Positions 1 to 64,000 of a stretch of 64,000 bases of DNA are shown piece after piece. How positions within the stretch are numbered: the first letter of the stretch is position 1; each line of letters begins with the position of its first letter. Both the position numbers and the translations under genes were made by a program. The notes beneath the pieces are model-generated. The model saw only the letters and a program-made list of their open reading frames with translations, had not been told where the DNA came from and did not search any database. Origin of the DNA: Eledone cirrhosa (taxonomy: Eukaryota); assembly GCA_964016885.1 (NCBI GenBank), contig OZ024747.1, positions 92,256,001 to 92,320,000 on the forward strand, given 5' to 3'.

Positions 1-66
1 ATATCTATTAAATCATTGAAGGTCCTGGTCCTGGTTAATTTTATTACTTTATAATGTAAAACAACG

Positions 67-312
67 CAAATTGAGATGGTACGGGCACGTGATAAGATCT
101 TCAGGGCTTTCCAAAACTGTCCTGCAGAGAACAGTACAATAATGGAGGAAGAGTGGCAGACAGATAAAAGATGGGAGGACAACATTCCAGAACGGACAGG
201 CATGAACCTGGGTGCAACCGTGAGGTGGGCGGAGAGGCGAGAGGAATGGAAGGAGCTGGTTGTCAGGTGATCTGTTGCGCCCAACGGACAGATGAGATGA
301 GATGAGATGAGA
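67..312 (+). mobile_element. RTE-clade LINE 3' end fragment with (GATGA)n tail
   Basis: Translates as LRWYGHVIRSSGLSKTVLQ...RQIKRWEDNIPERTGM...RREEWKELV, the typical RTE ORF C-terminus, followed by gatgagatgagatga. A second copy lies at 8858..9065 on the minus strand. Confidence 0.8.
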
Positions 313-334
313 GATATTTTATTTGGAAACTTAC

Positions 335-710
335 TTTCTTTGCGGTTATTTATGTGGCCCTGAGAAAAGGTTTCAGGCTCTGAAAATTTCTCTACATCAT
401 TGTATTCAGTAATTAAATCCTCAGTATGAAGTAAACTTGTCTTCGCCTGTGCAGATATCGTCTGTTCACGGGAGATTTCCAGCAACTTCTTCTGTAATTG
501 ATCATTTTTTACTATAGGACCACTTCCGCTTTGAATTTTATTTCGGAGACGTTTTGTCTCAAATGAGATATCACGAAACGTTACCTTCTGAGCACGCTCA
601 ACATTTCTCAATTCGCGACTGAGCCGATTATCGGCTCGAACGTTATTTCTCAAAATGGCATCATCGTATTCCGATCTAGATACTGAACCGTACTTTTTGC
701 GGGACGTCAT
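335..710 (-). CDS. First coding exon of a host gene (125 aa, N-terminal coiled-coil-like segment); gene continues beyond the left edge
   Basis: ATG at 710 gives MTSRKKYGSVSRSEYDDAILRNNVRADNRLSRELRNVERAQKVTFRDISFETKRLRNKIQ...NNRKE with no stop. Consensus donor GTAAGT at 334..329 (phase 1). Acceptor tttatttcag ends at 842, so the exon is 841..335 with a 5' UTR. The frame runs off the window, so the ORF track omits it. Confidence 0.7.
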
Positions 711-1075
711 TCTTTTTTTTTTAAATAACGTATTTGATCCTGTTTTTTGTTTGTTTTTTATCTGAACTTCTTCCTCTGATTTCTTAAGATATCACGTCCC
801 GTATTTATGTAAACTGATCCATACAAAGAACCACATTTCTCCTGAAATAAATATAAGAAAAATTATTAAATATTTTGATTAAATATTAAGCATTCTGAAT
901 TGTTTGTACACAAACAGTTGCAAAAGATGTTTAAACTACTGAAACAATATGCTTGTACTCTTTTAATCCTTTGAAAGACAACAATTATTCTAATCAGAAC
1001 TTCTATCTGAATTTGTTATATTATTGACTTTAGATAATCGAACACAATGAATGTACCACATACACACACACAAAC

Positions 1076-1148
<73 letters not shown>

Positions 1149-1304
1149 GTAGGGTTGCAAGTAAATGCGTCCGTAGACCGTAAGATCCTTCGAATGCAGA
1201 GTCGGGTTCGATCTGTTACAGATCTTGCCTCGAGCCGATCGACGGAGAAACATATGTAATATGTTAATAAATGTGATGTGATGCAACACTGATTCTTTGT
1301 TCTT

Positions 1305-1386
<82 letters not shown>

Positions 1387-1510
1387 GCACAGAAAATGGC
1401 TGGTTCAATACACACTTGTGTTTGTGTTTTTTCCCCTTTTTTCTCATTTTTACCCGTTCCATCCTCTTCTCACTCTTCATGTTTCTATTTATCTTATATT
1501 TCTAACTCTA

Positions 1511-1547
1511 TCTTCTGATAAAGGACTAGTGGTCCGAAACGTTAAGA
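1511..1547 (+). ncRNA. Degenerate minimal type I hammerhead ribozyme in a PLE-like fragment
   Basis: TCTT-CTGATAA-A-GGAC(TAGTG)GTCC-GAAAC-GTT-AAGA: stems I and II are intact, the core has a C3/A8 mismatch. A related copy is at 16668..16695 (-), with TTGATGA-A-GGGC(TTAT)GCCC-GAAACGTC. Confidence 0.5.
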
Positions 1548-1677
1548 CTCTTTTCCTGCTATTTCAAGCGTTAAACTAATATATTTCTTCAATGTACTGT
1601 GTCGTTTGGTTGGTTATTTCTGTTTACCTTTTACATATATACATAACATATATATATATATATATATATATAAATAT

Positions 1678-1840
1678 AGAGGAAAATAGTCAGGCAGGAC
1701 CCTGTGGGCTGAGCCCCTGGCCGTTTCGACAGCTCAGCCGCCGGAGTCCTGACTCTTTTCCTATTACCCACTCTACTACCCTAAGTATCGAGTACTCTGG
1801 TGCATTATAGTCCACTTGGTTCCTTACCACACTTCCTTCG

Positions 1841-1843
<3 letters not shown>
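1678..1843 (+). mobile_element. PLE-like short element, family A (variant subfamily)
   Basis: Shares the 3' segment ttcctattacccactctactaccctaagtat...ggttccttaccacacttccttcgtta followed by (TA)n with seven other loci in the window. Confidence 0.65.
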
Positions 1844-1934
<91 letters not shown>

Positions 1935-1936
1935 TG

Positions 1937-3508
<1,572 letters not shown>

Positions 3509-3545
3509 ATTATTATTATTATTAATAATAATAATAATTATTATT

Positions 3546-3615
<70 letters not shown>

Positions 3616-4245
3616 ATTAACACTGGTACTGGTATTCAATATATTCTTCTGTGAATAATCGAAAAAATATCTATGTAATTGAGAAAAACGGTGGAACATT
3701 ATTTATTTAGCTCACGTTTTACATTTCTTAAAGAAATTAGTGATCTTTAAATAATAAAAATATCTTTTATATACACCCAACCTTTTATTCCATGACAAAT
3801 TTCTTATCACTTATTATACATTGATTGGTTTCTGGTTGTAACCTATTTGATTCCATATATTGAGATATGTGAAAATTTTCTTCTTTTATGTATTCAATGA
3901 ATATCTAATTTAAGGTTATTTTCTCATTTAACTTATTTTCTCATTCAAATTTAACGATATTTCTAACATACAAATACAGGAAATTTTGGTCATAAACTTT
4001 TTTTCGCCAAAAGCAATTTAGATAAAGCGAAATTCCAAAACACTTAAAGCATAACATTTTTGTAAGATTATATATTTTTATATTTAACTCAGTATTGATG
4101 CACTGTTGTTTTTACAATCTAGTATTCTTGTAAGTTTAAGTAAATATGTGGTAAATAACATATCATATATATTTATTACTGTAGTTATATTGAAATATCA
4201 CGCGCTTATTTACCGGTTTATTTATGATTGTATTGTGTACATATA

Positions 4246-4344
4246 GAGAGTGTCACAAAAAATGTATGCACACTTCAACAGCATTCTAATAAATATTGCC
4301 TGTACAGGTAATGAAAGTGTGTATACATTTTTGGGGACATCCTG
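4246..4344. mobile_element. ~100 bp Tc1/mariner-type MITE
   Basis: Imperfect TIRs of the cagggtgtcccaaaaaatgtatacacactt type with TA flanks. Further copies at 10526..10625 and 42034..42134. Confidence 0.7.
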
Positions 4345-4508
4345 TATATTGCTAATTTATCGAGTGTTATTTATAATCAACTCAACACACACCCATACAC
4401 CCACCCACACCACATATATATATATACATACAAGGAACTTTCAGTTTACGTCTAACAAATTTCTATTAAAGACACTTATAAAATATATTTATATATATTT
4501 ATTTAATT

Positions 4509-4556
<48 letters not shown>

Positions 4557-4684
4557 TATATATAATATATATATATATAATATATATATATATAATATAT
4601 ATATATATAATATATATATATATAATATATATATATATAATATATATATATATATAATATATATATATAATATATATATATAAT

Positions 4685-4740
<56 letters not shown>

Positions 4741-4742
4741 GT

Positions 4743-4858
4743 GAAGGTGTGTGGCTGAGTGGTTAGAGAACTGGATTCGCAATCGTGAGGTTTATGTTCG
4801 ATTCCTGGACCGGGCGAATCGTTATGTCCTTGAGCAAGACACTTTATTTCACGTTGCT
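4743..4858 (+). mobile_element. tRNA-derived SINE, 5' part
   Basis: A box tggctgagtgg, B box gttcgattcc, then gtccttgagcaagacactttatttcacgttgct. A longer copy is at 20005..20348. Confidence 0.7.
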
Positions 4859-5063
4859 TCTTCTACCTGGAGTTGTGACCGATAGATAGTATTAGCAATT
4901 GGAAAGACCAACGGAAACATTGTCGATCGACTTCTATAAATATATATAAATATATATATAATGATGGGGGAGGGATTGCCGATTGTCATCGAGACAGTGA
5001 CTACAGTTAAAAAAGTACTCAATACGTTAGTAGAGTACAGGCATCTTTATTTTATATATATAA

Positions 5064-5108
5064 TTCTAGATGATTTCATATGAATGAAACAGTTCTAGTC
5101 CTTTAGAA
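5064..5108 (+). ncRNA. Hammerhead remnant (PLE-like family F)
   Basis: TTCTA-GATGA-T-TTC(ATAT)GAA-T-GAAAC-AGTTCTA-GTC-ctttagaa, with the 5' part of the core damaged. A related palindromic copy is at 51132..51204. Confidence 0.4.
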
Positions 5109-5395
5109 GTCATTTATATATATACATAGTGGTCTGCTTGTGCGCAGAGATGCTATAAAATTGGGTGAAAACCCTTAAGGGCGGTAAGAGTAGTTTCATT
5201 GGCCGCTACGAGTAATCGAACCCCGCATCACCGAAATAACAGCTAGACGCATTAAAGCATTAAACCAAGGGAAAAGCTGAATCACAGCTTTTAAATGTTA
5301 ACAAACATCGTGTATACGTAGCCGATCTCTCGGACTTTTACGAAGCGCTGATAGGTTAAGGTTAATATAAAGTGTCGTACTATAAAATAGGGAAG

Positions 5396-5571
5396 GTCGT
5401 GGAGGCAGAATCCTCAAAAACTGCTTCCAACATCACAGCAGAGACAGTAAAGTAGTTCAAAGTTAAGACATGGGAGGACTTTGAAGTTAAGCTGAAATCC
5501 GACTTCAGATCTGAAAACAAAGCGATATGGCAGACCGTCCGCCGACTTCGTAATAACAAGCCCTCCTCCAC
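5396..5571 (+). mobile_element. RTE-like LINE internal fragment
   Basis: Translates KVKTWEDFEVKLKSDFRSENKAIWQTVRRLRNNK, resembling the EN-RT linker of RTE elements. Confidence 0.55.
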
Positions 5572-6429
5572 ACCTGATATCTAAATGTATACTATTTTTT
5601 ATTAATGTTATTGTACTCAGTAAAATTGACCTTCTGATCCACACATTTTTATCGCCAATTATCATACATCGCTCGTTATTTCTATCTCCAGGCTTCAGTA
5701 GCATGATAACGTATCTATCATATAAGTTCATTCAATGTATTCATTATAAAACGATTAATTGATTTCATATCAAATTCCATATAAAAGCAATCCTAAAAAT
5801 TGTATATACATCTCTGTAAATATATGCTCTATTTTTATAGTCACTATGCTTTACTTAATTGTATTCTCCCTCGTTTAACTATTCATAGAAATGTCAACTA
5901 ACTATTACTTTAACTAATTTATTATGTTGTTTTCTTTCACTCTGTATGTTGAAGACATTTTTTTCTCGTTTATTTAGCTAACTATCACTAGACCATGTCC
6001 AACCGCCATCATTCATTTACGTTATTAGAAATAAGTCCAGAGTGGTTATGTAATGTGTTATTTAATCACAAGTCAGGAATGATCGATCAGATTTATAATC
6101 AAAAGTCTTTCCATCCGTGAACCGTCTTTTCAAACACTATACCGAGGACTTCTTTATCTAACTACAATTTTAAAGACTGTTTGGTTTAATCTGTATTGAT
6201 TTCATTTCTATTTCTATTAAAGAGTCCTTAAAGAATACTTGAAAAACATTTAGTAAAGTAATTATATTAGTAAAGGAATTATATTATAATAATTCATTTC
6301 AGTGATGTGATAACACAAATTCAAGCTATTATATTCCTCTTGACCTCTATAGAACATATTTCTTTTAATCTGTTTTTCTTCGCCTGTCACACTTGGCTGA
6401 TTTCGGCCAAGATTTATTAGCCCCTAGTC

Positions 6430-6685
6430 TATGGTTATGATGCTTGCCGTACGACCGTAATATCATCGGTTCAATTTATCGACAGGCCACTGTGTTGTGT
6501 TCTTGAACAAAACACTTTATTTAACATTGCTGAGAGTGAGTACCAGCCGTAGTTGAGAAGTTAATCCAATGATAGACCGGCGTCCTATCCAGGGACAGTC
6601 TTGTACTCTCGGTCGCTTATCGCTAAGGAAACCGGAGATAAGCACCGGCCTGATTAGCCTTCGGCTTGTAACAGTCTTTAACTAA
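6430..6685 (+). mobile_element. Degenerate tRNA-derived SINE with V-SINE-like body
   Basis: tRNA-like head, then gtgttcttgaacaaaacactt and gatagaccggcgtcctatccaggg...ggaaaccggagataagcaccggcctgat. Confidence 0.55.
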
Positions 6686-6957
6686 CTTTAACAAACTCTC
6701 TGTGTAACAGACTGTATAATATGTGGTGTAGTAAATAAATATATATATTTACACCAGGTTCGAACACAAAGGAAGCAAACTCCCACTGTCACTGCCTCTA
6801 TCTCTATTATATTGCCTTTTTATTTAATTCTTGGAATTTGAGAATATTTCCGTCACCCTTCCGCGAGTTCGTTACTTACACAATCTCACTACAGCTGATT
6901 GCTTGAATACATTCAAAAATGGTTTAGATATTTCTTCAATGATGTAAAGGATACAGT

Positions 6958-7436
6958 TTCAGACGGCATGACTATCTTCTCGTTCTGCAGTGGTAAATCC
7001 CTCATCTGCGATGCGACATTCAGTGACACATACTCCAGCGGCAAACTGGTGCAGTCTGTGACTAACCCAGGCTCTGCTGCCCTTCGAACCGAGGAGGGTA
7101 AACTCTCCAAATATCGGTCGTTCTCCGACAGGTTTTCGGTCGAGCTGTGGCAGTGGAGACTTCTGGTGTTCTTCGCCCAAGGGTCACCGCCCTACTCACC
7201 ACCATCGGCACAGAGTTGTCTACACATAGGTGTGAGCCTCACGAGGTGGAATTTCTCTTCTAGTGTGTCTCCCTCACCACCCTCCAGGGAAATGCCTTCT
7301 CTATTCTCTCCACTGGGACCACGGGGCTTCCAGTGTGTGGACGCCCATTTTCTCATAATAGTGAGAGATGGGGAGAACGGGAGAGACGGAGGAAACGACA
7401 GTGGGGGTTTGGCTCCTTTGTGTTCGGACCTGGTGT
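6958..7436 (+). mobile_element. CRE-clade non-LTR element 3' fragment (REL endonuclease) with probable 3' UTR
   Basis: DGMTIFSFCSGKSLICDATFSDT...EEGKLSKY..., homologous to the better-preserved copy at 33085..33515. Confidence 0.7.
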
Positions 7437-7838
7437 ATATGTATATATTTCACACACGATCATAAATCAAGACACTTGACAAACAAATACAAAGAGAAAA
7501 TATTAATCATATTGAAATGAAAGCCATTCATTTAGACAAGGATTAAATGTATTTTATTTTCCTGCTTTAGCCATGCAGGATTTATATGAAAAGAATGTGT
7601 TTATATATATATACAACTTGTATATATATACAACATATTTAGTAGTTACAATTTGTTTGCCTTCTGGTATAACATATATTAATATACAGGACTGTCGGAA
7701 GTTGGTTACTATAATAAATTCATAAAACATGAGAAGGCACACATATATAGTTCCTGGCTGATAATATAATTATAGGTTTTAATATAAGTACATATACATA
7801 CATACATACATACATACATACATACATACATACATACA

Positions 7839-7872
<34 letters not shown>

Positions 7873-7879
7873 CACAGTG

Positions 7880-8190
7880 AGGAAATTACAAGTACAATCC
7901 ATTAATGGAACAGTAAAAATATGTAAAACATTCCAAAATTTCTGCTTTTAATAACTGTATATACACTTGTACAGATACAAAGCATATGGACAGGCACACA
8001 TACAACTCAAACCATACTCATCCACACATAAAATAACATCCATACCTGCACACACACACATGCATGCAGACATGCAGACATAATCTACCTAGTTGATGTT
8101 GTGTAAATTCCAATGAGAGAGTCTTGTGTCTATGTTAGAAACTGACTCTCTCTCTATTGGTAAAAATTTGTGAAATTATAAAACCAGAAG
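7880..8190 (+). mobile_element. 3' fragment of the Dong/R4-type LINE
   Basis: Closely similar to 59232..59531 (ggaaattacaagtacaatcc...aaaccagaag). (TACA)n on both sides. Confidence 0.85.
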
Positions 8191-8209
8191 AACATACTTA
8201 CATACATAC

Positions 8210-8240
<31 letters not shown>

Positions 8241-8857
8241 CATACATACATACATACATACATACATACATACATACATACATCTAACCTTTGACGCAAG
8301 CAGTCGCACATGCGACTTGGGAGACTATTCCTTATATTTAAAATACTATCTCCAACCGTAATCCCACAACTACCAGATTGTTAAATAACTAGATTTTCTT
8401 CTGACAATACGAGTATTCATTGATGACACATTTTATTCGAATTCGTAGAGATATCCGTCTAAATATTGAATTGAAGCCTTGTCACACATTGTCACACTGC
8501 ATTTCCATAAGATAAGAACTAAATTAATGATACACGTGTCTGTGGAATGCTCAGGCACTTATGCATCTATTTCACAAGCAGGCATTTCTGTTAGATCAAT
8601 TTATGCACTCGTCTCAAGAAACGACGGGGGTCCTTACAAGGTACAAGGGCTCTCTTATACCATAAATGTCCTGGCGTCCTAGTGAAAGGTTAAAAACCGT
8701 TTATCAGCGTCTCAGACATTAGCTTAGTACCTTATCAAAATTTCCATTTAATATTCCATAATGGAAATATAAAGTAAATAATAACAAACCGTGTATGAAT
8801 ATAAATATTATTATTCACTTCCTTACTTAGCAAATGTGCATCATCTAAAATATAGTA

Positions 8858-9065
8858 AGATCTCTCATCTCTCCTTTAGTCTGGTGGATCGTTGGAGTGC
8901 CACAGATGACCTGGCAACCAGCTCCTTCCATTCCTCTCGCCTCTCCGCCCCTCCTCATGGTTGCACCCAGCTTCAGGCTTGTCCATTCCGGTATGTTGTC
9001 CTCCCATCTCATCTTCTGTCTGCCTCTCTTCCTCCATTCTTGTACTATTCCTTGCAGGACAGTCT
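8858..9065 (-). mobile_element. RTE LINE 3' fragment
   Basis: Reverse complement of the family at 67..312. Confidence 0.75.
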
Positions 9066-9156
9066 TCGTAATAGAAATATTAGAATCTCTAATTGCAAAA
9101 TTATTTACTCCTTTGTGTAGACATACCTAAATCATAATCCTGATGCTTCATCTTAG

Positions 9157-9204
9157 CAGCAATATAATCCAACTGACGGAGGTGTGAAATTTGAAGTAAA
9201 AAAC
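9157..9204 (+). CDS. Candidate internal exon (QQYNPTDGGVKFEVKN), phase 0/0
   Basis: Acceptor tcttag|cag (NAGNAG), 48 nt open frame, consensus donor GTGAGT at 9205. In phase with the exon at 11297. Confidence 0.45.
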
Positions 9205-10139
9205 GTGAGTTTGGAGACGAGCACAAATTTGATTTTATGAATATAATCGACCCTGTAATAAAACGTATTTAAACCTGAAAAATATCCAATTACTTAGATA
9301 AGCCGCTTCATTATAAATATATATTGTGTAAAATTTGAATATGATCGACTCTTCCCTTCCTCCAGTTTTTAAGCTTCTAATTCTATTAAGATATCTTTGT
9401 AGTCAGTTAAAGGTTCTCCCGCTATGGTTAGAAATTAAACGTTAAATTTTTGTTATAAGTGAAATTCAGAAAACGCTCTTTTGGAGTAACAAGGTCCATT
9501 AATTCCACTGGGGGTTTATCTAACTTATTTTTGTAGTGATATAAACAAAGTAAATTCAGAGTTTTGTAATTTTATTACAAAATCATATAAAAATAATCCT
9601 TTTTCTTTGTGACGATTTTGCTATAAATGTTGCTATCTCTCTGTACCCTATAAGGAAACGTTTACAGGATTCGAAACAAGGCGAATATATTAATATTTTC
9701 TTCGTCTAGTAGTCGCCTCTCTCTTTTGTTTTTAACCCAATCTATTTCTCCTATATTTTCTCAACAAAGAAAACTATTTATAGTAAATGAGGCCAGCACA
9801 CTGAGAGACGACGCTTCCAGACCCAGTATATATGCCAGTTACCAAGCAACCATGAAACATGACTGCCTACATTTGAATATTTCAGTGTTACTTTGTGTTT
9901 ATCAAGGTTTATTGAAGTCTTGGCAACCCAAAGTGTTATCAATAATGAAATGAGTTATATCTTTGAGTACTTCACTACTTTAATGGACAGTATTTACTTC
10001 AGTTCCGACTGTATAAAGTGACTATATGTGACTATATGTGACTATATGTGACTATGGTGTGCTTGAAGCAAAGGCGTTTCAAACGAGAAAATATATATAT
10101 ACATATATATGTATATATATATATGCGTGTGTATGTGTG

Positions 10140-10180
<41 letters not shown>

Positions 10181-10183
<3 letters not shown>

Positions 10184-10381
10184 AAAAAGTATGACCCCGA
10201 CGGCAGAGCTCAAGCCGTTTCGACGGCTATTTCTGGACAAATTGAGTCCAGAAATAGCCGTCGAAACGGCTTGAGCTCTGCCGTCGGGGTCATACTTTTT
10301 CCTATTTCCCACTCTACTACCCTAAGTATTGAGTACTCTGGTGCGTTATGGTCCATCTGGTTCCTTACCACAATTCCTTTG

Positions 10382-10384
<3 letters not shown>
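10181..10384 (+). mobile_element. PLE-like family A fold-back element
   Basis: Near-perfect palindrome 10181..10304 centred on ctgga-caaattgag-tccag, followed by the family A 3' end. (TA)n on both sides. Confidence 0.75.
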
Positions 10385-10458
<74 letters not shown>

Positions 10459-10755
10459 TGTGTATGTGTGTGTGTATTATGTATGTCTATCTATCTGCAT
10501 ATATATATATATATATATACACACACAAGATGTCCCAAAAAATTGCATACATACTTCAACCGCATTCTAATAGATATTGCCTGTAGAGGTAATCAAAGTA
10601 TGTATACATTTTGGGGGAACACCCATATATATATATATGATTGTGGTATGTATGTGTGTATGTATGTTCATATAATTATCTGCATATACGTAGGTTCGTG
10701 TGTGTGCTTGTGTGTGTGGTGTGCGTTCTTGTGTGTGCGTGGATGAGAGTGAGTG

Positions 10756-10821
<66 letters not shown>

Positions 10822-11296
10822 TATATATATATACCAAACACTTCAGTTGAACTGGGTAACAAGTAAACATGTTGACGATTACCACGATATTATATCAAAT
10901 ATTAATTCTCTCACCACAGGGGGTCCTTTTATGGTCATCTTTCTTATACTTAGCCCGCGGCGTCTCTTGGCTAGATTATAATCAATGTAAGCTTCAAGTT
11001 CCAAACCTAGTTTTCCTTTATGGTTTATTATAATATACACGTTTATAAATTACCTGCACGCTTTCTTTTGCCCTTGATTGTTTCAATGGACTCTTATAAA
11101 GAATTGGTTCGACTACCAAAGAATTGCCTCCTATGCTAATTAAATATATTCCTTTGTTGCGATACCTAAAAGAATCTTTTTCATGACTTTAAATAAATGT
11201 TTTTATGCTACTTGTATATTATTCAAAGTATGTCCACCAAGTTTACTATTAGTGTTATCTCATGGATATCAAATCAATATATCGAACTTTTGTTAG

Positions 11297-11518
11297 TCAT
11301 TTGCATTGCTTGAACGAGAAATGCAGCCTCTAAAACGAGAATTGGAGCCTCTAAAACGAAAATTGGAGCCACTAAAACGAGAAATGGAGCCTCTAAAACG
11401 AAAATTGGAACCTCTCAAACGAGAAAGGGAGCCTCTAAAACGAGAAAGGGAGCCTCTAAAACGAGAATTAGAGCCGCTCAAACGAGAAATGTATGATTTA
11501 TATACTGGCATAAAATAA
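11297..11518 (+). CDS. Candidate terminal exon encoding KR-separated repeated pentapeptides
   Basis: Acceptor ttttgttag, then SFALLEREMQPLKRELEPLKRKLEPLKREMEPLKRKLEPLKREREPLKREREPLKRELEPLKREMYDLYTGIK*. The 21-nt units show several synonymous differences (CCT/CCA/CCG, CTA/CTC, GAG/GAA, TTG/TTA). AATAAA at 11514 and 11871. Confidence 0.55.
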   Translation, partial: SFALLEREMQPLKRELEPLKRKLEPLKREMEPLKRKLEPLKREREPLKREREPLKRELEPLKREMYDLYTGIK

Positions 11519-12167
11519 ATAGTTTGTTTTTCTCTACAATTGCTATTTGCTGTTAAAGGAATGCTAAGACGAGATGTTCATGTCTTCAGGGTGTAACAGC
11601 AAGTTCCCTTTTCTCAGAATATAATGCAACACGAGCTAGCACTGTTTAATAATATAACAATTCCAAAGAAAATAATATTAGATTGAAATTTAATGGAAAT
11701 GAAATATGAAACTCTTATGGTGTGCAACATTTTATAGAAAGTCATTCCATATGTAATTTATTCAAATAATAATTATTATAAACATTGTTTCTTAAAGTAA
11801 TTTGGCCGCAGCAAATCAAAGAATTATGTAACGCTAATTACGAATCTAGAATTATTCAGTATCAAAATATAATAAAATCCAGAAATATTATCCTTCAATT
11901 TCAGAGTCCATCAAATATTTCTGTTTCTGTTTAAATAGCAATTTTTAAATGGAATCCTAATAGTTATATAAATATGTTGGCAGTGTTCCTATTAATAGAA
12001 TTTCATCTCAACTTTCAAATAGAATTCAAACTTTGCTTACGAAATACGTAATTAAATATGTGGATAAATATAATATGGTTATACAAGTCCTAATTTTTGT
12101 CTGCAAAACGATTTACGAAAGGATTCAATGTAATTTGAATAAAAATATTCACAGAGATAATATATAC

Positions 12168-12253
<86 letters not shown>

Positions 12254-12339
12254 TATTTGATAATATACGGTATGTTTATTTTTAAAATATACATATATTT
12301 ATTTAAAATATATATATATATGTATTTATATATATTAAT

Positions 12340-12402
12340 GGGGGCATGTAATGTAGCTTCCCATGGTGCCCCTGTTAATTCGAAAGGAGACTGAACATTA
12401 CA
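12340..12402 (+). ncRNA. HDV-like ribozyme fold at the LINE 5' end
   Basis: P1 GGGGGC/GCCCCT with G1-U wobble; P2 TGTAATGT/ACATTACA; P3 AGC/GGT (one mismatch); L3 TTCCCAT; P4 with GAAA tetraloop; J4/2 CTGA. Begins exactly after the TSD. Confidence 0.6.
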
Positions 12403-12875
12403 ACACGCGCAACGCCGTACCCAACACCTAGGGGTGGTAAAACCCTCGGCCCCTAGACGCGAAGATGCAAAAGTTCAGAGTCATCAGCTTTAACGTTGAA
12501 GGACTGACAGCAACAAAAATGGAATTACTCTACAACCTAGACGCTGATATAGTATGCCTTCAAGAGACACACAAGGAATTGGTGCCGCCAAGAATACCAG
12601 GCATGCATCTAATTATTTCTCACCCGAGCCCAGTCCATGGAAGTGCAATATACGCACGTAACAAATCTGCTATCCAAAATAGCAGAGACCTCTCCGATGG
12701 AGGGCTGGAGATCCTGCAAGTAGACACAGAACACCTAAACATTGTGTCGGTATATAAACCTCCACCAACCCCCTTCATATAGCCACTGTATCACCAGCTT
12801 GGTAACAAGGCATGCCTTGTTGTTGGAGACTTTAATAGCCACAATACCACCTGGGTTTACAACCACACTAATAAT

Positions 12876-13061
12876 TGTTTCTACTTTTGGCACAAGGCCA
12901 GCAAATACCCAGTACATTACTGGTACTTTATTTTATCGACCCCGTAAGGATGAAAGGCAAAGTTAACCTCAGCGGGATTTGAACTCAGAATGGCAAGGGC
13001 CGTAATTCTTTGCTGCAAAGCATGGCGTCCGACCCTCTACCGATACTGCCATCCACCGCCC
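12876..13061 (-). mobile_element. tRNA-derived SINE inserted in the LINE endonuclease region
   Basis: TSD taataat. Removing it restores TWVYNHTNNDGEAVEEWA. Same family as 33904..34093. Confidence 0.85.
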
Positions 13062-15587
13062 TAATAATGACGGGGAAGCAGTGGAGGAATGGGCCATTAC
13101 CCGCGACCTCACAATCATGCACGATGCAAAAGACAATGCATCCTTCCAAAGCGCCCGCTAGAGGAGAGGATATAACCCCGACCTAGCTTTCGTATCATCT
13201 AGACACTACCAGAATTTTGACAAATTAATTGGTGACCCAATACCCAAAACCCAAGTCCCAACACCGACCGATGGTCATCGAAATGAAACCTGTTATCAGA
13301 CAACGAGAGACGGCGCCTAAAGCCAGGTTTAACTTCCGTAAGGCTGGGATCCCCAACATCCGTCCAAACCCACTGCAGTATGATGACTTCCAAACACTGG
13401 TGTGGGAGGCCGCAAAGAAAAATATCCCAAGAGGCTGCAGGAAGTCTTACATCCCAGGACTCAATGAGCAAAACAAAGAAATGTACCAGGAGTACGTCCA
13501 GGTGTATAATTACGACCCATTTGCCATAAACACCATAGAGCTCGGAGAGATCCTGACAGCCTCGATCAACAATGAAAAGAAAGAGCGCTGGCAAGAAGTC
13601 ATAACCAACATCGATATGACTCATAACAGCAAAAACGCTTAGGCAACCATAAAAAAATTAAGCTCTGAAAAGAAACCTCAACCAAGAATAGCTGCCGTTA
13701 CGAACGAAGTGGCACACCAACTGCTACTCAACGGTAAGCCCAAGAATAGAGAAAAGGAATATCTAAGGGAAATGAAACAGGACATGAACCGTGCCATGCA
13801 CAACTCTGACGAAAACTTTGAACCATTTAACATGGAAGAGCTGCATGCAGCTATGAAACACCTTAAACCCGGGAAGGCAGCCGGCCTGGATGGCATCACA
13901 GTGGAGGTGATACTGCACTTTGGAGAAATGGCGAAAACGTGGCTGCTGTCGCTCTTTAACAACTGTGCATCAGCCTGTCAAATACCAAGGACATGGTGAA
14001 GAGCTAGAGTGGTGGCTCTCTGGAAGCCTGGCAAAGACTTGGCATCTCCATAGAGCTACCGACCAATATCCTTACTGTGCACCCTTTACAAATTATACGA
14101 GCGCATGATCATGGCTCGCTTGTCCCTTACTGTAGAAGAACAACTATCTCCAGACCAGGCTGGCTTCCGACCCGGCCGATCATGCTGCGGTCAAGTACTG
14201 AACCTGACTCAATACATCGAGGATGGATTTGAGGCCAAACAAATTACCGGAGCAGTCTTTGTCGACCTCACAGCTGCCTATGACACCATTAACCACAGAG
14301 CACTTCTTTTAAAGGTGGCCCAAACAGTTCGGAACACCACTACAGTCCGCATAATTGAGTCACTGCTCATCAATCGGCGATTCTTTGTTGAGATGGATGG
14401 CAGGCGAAGTAGGTGGAGGGTCCAGAACAACGGACTCCCACAAGGCTCTGTGCTAGCCTCTATGGTGTTCAACATTTACACAGATGACCAGTCGCAGTTC
14501 CACAATATTCGTAGATTCATATATGCGGATGATATCTGCATCGCAACACAGTCAGGCTCCTTTGACACATTCGAGGAAAGACTATCAAATGCCCTGACAA
14601 CTCTCTCTGCATACTACAAAAAAATGGTACCTTAACGCTAATGCCAGCAAAACGCAGGTGTGTGCCTTCCCTCTTAACAACCACCAAGCAAACAGGAAAC
14701 TAAAAATCAGATTGGGCAACAATGAACTGGAAAACCACCCTCATCCAGTTTACCTCAGAGTTGCCCTTGATAGAACGCTCTCTTTCAAACAACACATAGA
14801 CAAACTTAAAAGTAAACTGGCAACTAGAAATAATCTCCTCAGCAAACTAACCAACACCAGCTGGGGTGCAGATCCCATAACACTGAAGCAAACAGCACTG
14901 GCACTCTGCTACTCCACCGCAGAATATTGTTCACCAGTATGGGCAAGGTCGTGCCATGCAAACAGAGTTGACCCAGAGTTGAACAAATCATGCCGGATGA
15001 TCACCGGAATATTAAAAGCAACTCCCCTTCCAGCCGTATACACTCTTGCCAGCATTCCACCGCCCCACATACGACGAGAGGTCAACGCAAAAACTGAACG
15101 GTACAAACAACACGATCCCAGGCATCCACTCTATGGCCACCAGGAAATAAGAAGACGATTAAAATCTCGAAAAAGCTTCTTAACCGTGGATAGCCTGGAG
15201 CATGCACAATCGGCGGCATACAGGTTGGAGAAGTGGAGGGAGAGTGACCGCCGCCCACCCAACGCGGCCTTACTAAGCCCAAATGAAAGCCTCTGCAATG
15301 GAACATCTCTTAGCAGAAAGAATTGGGTAACCCTAAACAGGGCCAGAGCCAGAACGGGCAAAACTGGAGACAACCTCCACAAGTGGGGATTGGCCACCTG
15401 CGCTGAGTGCCCTTGCGACGAGACCTCCCAGACCAAAGCCAACATCCTCCGTCGGTGCTCACTGGGACCCACATGCTCCGACCAAGACCTGATGGAAGCA
15501 AACGACGCTGCACTTCAATTGATACGGCACTGGCGCGACAAGATATGATATGATGATATATATTAATATATATATATATATATATTT

Positions 15588-15865
15588 ATTAAATAACAGA
15601 TTAAAGTTTAAGCAAAGAATCGCTGCTTTCACCCTTAACGGGATCTTCTGAAACTAACAAAGTTAATCTGTAAACGCAGAACTGGATATTTCAAAAAACG
15701 TTGCAACCGGAGGAAGACAGGAAGACGATACTTTGGTTCGTGGAAACGTTCGCAACCGGAGGAAGACAGGAAGACGATACTTTGGTTCGTGGAAACGTTC
15801 GCAACCGGGGGAAGACAGGAAGACGATACTTTGGTTCGTGGAAACGTTCGCAACCGGAGGAAGAC
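15588..15865 (-). mobile_element. PLE-like family H fragment with internal 49-bp tandem triplication
   Basis: Matches 26130..26300. The unit gcaaccggaggaagacaggaagacgatactttggttcgtggaaacgttc is repeated ~3.3 times at 15703..15865. Confidence 0.65.
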
Positions 15866-16744
15866 ATATATATCTTTAGGTTTGTTGGTTCACCACTGGA
15901 TAGAATTGGTCATTCCGTATGGTAAATCTTGGTGTAATATTGTGGAGAGTACTCAAAGTAGTGCAGTTCACTCGTCTTCGTTTGTGCAGTGGTGGTGCGA
16001 ATACGGAGTTAATTATAAATAAAATAACAGGAGGCTGGACTGGTGTAAATCCTTGAAAGGTTTATTATACTATGATCATTTCAATGACCGGGTTCCATAT
16101 GAATCCGGTGATATCATCAGGTATTGGAATATAACAAAGGAATATGTAAAAAAACCATGGGTCCGAAAAATCAGAGACAGAAACAAAGAGGACGACTGAC
16201 CAACTAGCCGCCTTCACCTCGGCCAGTCGCCCTCAAAGTGATGGCAACTGAATCTACTAATGACCATCTGGTGAAGGGGCGAAGGCTTATAATGCACTAC
16301 CACCTCTCCGTCAGAGAAAAAGGGGAAGAAAGAAAGAAAGGAAGAAAGAAGAAAAAAAGGAAGAAAGAAGTCAGCGTAAGGGTCACACTGCATTCATGCT
16401 AGAAAATGCCGCGAAAAATTCTACTCCAAAGAATCTATATTTAACAAAGGCATATAGTGGGTGTCTGTATGGTCTAATGTGTGAACCGAAAATTGGACGG
16501 CTATTTCAGTCCAGAAATAACCGTAGAAACGGCTTGAGCTCTGCCGTCGGGGTCTTGAACATTTTCCTAAATATATATAGTTCGGAATATCAGAAAACAA
16601 AAAGAAGAGGAGTAAATGTTACAAATATTATTAGTTTCACGCTTAGTGAGAGTGGGGTTGTGGTTGCGACGTTTCGGGCATAAGCCCTTCATCAAGAGAG
16701 TGGGGAGAGGAACACCGAGAAGGAGTTAGCGAGAAAAAAGATAC

Positions 16745-16775
<31 letters not shown>

Positions 16776-16843
16776 TATATATATACATATATATATGAGT
16801 ATATATTTCCATGTATGTATCTATATGTATATATGTACATATG

Positions 16844-16913
<70 letters not shown>

Positions 16914-17139
16914 GAAGTTAATATGCCCACGGGTACTAAGTATCCCTGGAAATATATAGGTTGTCTATGATACAGGGTTGTTCAATGGTATTAATTTGAC
17001 ATACCAGAACTATAATATTGAACAAGCAAAATTCAAACAATTTTTTTTAAATAAATTAAAAAATATAATTTAAATATTTACCTACTCCAGTGCTTTTACC
17101 GATCGGTTATTGTTTGAATTTTGCTTGTTCTGCTTATCT

Positions 17140-17185
<46 letters not shown>

Positions 17186-17198
<13 letters not shown>

Positions 17199-17375
17199 TA
17201 TGCACACTACCATGCACCTCAGCATCACAAGACGCCATATATATATTTATATATATATACATATATATGCACACTACCATGCACCTCAGCATCACAAGAC
17301 ACCATATATATATATATATACATATATATGCACACTACCATGCACCTCCGTATCACAAGACACCATATATTTATA
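17186..17375. repeat. Three tandem ~60-bp units with variable (TA)n spacers
   Basis: tacatatatatgcacactaccatgcacctcagcatcacaagac occurs three times. Confidence 0.8.
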
Positions 17376-18153
17376 TATATGTAATGCAGTCATTAGTCAT
17401 TAAATGTACATAAAAACCTTGGCTATAGATATACATGTGAGAGAATAAGAGAGAAGGGCAATGAAAAGCAGAACGTAAGAGTCTCATGAAATATAAGCCC
17501 CAAAATAGAAAATCACCAGCGAATATTGATATGTCTGTGTGTGCTTACATGTATTTAAGTGTGTGTATAGTGCGCGTGTGTAAGTGTGCACCTTCGTGAT
17601 CATGAAAGATGGAGGATATCTGAGAAAAAATAATAAAGAATATTAAATAAAAATACCTGTAATATCGACACAACCGCATCCAGTCACGGTTTGCAAGCTG
17701 AACATAACTTGAAAATATTTTAGTTATTTTTTTTATGTTGGATTCTCTAAATATATAAATGTCTCCTCTGGTAAAAATAAGAAAATAAGATTAAGAAAAT
17801 ATATTTATCGATGTTTTGATAAAGTTGCTAACATTCCAAAGTGTGACAAATGTTCACATACTCAAAAGTTCATATGGGCGGTATATGTCACTTGAATACT
17901 TTATATAGAAAGATTTGAATACACGACAACATTGTTTTGTTGTTTTTTTTTTTTGTTGTTTTTTTTTTCATTATAGAAATATTTATTTACTTTATGCAGT
18001 ATTACATAATTGTATTCCCAATGTAAAATGGGAGGAGTTATCTTTTAGAATTAATGTAATTTTCTTGATTAATATAGATATCACCTAACGTATTTTTGCA
18101 TGTGTTCGTATAAGGGCCCCTACAGTAAAATATTTATGATGGAGATAGAAAGA

Positions 18154-18213
<60 letters not shown>

Positions 18214-18280
18214 AAAGAGATGAAATCGAAAATGCAACTGGCGTCTTATTTTTTTTTTAAATATATATATTTATTTGGTT

Positions 18281-18318
18281 CCTTTACCGGTTTCGCAGTT
18301 CTTCTGCTTTTCAAAAGG
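18281..18318 (-). ncRNA. Type I hammerhead with U3-A8 core (family B)
   Basis: CCTT-TTGAAAA-GCAG(AAGAA)CTGC-GAAAC-CG-GTA^AAGG on the minus strand. Confidence 0.6.
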
Positions 18319-18362
18319 TGAGTTGAGATGGAGGGTAACCACAGACCCTCCATCTCAACTCA

Positions 18363-18403
18363 CCTTTTGAAAAGCAGAAGAACTGCGAAACCACCGGTAA
18401 AGG
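18363..18403 (+). ncRNA. Type I hammerhead with U3-A8 core and 3-bp stem III (family B)
   Basis: CCTT-TTGAAAA-GCAG(AAGAA)CTGC-GAA-ACC(ACC)GGT-A^AAGG. Confidence 0.6.
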
Positions 18404-18534
18404 AACCAAATAAATATATATATTTTTTTTTTAAATAAGACTCCAGTTGCATTTTCGATTTCATCTCTTTTTCTTTATACTTTCACTCGTGTAGGACACC
18501 TCGGTTATTTTTCATTTTGTAAAAAAAACCTCAC

Positions 18535-18618
<84 letters not shown>

Positions 18619-20004
18619 TGGGAAAATATTAATTTAATCAATTAGTGTGGGTGAGAAGACTGTCCCTCTGGGAAGAATCTTAAATTATTGATTGTTTATT
18701 TTTCAAATGGGGATACATATTTTTAGCAACTATGCCATCTTAGCTCATAAAATAAAACACCATGTCAAAATACAAAAATATATTCGGTCAGTAAAGTAAA
18801 AAGTCACTGGTTTCTTAGCCACTCCAGTTTACTTGTCTGTCAGACTATGCGTTGGTTTTAGTAATATATGTTTAGTAACGTATTTTTCTACGAGAAGTTG
18901 ATTGTCCCTCACTGAAACCTCCTCCATTTCTGGAGAAACGATCATTCTGAGTTGTCTCCTATGACCCTTCTCACGGCGCAATTCTTTGAGAGAGAGTGAA
19001 CGAAAGAGAGAGTTTTTGAAAGGACCAAAGAATGAACGTCGTACTTGACTGATTCTGTATTTAGTGAGCCTGAGAAGGTGAAGGGTAAATATAAACTTAG
19101 AACGCAGACAGCCAGAAAAAAATATCGCAAGACATTCTATGTGACGCAGTATTAACCCCACCAATTTGTTCCCTTTCCCATCTATTAACAATTAGTTAAG
19201 GATCTATTAATGACCTGAGTTAAAGGCGGATAAAGGGGCAATTGCCATGGGCCCCCTGCAGTGGGGAGGCTCCACCAGCGACGGCAGTAGCAATTTATTT
19301 GTAAAATTTGAATGGAGATGGTGCAAGGACAATTAGGGATATGATATTGGTGGAGCATTTGGAACCAATTTTATTACTATATGTAAACAATATTTTGTAA
19401 CTGTTAATTTCTATCATTGATTTGTTTCGAAGTTTTATATAAGATTATTGTGGTTTAATATCTAAATTTCTGTTTTCCCTGTAGATTATTTTAAACGTTA
19501 ATTCCACTTATATTCATCGTTATAAAGCAGACAGAAGCAGTCCGCAAGTTAATATCTATATTTATATTTTAAACAGAAACTTAAATATATTCAATAAGGA
19601 AATTATTCAAAGATGTATCCAATAATGCAAATAGTTCATAATTAATTTAGTACGCTGTTAGCTAATAACCAATATCGATAAACTATTTTGAAGGGTTGTC
19701 GCCGAAAATTATACATATTTGGTGGTGAATTATAATTCACGACCAAATACGTATAATTTTTATATATCACGCATGTTTTGAGATGCGAACAACTCAAGTG
19801 ACCCGGTTGCTAAATTTTGAAGAGCTCACCACTGAGTTCAAGTATTGATGAAGCACTGAATATCCGAGTAGAATTTGTTAAAGATGATGTAGAGGCGCTT
19901 TTAGATTGAATCTTCATAAAAAGCAATATTTATGAGGGTTAGATCAGTATAATGAATGACGCGTGAGTCATGTACCTTTTTAACGTCTTTAGGGATCAAT
20001 GAGT

Positions 20005-20348
20005 GAAGACGCATGACTTAGTGGTTAGAGCATTGGGCTTGCAATTGAGAGGTGGTGAGTTCAATTCTCGGACCGGGCAATGCGTTGTGTCCTTGAGCAA
20101 GACACTTTATTTCACGTTGCTCCAGCTAACTCAGCTGTAGAAATGAGTTGTAACGTCACTGGTGCCAAGCTGTATCAACCATTGCCTTTCCCTTGGACAA
20201 CATTGGTGGAGTGGAGAAGGGGAGACTGGTATGTATGTGCGACTACTGGTCTTCCACAAACAAACCTTGCCCAGGCTTGTGCCTCGGAGGGAAACTTTCT
20301 ATGTGCAAAACCATGGTCATTCGTAACCGAGTGGGGCCATTATTATTA
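20005..20348 (+). mobile_element. tRNA-derived SINE
   Basis: A box tgacttagtgg, B box gagttcaattc, gtgtccttgagcaagacactt body, (TTA)n-like tail. Confidence 0.75.
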
Positions 20349-20614
20349 GGGATGAATGGGTATATTTAAGTCTAAATGATGAGAATAAATTGTTGCTAAA
20401 AGTTGGCTTCATTCATCCTAAATAGATCTCCCACTGATCACCGACCTTAAACCTTATATTACCCTATACCTAGTTCCCATTTCCATCAAATGTAACTCAA
20501 TAATTTGCTCATAATAGTGAGGCATGGGGAGAGCTGGAGAGACGGAAGCAATGACAATGGGAATTTAGCTCCTTTGTGTTCGGACCTGGTGTATATATAT
20601 ATATATATATATAT

Positions 20615-20978
<364 letters not shown>

Positions 20979-21988
20979 CACAATCATTCAATTACCATAT
21001 TTCTAATGTAAGATATGTTTATGATTTTCACACGGATTTTGCCACTATCGTGGCACTCATATTCTCCTTATATGTATATAACTGCTTGTCTTCATTCATT
21101 GTATACGTTCCCTCATTGCAATTATTTAAAACACATCAATATCACATACATATATATTATCTAATATATTCTAATATTCTTTAAAACATTACTCAGTCCG
21201 ATGTGAAATTCAACGGAAAACTCCTATTTTTAATCAAAAGCAATATCATTATCTAGGTATGTTTATATTGACATATATAAACTTGTTATAGAATGTCTAG
21301 TTACCCACCTATCTTCTTTGATGTGCTTACACGTCACTGCATATGTCTGCTTGCAGCTCATGAATGTGTGTAACTATTTAAATTTGAAAACAAACAATAC
21401 ATTCACCCATATATAATTGCTTTCTCAGCTTCTTTTCCAAATAATTGCGTATGGAAAAGAGTCGAATTAAGTTATGGTCTGACATTTGGTCAGTAACACA
21501 CATAATTAAACCATCAATCTTACTTTGACTCTTTGTCACACAGAAAACTGTGAGAGACTTTTGTACTGATGAGAGACTTTCGTTGCAAGCATTAATCAAG
21601 TAAAACAGTTTACTCACTGCTCAAACGTAAGATATTTTAGATTTATTTACTAAATACTTTCATTATTTTTCGGAGGTTTTTTTGTTGTTTTTTTTAGATT
21701 TATACAACACCTGGTATAACAAAGAATGTAGAATGGTTATTATCATCAGATTTTAGACACTCTTGTAACAAAAAATATCATTACCAACAGCAATACCAGC
21801 GGCAGTGCCATCTACCGGCTACAAATTATACTTACATCAGCCTCGATGACAGACGCACTACCTATTCTATTACATCATTATTGTCTTTTTTTTCAACAGT
21901 TGCAGCCTCATATTTCTCCATCATAGTTTCGACTATACTTTTGGAATAATGTTGCTGACGAACTATCTTTCCACTTATATATTTCCAG

Positions 21989-22188
21989 ATGATTTTAAGA
22001 CTGGCGAAGAAACTCAGGATGTCTCAGACCGGGATCAGAAAGCTGCAATCATCTTGTCACTTTCTGACTTGCTGGTCACCCGAGACGGCAGGGGTCACTT
22101 TCTGCAATCAACTAACGTTGAAGAAAATGTTCAGAATCTGAATGCAGAAAGCATACGAGGGACTTGTCTGGACCCAGTGACGGCCTGA
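21989..22188 (+). CDS. Possible terminal exon of an unknown gene
   Basis: ctgac branch-like motif, pyrimidine tract and atttccag acceptor, then the open frame DFKTGEETQDVSDRDQKAAIILSLSDLLVTRDGRGHF...DPVTA*. Non-repetitive sequence, no recognisable domain. Confidence 0.3.
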
Positions 22189-22532
22189 GTTTCATATTCA
22201 TGAATGAGAACTGTATAAATTTCTCTTTTAGAGAGATTGAAGGTCCAAATATTCATCATTTTATTGAGGGAGTTCGAGATAAGGCCTCTACAAGCTCAGC
22301 ATATTCGTGAATGACAACGGTATTAATTTCTCGTTTAGAGAGCTTGGGGGTCCAAATATTCATTATTTTATTGAGTGGGTTTCAGACAAATCCTCTACAA
22401 ACTCATCATGAATAATCCTCAAGTGTTACTACAGATATGATCTCTATGTAAATTAATTCAAATGTAAATTAATTAAACATTAATTCGTGAGTAATATCAA
22501 TATTTAACCAGAGCGAGTTGCTTCTATTTCAT

Positions 22533-22741
22533 GTGAACAGCATCAGTAAAGCGTCGGACAATATGATTTGTGGCACAGAGTTACGGCCCTTTATGGCCTG
22601 AGTTCTAATCCCGCGGAGGTTAGCTTTGCCTTTCATCTTTACGGGGTCGATAAAATAAGGTACCAGTAATGCACTGGGGTCGAGTCAATCGACTTTCCCC
22701 TTCTCCAAAATTGCTGGCCTTCTGCCTATAGTAGAAACCAT
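22533..22741 (+). mobile_element. tRNA-derived SINE (major family)
   Basis: B box gagttctaatcc and central motif ctttgcctttcatctttacggggtcgataaaataaggtaccagt. Confidence 0.75.
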
Positions 22742-23110
22742 GGTTATTATTATTATCGATCTATCGCGCAATGTGGTGGTAGTGATGGTAGTAGTAGTAG
22801 CTGTGGTGGTGGTAGTGATGGTAGTAGTAGTAGCTGTGGTGGTGGTGGTGGTGATGGTGGTGGTAGTAGTACCTGTGGTGGTGGTGGTGGTGGTAGTAGT
22901 AGTAACTGTGGTGGTGGTGGTGGTGGTAGTAGTACCTGTGGTGGTAGTGGTGATGGTAGTAGTAGTATTGAGGGTGAGCATGAATGAGAAGAACGTAATA
23001 ACGAAGTAGGTATAAGATCATTCGTTCTCTCGGTTAGGGCTACATTGTTAGCTCAATAATTCTGATCAACACTGACAGAAGGCTGATACTTGTCAAATCT
23101 CGCTACTGTG

Positions 23111-23969
23111 CTCTATTTCAATATTACAAGCTCTATTTCAATATTACAAGCTCTATTTCAATATCACAAGCTCTATTTCAATATCACAAGCTCTATTTCA
23201 ATATCACAAGCTCTATTACAATATTACAAGCTCTATTTCAATATCACAAGCTCTATTTCAATATTACAAGCTCTATTTCAATATTACAAGCTCTATTTCA
23301 ATATTACAAGCTCTATTTCAATATCACAAGCTCTATTTCAATATCACAAGCTCTATTACAATATCACAAGCTCTATTTCAATATCACAAGCTCTATTTCA
23401 ATATCACAAGCTCTATTTCAATATCACAAGCTCTATTTCAATATTACAAGCTCTATTTCAATATCACAAGCTCTATTTCAATATCACAAGCTCTATTTCA
23501 ATATTACAAGCTCTATTTCAATATTACAAGCTCTATTTCAATATCACAAGCTCTATTTCAATATCACAAGCTCTATTTCAATATTACAAGCTCTATTTCA
23601 ATATCACAAGCTCTATTTCAATATCACAAGCTCTATTTCAATATCACAAGCTCTATTTCAATATTACAAGCTCTATTTCAATATCACAAGCTCTATTTCA
23701 ATATTACAAGCTCTATTTCAATATTACAAGCTCTATTTCAATATCACAAGCTCTATTTCAATATCACAAGCTCTATTTCAATATCACAAGCTCTATTTCA
23801 AAATTACAAGCTCTATTTCAATATCACAAGCTCTATTTCAATATCACAAGCTCTATTTCAATATCACAAGCTCTATTTCAATATCACAAGCTCTATTTCA
23901 ATATTACAAGTTCTATTTCAATATCACAAGCTCTATTTCAATATTACAAGCTCTATTTCAATATTACAA
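23111..23969. repeat. 20-bp minisatellite, ~43 units
   Basis: ctctatttcaatat(c/t)acaag in perfect register. Confidence 0.95.
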
Positions 23970-24100
23970 TGCATGAAACATATATATATACGTATAGGTA
24001 TGTATCTATGCAAATATTCATCCATTATGTTGTTCCATATATGTATGGATGGTTTTTTGCTTATATACTTGTTTGCGTAAATATTGGGATACAAAGTAAA

Positions 24101-24147
<47 letters not shown>

Positions 24148-24149
<2 letters not shown>

Positions 24150-24333
24150 CGAAGGAAGTGTGGTAAGGAACCACATGGACCGTAACGTACTAGAGTACTC
24201 AATAGTAGAGTGGGTAATAGGAAAATGTTCAAGACCCCGACGGCATAGCTCAAGCCGTTTCGACGGCTATTTCAGTCCAGAAATAGACGTCAAAACGGCT
24301 TGAGCTCTGCCGTCGGGGTCTTGAACATTTTCT
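24148..24333 (-). mobile_element. PLE-like family A fold-back element
   Basis: Family A 3' end at (TA)n. Palindrome centred on ctatttc-agtcca-gaaatag. Confidence 0.75.
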
Positions 24334-25134
24334 TATATATATATGAGTTTCGATGCCAAATTGTATCAACCTTTGTATATATATTTATATATATATTTGG
24401 ATTACATCGGTGCCGTGAGGAAAGAAAAACTTTTTGCATGTATGACAGCTTGCTTTTCACAAAAACACCTTTCACTGGCTTTTCCTTCGGAAGGGAACCT
24501 TGTAGGTGCAAGCCTATGGACATTCATAACCAATACCTATGATGAAAACCTCACACTATACTATACACAGCAATATAAGCTACATATTAGCATTATTGTA
24601 AACAGTACATACACGGCTTCTTACGTACAACACTAGTCAGTAAATCCTTCAATACCATAATTTCAACATTCTACTCCTACATCCTATTATGACACTGCAC
24701 AATATCGATAAATATGTATTTAATATTGTTCTTTGCAAAGCTTGAAGAATTCAGAGGAGGAAAAAAAACTGTGCGATGCTCATGATTTAATAAAAGATAC
24801 ATTATTAAGAAAATAATATATTTTTTTAGACGAAACTTTAATGTTGTGCAATAACAATATCTATCAATACGGTTGTCTCAATGACTTCTTAAATCGATCT
24901 ATTGTAACGTTTATAAAAGGAAAACATCCTGATTGAGTAGATATCAATGATTTTTTAATTAAATACTCTTCTTTCTGGAAGTAAATATAACCATATTACA
25001 TTTTCTCTTATATATAGATGCAGGTATGGCTACGTAGTTAAAGAATCTGGCATGAAAATAATGTCTGGACAAATTGGAGAGGATTTGCATTCATACTAAC
25101 ACACACACATACATACTACATATATTATATGTAC

Positions 25135-25331
25135 ATTGGATTAGTTGTATCGATAAGGCGTCGGACAACATACTTCTCATCCCTTTACGTTCTGAGTTCA
25201 AAGTCTGCTGAGGTTAGCTTAAACTTTCATCCTTATGGGATCGATAAAGTAAAGCACAAGTAACACAATGGAAGCGGTTTAATCGACTTCCTCACCTCCA
25301 GAATTGTTGGCTTTGTGCCTACATCAGAAGC

Positions 25332-25335
<4 letters not shown>
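25135..25335 (+). mobile_element. Older copy of the major tRNA-derived SINE
   Basis: gagttcaaagtctgctgaggttagc...tttcatccttatgggatcgataaa. Confidence 0.65.
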
Positions 25336-25366
<31 letters not shown>

Positions 25367-25885
25367 GATTCTTTGCTTAAACTTTAATCTGTTATTTTAA
25401 TAAATATATATATGTATATATTTAATACAATAACAGAGAAAGCCTTAAGCGATACTCTGACCAACTCCATCTTACTCAACAAACATTAGGATACACCTAA
25501 GTATTTCCCCAATTTAGTGTTTGGGGTGCTAACTAATCAGTATTTCGTGGATAGCTGGTTGTATTATTTTATGAGACATAAATAAATATCTCTTTCCTTC
25601 CAGACGGCCGTTTCGTTATAAGATTTTTACAATTTGGGATAAATAATTTCCAGGTTATGTAGAAACTTGTATATAATCCATAGTTTTATACACAAGCGGG
25701 CTCTTATAAACTCATCAGTGGATGCCCAATATATATATATAACCAACCGGAGATTTATAATAAATTGAAGTAAAATCCAACAGGTGCGTGTTTTTATTGG
25801 GAACATGACCTTTCCAAAGTATAACAATATATATATATATTACAGACAGACTCATATATATATATGTGTGTGTGTGTGTATGTAC

Positions 25886-25954
<69 letters not shown>

Positions 25955-26225
25955 TAACAGATTAAAGTTTAAACAATCCGTTCAGAGTACTTCTCCTCGA
26001 ACCACCTAATAGAATATTAGTCTACGACTTCATTTATGCCATAAACGTGGTTTTATCTTTGCGTGTAATTGTTTTCACCGCTCCAAATTATGACGTATTA
26101 TCTTTGTCTTTTTCCGTTCTTTGCCAGGGAACGTTTCCACGAACCAAAGTATCGTCTTCCTGTCTTCCTCCGGTTGCAACGTTTCTTGAAATATTTACTT
26201 CTGCGTTCACAGATTGATTTTTTTT

Positions 26226-26276
26226 AGTTTCAGAAGATCCCGTTAAGGGTGAAAGCAGCGATTCTTTGCTTAAACT
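26226..26276 (+). ncRNA. Hammerhead-like fold with U4A core (family H)
   Basis: AGTTT-CAGAAGA-T-CCC(GTTAA)GGG-T-GAA-AGCA(GCGATTCTT)TGCT-T^AAACT. Same motif at 15605..15655 (-) and, more decayed, at about 36582..36632. Confidence 0.5.
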
Positions 26277-26383
26277 TTAATCTGTTATTTTAATAAATAT
26301 TTGCTCTACGGTTCTTATATATTTGATATATATTTATCCTTATCGAGCCCTCTTTGGATTTTAGTCTTCATATTTATTATTAT

Positions 26384-26447
<64 letters not shown>

Positions 26448-26626
26448 TGCATAACGTCGAGAGAAACGCTAAGCCAATATGTCGAAGGGAAATACTTCAT
26501 TGTATTTATTCCTCCAGAGGTTGTACAGACTCTACTTCCTTGTCACGCTCACTGTCGCCATCTTGTAACTGGTTCATTTGTAACTTATAACCAACAATAA
26601 TATTGTTCACAAAATACATGATCCAG

Positions 26627-27622
<996 letters not shown>

Positions 27623-27877
27623 GTCAGCTCAAAAGTGACACAGAGGAGACTGAGGTTGGCTGGACATGCTCACCGACATCCAGAGTTGACATTGCACTCA
27701 GTGCTCCTTTGGGAGCCCCTACATGGACACACTAGAAGGGAAAGACCAAGGTTAACATATGTTGATGCCCTAAGGACAGACACTGGTCTGTTGGAGATGC
27801 AGGATATGGCAGCGATAATGAGGGACAGAGACCGCTGGAGAGAACTCGTCCATGGATCTCGGGAATTTTACCCGCCT

Positions 27878-27938
<61 letters not shown>
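27623..27938 (+). mobile_element. RTE LINE 3' fragment with (TAGA)n tail
   Basis: [22 protein letters not shown]...VLLWEP.HG..RR.RP..TYVD.L..DTGL...M.DRD.WR. Confidence 0.85.
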
Positions 27939-27939
<1 letters not shown>

Positions 27940-28644
27940 TATATCGGTTATTGTGAATGAATAGATTAAGATTGTTGAACGCTCGTCAAGAATACTTTTT
28001 ACTAGCTATTACTGACTATTTATTGGACAGTTTGAAAGCATGTACAATATTGATAAATTTTCATCAATATTTACACTTTTCATTGTAAAGTGTATTTTTA
28101 ATGCAAAAAGATAATTTGTCATGTCTAGATGGATACAGAAGACTTCTGCGTGATTGGCAGTTTGGCCAGATACTGCAAATAAAAACAGGCTTTGTTTCCA
28201 ACAAGTATTGTAGAGTGATTTTTTTTTATTATATATCATTCCGTATTATGCGTCTAATAAATATACCTCAAGGTAAAATGCCAAACTATTATAAGTGTTG
28301 ATTAAAATGAGGTATGTTGGATTTATGCTTCTTTGAATCAATAAACAGTTTTTTTTTTAAGTCAATGAGGTGATAACACTTTATAAAATCATTCCCCAGT
28401 GCAGGAATGTCGAACGAAACACTTGGTGAAAATTTATTGTTTGTTGCTGTAACAGGAAAAAGACATGATAGTTCATTTTTAAAGAGAGAACTGCCAAGAT
28501 GAATGAATGCAAAGGATGGTGTCAACATTAAGCTAACATTTAATATTGAATAAACTTTAACGTCGAATATGAAGTCGAATATGAAGTGATTCCTGGCAGA
28601 ATAAAGAAATGTAATCAGCCTCACAGAACTTATTTAATATTGGT

Positions 28645-29462
28645 TTTAGATTTAGGCACATGTTCAATAATTTTGAGGAGGAGAAAGTCGATTAAATCGA
28701 CTCCAGTGCGTTACTGGTACTATATTTAATCGAGCTCGTAAGGATGAAAAGCAAAGCTAACCTCCGTGGGATTTGAACTCAGGGTCGTAGCTCGATACTG
28801 CATACTCTACGTAAAGGGCCATACTAATACTGCCAACCCACTGCCCTGTAATAATTATAATATTAGTTTCTGATTTAGGCACACGGCCAACAATTTTGGG
28901 AAGGGGAAAGACTGTTAAATCTATACAGTGAATTACTGGTACTTTATTTTATCGAGACTGTAAGGATGAAAGGCAAAGCCAATCTCGTCGGGATTTGAGC
29001 TCAGAATGTAAAGGGTCGTAGCTCGATGCCACATACTCTACGTAAAGTGCCGTAACTCTACTGATATTGCCAACCCACTGCCCTCTAATAATAATGATAA
29101 TGATAATAATTGTTTCTACTTTTGACACTGGGCCAGTAATTATTCCAGTGTATTACTGGTATTTTATTTTATCGACCCCAAAAGGATGAAAGGCAAAGTT
29201 AACCTCGGCGGGATTTGAACTCAGACCATAAAGGGCCGTAACTCTTTGCTGCAAAGCATGGCGTCCGACCCTCTACCGATACTGCCCTAATAATAATAAT
29301 AATAATAATAATAATATTGGTTTTTGATTTAGGCACAAGGCTAATAATTTTGAGGGAGGGGAAAGACGATTAAATCTATAACAGTGAATTACTGGTACTA
29401 TATTTTATCGAGCCCGTCAGGATGAAAGGCAAAGTCAACCTCAGTGGGATTTGAACTCAGAA
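28645..29462 (-). mobile_element. Cluster of four head-to-tail copies of the major SINE
   Basis: Repeated ggatgaaaggcaaagttaacctcggcgggatttgaactcag. The last copy is cut off next to the Tx1 3' end. Confidence 0.8.
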
Positions 29463-29471
29463 TATATATAT

Positions 29472-30860
29472 ATGTTTTCTTTATTGACCACAAGGTTTGA
29501 TACAAAGCATAACACTAAGGACAACACAGGATAATACAGGACAATACAGGACGGTACAGGACAATACAGGACGGTACAGGACAATACAGGACGGTACAGG
29601 ACAATACAGGGCGGTACAGGACAATACAGGACAATACAGGACAACACAGGACGGTACAGGACAATACAGGACGGCACAGGACAATACAGGACGGTACAGG
29701 ACAATACAGGATGGTACAGGACAACACAGGACGGTACAGGACAATACAGGACGGCACAGGACAATACAGGACGGTACAGGACAATACAGGATGGTACAGG
29801 ACGGTACAGGACAATACAGGACGGTACAGGACAATACAGGACAATACAGGACGGTACAGGACAGCACAGGATGGTACAGGACGGTACAGGATGGTACAGG
29901 ACGTTACAGGACAATACAGGACGGTACAGGACAATACAGGACAGCATAGGACGGTACAGGACAGCACAGGATGGTACAGGACAATACAGGGCGGTACAGG
30001 ACAATACAGGACAGCACAGGACGGTACAGGACAATACAGGACGGTACAGGATGGTACAGGACAATACAGGACGGTATAGGACAATACAGGACAATACAGG
30101 ACGGTACAGGACAATACAGGACAATACAGGACGGTACAGGACAATACAGGACGGTACAGAACAATACAGGACAGCACAGGACGGTACAGGACAATACAGG
30201 ACAACACAGGACAATACAGGACGGTACAGGACAATACAGGGCGGTACAGGGCGGTACAGGACAATACAGGACAGCACAGGACGGTACAGGACAATACAGG
30301 ACGGTACAGGACAATACAGGACGGTACAGGACAATACAGGACAACACAGGACGGTACAGGACAATACAGGACAACACAGGACAATACAGGACAATACAGG
30401 ACGGTACAGGACAATACAGGACGGTACAAATGGGCATTTCTGCGTGTAAAAAAAAAAAAAAAAACAGAGGATGTAACAAAAAAGAAACAATGAAAAATTC
30501 CCCAATAAGGGGGAGACTTCTGAGAGTTGCTCGTGGAGAAAGTCCACAAAAAAAGCCATGGTCACCCTGACCGTTAGAGCAAGTGCCCTCTTCCAGTTTT
30601 CCTCCTACGATGCCACAGGCATACGCTCAGGGTAGGCCCATTCATACGGGCCATTCTTGCCTCTCTCACCCATCTTTCAACAAACTTCCCTCTCCACCCT
30701 GCCGTTCCTTTTCAGGTAAAACCTGAAAAAGTTAATGAGGACGTCACCGAAGAGGAAAGTACCCGTCTTCAACCATTTCAGACGCGTCCACCATACGATC
30801 TCTTTTACCATGGCCACCAGGCAGATAAAAACTGCCTGCCCTTCCCAGGAACTGATAGCG
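29472..30860 (-). mobile_element. Tx1/L1 3' fragment with expanded internal minisatellite
   Basis: 30430..30860 and 29472..29520 are reverse-complement homologues of about 2975..3508. Confidence 0.85.
29521..30430. repeat. 10-bp minisatellite, ~91 units
   Basis: Alternating acaatacagg / acggtacagg and variants, in exact 10-bp register. Confidence 0.95.
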
Positions 30861-31054
30861 TGTGGAAGGTGGTGTCCTGTGTTTTTGCGGCAGTCGGTAT
30901 TGTGGGGGAAGGGGAGAATTGTATGAGTTACTCATTTCATAATTTTATCGTTATTTTATTGAATTGTTTACATATAATCCGATATTTTATGTAATTTTCT
31001 CACTCAATGTAATTCCTCGTTTGTTTTGGTTTCCTCCCTTGTCCTGTTTGACAT

Positions 31055-31135
<81 letters not shown>

Positions 31136-31238
31136 CAACAGTAGTAGTAGTAGTGGTGCTGGTGCTGGTGCTGGTGCTGGTAGTGGTAGTGGTAGTAGTG
31201 GTAATAATGGTGGCAGTGGTGGTAGTATTGGTGGTGGC

Positions 31239-31297
<59 letters not shown>

Positions 31298-31324
31298 CAG
31301 CAGTTACCAAATATAAAAATCCTC

Positions 31325-31720
31325 AATAACAACATATCAAATCTTGATCTTCACAAGGCATTTGACCCTGATGGTATTCCCACCATAAACTTGAAGAACT
31401 GTGATATGGTCTTGGTGGTATTCCACCCATAGTCTTGCAGGATTGTTCTCCTAAAGTAACTCCTGTTCTATCTAAACTTTACAACAAATGCCACGAAAAT
31501 TCTAGCTTTCCATCTTGTTTGGAAGTCCTCTTCAGTTGTTCCAGTTTTTAAGAACTCTGGGGAACTGTCTGATCCTTCTAGCTATTGTCATAATAGTCGT
31601 CTGCCTCTTTTTCACAAAATATTTGTAGCTTTAATGTATTCGGAATTAATTCATTGGGTCTTCTTTCAGATAAATAACGTTGTTTCGTTTCTCACGGTCA
31701 ACTGCTAATGTCTTACTCTA
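31325..31720 (+). mobile_element. Degraded CR1/Jockey-group RT fragment
   Basis: ISNLDLHKAFDPDGIP...LSKLYNKC...FPSC.WKSSSVVPVFKNSGELSDPSSY, with frameshifts. Confidence 0.7.
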
Positions 31721-33084
31721 TCACTCTATTACGTGTTCCAGCCGACAAGATGAAGCCAGGCTGGAACACGACCATTTTCTTAATAGTTATTTCTGAAAGA
31801 GTCTGCTGTGTTGCAAATTTCCAAAAATTCAACAGAACCATCATTCATTGAATTAAGTGTTCCTTGTCGTGTCCTTTTCCCTTCTCTATTAACTCTTGCA
31901 TATACGTGGCTTTATTGCCTTGCTTGGACGGAATAAGAAAAAAAAACATAACTTAAACCGCCATTGTCATAGCTTTCATTTTAAAAATCATTAGTTATAT
32001 ATATATCAGAACTTGACTTAGTCGCTACGATGCCTCCTTTGGTTGCATAAATATCAGTTTTACTTAACAGCTTGGATTACATATGATCGTGTGTGATGTT
32101 AGTAACAGATTTCAAGTGGCAGTAAATAGCTGAGCATACACTATCCGTTGGTCCATTATCCTAGACTTGCTCTACCTTCTCCGGGCGAGGTATTTCCCAC
32201 TATAAGTTTGTAAACAACATTAAAATAAAAACATAACGTTTAAAGTATTGTGAAAAAAAAATATTTTACGAGGTCAAAAGATCAAGTGAGTAATTGATGT
32301 TTTATGACTACAGACTGTGGGATATATTATTACCCAGGCATTACAAACTGTTTCTTTAATGAAAGAAAATATCAGCCGGTCAATAATTTCTAAGCAATAA
32401 TCCTTTGTAAAGAATAATTTCTAAGCAATAATCCTTTGTAAAGAATTCATCAAAAGTGAAAAGAGTGAAATATAATTCCAATTGGAGTAACTAAACAAAT
32501 ATATATCAAAATGGCAGCTCTTTTATATCAAAGACAACGATTCCGTAGTCAAATTCTACAAAATATTTGAGCAGACAATATATTGAGAGACTTTTCTTTT
32601 TTCAATACTACACCCATTCATTCCTGAGAAGGTCGTTGGGACAGAGCCCTCAAACACTACTTCCAGTGGGTCTTGTCAGAAGTAATCGTCTCCAACTGAT
32701 CCGGTTGGATCCCCAAGCGAGACCAGCCAACTAATGGATGTTAACCAAACCAATGTTTATGACCGCTAGAAAATTTATTTTAATTGATTTTCTCAGCCCA
32801 ATCCTTCTATACAAGAATTATAACTAGATAATTAACCCTTTAGTGTTTAAACCAGCTGTATCCTCCAGAATTCTCTCACCTCTTTCTGTTCAAACCGGAC
32901 ATAACTGGCCACTCATACTGATGTTAAGGTATTGTTCTCAAAATAAATAACATCAACATTTCATAGATTCGATATTATGTGAGATAATTATATGAAGTAA
33001 AGCCTTTACTGGGGAAATACAATAGTAAATATAGAGTAATGTAAATGCTAAAGAGTTAAACAGGTATATAATACATATTAAGCA

Positions 33085-33515
33085 TGACTTGGACGCTGCA
33101 GGCTTCCCTTCCCAGCTCGAGCCGGTGGGGCTGGATCGAGGGGACGGCAAAAGGCCAGATGGCATGACCATCTTCCCGTTCCGCGGTGGCAAACCCCTCG
33201 TCTGGGATGCCACTTGCACCGACACTTTCTGCAACCGCAACCTGGTGCAGTCTGCGACTGACCCAGGTTCTGCTGCACGTCGGGCTGAGGGGGCCAAACT
33301 CCTCAAATACCAGTCGCTCTCCGACATGTTTGCGGTCGTTCCCCTGGCAGTGGAAACTGCTGGTGTCCTCGGCCCCAAGGCTACCTCCTTACTCACCACC
33401 ATAGGCGCTGAGCTGGCCAGCCGTAGGTGTGAGCCCCGCGAGTTGGAGTGGCTTTTCCAGCGCGTCTCCCTTGCCGTCCTCCGGGGAAACTCCTTCTCCA
33501 TTCTGTCCGCCGCGT
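33085..33515 (+). mobile_element. CRE-clade non-LTR 3' fragment (restriction-like endonuclease)
   Basis: LEPVGLDRGDGKRPDGMTIFPFRGGKPLVWDATCTDT...KLLKY...VPLAVETAGVLG...LFQRVSLAVLRGN (PD..D REL motif). Confidence 0.85.
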
Positions 33516-33665
33516 ACGTACCATTACATTAGTTAAATACCATTCTTTCATCTCATAAATATAAAATATACCGTAAATGGTATAACTGAAGTCGTAGACT
33601 ATAAATACTTATTATATATAATACATAGAGCACTCTTTCCTTTACCCTTCCTACGCAAATACTTA

Positions 33666-33790
<125 letters not shown>

Positions 33791-33903
33791 CTGACTTAGT
33801 ATTTCAACGGCATTCACCGGACTAAATTAATACGCATTAATGTACATTAAGTGTCTTCTCCCTTTTCCACTTCCCATTTTCTTCCTTTCATTATCTCTTT
33901 TTC

Positions 33904-34093
33904 GGGCGGTGGATTGGCAGTATCGGTAGAGGGTCGGACGCCATGCTTTCCAGCATAGTTACGTCCCTTTACGATCTGAGTTCAAATCCCGCCGAGGTTG
34001 ACTTTGCCTTTCATCCTTACGGGGTCGATAAAATAAAGTACCAGTAATGCACTGGGTAATTGCTGGCCTTGTGCCTAAAGTAGAAACAATTAT
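33904..34093 (+). mobile_element. Full-length young tRNA-derived SINE (major family)
   Basis: A box tggcagtatcgg, B box gagttcaaatcc, central gcctttcatccttacggggtcgataaaataaagtaccag (Meta-domain-like). Confidence 0.85.
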
Positions 34094-34237
34094 CTCTTTT
34101 TCTGTTATTCCATCTAACATGTTTATCAATGTTTCGAAATAAGTAGAGTGAATAGAAAATAGAGTTTGTCTTTTTAGTGCATCGGTTTGGTACGTTGTGA
34201 ATTCCAAGGCAGACGGTTCATGTTGTTTATATAGATA

Positions 34238-34580
34238 TTCATGGTGGCTGCCAACTCGTTTTCGAGTACGGCCACTACTTTATATCCATGTAGGAGAACT
34301 CCTACCGATGCGCTGAACGAGTGTGACTTTTTTAGTCCAGCCAGCGACTTGAAAACTCTGCTACAAACACTACACTTGTGACAATTATTGACACATAGTG
34401 CTGGGCCCATGGTACCATGTGACGACAAGTGCAGAGAGATCTCCAGATATAAAGCAATGCCTGTGCCGTGAAGCTTTTATAGTGAGCAAAGGCACTGCAC
34501 AAAGCCAGTCCCACTCTCTTAACCAAGATGATATTTAATAAAAAGAAGAACATGATTGGATACCATCAGAGTTGCAGGTA
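34238..34580 (-). mobile_element. Truncated copy of the RTE-derived short element
   Basis: Near-identical to 59757..60101. Encodes the HKCSVCSRVFKSLAGLK.SH zinc-finger remnant. Confidence 0.75.
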
Positions 34581-34633
34581 TTCATACATACATACATACA
34601 TACATACATACATACATACATACATACATACAT

Positions 34634-34690
<57 letters not shown>

Positions 34691-35021
34691 TGTGGGTGTA
34701 TGTATATATATATATTTACAGAGGAGAAACACTTTTCCGCTTATCAGTTACTTAAACCGGGTGATCTTATTTTTAGGTGTTAAAATTATTGTTCTAAAAT
34801 AGACCGGTTGCTGTCGGTTGCGGTATGGAAATAGTGAAACCTAACGAGAAACAGGCAAACAAACAAACAGACACGACAAAAACAACAGATACAACAGAAA
34901 ACGATAAACAATTATTGTTTAAATACCTAAGTTTACATCACAAAAAGCACAGACAAAATAATAATAAAAAATTGATGTTCAATAGATGATATATTCACAC
35001 ATACATACATATAAACGTGTA

Positions 35022-35106
<85 letters not shown>

Positions 35107-35164
35107 ATAATAATATATGTGAAGCCTAAAATCCAAAGAGGGCTCGATAAGGATGAATATATAT

Positions 35165-36488
35165 ACTTACTTGTACTTGTACTTGTGTCGACATTCACTC
35201 TGGACGGGATTCAGGCGAAGGCGAAGACAGGTGGTAGGTACCCGATCAACGTGTCGGCAGCGAAGAATGCGGCGGAGACGGTCATTGTCGAAGACCTCCA
35301 GCCCTCGTTGATCGACTACCCTCATAGGCCATGTTTCACAGCCATAGTGGAGGATAGTGCGAACGACGGCCTGGTAGATTCGCCCCTTGGTCGCCGAGGT
35401 GATCTCTCTTCTGTCCTACAGACACCGCTGGAGGCGCCCAAAAGCGGATCTGGCAGCACCTATGCGACGTTTGACCTCGGCTGCGCCCTGTCCCGCTGGA
35501 ACCACTGTTGAGCCCAGGTCCACGCCCTCAAGGCGAGACCAGTGACGTCATGATTTTCGACTTGGCGGCATTGATTCGTAGACCAACAGCGGCGGCTGCA
35601 GTGTGCACCCTTTCGAGAGCACCCTGTACATCTGTCCCGTTAGCGCCCATCATCACGATGTCATCCGCGTAGGCCACTCCGTCACCCCGACTCCTCTCCC
35701 GACCTCTACGCCCGAGTAATCCCGGAGCGCTATGTTGATAGTGTAGTCAATGACGTAGTTAAAGAGAGTTGGCGATAGCGCACACCCCTGCCGAACACCT
35801 GTCCCAACATCGAACGACTCCGTTTCCCCACTATAGACCCTCACTCGAGCCCGAGTCGACCGGTTGTAGCCTTGTATGAGACGAAGCAGCTTCACTGGGA
35901 TGCCGTCCGCCTGCATTATACGCCATAGGGCTTCCCGATCTACCGAATCGAAGGCAGCTGCAAAGTCGATAAAGCAGAGGACAGTAGGTTGCTGATGTGC
36001 CCATCGTTGTCCCAGGACACGCCGGAGAATGAAGATTTGATCAACGCACCCCCTCACCGGACGGAAGCCGCCCTGAGAAGGACGGGTACGGACAACATGG
36101 ATGGCCTGGAACCTCTTCAGCAGAAGAATTGCGAAGGTTTTGGCAGCAACGTCAATTAAACTGATACCCCTGTAGTTGGAACACAGTTTCCTGTCGCCTT
36201 TTTTGAAGAAGGGTAGGAGAGTTGCCTCGCTCCAGTCACCAGGGAACTACTCCGTCGCCCACGCCGAGGAGAAGACTCGATGGAGCCAAGCTGCGAAGAC
36301 ATCAGGCTCGGCCTTGTAGACCTCAGCTGGAACGCCATCTTCGCCTGGCGCCTTGTTGTTCCGGAGATGTGCCAGGACACTACGTACCTCCTCAACCGTT
36401 GGAGGGACAGTGCTGCACCCGTATTCTTCTCCAGAAGGCTGCAGGTAGGTTGGCGTGGGTGGTGGCGGGTGGTTGAGCAGCTCGGACA
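35165..36488 (-). mobile_element. RTE-type LINE RT fragment inserted into a family H flank
   Basis: NNKAPGEDG, RGCVDQIF.LR, FIDFAAAFDSVDR, GVRQGCALSP.LF. (CAAGTA)n tail. Apparent TSD aatatatat. The flanks join to the reverse complement of 26290..26375. Confidence 0.85.
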
Positions 36489-36524
36489 AATATATATCAA
36501 ATATATAAGAACCCTAGATCAAAT

Positions 36525-36657
36525 ATTTATTAAAATAACAGATTAAAGTTTAAGCAAAGAATCGTTGCTTTCGCCCTTAACGGTTTCAGAAGATCCCTTT
36601 AAGGGTGGAAGCCACGATTCTTTGCTTAAACTTTAATCTGTTATTTTAATAAATATA
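36525..36657. mobile_element. PLE-like family H fold-back element
   Basis: Inverted arms turning within the CCC-TTAAC-GG stem II sequence. Further family H pieces at 36850..37017, 43319..43373 and 47447..47505. Confidence 0.65.
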
Positions 36658-36671
36658 TATGTATATATATA

Positions 36672-36839
36672 CCATATTTCCCGCCGCAGAAGACGCTTCG
36701 TCCTCGAGGACGTAGCCTAATTTTGACAACCAAAAATTTGAAAAAAGTAACTAACAACCTTCGGCCTCCGGGACGCATGGTAGATTTTTGAAACTCATTT
36801 TAGGAAAAAAAGTAGCGTCTTCGACGCCGGGAAATACGG
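36672..36839. mobile_element. pogo/Tigger-type MITE
   Basis: 26-bp imperfect TIRs ccatatttcccgccgcagaagacgct / agcgtcttcgacgccgggaaatacgg, TA TSD. Confidence 0.8.
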
Positions 36840-36885
36840 TATATATATATAGATTAAAGTTTAAGCAAAGAATCGCTGCTTTCAC

Positions 36886-36933
<48 letters not shown>

Positions 36934-37820
36934 GTGAAAGCAGCGATTCTTTGCTTAAAATTTAATCTATATATATAGAGAGAGATTAAAGTTTAAGCAA
37001 AGAATCGCTGCTTTCTCCTATATATATATATATATATATATTGATGCCAACATTGCCTTTCGTCCTTTCGAGGTCGTTAAAAAAGTTCCAGTCTAGTACT
37101 GGGGTCGATTCGTCCTCTATATCTCTCTCTCATTTCCTCTCTCTCACTTTCTATCTTTCTCTGGGAGAAATCTGCTGTAATCAGGCCTGGAGAGGGATGA
37201 GCTCCGCCATGCTTAAAATGCTCAAGAAACGTCGTATACGTCGTATACGGTGCCCCTACGGCTCTATTGGGAGTTGCCGGACCATACCATATATATATTT
37301 ATATATATTTTGATAGAAGTAAAAGCTTCTCCAACCATTACTCTGAATTTCGCGTTGCCGATTATTCAATGGTTGATAAATGGTGATAATTTATAAGAGA
37401 ACATATTCTTAGGTACGTGAAAATATGGTTCATCAACGAGATTCGATTAGTTACACAAAAATCTTTAGACCATTCGTCACATATTCATCTATTTAATCTT
37501 CAATCGCAGGACGTATTACATCTAACTATTCACGTAATAAAAACATGGTATTTTTATAACATAAGTATGAAGTGTGCACAACATACAAAAGGAAAGAAAA
37601 TGGTTGATGTTAAAGTTTTAGTGTTAAGAAATAAGTGGATTTTGTTTTTAATGTGAGAAATATATCGTTTCAGTCAGTCGGTATTGAAAGGTTCAAGAAA
37701 ATATTGATTGGCGAGTCTGCAAGGATTCACCAATTCCGAGCTCGATACTGTTAACGACTGCAGGCAAGACTGAAAGATAATCCTGATGGCCAAAAGTGTA
37801 GTGAGAACGGTCTGGGCGTG

Positions 37821-38312
37821 ATAGTTTGTAGGATGTATGTAGGGTTTGGCATATCATAGAATATGAGAGGAAGACAGATCATTGAGTCAGTATTGTATGA
37901 GTAAAGATCACGCGACAGCAGTCATTGAAGTATCAGTAAAGAATGCAGAAGAGCCGGAAAAGTTAGTATTAATCTATATTTGGGCTTGATAAGAAAATCA
38001 TCTTTATGATCATTAAAGGTAACATGCTGTCTACGTAACGCTAAAGTTTCTACTATATCGTCTGAGTGGTAGTTTGTGTGCTACATGTAGGGTTTGGTAT
38101 ATTATGGAATATGAGAGGAAGACAGACCTTTGTGTCAGTTTTGTATGAGTAAAGATGGCGCGACACCAGTCATTGGAGTATCAGTAAAGAATGCAGAAGA
38201 GCCGGAAAAGTTTGTATTAATCTATATTTTGGGGTTGATAAGAAAATCATCTTTATGGTCATTAAAAGTAACATCCCGTTTACGTAACACTAAAGTTTCT
38301 ACTTTGTCGTCT
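37821..38312. repeat. Diverged ~245-bp tandem duplication
   Basis: 37821..38063 and 38069..38312 align along their length (e.g. gtatcagtaaagaatgcagaagagccggaaaagtt). Confidence 0.85.
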
Positions 38313-38749
38313 ACTTTTAAGTTGTTAGCTATTTTCTTTGCTGAATGAATATCATGATTACACTAAAGTTAATTTTTTTTATAGGGACTGTTACTGTGGT
38401 GTGTATGTTATGTGCAAATATCAGTTTAATTTTGACCTCCAAAATATATATTTCTAGTTTTACTTTACTAAATTATGTATATCCACCGAGTAGTGACGAA
38501 TCAGTACTGAAAACCAATTGGCTCATATATCACCAAAATGTATACAAGTAAATGTTATCTGACAAAATCGTATCTGCATGGATTACATCTAGTTTTTTTT
38601 ATTTAAATTGCTCACGATTCTTTCAGAAGGATATATTCCTTTAATGTTGCAATATTAAAGAAAATATAAAGGAAGGGATGGACAACCGAGCCACCACCAG
38701 AGCAAAAGACAGCAGCGTCGCAAGGAGTAGTGGGAAACCTCTATAATGA

Positions 38750-38897
38750 TTTTTTAGGCAAGCCAGCACGCTCGTAACGTTGCCTCGGGTGATGGCAGGC
38801 TGATGCGCTGAAACAACCCAGCGCCCTCCGAGATTCGCCAGCAGCCCAACTCTCCCAAACGTCTCGAAAGCCAAAGGGTGGAAAATGTAGTTGGCCT
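38750..38897 (-). mobile_element. Third CRE-like 3' fragment, internally deleted
   Basis: NYIFHPLAFETFG...AITRGNVTSVLACL. Confidence 0.55.
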
Positions 38898-39142
38898 ACA
38901 GTGTATCAACACACAACTGTCATTGAAATACGTCTAACAGCTATTGCATGATAAATATATGTGAAAACTTTAATCCTTATCATACGATTGCCCCGGCATG
39001 CGATGACCTGCATGATCCTATATCCTACTAGGAAAGTCACACTGACATGAAGTGTTTAATTCAACTTACACCAGACTTTATTACTTAGAGGTTGTGACAG
39101 CGAAACTAATCACCGATTAATTAACACGAAATAACATAACAA

Positions 39143-39173
<31 letters not shown>

Positions 39174-39174
<1 letters not shown>

Positions 39175-39368
39175 ACGAAGGGAGTGTGGTAAGGAACCAG
39201 ATGGACCATAACGCACCAGAGTACTCAATACTTAGGGTAGTAGAGTGGGTAATAGGAAAATGTTCAAGACCCCGACGGCAGAGCTCAAGCCGTTTCGACG
39301 GCTATTTCTGGAGCCAGAGATAGCCGTCGAAACGGCTTGAGCTCTGCCGTCGGGGTCTTGAACATGTT

Positions 39369-39372
<4 letters not shown>
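39174..39372 (-). mobile_element. PLE-like family A fold-back element
   Basis: Palindrome centred on tctgg-ag-ccaga, (TA)n on both sides. Confidence 0.75.
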
Positions 39373-39407
<35 letters not shown>

Positions 39408-39518
39408 GAAAAAACGAGGAAGTTTCGTTTACATATGAAAAATATTATATACACTCTGTCTGTGCATAGAGTGCTTGATTTGGTACCAACACCAGTACTT
39501 CACTGTACTACCCACACT

Positions 39519-39561
<43 letters not shown>

Positions 39562-39788
39562 GTAAGAATATTTTCGAAACAGCGATTGGGTTTGAAATTA
39601 TTATAAATATAAGCTATCGCCGTATTTTGACTAAAGAAATTAAAGAAATTATTTAGCCTGATAGTGGGGTTAAGAACCCTCGTAGAAATGGAAAAAGATG
39701 AGTATTGACGTACATTGGAGTCGAACCCACATCTTTGGTTATCTAGACCACTGTGCTACCATTTACACCAACACATCACCCAACACCA

Positions 39789-39981
<193 letters not shown>

Positions 39982-40548
39982 CTTGGCCATTATCTTTTGT
40001 TTGTCATAAAATTCTCTAAAAGGCTACAAAATAAATTCCCAAATACGGGCGCGAAATTTAATGAACTTGTTCACGTGACAACCATAATTTCATTTATAAC
40101 CAATCAAATTACATTTATAAAAAAAAGCCTTCTTGAGCCCTTTTTTTTAAGTAAAAAGATATTCAAACAATCATATATGAAAAAACAACCTGAGCCCCCC
40201 CCCACCCTGTTTGAAGAACTTTTTAACGCAAACTGGCGCGAAATTTATTATACTTATTGACCAACCAATCAAATTACTTCTCTAAAAACCTGGCGTTTCG
40301 AGCCACTTTTTTCCATATAAAACAAGTAACATTCAAAGACCAACCAGATGTGACAAAAACCACAGACCCTCCATCTCAACTCTATTTTTGAAAAGCAGAA
40401 GAACTGCGACACCGGTAAAGGAACCAAATAAATATATATATATTGTTTTTAATAAGACTCCAGTTGCATTTTCGATTTCATCTTTTTTTCTTTATACTTT
40501 CACTCGTTTAGGACACCTCGGTTATTTTTCATTTTGTAAAAAAACCTC

Positions 40549-40593
<45 letters not shown>

Positions 40594-40806
40594 ATGTTGA
40601 AAAGGTAACACACTAGAGAGAGATATACAGTGCGCTATCAATAAAACAGGGGAAAAAACCACCAGTGTATGGAATCTATAACCTATGAAAGGCAGACTAT
40701 AGACACGATAATTAAAAATATAAATTAAAGTGTAAATAAATATCTTATTTATATAAGCACATTATTTACAGGGAATGGCGAGGGTCTATGGCTCCGTTAA
40801 TTTATC

Positions 40807-40877
<71 letters not shown>

Positions 40878-40939
40878 TATAAATATATATATATAACTAT
40901 ATTTATATATATATTTATATATATATTTATATATATATT

Positions 40940-41065
<126 letters not shown>

Positions 41066-42831
41066 CATTTATAAAGCATCAATGCCAGCACAAACATAAG
41101 CTAGGAGGCAGCGCAATAATATTGAACACAAAAGAATAAAAGAATTATATATTACTGGAGAGTTACAGGATTCTTAAACTAGGGCTATCACTTAGATGAA
41201 ATTATATTGAATTGATTAATTTTTATCAAGCCAAAGTGTTATGATGGACGAAACATTCGTATATTTCACGCGTTGAGGGCATTTCCCATCATAAGTATAT
41301 ACTTAGTCAGGCATTATCCTGAATTAACCAGAGATCAGCACCCATTAAGGAATGAGCTTATTGAAACAAGGTTCTAAAATGACTATCCCACATTTGTGGG
41401 ACAAATAAACATTTATGAGCAGGTGCTTTCGTATGTTGCGCAATCCTATATAAAAATGAATAAATCATTTTGATTTTTAAATCGTAACATTAAGCTCATG
41501 AGATTTTAATGAATCATTCAGTATAAAAGGTGGATATAAAGAATGGTGGGATGAAAGTATTGCGCATTTTACTATCAAGATTGTCTTTCTGTTTCTTTCT
41601 ATAACCAGGTTAGCAATTATCAGAAACGTCAAATAAATCTTACTTTGCATAGTAACAAACATTCTCATTCTTTGCGTACAATGACTTTGAGATGATTTAA
41701 TCGTAAATGTTCATTCCGGGTCACCTTCAATGTTTATTTGTGGGATTTATTAGTCTAAGACGTGTTACATATGCATTGTAATATAGTGGACTATCTAAAC
41801 AGCTAAATCGAATGTATATACGTCCATACACCAATACACAATAATTCTCTTTGTTCAAGTATATATTTGCTGGTTTGTTCTTTAATTACACCGTTAATAA
41901 TGTGCAAACTCAGTGTTACTAGTGTGATCAAGTTAATACAAGTAAATCTACATTTATTGTATATAGAGTTTTAAATACATAGTTTGAGGAAATGTGACGT
42001 CAATAACCAAGTCAGATTTAACACCAGTATATACAAGGTGTTCCAAGAGAATGTATACATACTTTCATAACCTATACAATCAATATGTATTAGAATGCTG
42101 TTGAAGTATGTATACATTTTGGGGGGACACCCTGTATATTTCAAACAGTAAACTGCCTGTAGTCAAAGACGTCTAGAAACATATTAGACGAATAATGAAA
42201 TCGTGGACTGCTTAGACATTTTATAAACATATTGAAATGTGAAATATAAAATCTGTAACTTCAATAACTACAAAGAAAATTATTAATAATTATTTCTACT
42301 TTTGGCACAAGGCCAGCAATTATCTCAGTGCATTACTGGTACTTTATTTCATCGACCCCAAACTGTACTCGTGTATTAATTAAACATTCCTCTCATCTTT
42401 TAAATTTTGTTTTCCTTGAAGAGTCGGAATTTAGATTATGTAATGCACGCGCACACGCTCATGAGTACACACACACACACAATTCTATTTGCACACACCT
42501 GTGTGTGTGTTACAACATATATATATATATACAATATATATATATACATACAATAAAGTATGTCCATAGAATCATTTGATAAAATATATACATTATTTCC
42601 TCTCCCAATCAGCATAATCAACCACACAAAAACTAATTAAACAAGGCTATAAGATTAAAAGGCACCTATGAAGAAATAATAGATAAATAAACTACAGCTA
42701 TCTATCCGCGATCAACAAGCACGTGGGAATCGGTTAAATATATCGTCAACCATACACAATTAGGTATAAAATCAAAGTTAGAAGAAAAAATGTATATAAG
42801 TATGCCAATATATATATATATATATATATAT

Positions 42832-43129
42832 AGAAGAGAAATAGGACGAAGGTAAACAGTTACAAAAGAATTTAATCCACGTATTAACAATTGTTTCATC
42901 AGAATTTCAGTCCATTATTGCTACACTATGTTATAATAGGCAATCAAGAAAGATACTGTAGCATCCGAATTTTCAAAATACAAAGTGAAAATTCGGATGC
43001 CACAGTATCTTTCTTGATTGCCTATTATAACATAGTGTAGCAATAATGGACTGAAATTCTGATGAAACAATTGTTAATACGTGGATTAAATTCTTTTGTA
43101 ACTGTTTACCTTCGTCCTATTTCTCTTCT
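42832..43129. repeat. 144-bp near-perfect inverted repeat with 10-nt spacer (family C)
   Basis: Arms 42832..42975 and 42986..43129, within a (TA)n-flanked segment ending near 43260. Confidence 0.9.
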
Positions 43130-43367
43130 TTGATTACACTCCTCGTTTGTTCGTGTTTCCACTACAGAATCCCTACCAACCTGTCGAGTCACCTTAACGT
43201 ATGTTGAGAACTTTCCTCACAACTTGTTCTACCAAGCTTTGGAATACTCCTAATAACTGAATATATATATATATAGTAATAATAATAAATTTGAAGACTA
43301 AAATCCAAAGAGAGCTATGATCCCGTTAAGAGTGAAAGCAGCGATTCTTTGCTTAAACTTTAATCTG

Positions 43368-43432
<65 letters not shown>

Positions 43433-43589
43433 TTGCAACGTTTTTTTATATGAAATCGTGTGTTGAAACAATTATTCTTATCTATGGGGAAGGTAATATT
43501 GCTAGAATGTTGCCAGAAAGAATAATTCACTGTTTGGTTTGGGTTGGTAAAATGGCGTAGGCATTACAATACAGTCCTGACTCTTTTCT

Positions 43590-43622
<33 letters not shown>

Positions 43623-43663
43623 GGGGAGAGAGATAGAGAGAGAGAGAGAGAGAAAGAAAGAGT

Positions 43664-43848
<185 letters not shown>

Positions 43849-43990
43849 GGACAAGTCGTTTTTAGTTATTTTTAGTTAACCGACACCAGCGTATGCATTA
43901 TATTTGTCTTTGAAATACGTATAACAGTGCTTACGCAACAAATTAAGCGATGAAAATCTGAACCTACTGGCTTCAACTTCATTATATATA

Positions 43991-44175
43991 GGGCGGTGAA
44001 TTGGCAGTATCGGTAGAGGGTTGGATGCCATGCTTTCTAGCATAGTTACGTCCCTTTACATTCTGAGTTCAAATCCCGCCGAGGTTAACTTTACCTTTCA
44101 TCCTTACGGGGTCGATAAAATAAAGTACCAGTAATGTACTGGGTAATTGCTGGCCTTGTGCCTAAAGTAGAAACA
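43991..44175 (+). mobile_element. Full-length major SINE with TSD
   Basis: TSD attatatata at 43981..43990 and 44176..44185. Confidence 0.85.
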
Positions 44176-45193
44176 ATTATATATATATATATATATATAT
44201 TAAACAGATCAAACGTATCTACATATACAGAATAACTGAATCAGTTAACCTTGGATGGCAATTATTTTATACTCTCTGTCATTAGTGTCGACATGAAAGT
44301 TATTCTAAAGACAACAAAAACAATCAATAATTTCAGAGATTAAGGGGAAGTTACTTTCTTAGCAGAGAACTAGAGGTATTATAACTTGTAGCATTCAAAG
44401 AAATTAAGAGAGGAATATAGATGACACATGAAGCTATCGAAAGTAGAAGGTTGAATTTCACCCATAGAATGTAGAGGTCATTATTGCACCAAGTGAGTGA
44501 TGATTAGAGTGAAGTCAAAGCAAATACAGACATCATCCTTTAGATCAAAATAGTAGAGGACGATCAGAAACCTACCGTGTGTCTCAAAGAGGAATAAAAT
44601 CTGTAGTAACCACATGAAGAGCACATCATGAGTAGTGTCGAAGACTGTGGTACCAGCCACGTCACAAACAGAAGAGGAAACAGGATTAATCTTCAGCCTA
44701 TAGAACTCACTTACACAAGCTTTATCTACGAGTTAGAATGACGTTACTCACTGATGCCAGACCTTCAGAGTGGAACCTCTCTGGGACCATTTCATAATCA
44801 GTTATTCTACCTAAGTGATAGTGTATCTGGAATCAACACTTTCAAATGCAGGGGTGACTACATACCTGAAATATAGTTGAAATTATTTACAGCGAGCTCT
44901 ACTAAAAGCAGTAAAGATCTGAAAACCAATAAAATTGGTAAATGTTTGCATGAGCAACAATATATCAAAAGGTCAGTTTGTAGAATGCTGTATGAATTTC
45001 TTCTTCTAACGACAATTAAATTTATTCAACATTGCACGAACGCTGCGAAAATGAGTTACGGGTCAGGGGGTGGTCTTAAAAAAGAGTAATTTACTACTCA
45101 TTTCCACAAAACTGTTTTTTTTCTTCAAGTATCAAAATGGTTGCATTACTGCATATCTTAACTAATTTCAACTACAAACTGATTGTATATTAT

Positions 45194-46143
45194 ACTAGCA
45201 GTAAAGCCCGGCGTTGCTCGGGGTCGCTCAGTAGCTGTGTTAAAGTTACAATGTTAAGTTTCTTTCTTGGCTTAAAAACTGTAGTGTCTACTGTGCAGAC
45301 TTGCATGTGGTGTTTTTGATTAATATTCCCTCAACCAACAATATGCCTTATGAAGTTAAGAAAACATAACGATAACCCGAATGTTATAACAAAAGAGGAT
45401 GTTGGGGATAGAAACTGCACTGGTTATTTATTAACAAAGATCGAAAATGTAAACACTGCAACGCAGAGAAAAACATTAGCGTAACCAAATTATCAGTTAT
45501 GTCTGTCTGCACGCCTATATCACCTCTCTGCACGACTGTCTGTCTGCACGCCTATATCACCTCTCTGCACGACTGTCTGTCTGCACGCCTATATCACCTC
45601 TCTGCACGACTGTCTGTCTGCACGCGTATATCACCTCTCTGCACGACTGTCTGTCTGCACGACTGTCTGTCTGCACGCCTAACGACGAAATATTTGCTTG
45701 TTTTACGTAGTCTTTAAATAGACTTGTTTTCAAGTAAAAATATTGTTTTAAAATGCTTTTAAATGGAAATGAAGCAAAACGGAAGCTTAGTGTTCGAACT
45801 GATGAATTTTGCAGGTCAATATTTTGCTGGCTCGACAACTGTTCGTGTATTGTGTTAATGTCATTTTAAACGCTGAGAAAGCCAGCGTAATTTTTTACGT
45901 AAGACGCTCAATGTAAACAGAACAAAGGGAAATAACTGATAACTTACGCTCAAAAATCGATACATTATATTCGATTTCGTCACATAGGGCGGGTCAATTT
46001 GAAATATTTTTTTTCCGATGTCTTCGCTAGGGCTCAATGTACAAGTATAGCAATTTCGGTGCAATTCCGTGAGAGATTCTAAGAGGAGATGTGTGCCAAA
46101 AATCGATAGACAGACAGACAACCACAGTTTTATATATATAGAT
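45194..46143 (+). mobile_element. Non-autonomous Helitron/Helentron-like element with internal 37-bp tandem repeat
   Basis: Starts actagcagtaaagcccggcgttgctcggg (short hairpin) and ends agacagacagac...ttttatatatatagat. Four-plus copies of tgtctgtctgcacgcctatatcacctctctgcacgac at 45500..45680. Confidence 0.6.
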
Positions 46144-46663
46144 TGGACATTTTTGACTACATTATCAGGTCTGACAGCTTTCAAATTGCTCTAAATTTAA
46201 AAGGTGTTTTATTTTTATTCATGAATACGCTTTTATAGTATTGTTCATTATCTATGCGAAATTTTACTGATATTATTGTTGTTTGATGATGATGAAGATT
46301 TACGTAAATAAAGAAACTACAGAAAAAAAAAAAATCCTGTTACAAAGAAAAGAAGATCATTTTGCATTGTTAACTCCTGTAATGTCTAGTGGTCTCTATA
46401 TTCTAAACAAACTTTAACTGGAGTGGATCCTTATTGCACCCTATAGAATATATATTTGACGAATTAGGTTAATCAAAATAGACGTAAAAGTTAATAAAAG
46501 ATGACTGGAAATTTATTCTTTCTCATTGCACATATTAAAAGTTCGAAACTTCTGGAACATTTTGAATCATACTTATATTCTATTAGTAGAAAGAAATATA
46601 CACTGCGGCTGAGATATAGAAGTTCTATACAGCCAAGTGATCTGCGTCGGTGTCTAATTATTA

Positions 46664-46726
<63 letters not shown>

Positions 46727-46747
46727 TATATATATACACACACACAC

Positions 46748-47453
<706 letters not shown>

Positions 47454-49685
47454 TAACAGATTAAAGTTTAAGCAAAGAATCGCTGCTTTCACCCTTAACG
47501 GGATCGTAGCCCTCTTTGGATTTTAGTCTTCAAATTTATTATTATTACTATCCTATCCGGATCTAGCTGTCGAAACGGCCGGATCTCAGACGTCGTGGTC
47601 CTGACTCTTTTCCTATTACCCGCTCTACTACCCTAAGTATTGAGTACTCTGGTGCGTTATGGTCCACCTGGTTCCTTACCACACTTTCTTTGTTATATAT
47701 ATATATATATCGGACATATTTTTTGCTATCACATTATATGCCTTCAGGAGTCTTCCTATCATTGCCTAATCAAAGCATACTACACCACAACACCCTTTTG
47801 CCTTCCTTCCATATTCTGTTTACCTATCCATATGCGGCATACGATATCACCATAGTAACAATAAACCTGCCACCAACCTTTGTGTTTCCTACATTCTGCA
47901 AGCTATCCTACTTCCTGAATTGTAAACAAATGTGTTGAACCTTTGTAAAATCCTATTCTTGACATTTTCAAAACTAATGTTGCTCCTTAAACACTGATCG
48001 CACCATTAAATCTACATTGATTCTTATTTTGTCTCTAATTCTATTCTACACATAACGAAAACAATTTCAAACATGTGTAAACGTGTCTGGTTGTTTTTAA
48101 TAGAAACCTTTTTTTTTTTCACAACGAGAATCTACACTAAATTTTCAAAACATATGACATTGTATTCCATCCTACAAAAAGTAACATCTCTGTGTCTGCT
48201 TCCTATCAACCTATATCCCAAAGATAAAAGAGACATTTGTAATCACATAAGTCAGTGTGGTGTCTCTAAAGTCAGAATACAGATACCAACATGATTCCTG
48301 CATTCTGATGTCACTTATTAGGAATCATTCGTTATTTAAAACTTTGCTGAAAGCGATTCTTTTTCTTTTGATATCCGAACTTTCGATAAAAAATGCACAA
48401 TGATGATATGAACCTGGCACCTATCTCAATTTCATGCATAATCCTTTCATTTCTTTTCAATATTCTCAATATCCTCAAACCTAGTGGTAGGCATTTTTGC
48501 AAAAACTTTAACCACCAGACCTCCATCTTTGTCTACAGTTTGTGCTGCATACATCAAATTACTGAAATGCAGAGTGTGTATCAGTTACATCTGCAGTACC
48601 ATCTGAAAACAACTTCAAAGCCTATGTGAACTTCTCTTTTGATTCAAATGTAAAATGATATATTTCCAATGACAATCTGCTTAAAGAAATATTACATATG
48701 CAAATATTTCCTCTAGATGTTCGTTGAATTTGAACTAAATATACGAATAGTTCTAAACAAACTGAGTCCATGAATAGGTCTCTATCCCATGATTCATCTA
48801 TATTACTTCACATATGTTTTTAATAGCATTGGATAAGCATTACAAGCGGAATTTTCGTTCCAACAACATAAAAATTAATAACTCCATCAAAATGTACAAA
48901 ATCAATAGTATGAAAGCTTTTCCAGCGGAGACGTAAAACCAATCAAAGAGAAAGCTGGTTTGATACTTTCTTCATCAGAGCGTGGCCTTATTAAAGCTCG
49001 ATTGTACAAACAGCAGTGAACAGAAACGTAGATAATGAGAGTTGCCTAGCGCTAGATAGATATAAAGTGGCGAATTTAGTGTAGTAGAGAGTTTGTAATT
49101 TAAAACAATCCTTGAAGATTGTTGATATTAGCACAGAAATAGGAAACAAAAATTAAAGCAAAACACCACAAACGCATCAACGCTTTATATTTATCGAATA
49201 GAAAGCAATAATCCTAATCTCTTATTTATATTTTGTGCTGATAGAATTATATATTCCTTAATCATTTAAGAAAGTAATTTCCACCATTCACTGTAATATC
49301 CAAGATTTCGTCAATCTATACGAAATTATTATAACAATCAGCTATATATATTTGCTACATCCAATGTGTATATCTGTTTAGTAACTCGGATATAGTAATC
49401 TGATATATATTTATCTCTGTCTTTTACCATGTAAATGTTTTCATAGTGAATGTAGAATACATAACACTGGTTTATGAATTATTCATCAACTAGCACAGTT
49501 CATTTTTTATCAGTAGGTTGTTATAATATAACACCTGCTTCTATGTTGAATATGTCATCCTTTCGATTTCAATAAATCTCCATACAGGGTCAAGTTTCTG
49601 AATAATATATAAGTACCTTACTGCTTATTTATGTGTCTCTCAGTGTCTTCCTCTGCATGTTTGCGTTTCAATACACACACACACA

Positions 49686-51047
<1,362 letters not shown>

Positions 51048-51198
51048 GGTAAGTTATTCCGGGTTGAATCGGAGGTAACCACAGTAAGTAAGGTACTCAA
51101 TACATACCAGAGTATAAAAGTTTTAATATAGATGAGATTCTACAGGACTAGAACTGTTTCATTCTTGAGAAATCATAAACAGTTCTAGTCCTGTAGAA

Positions 51199-51251
<53 letters not shown>

Positions 51252-52467
51252 TAACGAAGGAAATGTGGTAAGGAACCGGGTGGACCATAACGCACCAAAG
51301 TACTCAATACTTAGGGTAGTAGAGTGGGTAATAGGAACAAGTAAGACCCCGACGGCTGAGCTCAAGCCGTTTCGAGGGCTAATTCTGTACTGAATGAAAA
51401 TTTATTCTGGTATTAGAATAGCCGAGCTTATCAAGGGGTAATTCCATATATGGTCAAAGAGATAATCACCAGGATTGGTCACATCACAAGTTAGTAGTAA
51501 ATCTGTAATGGCAAATTGGTGGGGGAAGGGGTAGCTAAACCTGCCGGTAGGAGAAAAAGGGAGAGGGGGTGGAGTAGACCCATTCAAGCGTTGGTAGTGC
51601 TAGCTACAGCTGGGCGTGAGGTCAAAGAGGATACTGGGGAGGGGGGGGGGGGTCGAAACGGTAAGTAGAACAATGAAGGGTAAAACTATAAAAGGTACTG
51701 AGAGAGAAAAAAAAAATAAGCAAAGTCTGGTTACTAAGACTTAAGTCTCTCGCTATTGCTAGGCTAAAGAAATACATAAATAAATAAATAAATAAACAAA
51801 TAAGTGAATAAAAGAATAGATAAATAAATTTTAAAATATATATATATATATATATATGTAATGAAGAATAAAAAAATAAATAAATATAATAAAAATAAAC
51901 TAGGTGGGACGGAAATAAAGGGACCCTTATACGAGGTATAAGTGCGTGTATCGTACGGTGACGGGTCAACAAAGGGGGGGGGCCAAAATACTAAAGAGAC
52001 TAACACGAAATAATAAAGGTTTCTACCCCAATCACAGCAATAGCGAGAGACTTAAGTCTTAGTAACCAGACTTTGCTTATTTTTTTTTTCTCTCTCAGTA
52101 CCTTTTATAGTTTTACCCTTCATTGTTCTACTTACCGTTTCGACCTCCTCCCCCTCCCCCTCCCCAGTATCCTCTTTGACCTCACGCCCAGCTGTAGCTA
52201 GCACTACCAACGCTTGAATGGGTCTACTCCACCCCCTCTCCCTTTTTCTCCTACCGGCAGGTTTAGCTACCCCTTCCCCCACCAATTTGCCATTACAGAT
52301 TTACTACTAACTTGTGATGTGACCAATCCTGGTGATTATCTCTTTGACCATATATGGAATTACCCCATGATAAGCTCGGCTATTCTAATACCAGAATAAA
52401 TTTTCATTCAGTACAGAATTAGCCGTCGAAACGGCTTGAGCTCAGCCGTCGGGGTCTTACTTGTTCC

Positions 52468-52470
<3 letters not shown>
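51252..52470 (-). mobile_element. Longest family A PLE-like element, with ~430-bp inverted arms
   Basis: Arms 51331..51760 and 52036..52470, spacer 51761..52035, (TA)n on both sides. Confidence 0.85.
51346..51439 (-). ncRNA. Type I hammerhead with U3-A8 core (family A)
   Basis: ACCCC-TTGATAA-G..GGCTATTCT...AGAATTAGCC..C-GAA-ACGGC(TTGAGCTCA)GCCGT-C^GGGGT. The plus-strand arm copy (52362..52455) has ATGATAA. Confidence 0.65.
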
Positions 52471-52515
<45 letters not shown>

Positions 52516-52516
52516 C

Positions 52517-52547
<31 letters not shown>

Positions 52548-52725
52548 CACATATATATATATTTGATATATCTCATGAAATGATACAGCCAATTTTCCAC
52601 ACAATACAATTACTTAGCACCCCGAAAGTTTAATTAGGAATATACTCAGGTATTTCCTAATGTTTGTTGAGTGAGTTGGAATTTGGCCGGAGTATCGCTA
52701 TTAGCTTTCTCCGATTTTGTATTTA

Positions 52726-52769
<44 letters not shown>

Positions 52770-52978
52770 TATATAAATTGAAACAAAATGAAAACGAAAT
52801 TTCATTTCTCACTCTTAGTATGGCACTTACTTAAATGTAAGTATGCATGTATACGTACATACATATATGTATACAGACGTACAGTAGCATGCACATATAT
52901 ATATATATATACATATATACATACATATGCATACAGGTACACATACATATATGCACGTATCAGTTTGGCAGATGGGTA

Positions 52979-53023
52979 AACGGTGCTGATGATAGCTAAC
53001 AAGCTTGAAACTAGTACATCGTT
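52979..53023 (+). ncRNA. Minimal type I hammerhead ribozyme, copy 1
   Basis: AACGGTG-CTGATGA-T-AGC(TAACAA)GCT-T-GAAAC-TA-GTA^CATCGTT: 7-bp stem I, canonical core, palindromic ACTAGT stem III. Confidence 0.8.
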
Positions 53024-53444
53024 CCTGTGTCAGTGTTGAACAAAAAGGTGACGTGGTTGCCTTAACACCGTATGGCATAAATTCAGGCTGTTCAGTTTGT
53101 TTACAAACGAACAAAGCGACGTTAGCGCCGCTAAACTGATACGTGCATATATGTATGTGTACCTGTATGCATATGTATGTATATATGTATATATATATAT
53201 ATATGTGCATGCTACTGTACGTCTGTATACATATATGTATGTACGTATACATGCATACTTACATTTAAGTAAGTGCCATACTAAGAGTGAGAAATGAAAT
53301 TTCGTTTTCATTTTGTTTCAATTTATCGTTTTCGGTATGCCTGACCGATTTAACTCACTCAATATGCAAATTAGGCTGCTCAGCCGTTAATTTTCATAAG
53401 GAAAGTATATACTTTCGAACGTTCAACTATCTGGCAGATGGGTA

Positions 53445-53489
53445 AACGGTGCTGATGATAGCTAACAAGCTTGAAACTAGTACATCGTT
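53445..53489 (+). ncRNA. Minimal type I hammerhead ribozyme, copy 2
   Basis: Identical to copy 1, 466 nt downstream. Confidence 0.8.
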
Positions 53490-53799
53490 CCTGTGTCAGT
53501 GTTGAACAAAAAGGTGACGTGGTTGCCTTAACACCGTATGGCATAAATTCAGGCTGTTCAGTTTGTTTACAAACGAACAAAGCGACGTTAGCGCCGCTAA
53601 ACTGATACGTGCATATATGTATGTGTACCTGTATGCATATGTATGTATATATGTATATATATATATATATGTGCATGCTACTGTACGTCTGTATACATAT
53701 ATGTATGTACGTATACATGCATACTTACATTTAAATATATATATATATATACATATGTACGTAAATCATATACCTCTGGTTGGTGCGGGCAATAACTAA

Positions 53800-53964
<165 letters not shown>

Positions 53965-54003
53965 TATATATATATACAGATATATATATATATATATATA
54001 TAC

Positions 54004-54143
<140 letters not shown>

Positions 54144-54146
54144 ATA

Positions 54147-54246
<100 letters not shown>

Positions 54247-56099
54247 TATACATATGCATATATATTATTCAAAATATTAATAAATGAAATATGTTCTCAT
54301 AATCAAAATATATATTTTATTATTTCAAAGGTACAATGGTGTTTAAGTACGTTTTCATCAGACAAGATATAAGATTTGATATGCGACATACCGTAACGGT
54401 TTTGATTAAGGTATGTATAATAAAATATTTTGATTATAAGAATATTTTTCATTTATTAATATTTTGAATAATATTAAATACTCCATGAAAACTACTGTCG
54501 AGAGCTTCTAATCTATTGTAAAATTGTATTCGTTGAATAATCAACGAACCATATCAACCTTTGGTTAAATGCATATATCTGTATATGTATATATGTATAT
54601 ATATATGTATATATATATATATACACACACACAGATATATATATATATATATGCATATACATATTTATATATATATATATACACACAAAGATATATATGC
54701 ATATATGTGTATATATATATATACACACACAGATATATATATATGCATATATATATTTATATATATATATACACACAAATATATATATGAGTTTTATTGT
54801 AGCACAATAAAGCAATGCAAATATCGGATAAGTAGCACTCTACAGTTTGTAGGACTGGAGTATAAATAATATAAGATCGAAACATGGTTAAAAGAGTTCC
54901 AAGTATTTTATTATGCGTATTTCAAAAACAAATATCATCATGAGATGATATCTGCGTTTTCATCGGATAAAATAGGGATACATGATATGAAGGTTAAAAA
55001 ACACTTGTGAATAGTGAAGTTTTAAATCAACATATGAAAAATAATTTAAGATTGATGTGTGATATTGGGAAAAAGTGAGGGGGCTGGAAAGGGTAAGGAA
55101 TAGGAGGAGATGAGAGTAAAGAATGGTGGGGGAGGAGTATAAGAAGGAAGGATGAGAGAGGAGGAGAGATGGGTCATAGAGAGAGAGAGATAGCCTTTAC
55201 AACTGAGAAAAATATATATTGTCTCACAGGGAGAAGTTAAAAAGCCGTTGGAAGATAATAGATAATTTAAAAGAATTTGAAATTAAATGATGATGAAGAG
55301 AAAAAGGGGTTAAGAATAATATTAAATTAAGGTTTGTATATTGAAGGGTTTAATAATATGTGCGAGGAAAAGAAATTGTTAATATGTATTATTAAAATAA
55401 AAATATTAATGTTATTAAGGATATAATGTGAAAAGAAGTAGAAGAGTGGATGAGTTATGAATTTAGAGGAATTATTTAGTGTTTAAGTTTGTTTTTATGT
55501 AATGTAATATGTGTGCGTAATATATGTAAATAGTTTGTTTAAAAATGAGCGCAGAAAGCAAAGAAGAAAAGAATGTTTAAGGAAGAAAATATCTAACATC
55601 AAAAAATATATATGTTTACGAAATATTTTCTAATGGTAATAATATAATATATTAAAGGACATTAGTTAGGGTTTAAGTTTGTTTTATGTATTGTAATATG
55701 TAATATGTAAAAGTCAAACGAGCATGAGCGGAAGAGATAAGGAATTTAAGGAAGAAAAATCTAACGTCAAAATATACCCATCTTTCTACCTTATTTCAAT
55801 ATTATTTATTATATATTATATAATACAAGTTACTCATTCTATATCATTCCTCTTTATCACTTTCCTTTCTTCCTCTTTTCTTTTTTCTTTTTAATTTCTA
55901 ACCTCTAACCTGTACTTTTTCTTCCTAACTACTTCTCAATTCTTATTATTACTCACCACAACATATCCACTCTTCCATCTTTCTTCATATCATTGGCCAT
56001 AAAAATTATTATTATCTTTTAAATACATTATAGTATTACCTTTAATAGTCCTTCGGAAACATAAACATTTTTTGACGTTAGATTTTTCTTCCTTAAATT

Positions 56100-56197
<98 letters not shown>

Positions 56198-56198
<1 letters not shown>

Positions 56199-59100
56199 CT
56201 AAATGTTAAAAAAGGTTCATTGATTATTCAATGAATATAGTTTTACAATAGATTAAAAGCACTCAACAAGGAAATTTTCTGCCAAGACTGGAATTGATGA
56301 AGGTATTAAAATGACAATGTTTAATAAAAAAACAAATAATGAAATAATGAAATATTGACGAAATAGGGGATGAATATTTACGACGGATAAAAACCCCAAC
56401 ATTTTGGCAAATCAACGCCTGTTTATATGCCTTAGCAACGACAGTGAAGCATTATCTTGGTGATAGCAGAGATATTTACAAGAACAGAACACCACCAAAA
56501 ATACCATCATATATAACTAAAGTAGAACAAAAGATTGCTGACCTACGAAAAAACATAGGATATGTGACAATGCTCCTTACATGCAAACAAACACAAAAAA
56601 ACTCACTCCTCACTAACAAAGAGTGACAAATAAAGTAAAGACGATGTTTGGTAACAGTAGAACCAGAACTCTCCAATATAAGCTGATCACCTTCAAACAA
56701 GAATTGAGAGCTGTTAGAGAAAAACGCCGATACCTGAAGAAGGTAGATGAGAGAAAAGTGATTAATAAAAGATTCAGACGAAACCAAACATCAGTCTATA
56801 GAGATATGAAGGGCAAAATAATAAATGTCACTGAGGCCCCATCCCAGAAATACATAGATTCCTTTTGGAGCAAAATATGGGGTGAAAAGAAGAATTTCAA
56901 CCAAGATGCAGTGTGGCTAAGAGAAATCCGAAAGAACTATTGCTCCTACACTACAACAAAAACATACGAAATAAGTGAGGGTACCCTTGAGACTGTGATA
57001 GGAAAACTCCAAGATAAGAAAACACCAGGAAGAGACATGATTGTCGGCTACTGGTACAAAAAACTGACATTCTATCGGAGGTATCTTACTGACCTCTATC
57101 AACAAGTTCTTAAGGGAGATACACTAATACCAGAATGGTTGACATTAGCACAAACATTACTGGTCCCCAAGAACAAAGACACCCACTTGGCAAAAAACTA
57201 CCGATCCATTGCATGCCAGAACCTGATGTATAAGATGTATACAGCCTGCCTGAACCTATTCCTCCAAGATCACTGAAAATAATAACATCATCACAGATGA
57301 ACAAGCAGCTGGAGAGAAAGGGTTTTGGGGATGTGCTGAACAACTCCTAATCAACAAAACTGCGATGTCGGATGTGCGACAACTTAGAAGGAATATGGCT
57401 ACAGTCTGGCTGGACTACAGGAAAGCTTTCGATTCTGTTCCCCACTCTTGGATGATAGGGGCCCTCCAACTTGCTAAAGTCCCAGACATTATTGTCAGAG
57501 CCATAGAGAGGTTGTCTTCTTATTGGGCTACTATCCTAAGGTTAAAGATAGAGAGGGAGGACTCTATTTTCACTGATAAAATAAAATATTGCAGGGGTAT
57601 ATTTCAGGGGGACAGTCTCTCTGTGATATTATTCATCTTGTCATTAAACCCCTTGTCCTCTCTGCTCAAGAAATGTGAGGAATACATCATTGGCTCACAG
57701 GAGGACAGATATACGAACCTAACCCATAATTTCTTTGTGGACGATCTGAAACTCTATGCCAAGAACATGGATGGCATGAAGAAAAATCTTGACCTGGTTA
57801 CCACGTTCTCAAAGGATATAGGAATAGAGTTTGGCCAAGATAAATGCTCATACATGATTGTAAAGTGGGGGGAAACAACAGCCCAATCTAGCAACATTGT
57901 CATCAATGGCCTAACTGTTTCACCGATATCTGATGAGGACTGCTACAGATACCTGGGGATAGATGAGAACATATCCTATAATGGCGTCTGTAATAAAGAA
58001 CGCGTAACCAGGGAATACTACACCCTATTAAGAAAGATCTGGTTATCGGAACTCTCTGCGCAAAACAAAACAGTGGCTCACAATGTGTTCGCTGTGCCTG
58101 TCCTAACACCAACGTTTGGAATACTTAATTGGACGATAGACGAAATCCGAGCAGTTGATGTTGGAACTCGAAAAATACTAAACACCACCGGAAACTTCCA
58201 CATCAACAGTGAAATAGACCGCCTTTACTTGAAACGTAAGCAGGGAGGCAGAGTCCTAACATCAGTCCAGACAACATTTGAATGTCGCATCATATCTCTC
58301 CGAATATATCTACGAACCTCGAAGCGTAGGAGCCCGTTTCTCGAGCAAGCCTATCTGCATGAAACAGATAATATCATGAGAGTTGGGAAGGAACTCCTCG
58401 AGAGATATTCCCTGTGTGATAATCAAAAATTCACACCCAGGGATGTCGCTCAGCAGTATCGCAGTGAATCCATGGATGAAAAACTGCATGCTTATCAGGA
58501 AAAAATCATGCATGGATATGTTGCCAGGAAGCTCCAGAGTGAGAGTAATACAGATAAGGAAAGTAGTCTATCTTGGACCAACAACCGTTATATTGGCTCC
58601 CACTTTGAAGGATACGCTTTTGCAATCCAAGAACAGGAGATTAACACGAAATACCTGATTCACAAAAGAGATAGGGATGCAGGCAAAACACCTAGATGTG
58701 ATAACAAGTGCAGACTCTGCAGAACTAACATCGAGGATATCACCCATGTCATCAGCAGCTGTCCAAAGATGTCATCGCAGTACTATCTACCTATGAGGCA
58801 TGATGTAGTGGCCAAAGCACTGTACAATGCAGTTCGTAAAAAAAGATAGCCTCGATAATAAACACATTAAAAGCTACAGCAATGTGGAAGACATCCATGT
58901 ACATAATATGAAAGATTACTGGTGGAATGTTCCAGTAAAAACCCCAATAAAATGAAGGCATAACAGACCAGATATTATGATATGGGACAGGGAGAAGAAA
59001 GCATGCACAGTAGTGGAAATTAGCTGCCCAGCAGATGCCAATATAATATCAAAGATTAGTGAAAAGGAGAATAGTTATGCAGAACTGATGAGAAATCTGC

Positions 59101-59531
59101 AGATACTCCACCCTCATTACACCTTCAGATTTATGCCTATGATTATTGTGGCACTGGGGTATGTTAGTAACTGCCTCAATACAAATCTTGAGAAGCTAGG
59201 CTTCACAGGAACAGAAAGAACACAACTAGTTAGGAAATTACAAGTACAATCCATTAATGGAACAGTAAAAATATGTAAAACATTCCAAAAATGTTGCATC
59301 TAATAACTGCATATACACATGTACAGATGCAAAGCATATACACATGCACACATACAACTCAAAACATACACATCCACACATACAATAACATCCATATCTA
59401 CACATGCATGCATACATACATATCTACCTAGTTGATGTTGTGTAAATTCCAATGAGAGAGTCTTGTGTCTATGTTAGAAACCGACTCTCTCTCTCTATTG
59501 GTAAAACTTTGTGAAATTATAAAACCAGAAG
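56198..59531 (+). mobile_element. 5'-truncated Dong/R4-clade non-LTR retrotransposon (RT + CCHC + REL), mutated
   Basis: WLDYRKAFDSVPHSW, GIFQGDSLS, FVDDLKLYA, YRYLG, CRLC...EDITHVISSC, RHDVVA, NRPDI, VEISCP. Stops and frameshifts present. The 3' UTR abuts (TACA)n. Confidence 0.9.
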
Positions 59532-59756
59532 TACATACATACATACATACATACATACATACATACATACATACATACATACATACATACATACATACAT
59601 ACATACATACATACATACATACATACATACATGTGTACATGAACGCTGACACAAGAAACGACGAGAATTTCTTTTTCTTTACAATCTTGTTACTGGTAAA
59701 ATGGACGGTCAAAAATAAATTCAAAATTATAAGAAAGAGTGAACATACATACATAC

Positions 59757-60300
59757 ATGGTGGCTGCCAACTCGTTTTCGAGTACGGCCACTACTTTATA
59801 TCCATGTAGGAGAACCCCTACCGATGCGCTGAACGAGTGTGACTTTTTAGTCCAGCCAGCGACTTGAAAACTCTGGTACAAACACTACACTTGTGACAAT
59901 TATTGACACATAGTGCTGGGCCCATGGTACCATGTGACGACAAGTGCAGAGAGATCTCCAGATACAAAGCAATGCCTGTGCCGTGAAGCATTTATAGTGA
60001 GCAAAGGCACTGCACAAAGCCAGTCCCACTCTCTTAACCAAGATGATATTTACCAAAAAGAAGAACAAGTCAACATCATTGGATACCATCAGGGTTGCAG
60101 GTGTTATATCAGAGTTTTCCTTCTCCTAGAATTCTGCCTTGACAAAGGCTAAAGGGTCATCTCTCCCGGTGATTTTGGATGGCCATTGACTCTTAAGAGC
60201 TCATTTGCCCTTTGACAGGTTTTGTTTTAGTCCTGCAGGATGTCCAAAGTCACCCTCCTCACCAAGAAACCTTGGTGGGGTTGCCAGTTTAGTCGCCAAC
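59757..60300 (-). mobile_element. ~540-bp bipartite RTE-derived non-autonomous element in (CATA)n
   Basis: The 5' part contains ctaggagaaggaaaactctga (RTE 5'UTR-like). The 3' part encodes a C2H2 remnant. (CATA)n on both sides. Confidence 0.65.
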
Positions 60301-60325
60301 ATACATACATACATACATACATACA

Positions 60326-60357
<32 letters not shown>

Positions 60358-60483
60358 CATACATGCCTACGTACATACATAAGTACATACATACATACGT
60401 ACACACATATATACATACGTACACACATACATATATACATACATACATATATACATGCATGCCTACGTACATACGTACATGAT

Positions 60484-60520
<37 letters not shown>

Positions 60521-60956
60521 CATTATTAGTATACATATGTAAAAAGTCGTATAGTGTCATGTGAACTGTCGCCATGATAAACGTTTTCTGAATATATTAA
60601 TAATTAACCCCAGTGATTTTGTGTTTCTTCATATGTTTGAATTTAATTTGAAATTGAAAAAGTAATATTTCCTCGTTATTAGAAAACCTTTACTATATTA
60701 GCCGGTCAGTAGGTGATATTTCTCGCGAGATTCACGTTTTCTTTTCAAGTGGATATTATATAAATTATTTGAACATAGTTACCTATTATTTTTTATGTTT
60801 ATACATTGAACTGTAGGCGGCAAAATGAGTCGTTAGTACGTTGGATAGAATGCCTACCGATGGTTTTTCATTCTTTTGGAGTCGATGAGAAAATTGCTAG
60901 TCCAGTACTGGGTTCAATTCTTCCTGTATATCTTTCTCACTTCCTATATATTATCC

Positions 60957-61040
<84 letters not shown>

Positions 61041-61230
61041 TCTCTCTTTCCTCTCCTGGAAGACATTGGCCATGTTTAAACCGTGAAAGAAAAAGAGCTC
61101 TACCAGGTTTTTTTAAATGCCCCCAAAACACTCTATATCACCGTGGAACCCCTATGACTCCACCAATTTAATCTGGGGGTTGTTTAAGACCTTACTATTA
61201 TCGCTAAATATTATAGTTATGTACATTGGC

Positions 61231-61428
61231 TATTTCATTCGAGAGTGAACTTAAGTCAGGTTAATGGGCTGCTGAATCCTACCAGCGCAACGATAGGTTA
61301 TTTCATTCGAGAATCAACTTAAGTCGAGTTGGTGGGTTGCTAAATCCTACCAGCACAACAATAGGTTATTTCATTCGAGAGTCAACTTAAGTCGGGTTAA
61401 TGGGTCGCTAAACCCTACCAGCACAACT
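61231..61428. repeat. Three diverged ~68-bp tandem units
   Basis: tatttcattcgagagtcaacttaagtc...aatcctaccagcacaac x3. Confidence 0.85.
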
Positions 61429-62571
61429 AGACTGAAAGTGATACTTCATTCCGAAACTTGTAGTTCATCTAGCAATAAATAAATATCAGAAGAATGTAGA
61501 GTCATTATTGTAAGTAGTAATGGTGGAATTCATCCCCATCAGTTTTAACTTTCAGTGTTCCAATTAGTAGATCACTGGATCACACTGCTTGGAAACTTAA
61601 CGTACAAGTGGCTCTGCATTCCACAAACACGTGTATTCTTAACATAAGTTTTCAGGAAGATTCGGCTTGACATAAGGTGTGATAAAGCTGGCCCTACGCG
61701 CTCCTAAACTTTTTTCCTCGACCCAATTTCACTCAAAAGGCATGGGACGACCCAAGTATATGATAAATGACACTTTCCCAAGATTTCATCCAGTGGGATC
61801 GAATTGTGGACCCAATGAGTGCGAATGAACTTTTTAACCATTCAGCTACGAAACAGTTAAATTACTGTATTATTGTTTGCTATCTTGTAAACATGAGATT
61901 AAATCGTTATTTTGAGTATAAACTAGAGAACGATTGAACATAGCTTGGCTACGTTCTCGTGTTTTGTTGGACGTTGTTTATTAGGTGGTGATACATTATC
62001 AACAAGCACCAGCAAGTTGATATACAATCCCGTCGAGCCTAGACAGTGACCCAGTTTTATTTTTTGGCAACAATCATATAGCTTTAATTACATTGCCAAC
62101 ATCACTGGAAAATATCTAAGAAATCAATATATGATGTGTATTACATTGTTTCACTTTCTCCAAATTTAAGCGGTGAGAAGATAGACCAGGGATCAGTCTT
62201 TAAATTAAATAAGAGGCTGAATGTTTATTTATATTTCTCAACACAAATCTAGTCTAAGCTGAAAAAAGAAAATATCATAACGTCGATTCAATTTGCGCGA
62301 ATATTCTGCCACAAAATGTAATCAAACATTATGTTTATTTATGTTTTTCTCCCATCCGGACCCTCTCTGGGGTCTCGGGATACATACTTTTGTGCTTCCG
62401 TCTCACGCCTCACAGGACAGGTCGTAGGCTCATCGCCAGATTTTGCAGTATTGGGTGGTGACTACAATATAGTTTTCGAACAGGTCTCTTTACCAAAGGT
62501 CCTGAATATGTCCCTTGTTATCCCACGCGAAGGACGATGTGATATGACGATCCTACCAGGAATATGTGGGC

Positions 62572-62654
62572 GAAGAAGAAGAAGAAGAAGAAGAAGAAGA
62601 AGAAGAAGAAGAAGAAGAAGAAGAAGAAGAAGAAGAAGAAGAAGAAGAAGAAGA
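62572..62654. repeat. (GAA)n microsatellite
   Basis: Direct inspection. Confidence 0.95.
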
Positions 62655-62824
62655 CTTAGTATATAGTATATTATGGACTATGCAGTATGGACTATATAGC
62701 ATGGACTATAGTTTATTACGTATCACTAAGAAATATTGCAGAACTTTTGTTATCTACTTTGGACACATTAGAAGAAATGGCATTCTAGTAATTAGTATTA
62801 AATCAATAATATTATTAAGCTAAA

Positions 62825-63632
62825 CGGTGAATTGGCAGTATCGGTAGAGGGTCGCACTCCATGCTTTGACGCATAGAGTTACGGCCCTTGCTATTCTGAG
62901 TTCAAATCCCGCCGAGATTAACTTTGCCTTTCATCCTTACGGGGAATTGCTGGCCTTGTGCCAAAAGTAGAAACAATTATTAAGCTAAATCAATATCATT
63001 ATTATAAAGTACCAGTAATGCACTGGGATAATTGCTGGCATGGTGCCTAAAGTAGAAACCATTATTATGCTAATTGTAGGTTGTCAGTATTGGGAGAGCG
63101 TTCGACAACATGCTTTGCAGCATAGAGTTACGTCTCTTTACGTTCTGAATTCAAATCCCGCCGAGGTTAGCTTTGCCTTTCATCCTTACGGGGTCAATAA
63201 AATAAAGTACCACTGGAGTTGATTTAATCGACTTTCCTTTCCCCTTGAATTGTTGACCTTGTGCCTAAAATTGTGAATTGGCAATATTGGGAGGGCGTCG
63301 GACAACATGCTTTGAAGCAGAGTGTTACAGCCCTTTACTCTCTGAGTTCAAATCCCACCGAGGTTATAATAAAGTACCAGTAATGCACTGAGGTCGATTT
63401 AATCGATTTTCCCTTTTCTTCAAAATGTTTGGCCTTGTGCCTAAATCAGAAACCATTATTATACTAGTATCGAAAGAGGGTCGCACTCCATGCTTTGATG
63501 CATTGAGTTACGGCCCTTGGCATTCTGAGTTCAAATCCCGCCGAGGTTAACTTTGCCTTTCATTCTTACGGGGTCGATAAAATAAAGTACCAGTAATTCA
63601 CTGTAACTGTGTCAAAAGTAGAAACAATTATT
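62825..63632 (+). mobile_element. Cluster of about five head-to-tail major SINE copies or fragments
   Basis: Repeated gagttcaaatcccgccgagg and gtagaaacaatta ends. Confidence 0.8.
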
Positions 63633-64000
63633 ATACTAAAAATATATTGTTATAAGAATAAAACCCCCATTCAAAAAGATTGTGAGGAATTGTTGAGAAT
63701 GAACAAATTGATATATCTAGTAGATTAAGAAGCTGTTCAGAAACAAATTGAGCGGGTATGGTATTGGGTAATATAATGTACAACTGTAATGAATGGGACT
63801 TTGTTTGATACATCATGTCTACATCAAGATGTATTGTGTGTGGGCAATGATAATTTATGAAATATTAATGACTTGTAATGTGTTTAAGATAATTCAATAA
63901 TATATAACTAACTATGAAATGTGTACTATCATGCCTGAAGTATAATTTGAAATATTATAAGATATCTTATTAAGAATATTCAGGAATGACATGTCAGCGT

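What the first reader, a model, noticed from the sequence alone, without database searches (positions are those of the whole stretch)
11297..11518. Candidate novel peptide precursor: pentapeptides separated by Lys-Arg
Seen: eight xx[EQ]PL-KR units (EMQPL, ELEPL, KLEPL, EMEPL, KLEPL, EREPL, EREPL, ELEPL), then EMYDLYTGIK*. KR is invariant, P/L/E codons vary synonymously, and there is an in-frame acceptor upstream and AATAAA downstream. Established: prohormone convertases cut after KR in multi-copy peptide precursors, and a proline every seventh residue disfavours a continuous coiled coil. Inference: last exon of a secreted precursor releasing non-amidated xxEPL peptides. I do not recognise the family and found no convincing signal-peptide exon.
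Basis: partly seen in the sequence, partly recalled or inferred. Interest (0 to 1): 0.7.

Follow-up and report, generated by a model that had tools for sequence, protein, structure and literature searches.

The report
Octopus minisatellite resembling a peptide precursor
An octopus-type genome holds eight and a half head-to-tail copies of a 21-base unit that read as five-residue peptides split by enzyme-cutting signals; it is most likely an ordinary non-coding repeat, but a predicted secretion-signal exon 59 kb upstream leaves roughly a three-in-ten chance that it belongs to an undescribed peptide-hormone-like gene.

Summary
In detail: a single-copy 21-bp array (11313-11491, 8.5 units, no indels) reads as eight xx[EQ]PL-KR units. 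The KR codons are identical as DNA in 8 of 8 units, so their invariance shows no selection. Four or five of 9 variants are synonymous (P 0.11-0.16 over open frames). The acceptor scores -2.9 on a rough model against +3.9 to +10.0 for four gene acceptors used as controls. AATAAA overlaps the stop codon. Unrelated satellites in this genome also read as PLKRE or KR-split units. No orthologue was found. New and in favour: 58.9 kb upstream lies the best signal-peptide-plus-donor candidate of 30 in 436 kb of unique DNA, on the same strand, phase-compatible, with CRE-like sites. The intron would span an antisense gene and far exceed two control neuropeptide introns (about 1 and 5 kb). Odds: non-coding minisatellite 0.5, secreted KR-cut precursor 0.3, uncut helical or nuclear repeat protein 0.18. 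The scan had no look-alike by place or sequence; it has noted similar orphan precursors in two other genomes.

The parts
11313..11491 (+). 21-bp tandem array, 8.5 copies, 85% matches, no indels; units differ pairwise at 0-5 of 21 bases; single-copy in the genome search
11297..11518 (+). 73-codon open frame plus stop: 7 residues, eight xx[EQ]PL-KR units, 10-residue tail; heptad a/d positions mostly Leu/Met; six LKRE (SUMO-consensus-like, motif recalled) sites. Its possible first exon lies outside the window: G000:C7:92208311-92208388 (L031:2311-2388, + strand), Met + predicted 22-residue signal peptide + 4 residues + phase-0 GT donor, with CRE-like sites about 215 bp before it; the link is inferred only
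   Evidence: upstream exon
11277..11296 (+). candidate phase-0 splice acceptor, weak (-2.9 bits on a rough model; 1139 of 5554 AG sites score as well or better)
11514..11519 (+). AATAAA overlapping the stop codon; further hexamers at 11871 and 12138; uninformative at 1.42 per kb
335..710 (-). first coding exon of a conserved 233-aa cephalopod gene (second exon left of the window at C7:92251359-92251685); it would lie inside the proposed 58.9-kb intron on the opposite strand

Best explanation
The feature is a single-copy 21-bp tandem array that is most likely a non-coding minisatellite whose one reading frame happens to spell heptads ending in Lys-Arg. It likely grew by replication slippage or unequal exchange of one 21-bp unit (the array begins and ends on the same 11-bp word); because every copy descends from one unit, whatever codons the unit held, including AAA-CGA, repeat every seven codons without any selection. 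Shown: the array, its uniqueness, the DNA identity of the KR codons, the weak acceptor, look-alike readings in unrelated satellites. Inferred: absence of translation and the slippage origin.
For: KR codons are one type in 8 of 8 units, against 7 types in 9 sites of the genome's FMRFamide exon. Synonymous excess is marginal: 4-5 of 9; P 0.02-0.04 for 5 in this frame, 0.11-0.16 for the best open frame; 2 of the 4 other in-register arrays reach P about 0.05 in some frame. Acceptor -2.9 against +4.9 (neighbour gene), +3.9 (NPF-type exon), +6.9 and +10.0 (FMRFamide exons). An unrelated 714-copy, 15-kb 21-bp satellite (unit identity 11 of 21, matched by 33% of shuffles) spells PLKRE 85 times, 25 followed by a stop; seven more loci examined from the protein search are all 21- or 42-bp arrays reading as heptads. 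KR-per-unit frames occur in 2 control satellites in 600 kb. No orthologue among 7998 and 2273 word-sharing candidates, although the neighbour gene finds octopod orthologues in the same database; the HMMER hits richest in the motif are unrelated heptad repeats.
Against: No stop or indel in 8.5 units that differ by up to 5 of 21 bases; all three variants inside PLKR are silent (P about 0.01, chosen after the fact) and 0 of 9 variants are silent in the other open + frame. Flanking heptads keep hydrophobic a/d positions (seen directly, post hoc). The best signal-peptide-plus-donor candidate of 30 lies upstream on the same strand and in phase with no other recognisable partner exon (0 Pfam hits in 148 + strand frames). 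It is the only period-21 array among 63 arrays in 1,104 kb, so such arrays are not everywhere.
Confidence: 0.5

Rival explanations
1. Last exon of a two-exon, about 99-residue secreted precursor. The exon at C7:92208311-92208388 would supply a 22-residue signal peptide and splice in phase 0 to 11297; prohormone convertase and carboxypeptidase E (established pathway, recalled) would release one 16-residue N-terminal peptide, seven non-amidated xxEPL pentapeptides and a 10-residue tyrosine-bearing tail. The repeat would be a young expansion raising peptide dose.
For: Candidate scores 5.32, top of 30 in 435,732 unique bases; in 4 Mb of Markov-simulated DNA 0 candidates reach both its score and donor, 2 reach score 5 with donor 3, and 0 of 176 have TGACGTCA within 400 bp. 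TGACGTCA occurs 7 times in unique DNA of the 504-kb region; the patch ranks 78-161 of 5889 windows for CpG. The exon is single-copy. Same strand, order and phase as the array. Mild synonymous bias. Only KR-dense frame in 504 kb. A higher-scoring candidate (5.7) near the NPF gene has a textbook acceptor, suggesting such scores mark real exons.
Against: The scoring rule was written after the lead was seen and missed the FMRFamide signal exon at cut-off 4.2. Intron would be 58,908 bp and contain an antisense gene; control introns are about 1.1 kb (NPF) and 4.7 kb (FMRFamide). 66 phase-0 frames of 30+ codons with an equal or better acceptor compete in the interval, ours included. Neither control gene has the CRE within 400 bp of its ATG. 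The candidate frame stays open 50 codons past the donor with a second hydrophobic stretch (chance 0.07, though the FMRFamide exon also reads on). Peptides are acidic, lack aromatic residues and look like spacers; EPL-KR appears as a spacer in a nemertean leucokinin precursor. No orthologue.
Confidence: 0.3
2. Coding but not cut into peptides: a heptad-repeat helical segment (Leu/Met at a and d, Lys at e, Glu at g), either as the tail of a secreted or intracellular protein or as a 65-codon frame from the Met at 11321, possibly acting as a coiled coil or as an array of LKRE SUMO-acceptor sites.
For: Pfam gives 51 hits at E up to 0.1; the 25 shown are mostly coiled-coil or leucine-zipper families. 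AlphaFold2 models one helix, residues 2-70, mean pLDDT 86.4. Six LKRE motifs. Same synonymous bias as above.
Against: All 25 Pfam scores shown are below curated cut-offs; single-sequence models of repeats tend to be helical regardless (pTM 0.35); Pro in every heptad and Arg at position a in two units; no recognisable upstream exon; weak acceptor; no orthologue.
Confidence: 0.18

Closest known systems
Multi-copy proneuropeptides of molluscs (definition in PMC6425005; parts 1 and 3 of 8 of the text and passages read)
   Same: Short related peptides between dibasic sites, no folded domain, possible N-terminal signal peptide.
   Different: Signal peptide not shown to be joined; near-perfect DNA repeat with no codon turnover at KR; no amidation Gly; no family match: PLKRE and QPLKR 0 hits, EPLKR one unrelated hit per file in three supplement files, two of which were cut when stored.
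Pedal peptide/orcokinin-type precursors, e.g. sea urchin PPLNP1/2 (sequences seen in supplements of PMC6425005; passages of PMC4772807)
   Same: Multi-copy, dibasic-bounded peptides without amidation Gly that contain an [LM]EPL core.
   Different: Those peptides are about 13-15 residues with Phe/Tyr ends and Gly-rich flanks; ours would be 5 residues with no aromatic residue. Resemblance of four letters only.
Achatin/Ocp-type tetrapeptide precursors (recalled; achatin is named as a molluscan family in PMC6425005)
   Same: Precedent, from memory, for very short non-amidated peptides cut at KR in molluscs including octopus.
   Different: No sequence likeness; achatin-type peptides carry an aromatic residue at position 2.
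21-bp minisatellites of this genome that read as heptads (C2:50095536-50110517 and the loci)
   Same: Period 21, open frames spelling xxPLxxE-type heptads, in one case PLKRE.
   Different: Unrelated DNA unit (11 of 21); those arrays are mostly longer, more homogeneous (87-98% matches) and several carry stops or frameshifts; ours is short, more diverged and unbroken.

Membership tests
multi-copy proneuropeptide | [quoted passage not shown] | tested here: met
   eight KR sites in the frame, two of them KRK
multi-copy proneuropeptide | N-terminal signal peptide in the same transcript | tested here: inconclusive
   strong phase-compatible candidate 58.9 kb upstream by a home-made score; junction unshown; SignalP not available
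multi-copy proneuropeptide | no known folded domain | tested here: met
   all 25 Pfam hits shown (of 51) are below cut-off
multi-copy proneuropeptide | spliced transcript and processed peptides in neural or glandular tissue | not testable with these tools
   no RNA or peptidome of this organism could be laid on the locus
multi-copy proneuropeptide | peptide conserved across related species or under purifying selection | tested here: inconclusive
   no orthologue; synonymous excess marginal
pedal peptide/orcokinin type | 13-15-residue peptides with aromatic ends around an EPL/DPL-like core | tested here: not met
   5-residue units without aromatic residues against sequences seen
achatin type | Gly-aromatic-x-Asp tetrapeptides (recalled) | tested here: not met
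   no such unit in the frame
coiled coil / leucine zipper | hydrophobic a/d heptad over several turns | tested here: met
   Leu at d in 8 of 8 units, Leu/Met at a in 6 of 8
coiled coil / leucine zipper | continuous helix that oligomerises | tested here: inconclusive
   single-sequence model is one helix, pTM 0.35; Pro in every heptad; oligomer not tested
minisatellite | head-to-tail array of a 10-60-bp unit | tested here: met
   period 21, 8.5 copies
minisatellite | non-coding, neutrally changing, variable copy number | tested here: inconclusive
   neutral change not rejected after frame correction; allele lengths could not be read

The most novel reading that the evidence does not exclude
An octopod-specific two-exon neuropeptide or gland-peptide gene, with a CRE-bearing promoter and a 59-kb intron that spans an antisense gene, releases a new family of acidic, non-amidated xxEPL pentapeptides whose copy number was raised by a recent minisatellite expansion: a precursor caught in the act of multiplying its peptides.
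Probability: 0.25. Interest if true: 0.68.

Novelty: new member of a known kind. Interest (0 to 1): 0.35.

Why it matters
If non-coding, it is an ordinary repeat and a useful warning: in this genome satellites with periods divisible by three readily spell KR-split 'peptides', so such hits need a splice junction before being called precursors. If the upstream exon is joined, it would be a lineage-specific cephalopod peptide precursor of the sort that homology-based surveys say they may miss (PMC6425005, passage read), and a clean case of a young repeat expansion creating a multi-copy precursor. One RT-PCR or long-read look-up decides it.

Tried and rejected
RNA evidence: no RNA holder listed (three contig runs of one sample); laying them on 10850-12100 gave no record over the array (a filter drops records, so nothing follows) and on the upstream exon one identical contig per run with no joint. 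Neither bears on expression. ESM Atlas could not read new sequences. Paralogue idea: the C2 15-kb array is not a gene relative (stops, frame switches, unrelated unit). GPCR-fragment idea for the upstream frame (two hydrophobic stretches): no 7TM family among Pfam hits to E 10, no PDB hit, no paralogue; not supported. Other exon partners: 0 of 148 + strand frames upstream (of 157 listed) and 1 of 149 further frames (sub-threshold DUF7069) hit Pfam. A 67-bp exon-like piece at 10920-10986 ends in phase 1 and cannot join the KR frame at 11297. First signal-exon scan used too strict a donor cut-off and missed the lead; rerun. Pfam FARP search rang nowhere; a codon pattern found the FMRFamide exon. 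CRE as an octopus neuropeptide hallmark: not confirmed, 0 of 2 control genes have it within 400 bp of the ATG, and both have an acceptor just before the ATG. Literature: a search with ELEPL/EREPL was swamped by ordinary words; LEPLKR, EPLKRE, MQPLKR, MEPLKR gave 0 occurrences among the 18 of 19 papers listed. Supplements of PMC12607849 and PMC9712504 held no hits but little text (one file unreadable); PMC8557429 supplement had 9 EPLKR and 4 PLKRE hits, of which only the first two of each were shown, all unrelated. The cut parts of PMC6425005 files 2 and 3 may hold cephalopod secretomes that I could not see. No complex prediction was run, since a heptad repeat would not be decided by it.

Full report
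Observation. It coincides with a 21-bp tandem array, 11313-11491, 8.5 copies, 85% matches, no indels. The array and its upstream flank each match only themselves in the genome search. Two other frames are also open across the array. The genome is octopod-like: the neighbouring minus-strand gene matches Octopus bimaculoides LOC106877715 at 77% and an Argonauta protein at 67%, with coding exons at window 710-335 and C7:92251685-92251359.

Is it more than chance? The eight units carry 9 distinct variants. Four are silent against the consensus, five if the TTG-to-TTA change is read on its own background; the simulation gives P 0.02-0.04 for five in this frame and 0.11-0.16 for the best of the open frames. 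All three variants inside PLKR are silent (P about 0.01, but picked afterwards); amino-acid invariance of KR alone has P about 0.10. The KR codons are the same six bases in 8 of 8 units, whereas the genome's FMRFamide exon uses 7 codon pairs at 9 sites. KR invariance therefore reflects common descent of the units rather than selection. Among 63 minisatellites in 1,104 kb, 23 have a period divisible by three; 18 failed my in-register test and were dropped, and 2 of the 4 remaining others reach P about 0.05 for silent changes in some frame. AATAAA overlaps the stop codon and occurs 1.42 times per kb. On a rough acceptor model built from recalled frequencies the site at 11296 scores -2.9, matched or beaten by 1139 of 5554 AG sites, against +4.9, +3.9, +6.9 and +10.0 for four acceptors of the neighbour, NPF-type and FMRFamide genes, themselves placed by homology and not by RNA.

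Look-alikes. Searching the genome with the peptide gave 153 matches, most in a 15-kb, 714-copy 21-bp satellite on C2. Its unit is unrelated as DNA (11 of 21; 33% of shuffles do as well) yet spells PLKRE 85 times, 25 times before a stop. The seven other loci examined are 21- or 42-bp arrays reading as heptads. In 600 kb of control DNA two satellites (24-bp on C8, 48-bp on C13) give KR-dense open frames. Outside the genome, no hit passed among 2273 candidates of 40-128 aa or 7998 of 129-2000 aa (the second is weak by the tool's own note). HMMER over 1.84 billion representatives gave 389 hits; the best 150 were scanned for the motif and the richest ones, printed, are unrelated heptad repeats. Pfam gives only sub-threshold, mostly coiled-coil, hits among the 25 of 51 shown. 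AlphaFold2 on the single sequence gives one helix (pLDDT 86.4, pTM 0.35), which does not support the claim that the prolines exclude a helix, but such models are unreliable for repeats.

The upstream exon. Listing + strand frames in unique DNA upstream revealed at C7:92208311-92208388 a Met, a basic residue, a hydrophobic core, an Ile-Ser-Ala cleavage motif at residue 22, four more residues and a phase-0 GT donor. The array's acceptor is also phase 0, so the two could form a precursor of about 99 residues. With a simple score written after seeing the lead, it ranks first of 30 candidates in 435,732 unique bases; in 4 Mb of simulated DNA none reaches both its score and donor and none of 176 has TGACGTCA within 400 bp. 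It has that motif 215 bp upstream, one of 7 in the unique part of 504 kb, in a CpG-rich patch. It is single-copy and matches no family above cut-off. So it is probably a real first exon of some secreted protein (inference). Whether it joins this array is open. The intron would be 58,908 bp and enclose the antisense gene; 66 phase-0 frames of 30 or more codons with an equal or better acceptor lie in the interval, ours included; none of 148 frames tested has a Pfam domain, and ours is the only KR-dense one. Control genes cut both ways: signal-to-peptide introns are about 1.1 kb (NPF) and 4.7 kb (FMRFamide), neither has the CRE near its ATG, the score found NPF at 4.31 and missed FMRFamide at cut-off 4.2, and one further candidate scoring 5.7 with an excellent acceptor turned up in the 230 kb of control loci.

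Mechanism and odds. Most likely (0.5) the array is a non-coding minisatellite grown from one unit, so the KR period is a by-product. Second (0.3), it is the last exon of a secreted precursor cut by prohormone convertase at KR into acidic non-amidated pentapeptides, with larger aromatic-bearing peptides at the ends that may be the active products. Third (0.18), it codes for an uncut heptad helix or SUMO-site array. These odds are my judgement from base rates (many satellites, few orphan precursors) and the tests above, not a computed result.

Comparison with known families. It fits the general plan of a multi-copy proneuropeptide (PMC6425005: parts 1 and 3 of the text, passages and supplement search seen) only if the signal exon is joined. 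It is not a pedal peptide/orcokinin: sea urchin members share an [LM]EPL core but are 13-15 residues with aromatic ends (PMC4772807 passages). It is not achatin-like (recalled). EPL between two KR sites occurs as a spacer in a nemertean leucokinin precursor (PMC8557429 supplement passages). Searches for the motif in print found nothing relevant; two supplement files were cut, so cephalopod secretomes there may be unseen. PMC9712504 was seen as passages and supplement search, PMC12607849 as listing and supplement search only.

Verdict. Real repeat, unproven gene. Interest 0.35; a named junction makes the bolder reading testable in one experiment.

Noticed in passing
window 335-710 (-) and C7:92251359-92251685 (-): Two-coding-exon, 233-aa uncharacterised gene conserved in octopods (LOC106877715-like), no Pfam family for the first exon's frame.
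   Followed up: partly
L031:2070-2540 (C7:92208070-92208540): CpG-rich patch with two CRE-like sites and an E-box ahead of a signal-peptide-like exon; probably the start of an unannotated secreted-protein gene whatever its partner exon is.
   Followed up: yes
window 21530-22410 (+): Single-copy cluster of strong splice-like sites (acceptors at 21698 and 21989 score 6.9 and 4.5) with a protein-like acidic frame ending at 22185 and a 107-bp duplicate after it; possible exons of an unannotated + strand transcript and an alternative partner for the upstream exon.
   Followed up: partly
window 10920-10986 (+): 67-bp exon-like piece with good acceptor (4.8) and donor (2.7), open only from phase 0 to phase 1, single-copy.
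   Followed up: partly
window 10179-10305: Near-perfect 127-bp palindrome (96% to its own reverse complement), part of a dispersed repeat.
   Followed up: no
window 12441-15545 (+), 56351-59300 (+), about 2040-3270 (+), 35656-36513 (-): Broken non-LTR retrotransposon copies (endonuclease and reverse-transcriptase-like frames; Exo_endo_phos hit for 12441-12779, others judged by eye).
   Followed up: no
G000:C2:50095536-50110517 and C2:50532076-50533796: 21-bp macro-satellite of about 714 copies with a related 82-copy array 0.42 Mb away.
   Followed up: partly
G000:C4:74369959-74370263 (-) and about 5 kb upstream; G000:C8:21895626-21895724 (-): FMRFamide precursor gene (signal exon and peptide exon) and an NPY/NPF-type gene located as controls.
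   Followed up: partly
G000:C8:21880185 (-), L160: Strong signal-peptide exon candidate (score 5.7, textbook acceptor, phase-1 donor) 15.5 kb downstream of the NPF exon; partner exons not sought.
   Followed up: no
G000:C7:92469131-92469886: 63-bp x 12 array whose translation resembles, by eye, the mobile-element-like frame at window 33035-33529; 5 of 8 variants silent.
   Followed up: no
G000:C8:30067135 onward: 24-bp macro-satellite of more than 1369 copies that reads as Cys-bearing hexapeptides split by KR; a clear false mimic of a precursor.
   Followed up: partly

What the first reader, a model, noticed from the sequence alone, without database searches (positions are those of the whole stretch)
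51252..52470. Family A hides a hammerhead with a compensated U3-A8 catalytic core
Seen: on the minus strand at 51346..51439, stem I ACCCC/GGGGT, core UUGAUAA instead of CUGANGA, a long stem II, a 5-bp stem III ACGGC/GCCGT and a GUC site. Established: positions 3 and 8 form a Watson-Crick pair in the active hammerhead, and U3-A8 is a tolerated exchange. Inference: the double change preserves function and would be missed by CUGANGA searches. Only this locus shows the core, and its other arm reads A3-A8, so the family consensus is unconfirmed.
Basis: partly seen in the sequence, partly recalled or inferred. Interest (0 to 1): 0.75.

Follow-up and report, generated by a model that had tools for sequence, protein, structure and literature searches.

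The report
Drifting hammerhead core in Penelope retrotransposon
This is a hammerhead-shaped RNA motif at the end of a truncated Penelope-type jumping gene; its U-A core pair is the family's majority state and an already published variant, but relatives also multiplied with that pair wobbled or mismatched, so the motif likely cuts only weakly, and cutting is untested.

Summary
The motif is real and lies as described. The locus is a non-coding, head-to-head, 5'-truncated copy of a (TA)n-targeting Penelope-like element whose protein has Hydra-clade motifs. U3-A8 is the consensus: 558 of 576 matches in this subfamily and 4,966 of 6,501 in the wider family. The other arm's A3 is a private mutation (1 of 576). 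U3-A8 is already published, in natural hammerheads (2011) and in Penelope elements (2014). The idea of a preserving double change needs correcting. Two trees give C-G, then U-G, U-A, C-A, and U-A again, and the mismatched C3-A8 stage left 1,466 matches. U4, G5, A6, A9 and G10.1 stayed fixed across the A subfamilies. Most copies begin inside stem II at an initiator-like site, so the whole motif likely forms only at a transcript's 3' end. A slow cutter fits best, because long copies must be reverse-transcribed across the cut site. No RNA run was available, so cleavage is untested. The scan found the same family and readings before on other DNA of this genome.

The parts
51252..52037 (-). Long arm: 5'-truncated 3' end (3' UTR, pseudo-LTR and tail) of a Penelope-like element; no ORF
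   Evidence: matches the non-coding 3' end of the full-length copy L031 (7622-8393)
52036..52470 (+). Short arm: inverted, 5'-truncated second copy ending about 20 nt past the predicted cut site
   Evidence: 98.2% identical to 51331-51760; the same end recurs in many loci
51346..51439 (-). Type I hammerhead motif with 5-bp stem I, long interrupted stem II and 5-bp stem III
51428..51434 (-). Core 5' strand U3-U4-G5-A6-U7-A8-A9 (U3-A8 in place of C3-G8)
   Evidence: sequence; subfamily consensus in 558 of 576
51350..51353 (-). GUC triplet; predicted cut between 51351 (C17) and 51350
   Evidence: hammerhead numbering (established knowledge); cleavage untested
51352..51370 (-). Stem III and loop 3, a near-perfect 19-nt palindrome predicted to pair between two copies (dimer form)
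   Evidence: duplex -30.7 versus single hairpin -7.1 kcal/mol
51389..51393 (-). Initiator-like YYANT element inside stem II; its A (51391; 52410 in the other arm) is the likely transcription start
   Evidence: copy 5' ends pile up here; A at a fixed 18 nt before G12 in 26 of 29 aligned copies
51252..51331 (-). Tail of about 80 nt between the two alternative 3' ends (about +20 and +97 from the cut site)
   Evidence: analogous to the tail between two reverse-transcription start sites in PMC11167929
52362..52455 (+). Second hammerhead copy with a private U3-to-A change
   Evidence: the only A3 among 576 matches
51203..51253 (.). (TA)n target, left flank
52468..52571 (.). (TA)n target, right flank

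Best explanation
The locus is a dead, head-to-head truncated insertion of a Penelope-like retrotransposon, likely of the Hydra clade, whose end repeat carries a type I hammerhead motif with a U3-A8 core that is predicted to cut its own RNA only slowly. Shown: the anatomy, the link to an RT plus GIY-YIG ORF, the consensus, and the amplified U3-G8 and C3-A8 relatives. Inferred mechanism: transcription starts inside stem II of the upstream repeat, so that copy is split and the full motif forms only in the downstream repeat or in read-through RNA. The element protein nicks both strands of (TA)n DNA and starts reverse transcription at two sites about 20 and 97 nt past the cut site. Starts in the upstream repeat run off at the RNA 5' end and give the many short fold-back copies. 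Starts in the downstream repeat must cross the cut site to reach the ORF, so fast cleavage would cost full-length copies unless the RNA is re-ligated. Selection would therefore keep the fold and the fixed core bases but tolerate a weakened 3-8 pair. Cleavage may need a dimer through the palindromic stem III or help from protein.
For: Longer copies carry the RT and GIY-YIG ORF between two hammerhead-bearing repeats plus an inverted copy. Core states among 6,501 matches: U3-A8 4,966, C3-A8 1,466, U3-G8 56, C3-G8 13 (the U3-A8 figure by subtraction). The repeat tree, the ORF tree and protein identity to the youngest copy (99, 95, 92, 88, 82-87, 75-81, 64-72, 53-57%) give one ladder; young U3-A8 copies form a clade with bootstrap 95 inside the C3-A8 grade. 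In a core-blind sample (first 100 of 5,170, hand count) U4 100, G5 97, A6 100, A9 97 and G10.1 94 are kept while position 7 is G 69, U 13, A 11, C 7. Across 11 subfamily consensuses those five positions show no change, against a zero-change share of 0.36 at flanking sites (rough p 0.006). Of 43 arms in 0.8 Mb of evenly spaced DNA plus the window, 8 reach the core and 14 begin 16-18 nt before G12. In DNA-run contigs 12 of the 15 listed joints (of 70) enter at 52410-52416. Published: low activity and dimer use of Penelope hammerheads (PMC4209133); protein-assisted cleavage that is not needed for insertion in vitro (PMC11167929).
Against: No cleavage or transcript data were obtained. The 3' half of the motif overlaps the likely promoter, so its conservation has a second explanation, and an upstream stretch outside the hammerhead is just as unchanged. 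Covariation is modest: 5 pairs change on both sides (57 of 500 shuffles reach that), score 0.125 (10 of 500), on a structure drawn from these same sequences. The B and C families were found with patterns that demand most core bases. Many inner nodes of the ORF tree have bootstrap 61-80 and the C2 outgroup is unplaced (26). The contig runs come from one study and may be the assembly's own sample. Pfam gave no hit for 4 of 4 proteins, and Hydra placement rests on motifs and a by-eye comparison, not on a tree with published members.
Confidence: 0.62

Rival explanations
1. Fully active compensated ribozyme: U3-A8 works as well as C3-G8 and cleavage is needed to process the element RNA, perhaps to a circle that is then reverse-transcribed.
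For: The lineage reached a Watson-Crick U3-A8 pair twice, and the youngest subfamilies with intact ORFs carry it. U3-A8 hammerheads are reported active in vitro (PMC3088659 section 8, citing earlier work I could not read). One contig joint has both arms starting exactly at the cut site (51350 to 52451), and loci L133 and L073 look similar.
Against: 1,466 C3-A8 matches, on copies with their own ORFs, and a long U3-G8 stage show that mobility did not need the pair. The pairwise-mutant scan found only the G-C swap rescued (PMC9901934, one type III ribozyme). No clear excess of copies starting at the cut site was found.
Confidence: 0.18
2. Decayed ribozyme: cleavage was lost when the lineage left C3-G8. 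The fold is now kept for promoter function, protein binding or reverse-transcription start sites.
For: No large amplified subfamily has C3-G8 (13 of 6,501, of which 9 are scattered A-family copies). The 3' half sits at fixed spacing after an initiator-like element. Hammerhead mutants did not impair insertion of another Penelope element in vitro (PMC11167929). A competing fold is close in energy in several subfamilies (hammerhead-fold probability 0.02-0.51).
Against: The 5' core bases U4, G5, A6, A9 and G10.1 lie upstream of the likely start site and stay fixed while neighbours 3, 7, 8 and 10.2 change repeatedly. Changes at 3 and 8 in amplified subfamilies stay pyrimidine-purine. A variant with G3 and A10.1 exists in only 2 copies.
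Confidence: 0.17
3. Shifted register: in G7 subfamilies C3 pairs with G7, so the C3-A8 state is a hidden C-G pair with position 7 deleted and an extra A before G10.1.
For: Nearly all listed C3-A8 matches have G7; an extra base between positions 9 and 10.1 is common in Penelope hammerheads (PMC4209133).
Against: The C3 subfamilies form one grade, so the link with G7 is one event. G7 persists after the return to U3. That loss of position 7 is poorly tolerated is recalled, not checked.
Confidence: 0.05

Closest known systems
U3-A8 minimal hammerheads of Cercyon Penelope-like elements, Schistosoma mansoni (Cervera and De la Pena 2014, PMC4209133; parts 1-2 of 4 read)
   Same: type I motif in the pseudo-LTR of a Penelope-like element, U3-A8 core (about 1,300 hits there), G10.1-C11.1, palindromic stem III region, copies on opposite strands 100-700 bp apart
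   Different: those have little or no stem III and a 7-8 bp stem II; this has a 5-bp stem III and a stem II arm of about 54 nt; in the parts read no wobble or mismatch stages and no start site inside the motif are described
Hydra clade of C-terminal-endonuclease Penelope-like elements (Craig et al. 2021, PMC8557442; section 11, passages, supplement parts 1-2 and search hits read)
   Same: single RT-then-GIY-YIG ORF, RW(K/R), DKT, CxCX5C linker, CxxC and CxH motifs, (TA)n target, pseudo-LTR hammerhead, inverted 5'-truncated copy; by eye the ORF aligns motif by motif with published Hydra proteins
   Different: all 26 Hydra rows of their File S2 have C3-G8 and loop 2 of 3-10 nt; the unit here is about 3.6 kb against generally under 3 kb; the tail is about 80 nt against the usual 30-40
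Natural U3-A8 hammerheads (Perreault et al. 2011, PMC3088659; section 8 read)
   Same: covariation of the 3-8 core pair to U-A
   Different: scattered examples, without a datable series of intermediates
PAc Poseidon element hammerhead (Frangieh et al. 2024, PMC11167929; parts 1-2 of 4 read)
   Same: two reverse-transcription start sites bounding a tail, both target strands extended, hammerhead near the ORF start
   Different: canonical C3-G8 core, different clade, biochemically tested

Membership tests
Type I hammerhead ribozyme | three helices around a junction, open at stem I | tested here: met
   minimum-energy fold of the left arm; 85.5% of cells paired against 19-56% for slid controls
Type I hammerhead ribozyme | fixed core U4, G5, A6, A9, G12, A13, A14, A15.1-U16.1 and an H17 cut site | tested here: met
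   sequence; core-blind sample for positions 4-10.1
Type I hammerhead ribozyme | Watson-Crick pair between positions 3 and 8 | tested here: met
   U3-A8 at this arm and in 558 of 576 subfamily matches; not met in the right arm (A3-A8) or in 1,466 C3-A8 relatives
Type I hammerhead ribozyme | stem I to stem II tertiary contact | not tested
   no contact was searched for
Type I hammerhead ribozyme | match to an Rfam hammerhead model | tested here: not met
   no hammerhead hit at E up to 10 in 51255-52470; none at the gathering score in 5 of 5 loci, 3 of them C3-G8
Type I hammerhead ribozyme | site-specific self-cleavage | not testable with these tools
   needs a bench assay or RNA reads
Penelope-like element, endonuclease-bearing | single ORF with RT and C-terminal GIY-YIG, pseudo-LTRs, inverted truncated copy, tail | tested here: met
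   L031 layout; 717-aa ORF; domains read from motifs, Pfam silent
Hydra clade | RWK, DKT, CxCX5C, CxxC and CxH motifs | tested here: met
   RWR, DKT (DKI in one copy), CxC-x5-C, CNLC and CKH read
Hydra clade | absence of the CCHH motif in the endonuclease | tested here: inconclusive
   by eye only one cysteine inside the GIY-YIG core; no alignment to references
Hydra clade | insertion into (TA)n | tested here: met
Hydra clade | length generally under 3 kb (a tendency, not a rule) | tested here: not met
   unit about 3.6 kb
Hydra clade | branches with published Hydra RTs | not tested
   published sequences were seen but not placed in a tree
Non-LTR retrozyme | tandem non-coding units of a few hundred bases, each with a hammerhead | tested here: not met
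   inverted truncated arms of a protein-coding element

The most novel reading that the evidence does not exclude
This lineage is a datable natural walk of a ribozyme's catalytic base pair through wobble and mismatch states (C-G, U-G, U-A, C-A, U-A). The element is selected to keep its hammerhead slow, because its promoter fires inside the ribozyme and reverse transcription must cross the cut site. Core-pair strength would then tune how many full-length, start-site and cut-site copies are made, and the subfamilies are ready-made alleles for asking what Penelope hammerheads are for.
Probability: 0.3. Interest if true: 0.62.

Novelty: new member of a known kind. Interest (0 to 1): 0.33.

Why it matters
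As flagged, it matters little: U3-A8 hammerheads in Penelope elements have been in print since 2014. The useful part is the series. What hammerheads do for Penelope elements is open (PMC8557442 calls it unclear; PMC11167929 found cleavage dispensable in vitro). One genome here holds age-ordered subfamilies with four states of the core pair in nearly the same scaffold. Measuring their rates would show whether an element can spread with a crippled ribozyme, and whether slow cutting is favoured. It also shows that descriptors fixed on C3-G8 or short stem II miss thousands of such motifs.

Tried and rejected
Expression: no RNA holder listed, which says nothing either way. Contigs showed one both-arms-at-cut joint and no leading loose end there among the rows shown (280 rows not shown). 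This is inconclusive. A suspected core-dead subfamily (G3 with A10.1) is 2 copies only. Rfam: microsatellite-driven miRNA hits only in the 150 of 274 rows listed for the window, plus a tRNA. The first per-copy tree was distorted by chimeric upstream flanks and was dropped. Selenocysteine read-through was considered for in-frame stops and rejected, since other copies have ordinary codons there. RT stalling at stem II as the cause of short copies was considered; it is less favoured because the 5' ends reach through the helix base to a conserved initiator-like A, but it is not excluded. A TATA-like word about 29 nt upstream is absent in family B and was not pursued. Not held, so not read: Przybilski and Hammann 2007, Nelson and Uhlenbeck 2008, Martick and Scott 2006, Lunse et al. 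2017; they may hold rates for U3-A8, U3-G8 and C3-A8. Supplements of PMC4209133 were not opened and may show mismatch cores.

Full report
Observation. The minus strand at 51439-51346 reads as a type I hammerhead exactly as flagged, with U3 at 51434, A8 at 51429 and the predicted cut between 51351 and 51350. The region is two inverted arms in a (TA)n tract: 51252-52037 on the minus strand and 52036-52470 on the plus strand, 98.2% identical over about 430 nt. The plus arm has A3. The hammerhead fold is the minimum-energy structure of the left arm but is not unusually stable (z -1.30). Rfam gives no hammerhead hit here or in five other loci, three of which have the canonical core.

What carries it. 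The window lies in a 3.0-Gb genome. [quoted passage not shown] L031 shows the whole layout: repeat with hammerhead (4105-4768), ATG about 190 nt past the cut site, ORF, 3' UTR, second repeat (7735-8397) and an inverted truncated copy. The window locus matches only the non-coding 3' end. The protein has RWR, DKT, CxCX5C, CxxC and CxH motifs and the element targets (TA)n, the features given for the Hydra clade (PMC8557442 section 11). It resembles published Hydra proteins by eye. Pfam found nothing in 4 of 4 pieces, and no tree with published members was built.

Consensus at 3 and 8. With both positions left free, the window's subfamily gives 576 matches. Ten are not U3 (8 C, 1 G, and 1 A, which is the window's right arm). 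Eight are U3 without A8. So 558 are U3-A8 and none is C3-G8. A wider pattern gives 6,501 matches with 0 in the reversed control: C3-G8 13, C3-A8 1,466, U3-G8 56 and by subtraction U3-A8 4,966. These count arms, not insertions, and exact patterns under-count old copies.

History. I sorted 226 hammerhead arms into 14 subfamilies; 213 were assigned, 8 left unassigned and 5 dropped. The G8 copies inside A1-A3 are over-sampled because I searched for them, which makes the A2b consensus show G8 wrongly. The consensus tree is a ladder that follows mean copy divergence: C1 (C3-G8, 19%), B (mostly U3-G8, 13%), A0 (U3-G8, 7%), A1 (U3-A8, 5% in A1b), A2 (C3-A8, 3-5%), A3 and A4 (U3-A8, 1-2%). That tree included the core columns. 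An independent tree from the 3' part of 20 ORFs gives the same order when read from C1, with young U3-A8 copies (bootstrap 95) inside the C3-A8 grade; inner support is 61-92 and C2 is unplaced. Protein identity falls in the same order (18 of the 20 B, C and other old loci and several A0 loci had little or no linked ORF, and only those with one entered the tree). The change was therefore stepwise, and a mismatched stage spread with its own ORFs.

Is the core still constrained? In a sample anchored outside the core (first 100 of 5,170, counted by hand), position 3 is U 84, C 14, G 2 and position 8 is A 98, G 2. U4, G5, A6, A9 and G10.1 are kept in 94-100, while position 7 takes all four bases. 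Across 11 A subfamilies these five sites never change, while 3, 7, 8 and 10.2 change repeatedly; with a zero-change share of 0.36 at flanking sites this is roughly p 0.006 (crude, and the upstream consensus is noisy). Helix covariation in 29 copies is modest. B and C were found by patterns that require the core, so they add no independent test.

Where copies begin and end. In 80 evenly spaced 10-kb stretches plus the window there are 43 arms; 8 reach the core and 14 begin 16-18 nt before G12. That A lies in a YYANT word in 23 of 29 aligned copies, at fixed spacing from G12 even in family C. Contigs of DNA runs agree: 12 of 15 listed joints enter at 52410-52416, and 52410 is that A (one study, possibly the assembly's own sample). 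That YYANT is an initiator consensus is recalled; an internal promoter with an initiator is published for Penelope (PMC2377424, passages). Arms end at about +20 or +97 from the cut site, like the two reverse-transcription starts that bound the tail in PMC11167929.

Mechanism. The steps from here are inferred. A transcript that starts inside stem II lacks the 5' core strand, so only the downstream repeat can fold fully. Reverse transcription that starts beyond that repeat must cross the cut site, as it did in every one of the 6,501 intact arms. Fast cleavage would separate the start sites from the ORF unless the RNA is re-ligated, so a slow ribozyme would be tolerated or favoured. Stem III and its loop form a near palindrome that pairs better between two copies (-30.7) than as two hairpins (2 x -7.1), as in the dimer model for Penelope hammerheads (PMC4209133; PMC6765202, passages). 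Evidence that cleavage happens in the host is thin: one joint with both arms starting at the cut and about three similar loci, with no shown excess.

Prior knowledge. Natural U3-A8 cores, active in vitro by earlier work, are in PMC3088659. The same swap in Penelope repeats, about 1,300 hits, is in PMC4209133. The 26 Hydra rows in File S2 of PMC8557442 are all C3-G8. In one type III hammerhead only the G-C swap rescued activity (PMC9901934), so tolerance depends on context. Searches listed no paper on a C3-A8 or U3-G8 series or on a start site inside a Penelope hammerhead; the library is partial and four key papers were not held. Earlier notes of this scan on other DNA of this genome reached the same family, the mismatch stage and the start-site idea; they are not independent support.

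Verdict. The feature is real, a new member of a known kind. The flagged novelty is already published, and the remaining interest lies in the natural series of core states as a test set.

Noticed in passing
window 1731-1843, 10179-10384, 16505-16569, 20614-20878, 24147-24322, 39173-39373, 47564-47695: Seven further short copies of the same family, mostly fold-back pairs that begin in stem II and lack the core; about 31 arms per 0.8 Mb elsewhere suggests on the order of 100,000 arms genome-wide (rough extrapolation).
   Followed up: yes
G000:C440 38327, 64749, 91113, 117974 (L330): Four near-identical U3-G8 hammerheads of a divergent sister family spaced about 26.5 kb apart, suggesting a large tandem or segmental repeat.
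   Followed up: no
about 12-22 nt upstream of stem I, window 51446-51455 (-): A short palindrome is unchanged across the A subfamilies although it lies outside the hammerhead; it could be a promoter or protein-binding element.
   Followed up: no
window 15587-15656, 36529-36598, 36840-37041, 47447-47516: A second small repeat family forming fold-back pairs around (TA)n; may be another Penelope-like end.
   Followed up: no
window 13229-15548, 1811-3070, 35653-36246, 56617-58849: Broken RT-like ORFs of non-LTR retrotransposons (read by eye; not searched).
   Followed up: no
window 6899-7465 and 33035-33532: Two related short ORF remnants resembling the C-terminal end of a non-LTR retrotransposon protein (by eye).
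   Followed up: no
window 39706-39777 (-): tRNA-like Rfam hit above the gathering score (37.1 bits), possibly a SINE head.
   Followed up: no
window 23110-23969 and 29518-30428: Minisatellites of 20-nt period (43 and 46 copies).
   Followed up: no
L045:6794-8149, L038:5092-5901, L048:4853-5410: More distant Hydra-like ORFs inserted next to family copies, showing further related families and nesting in shared (TA)n tracts.
   Followed up: no
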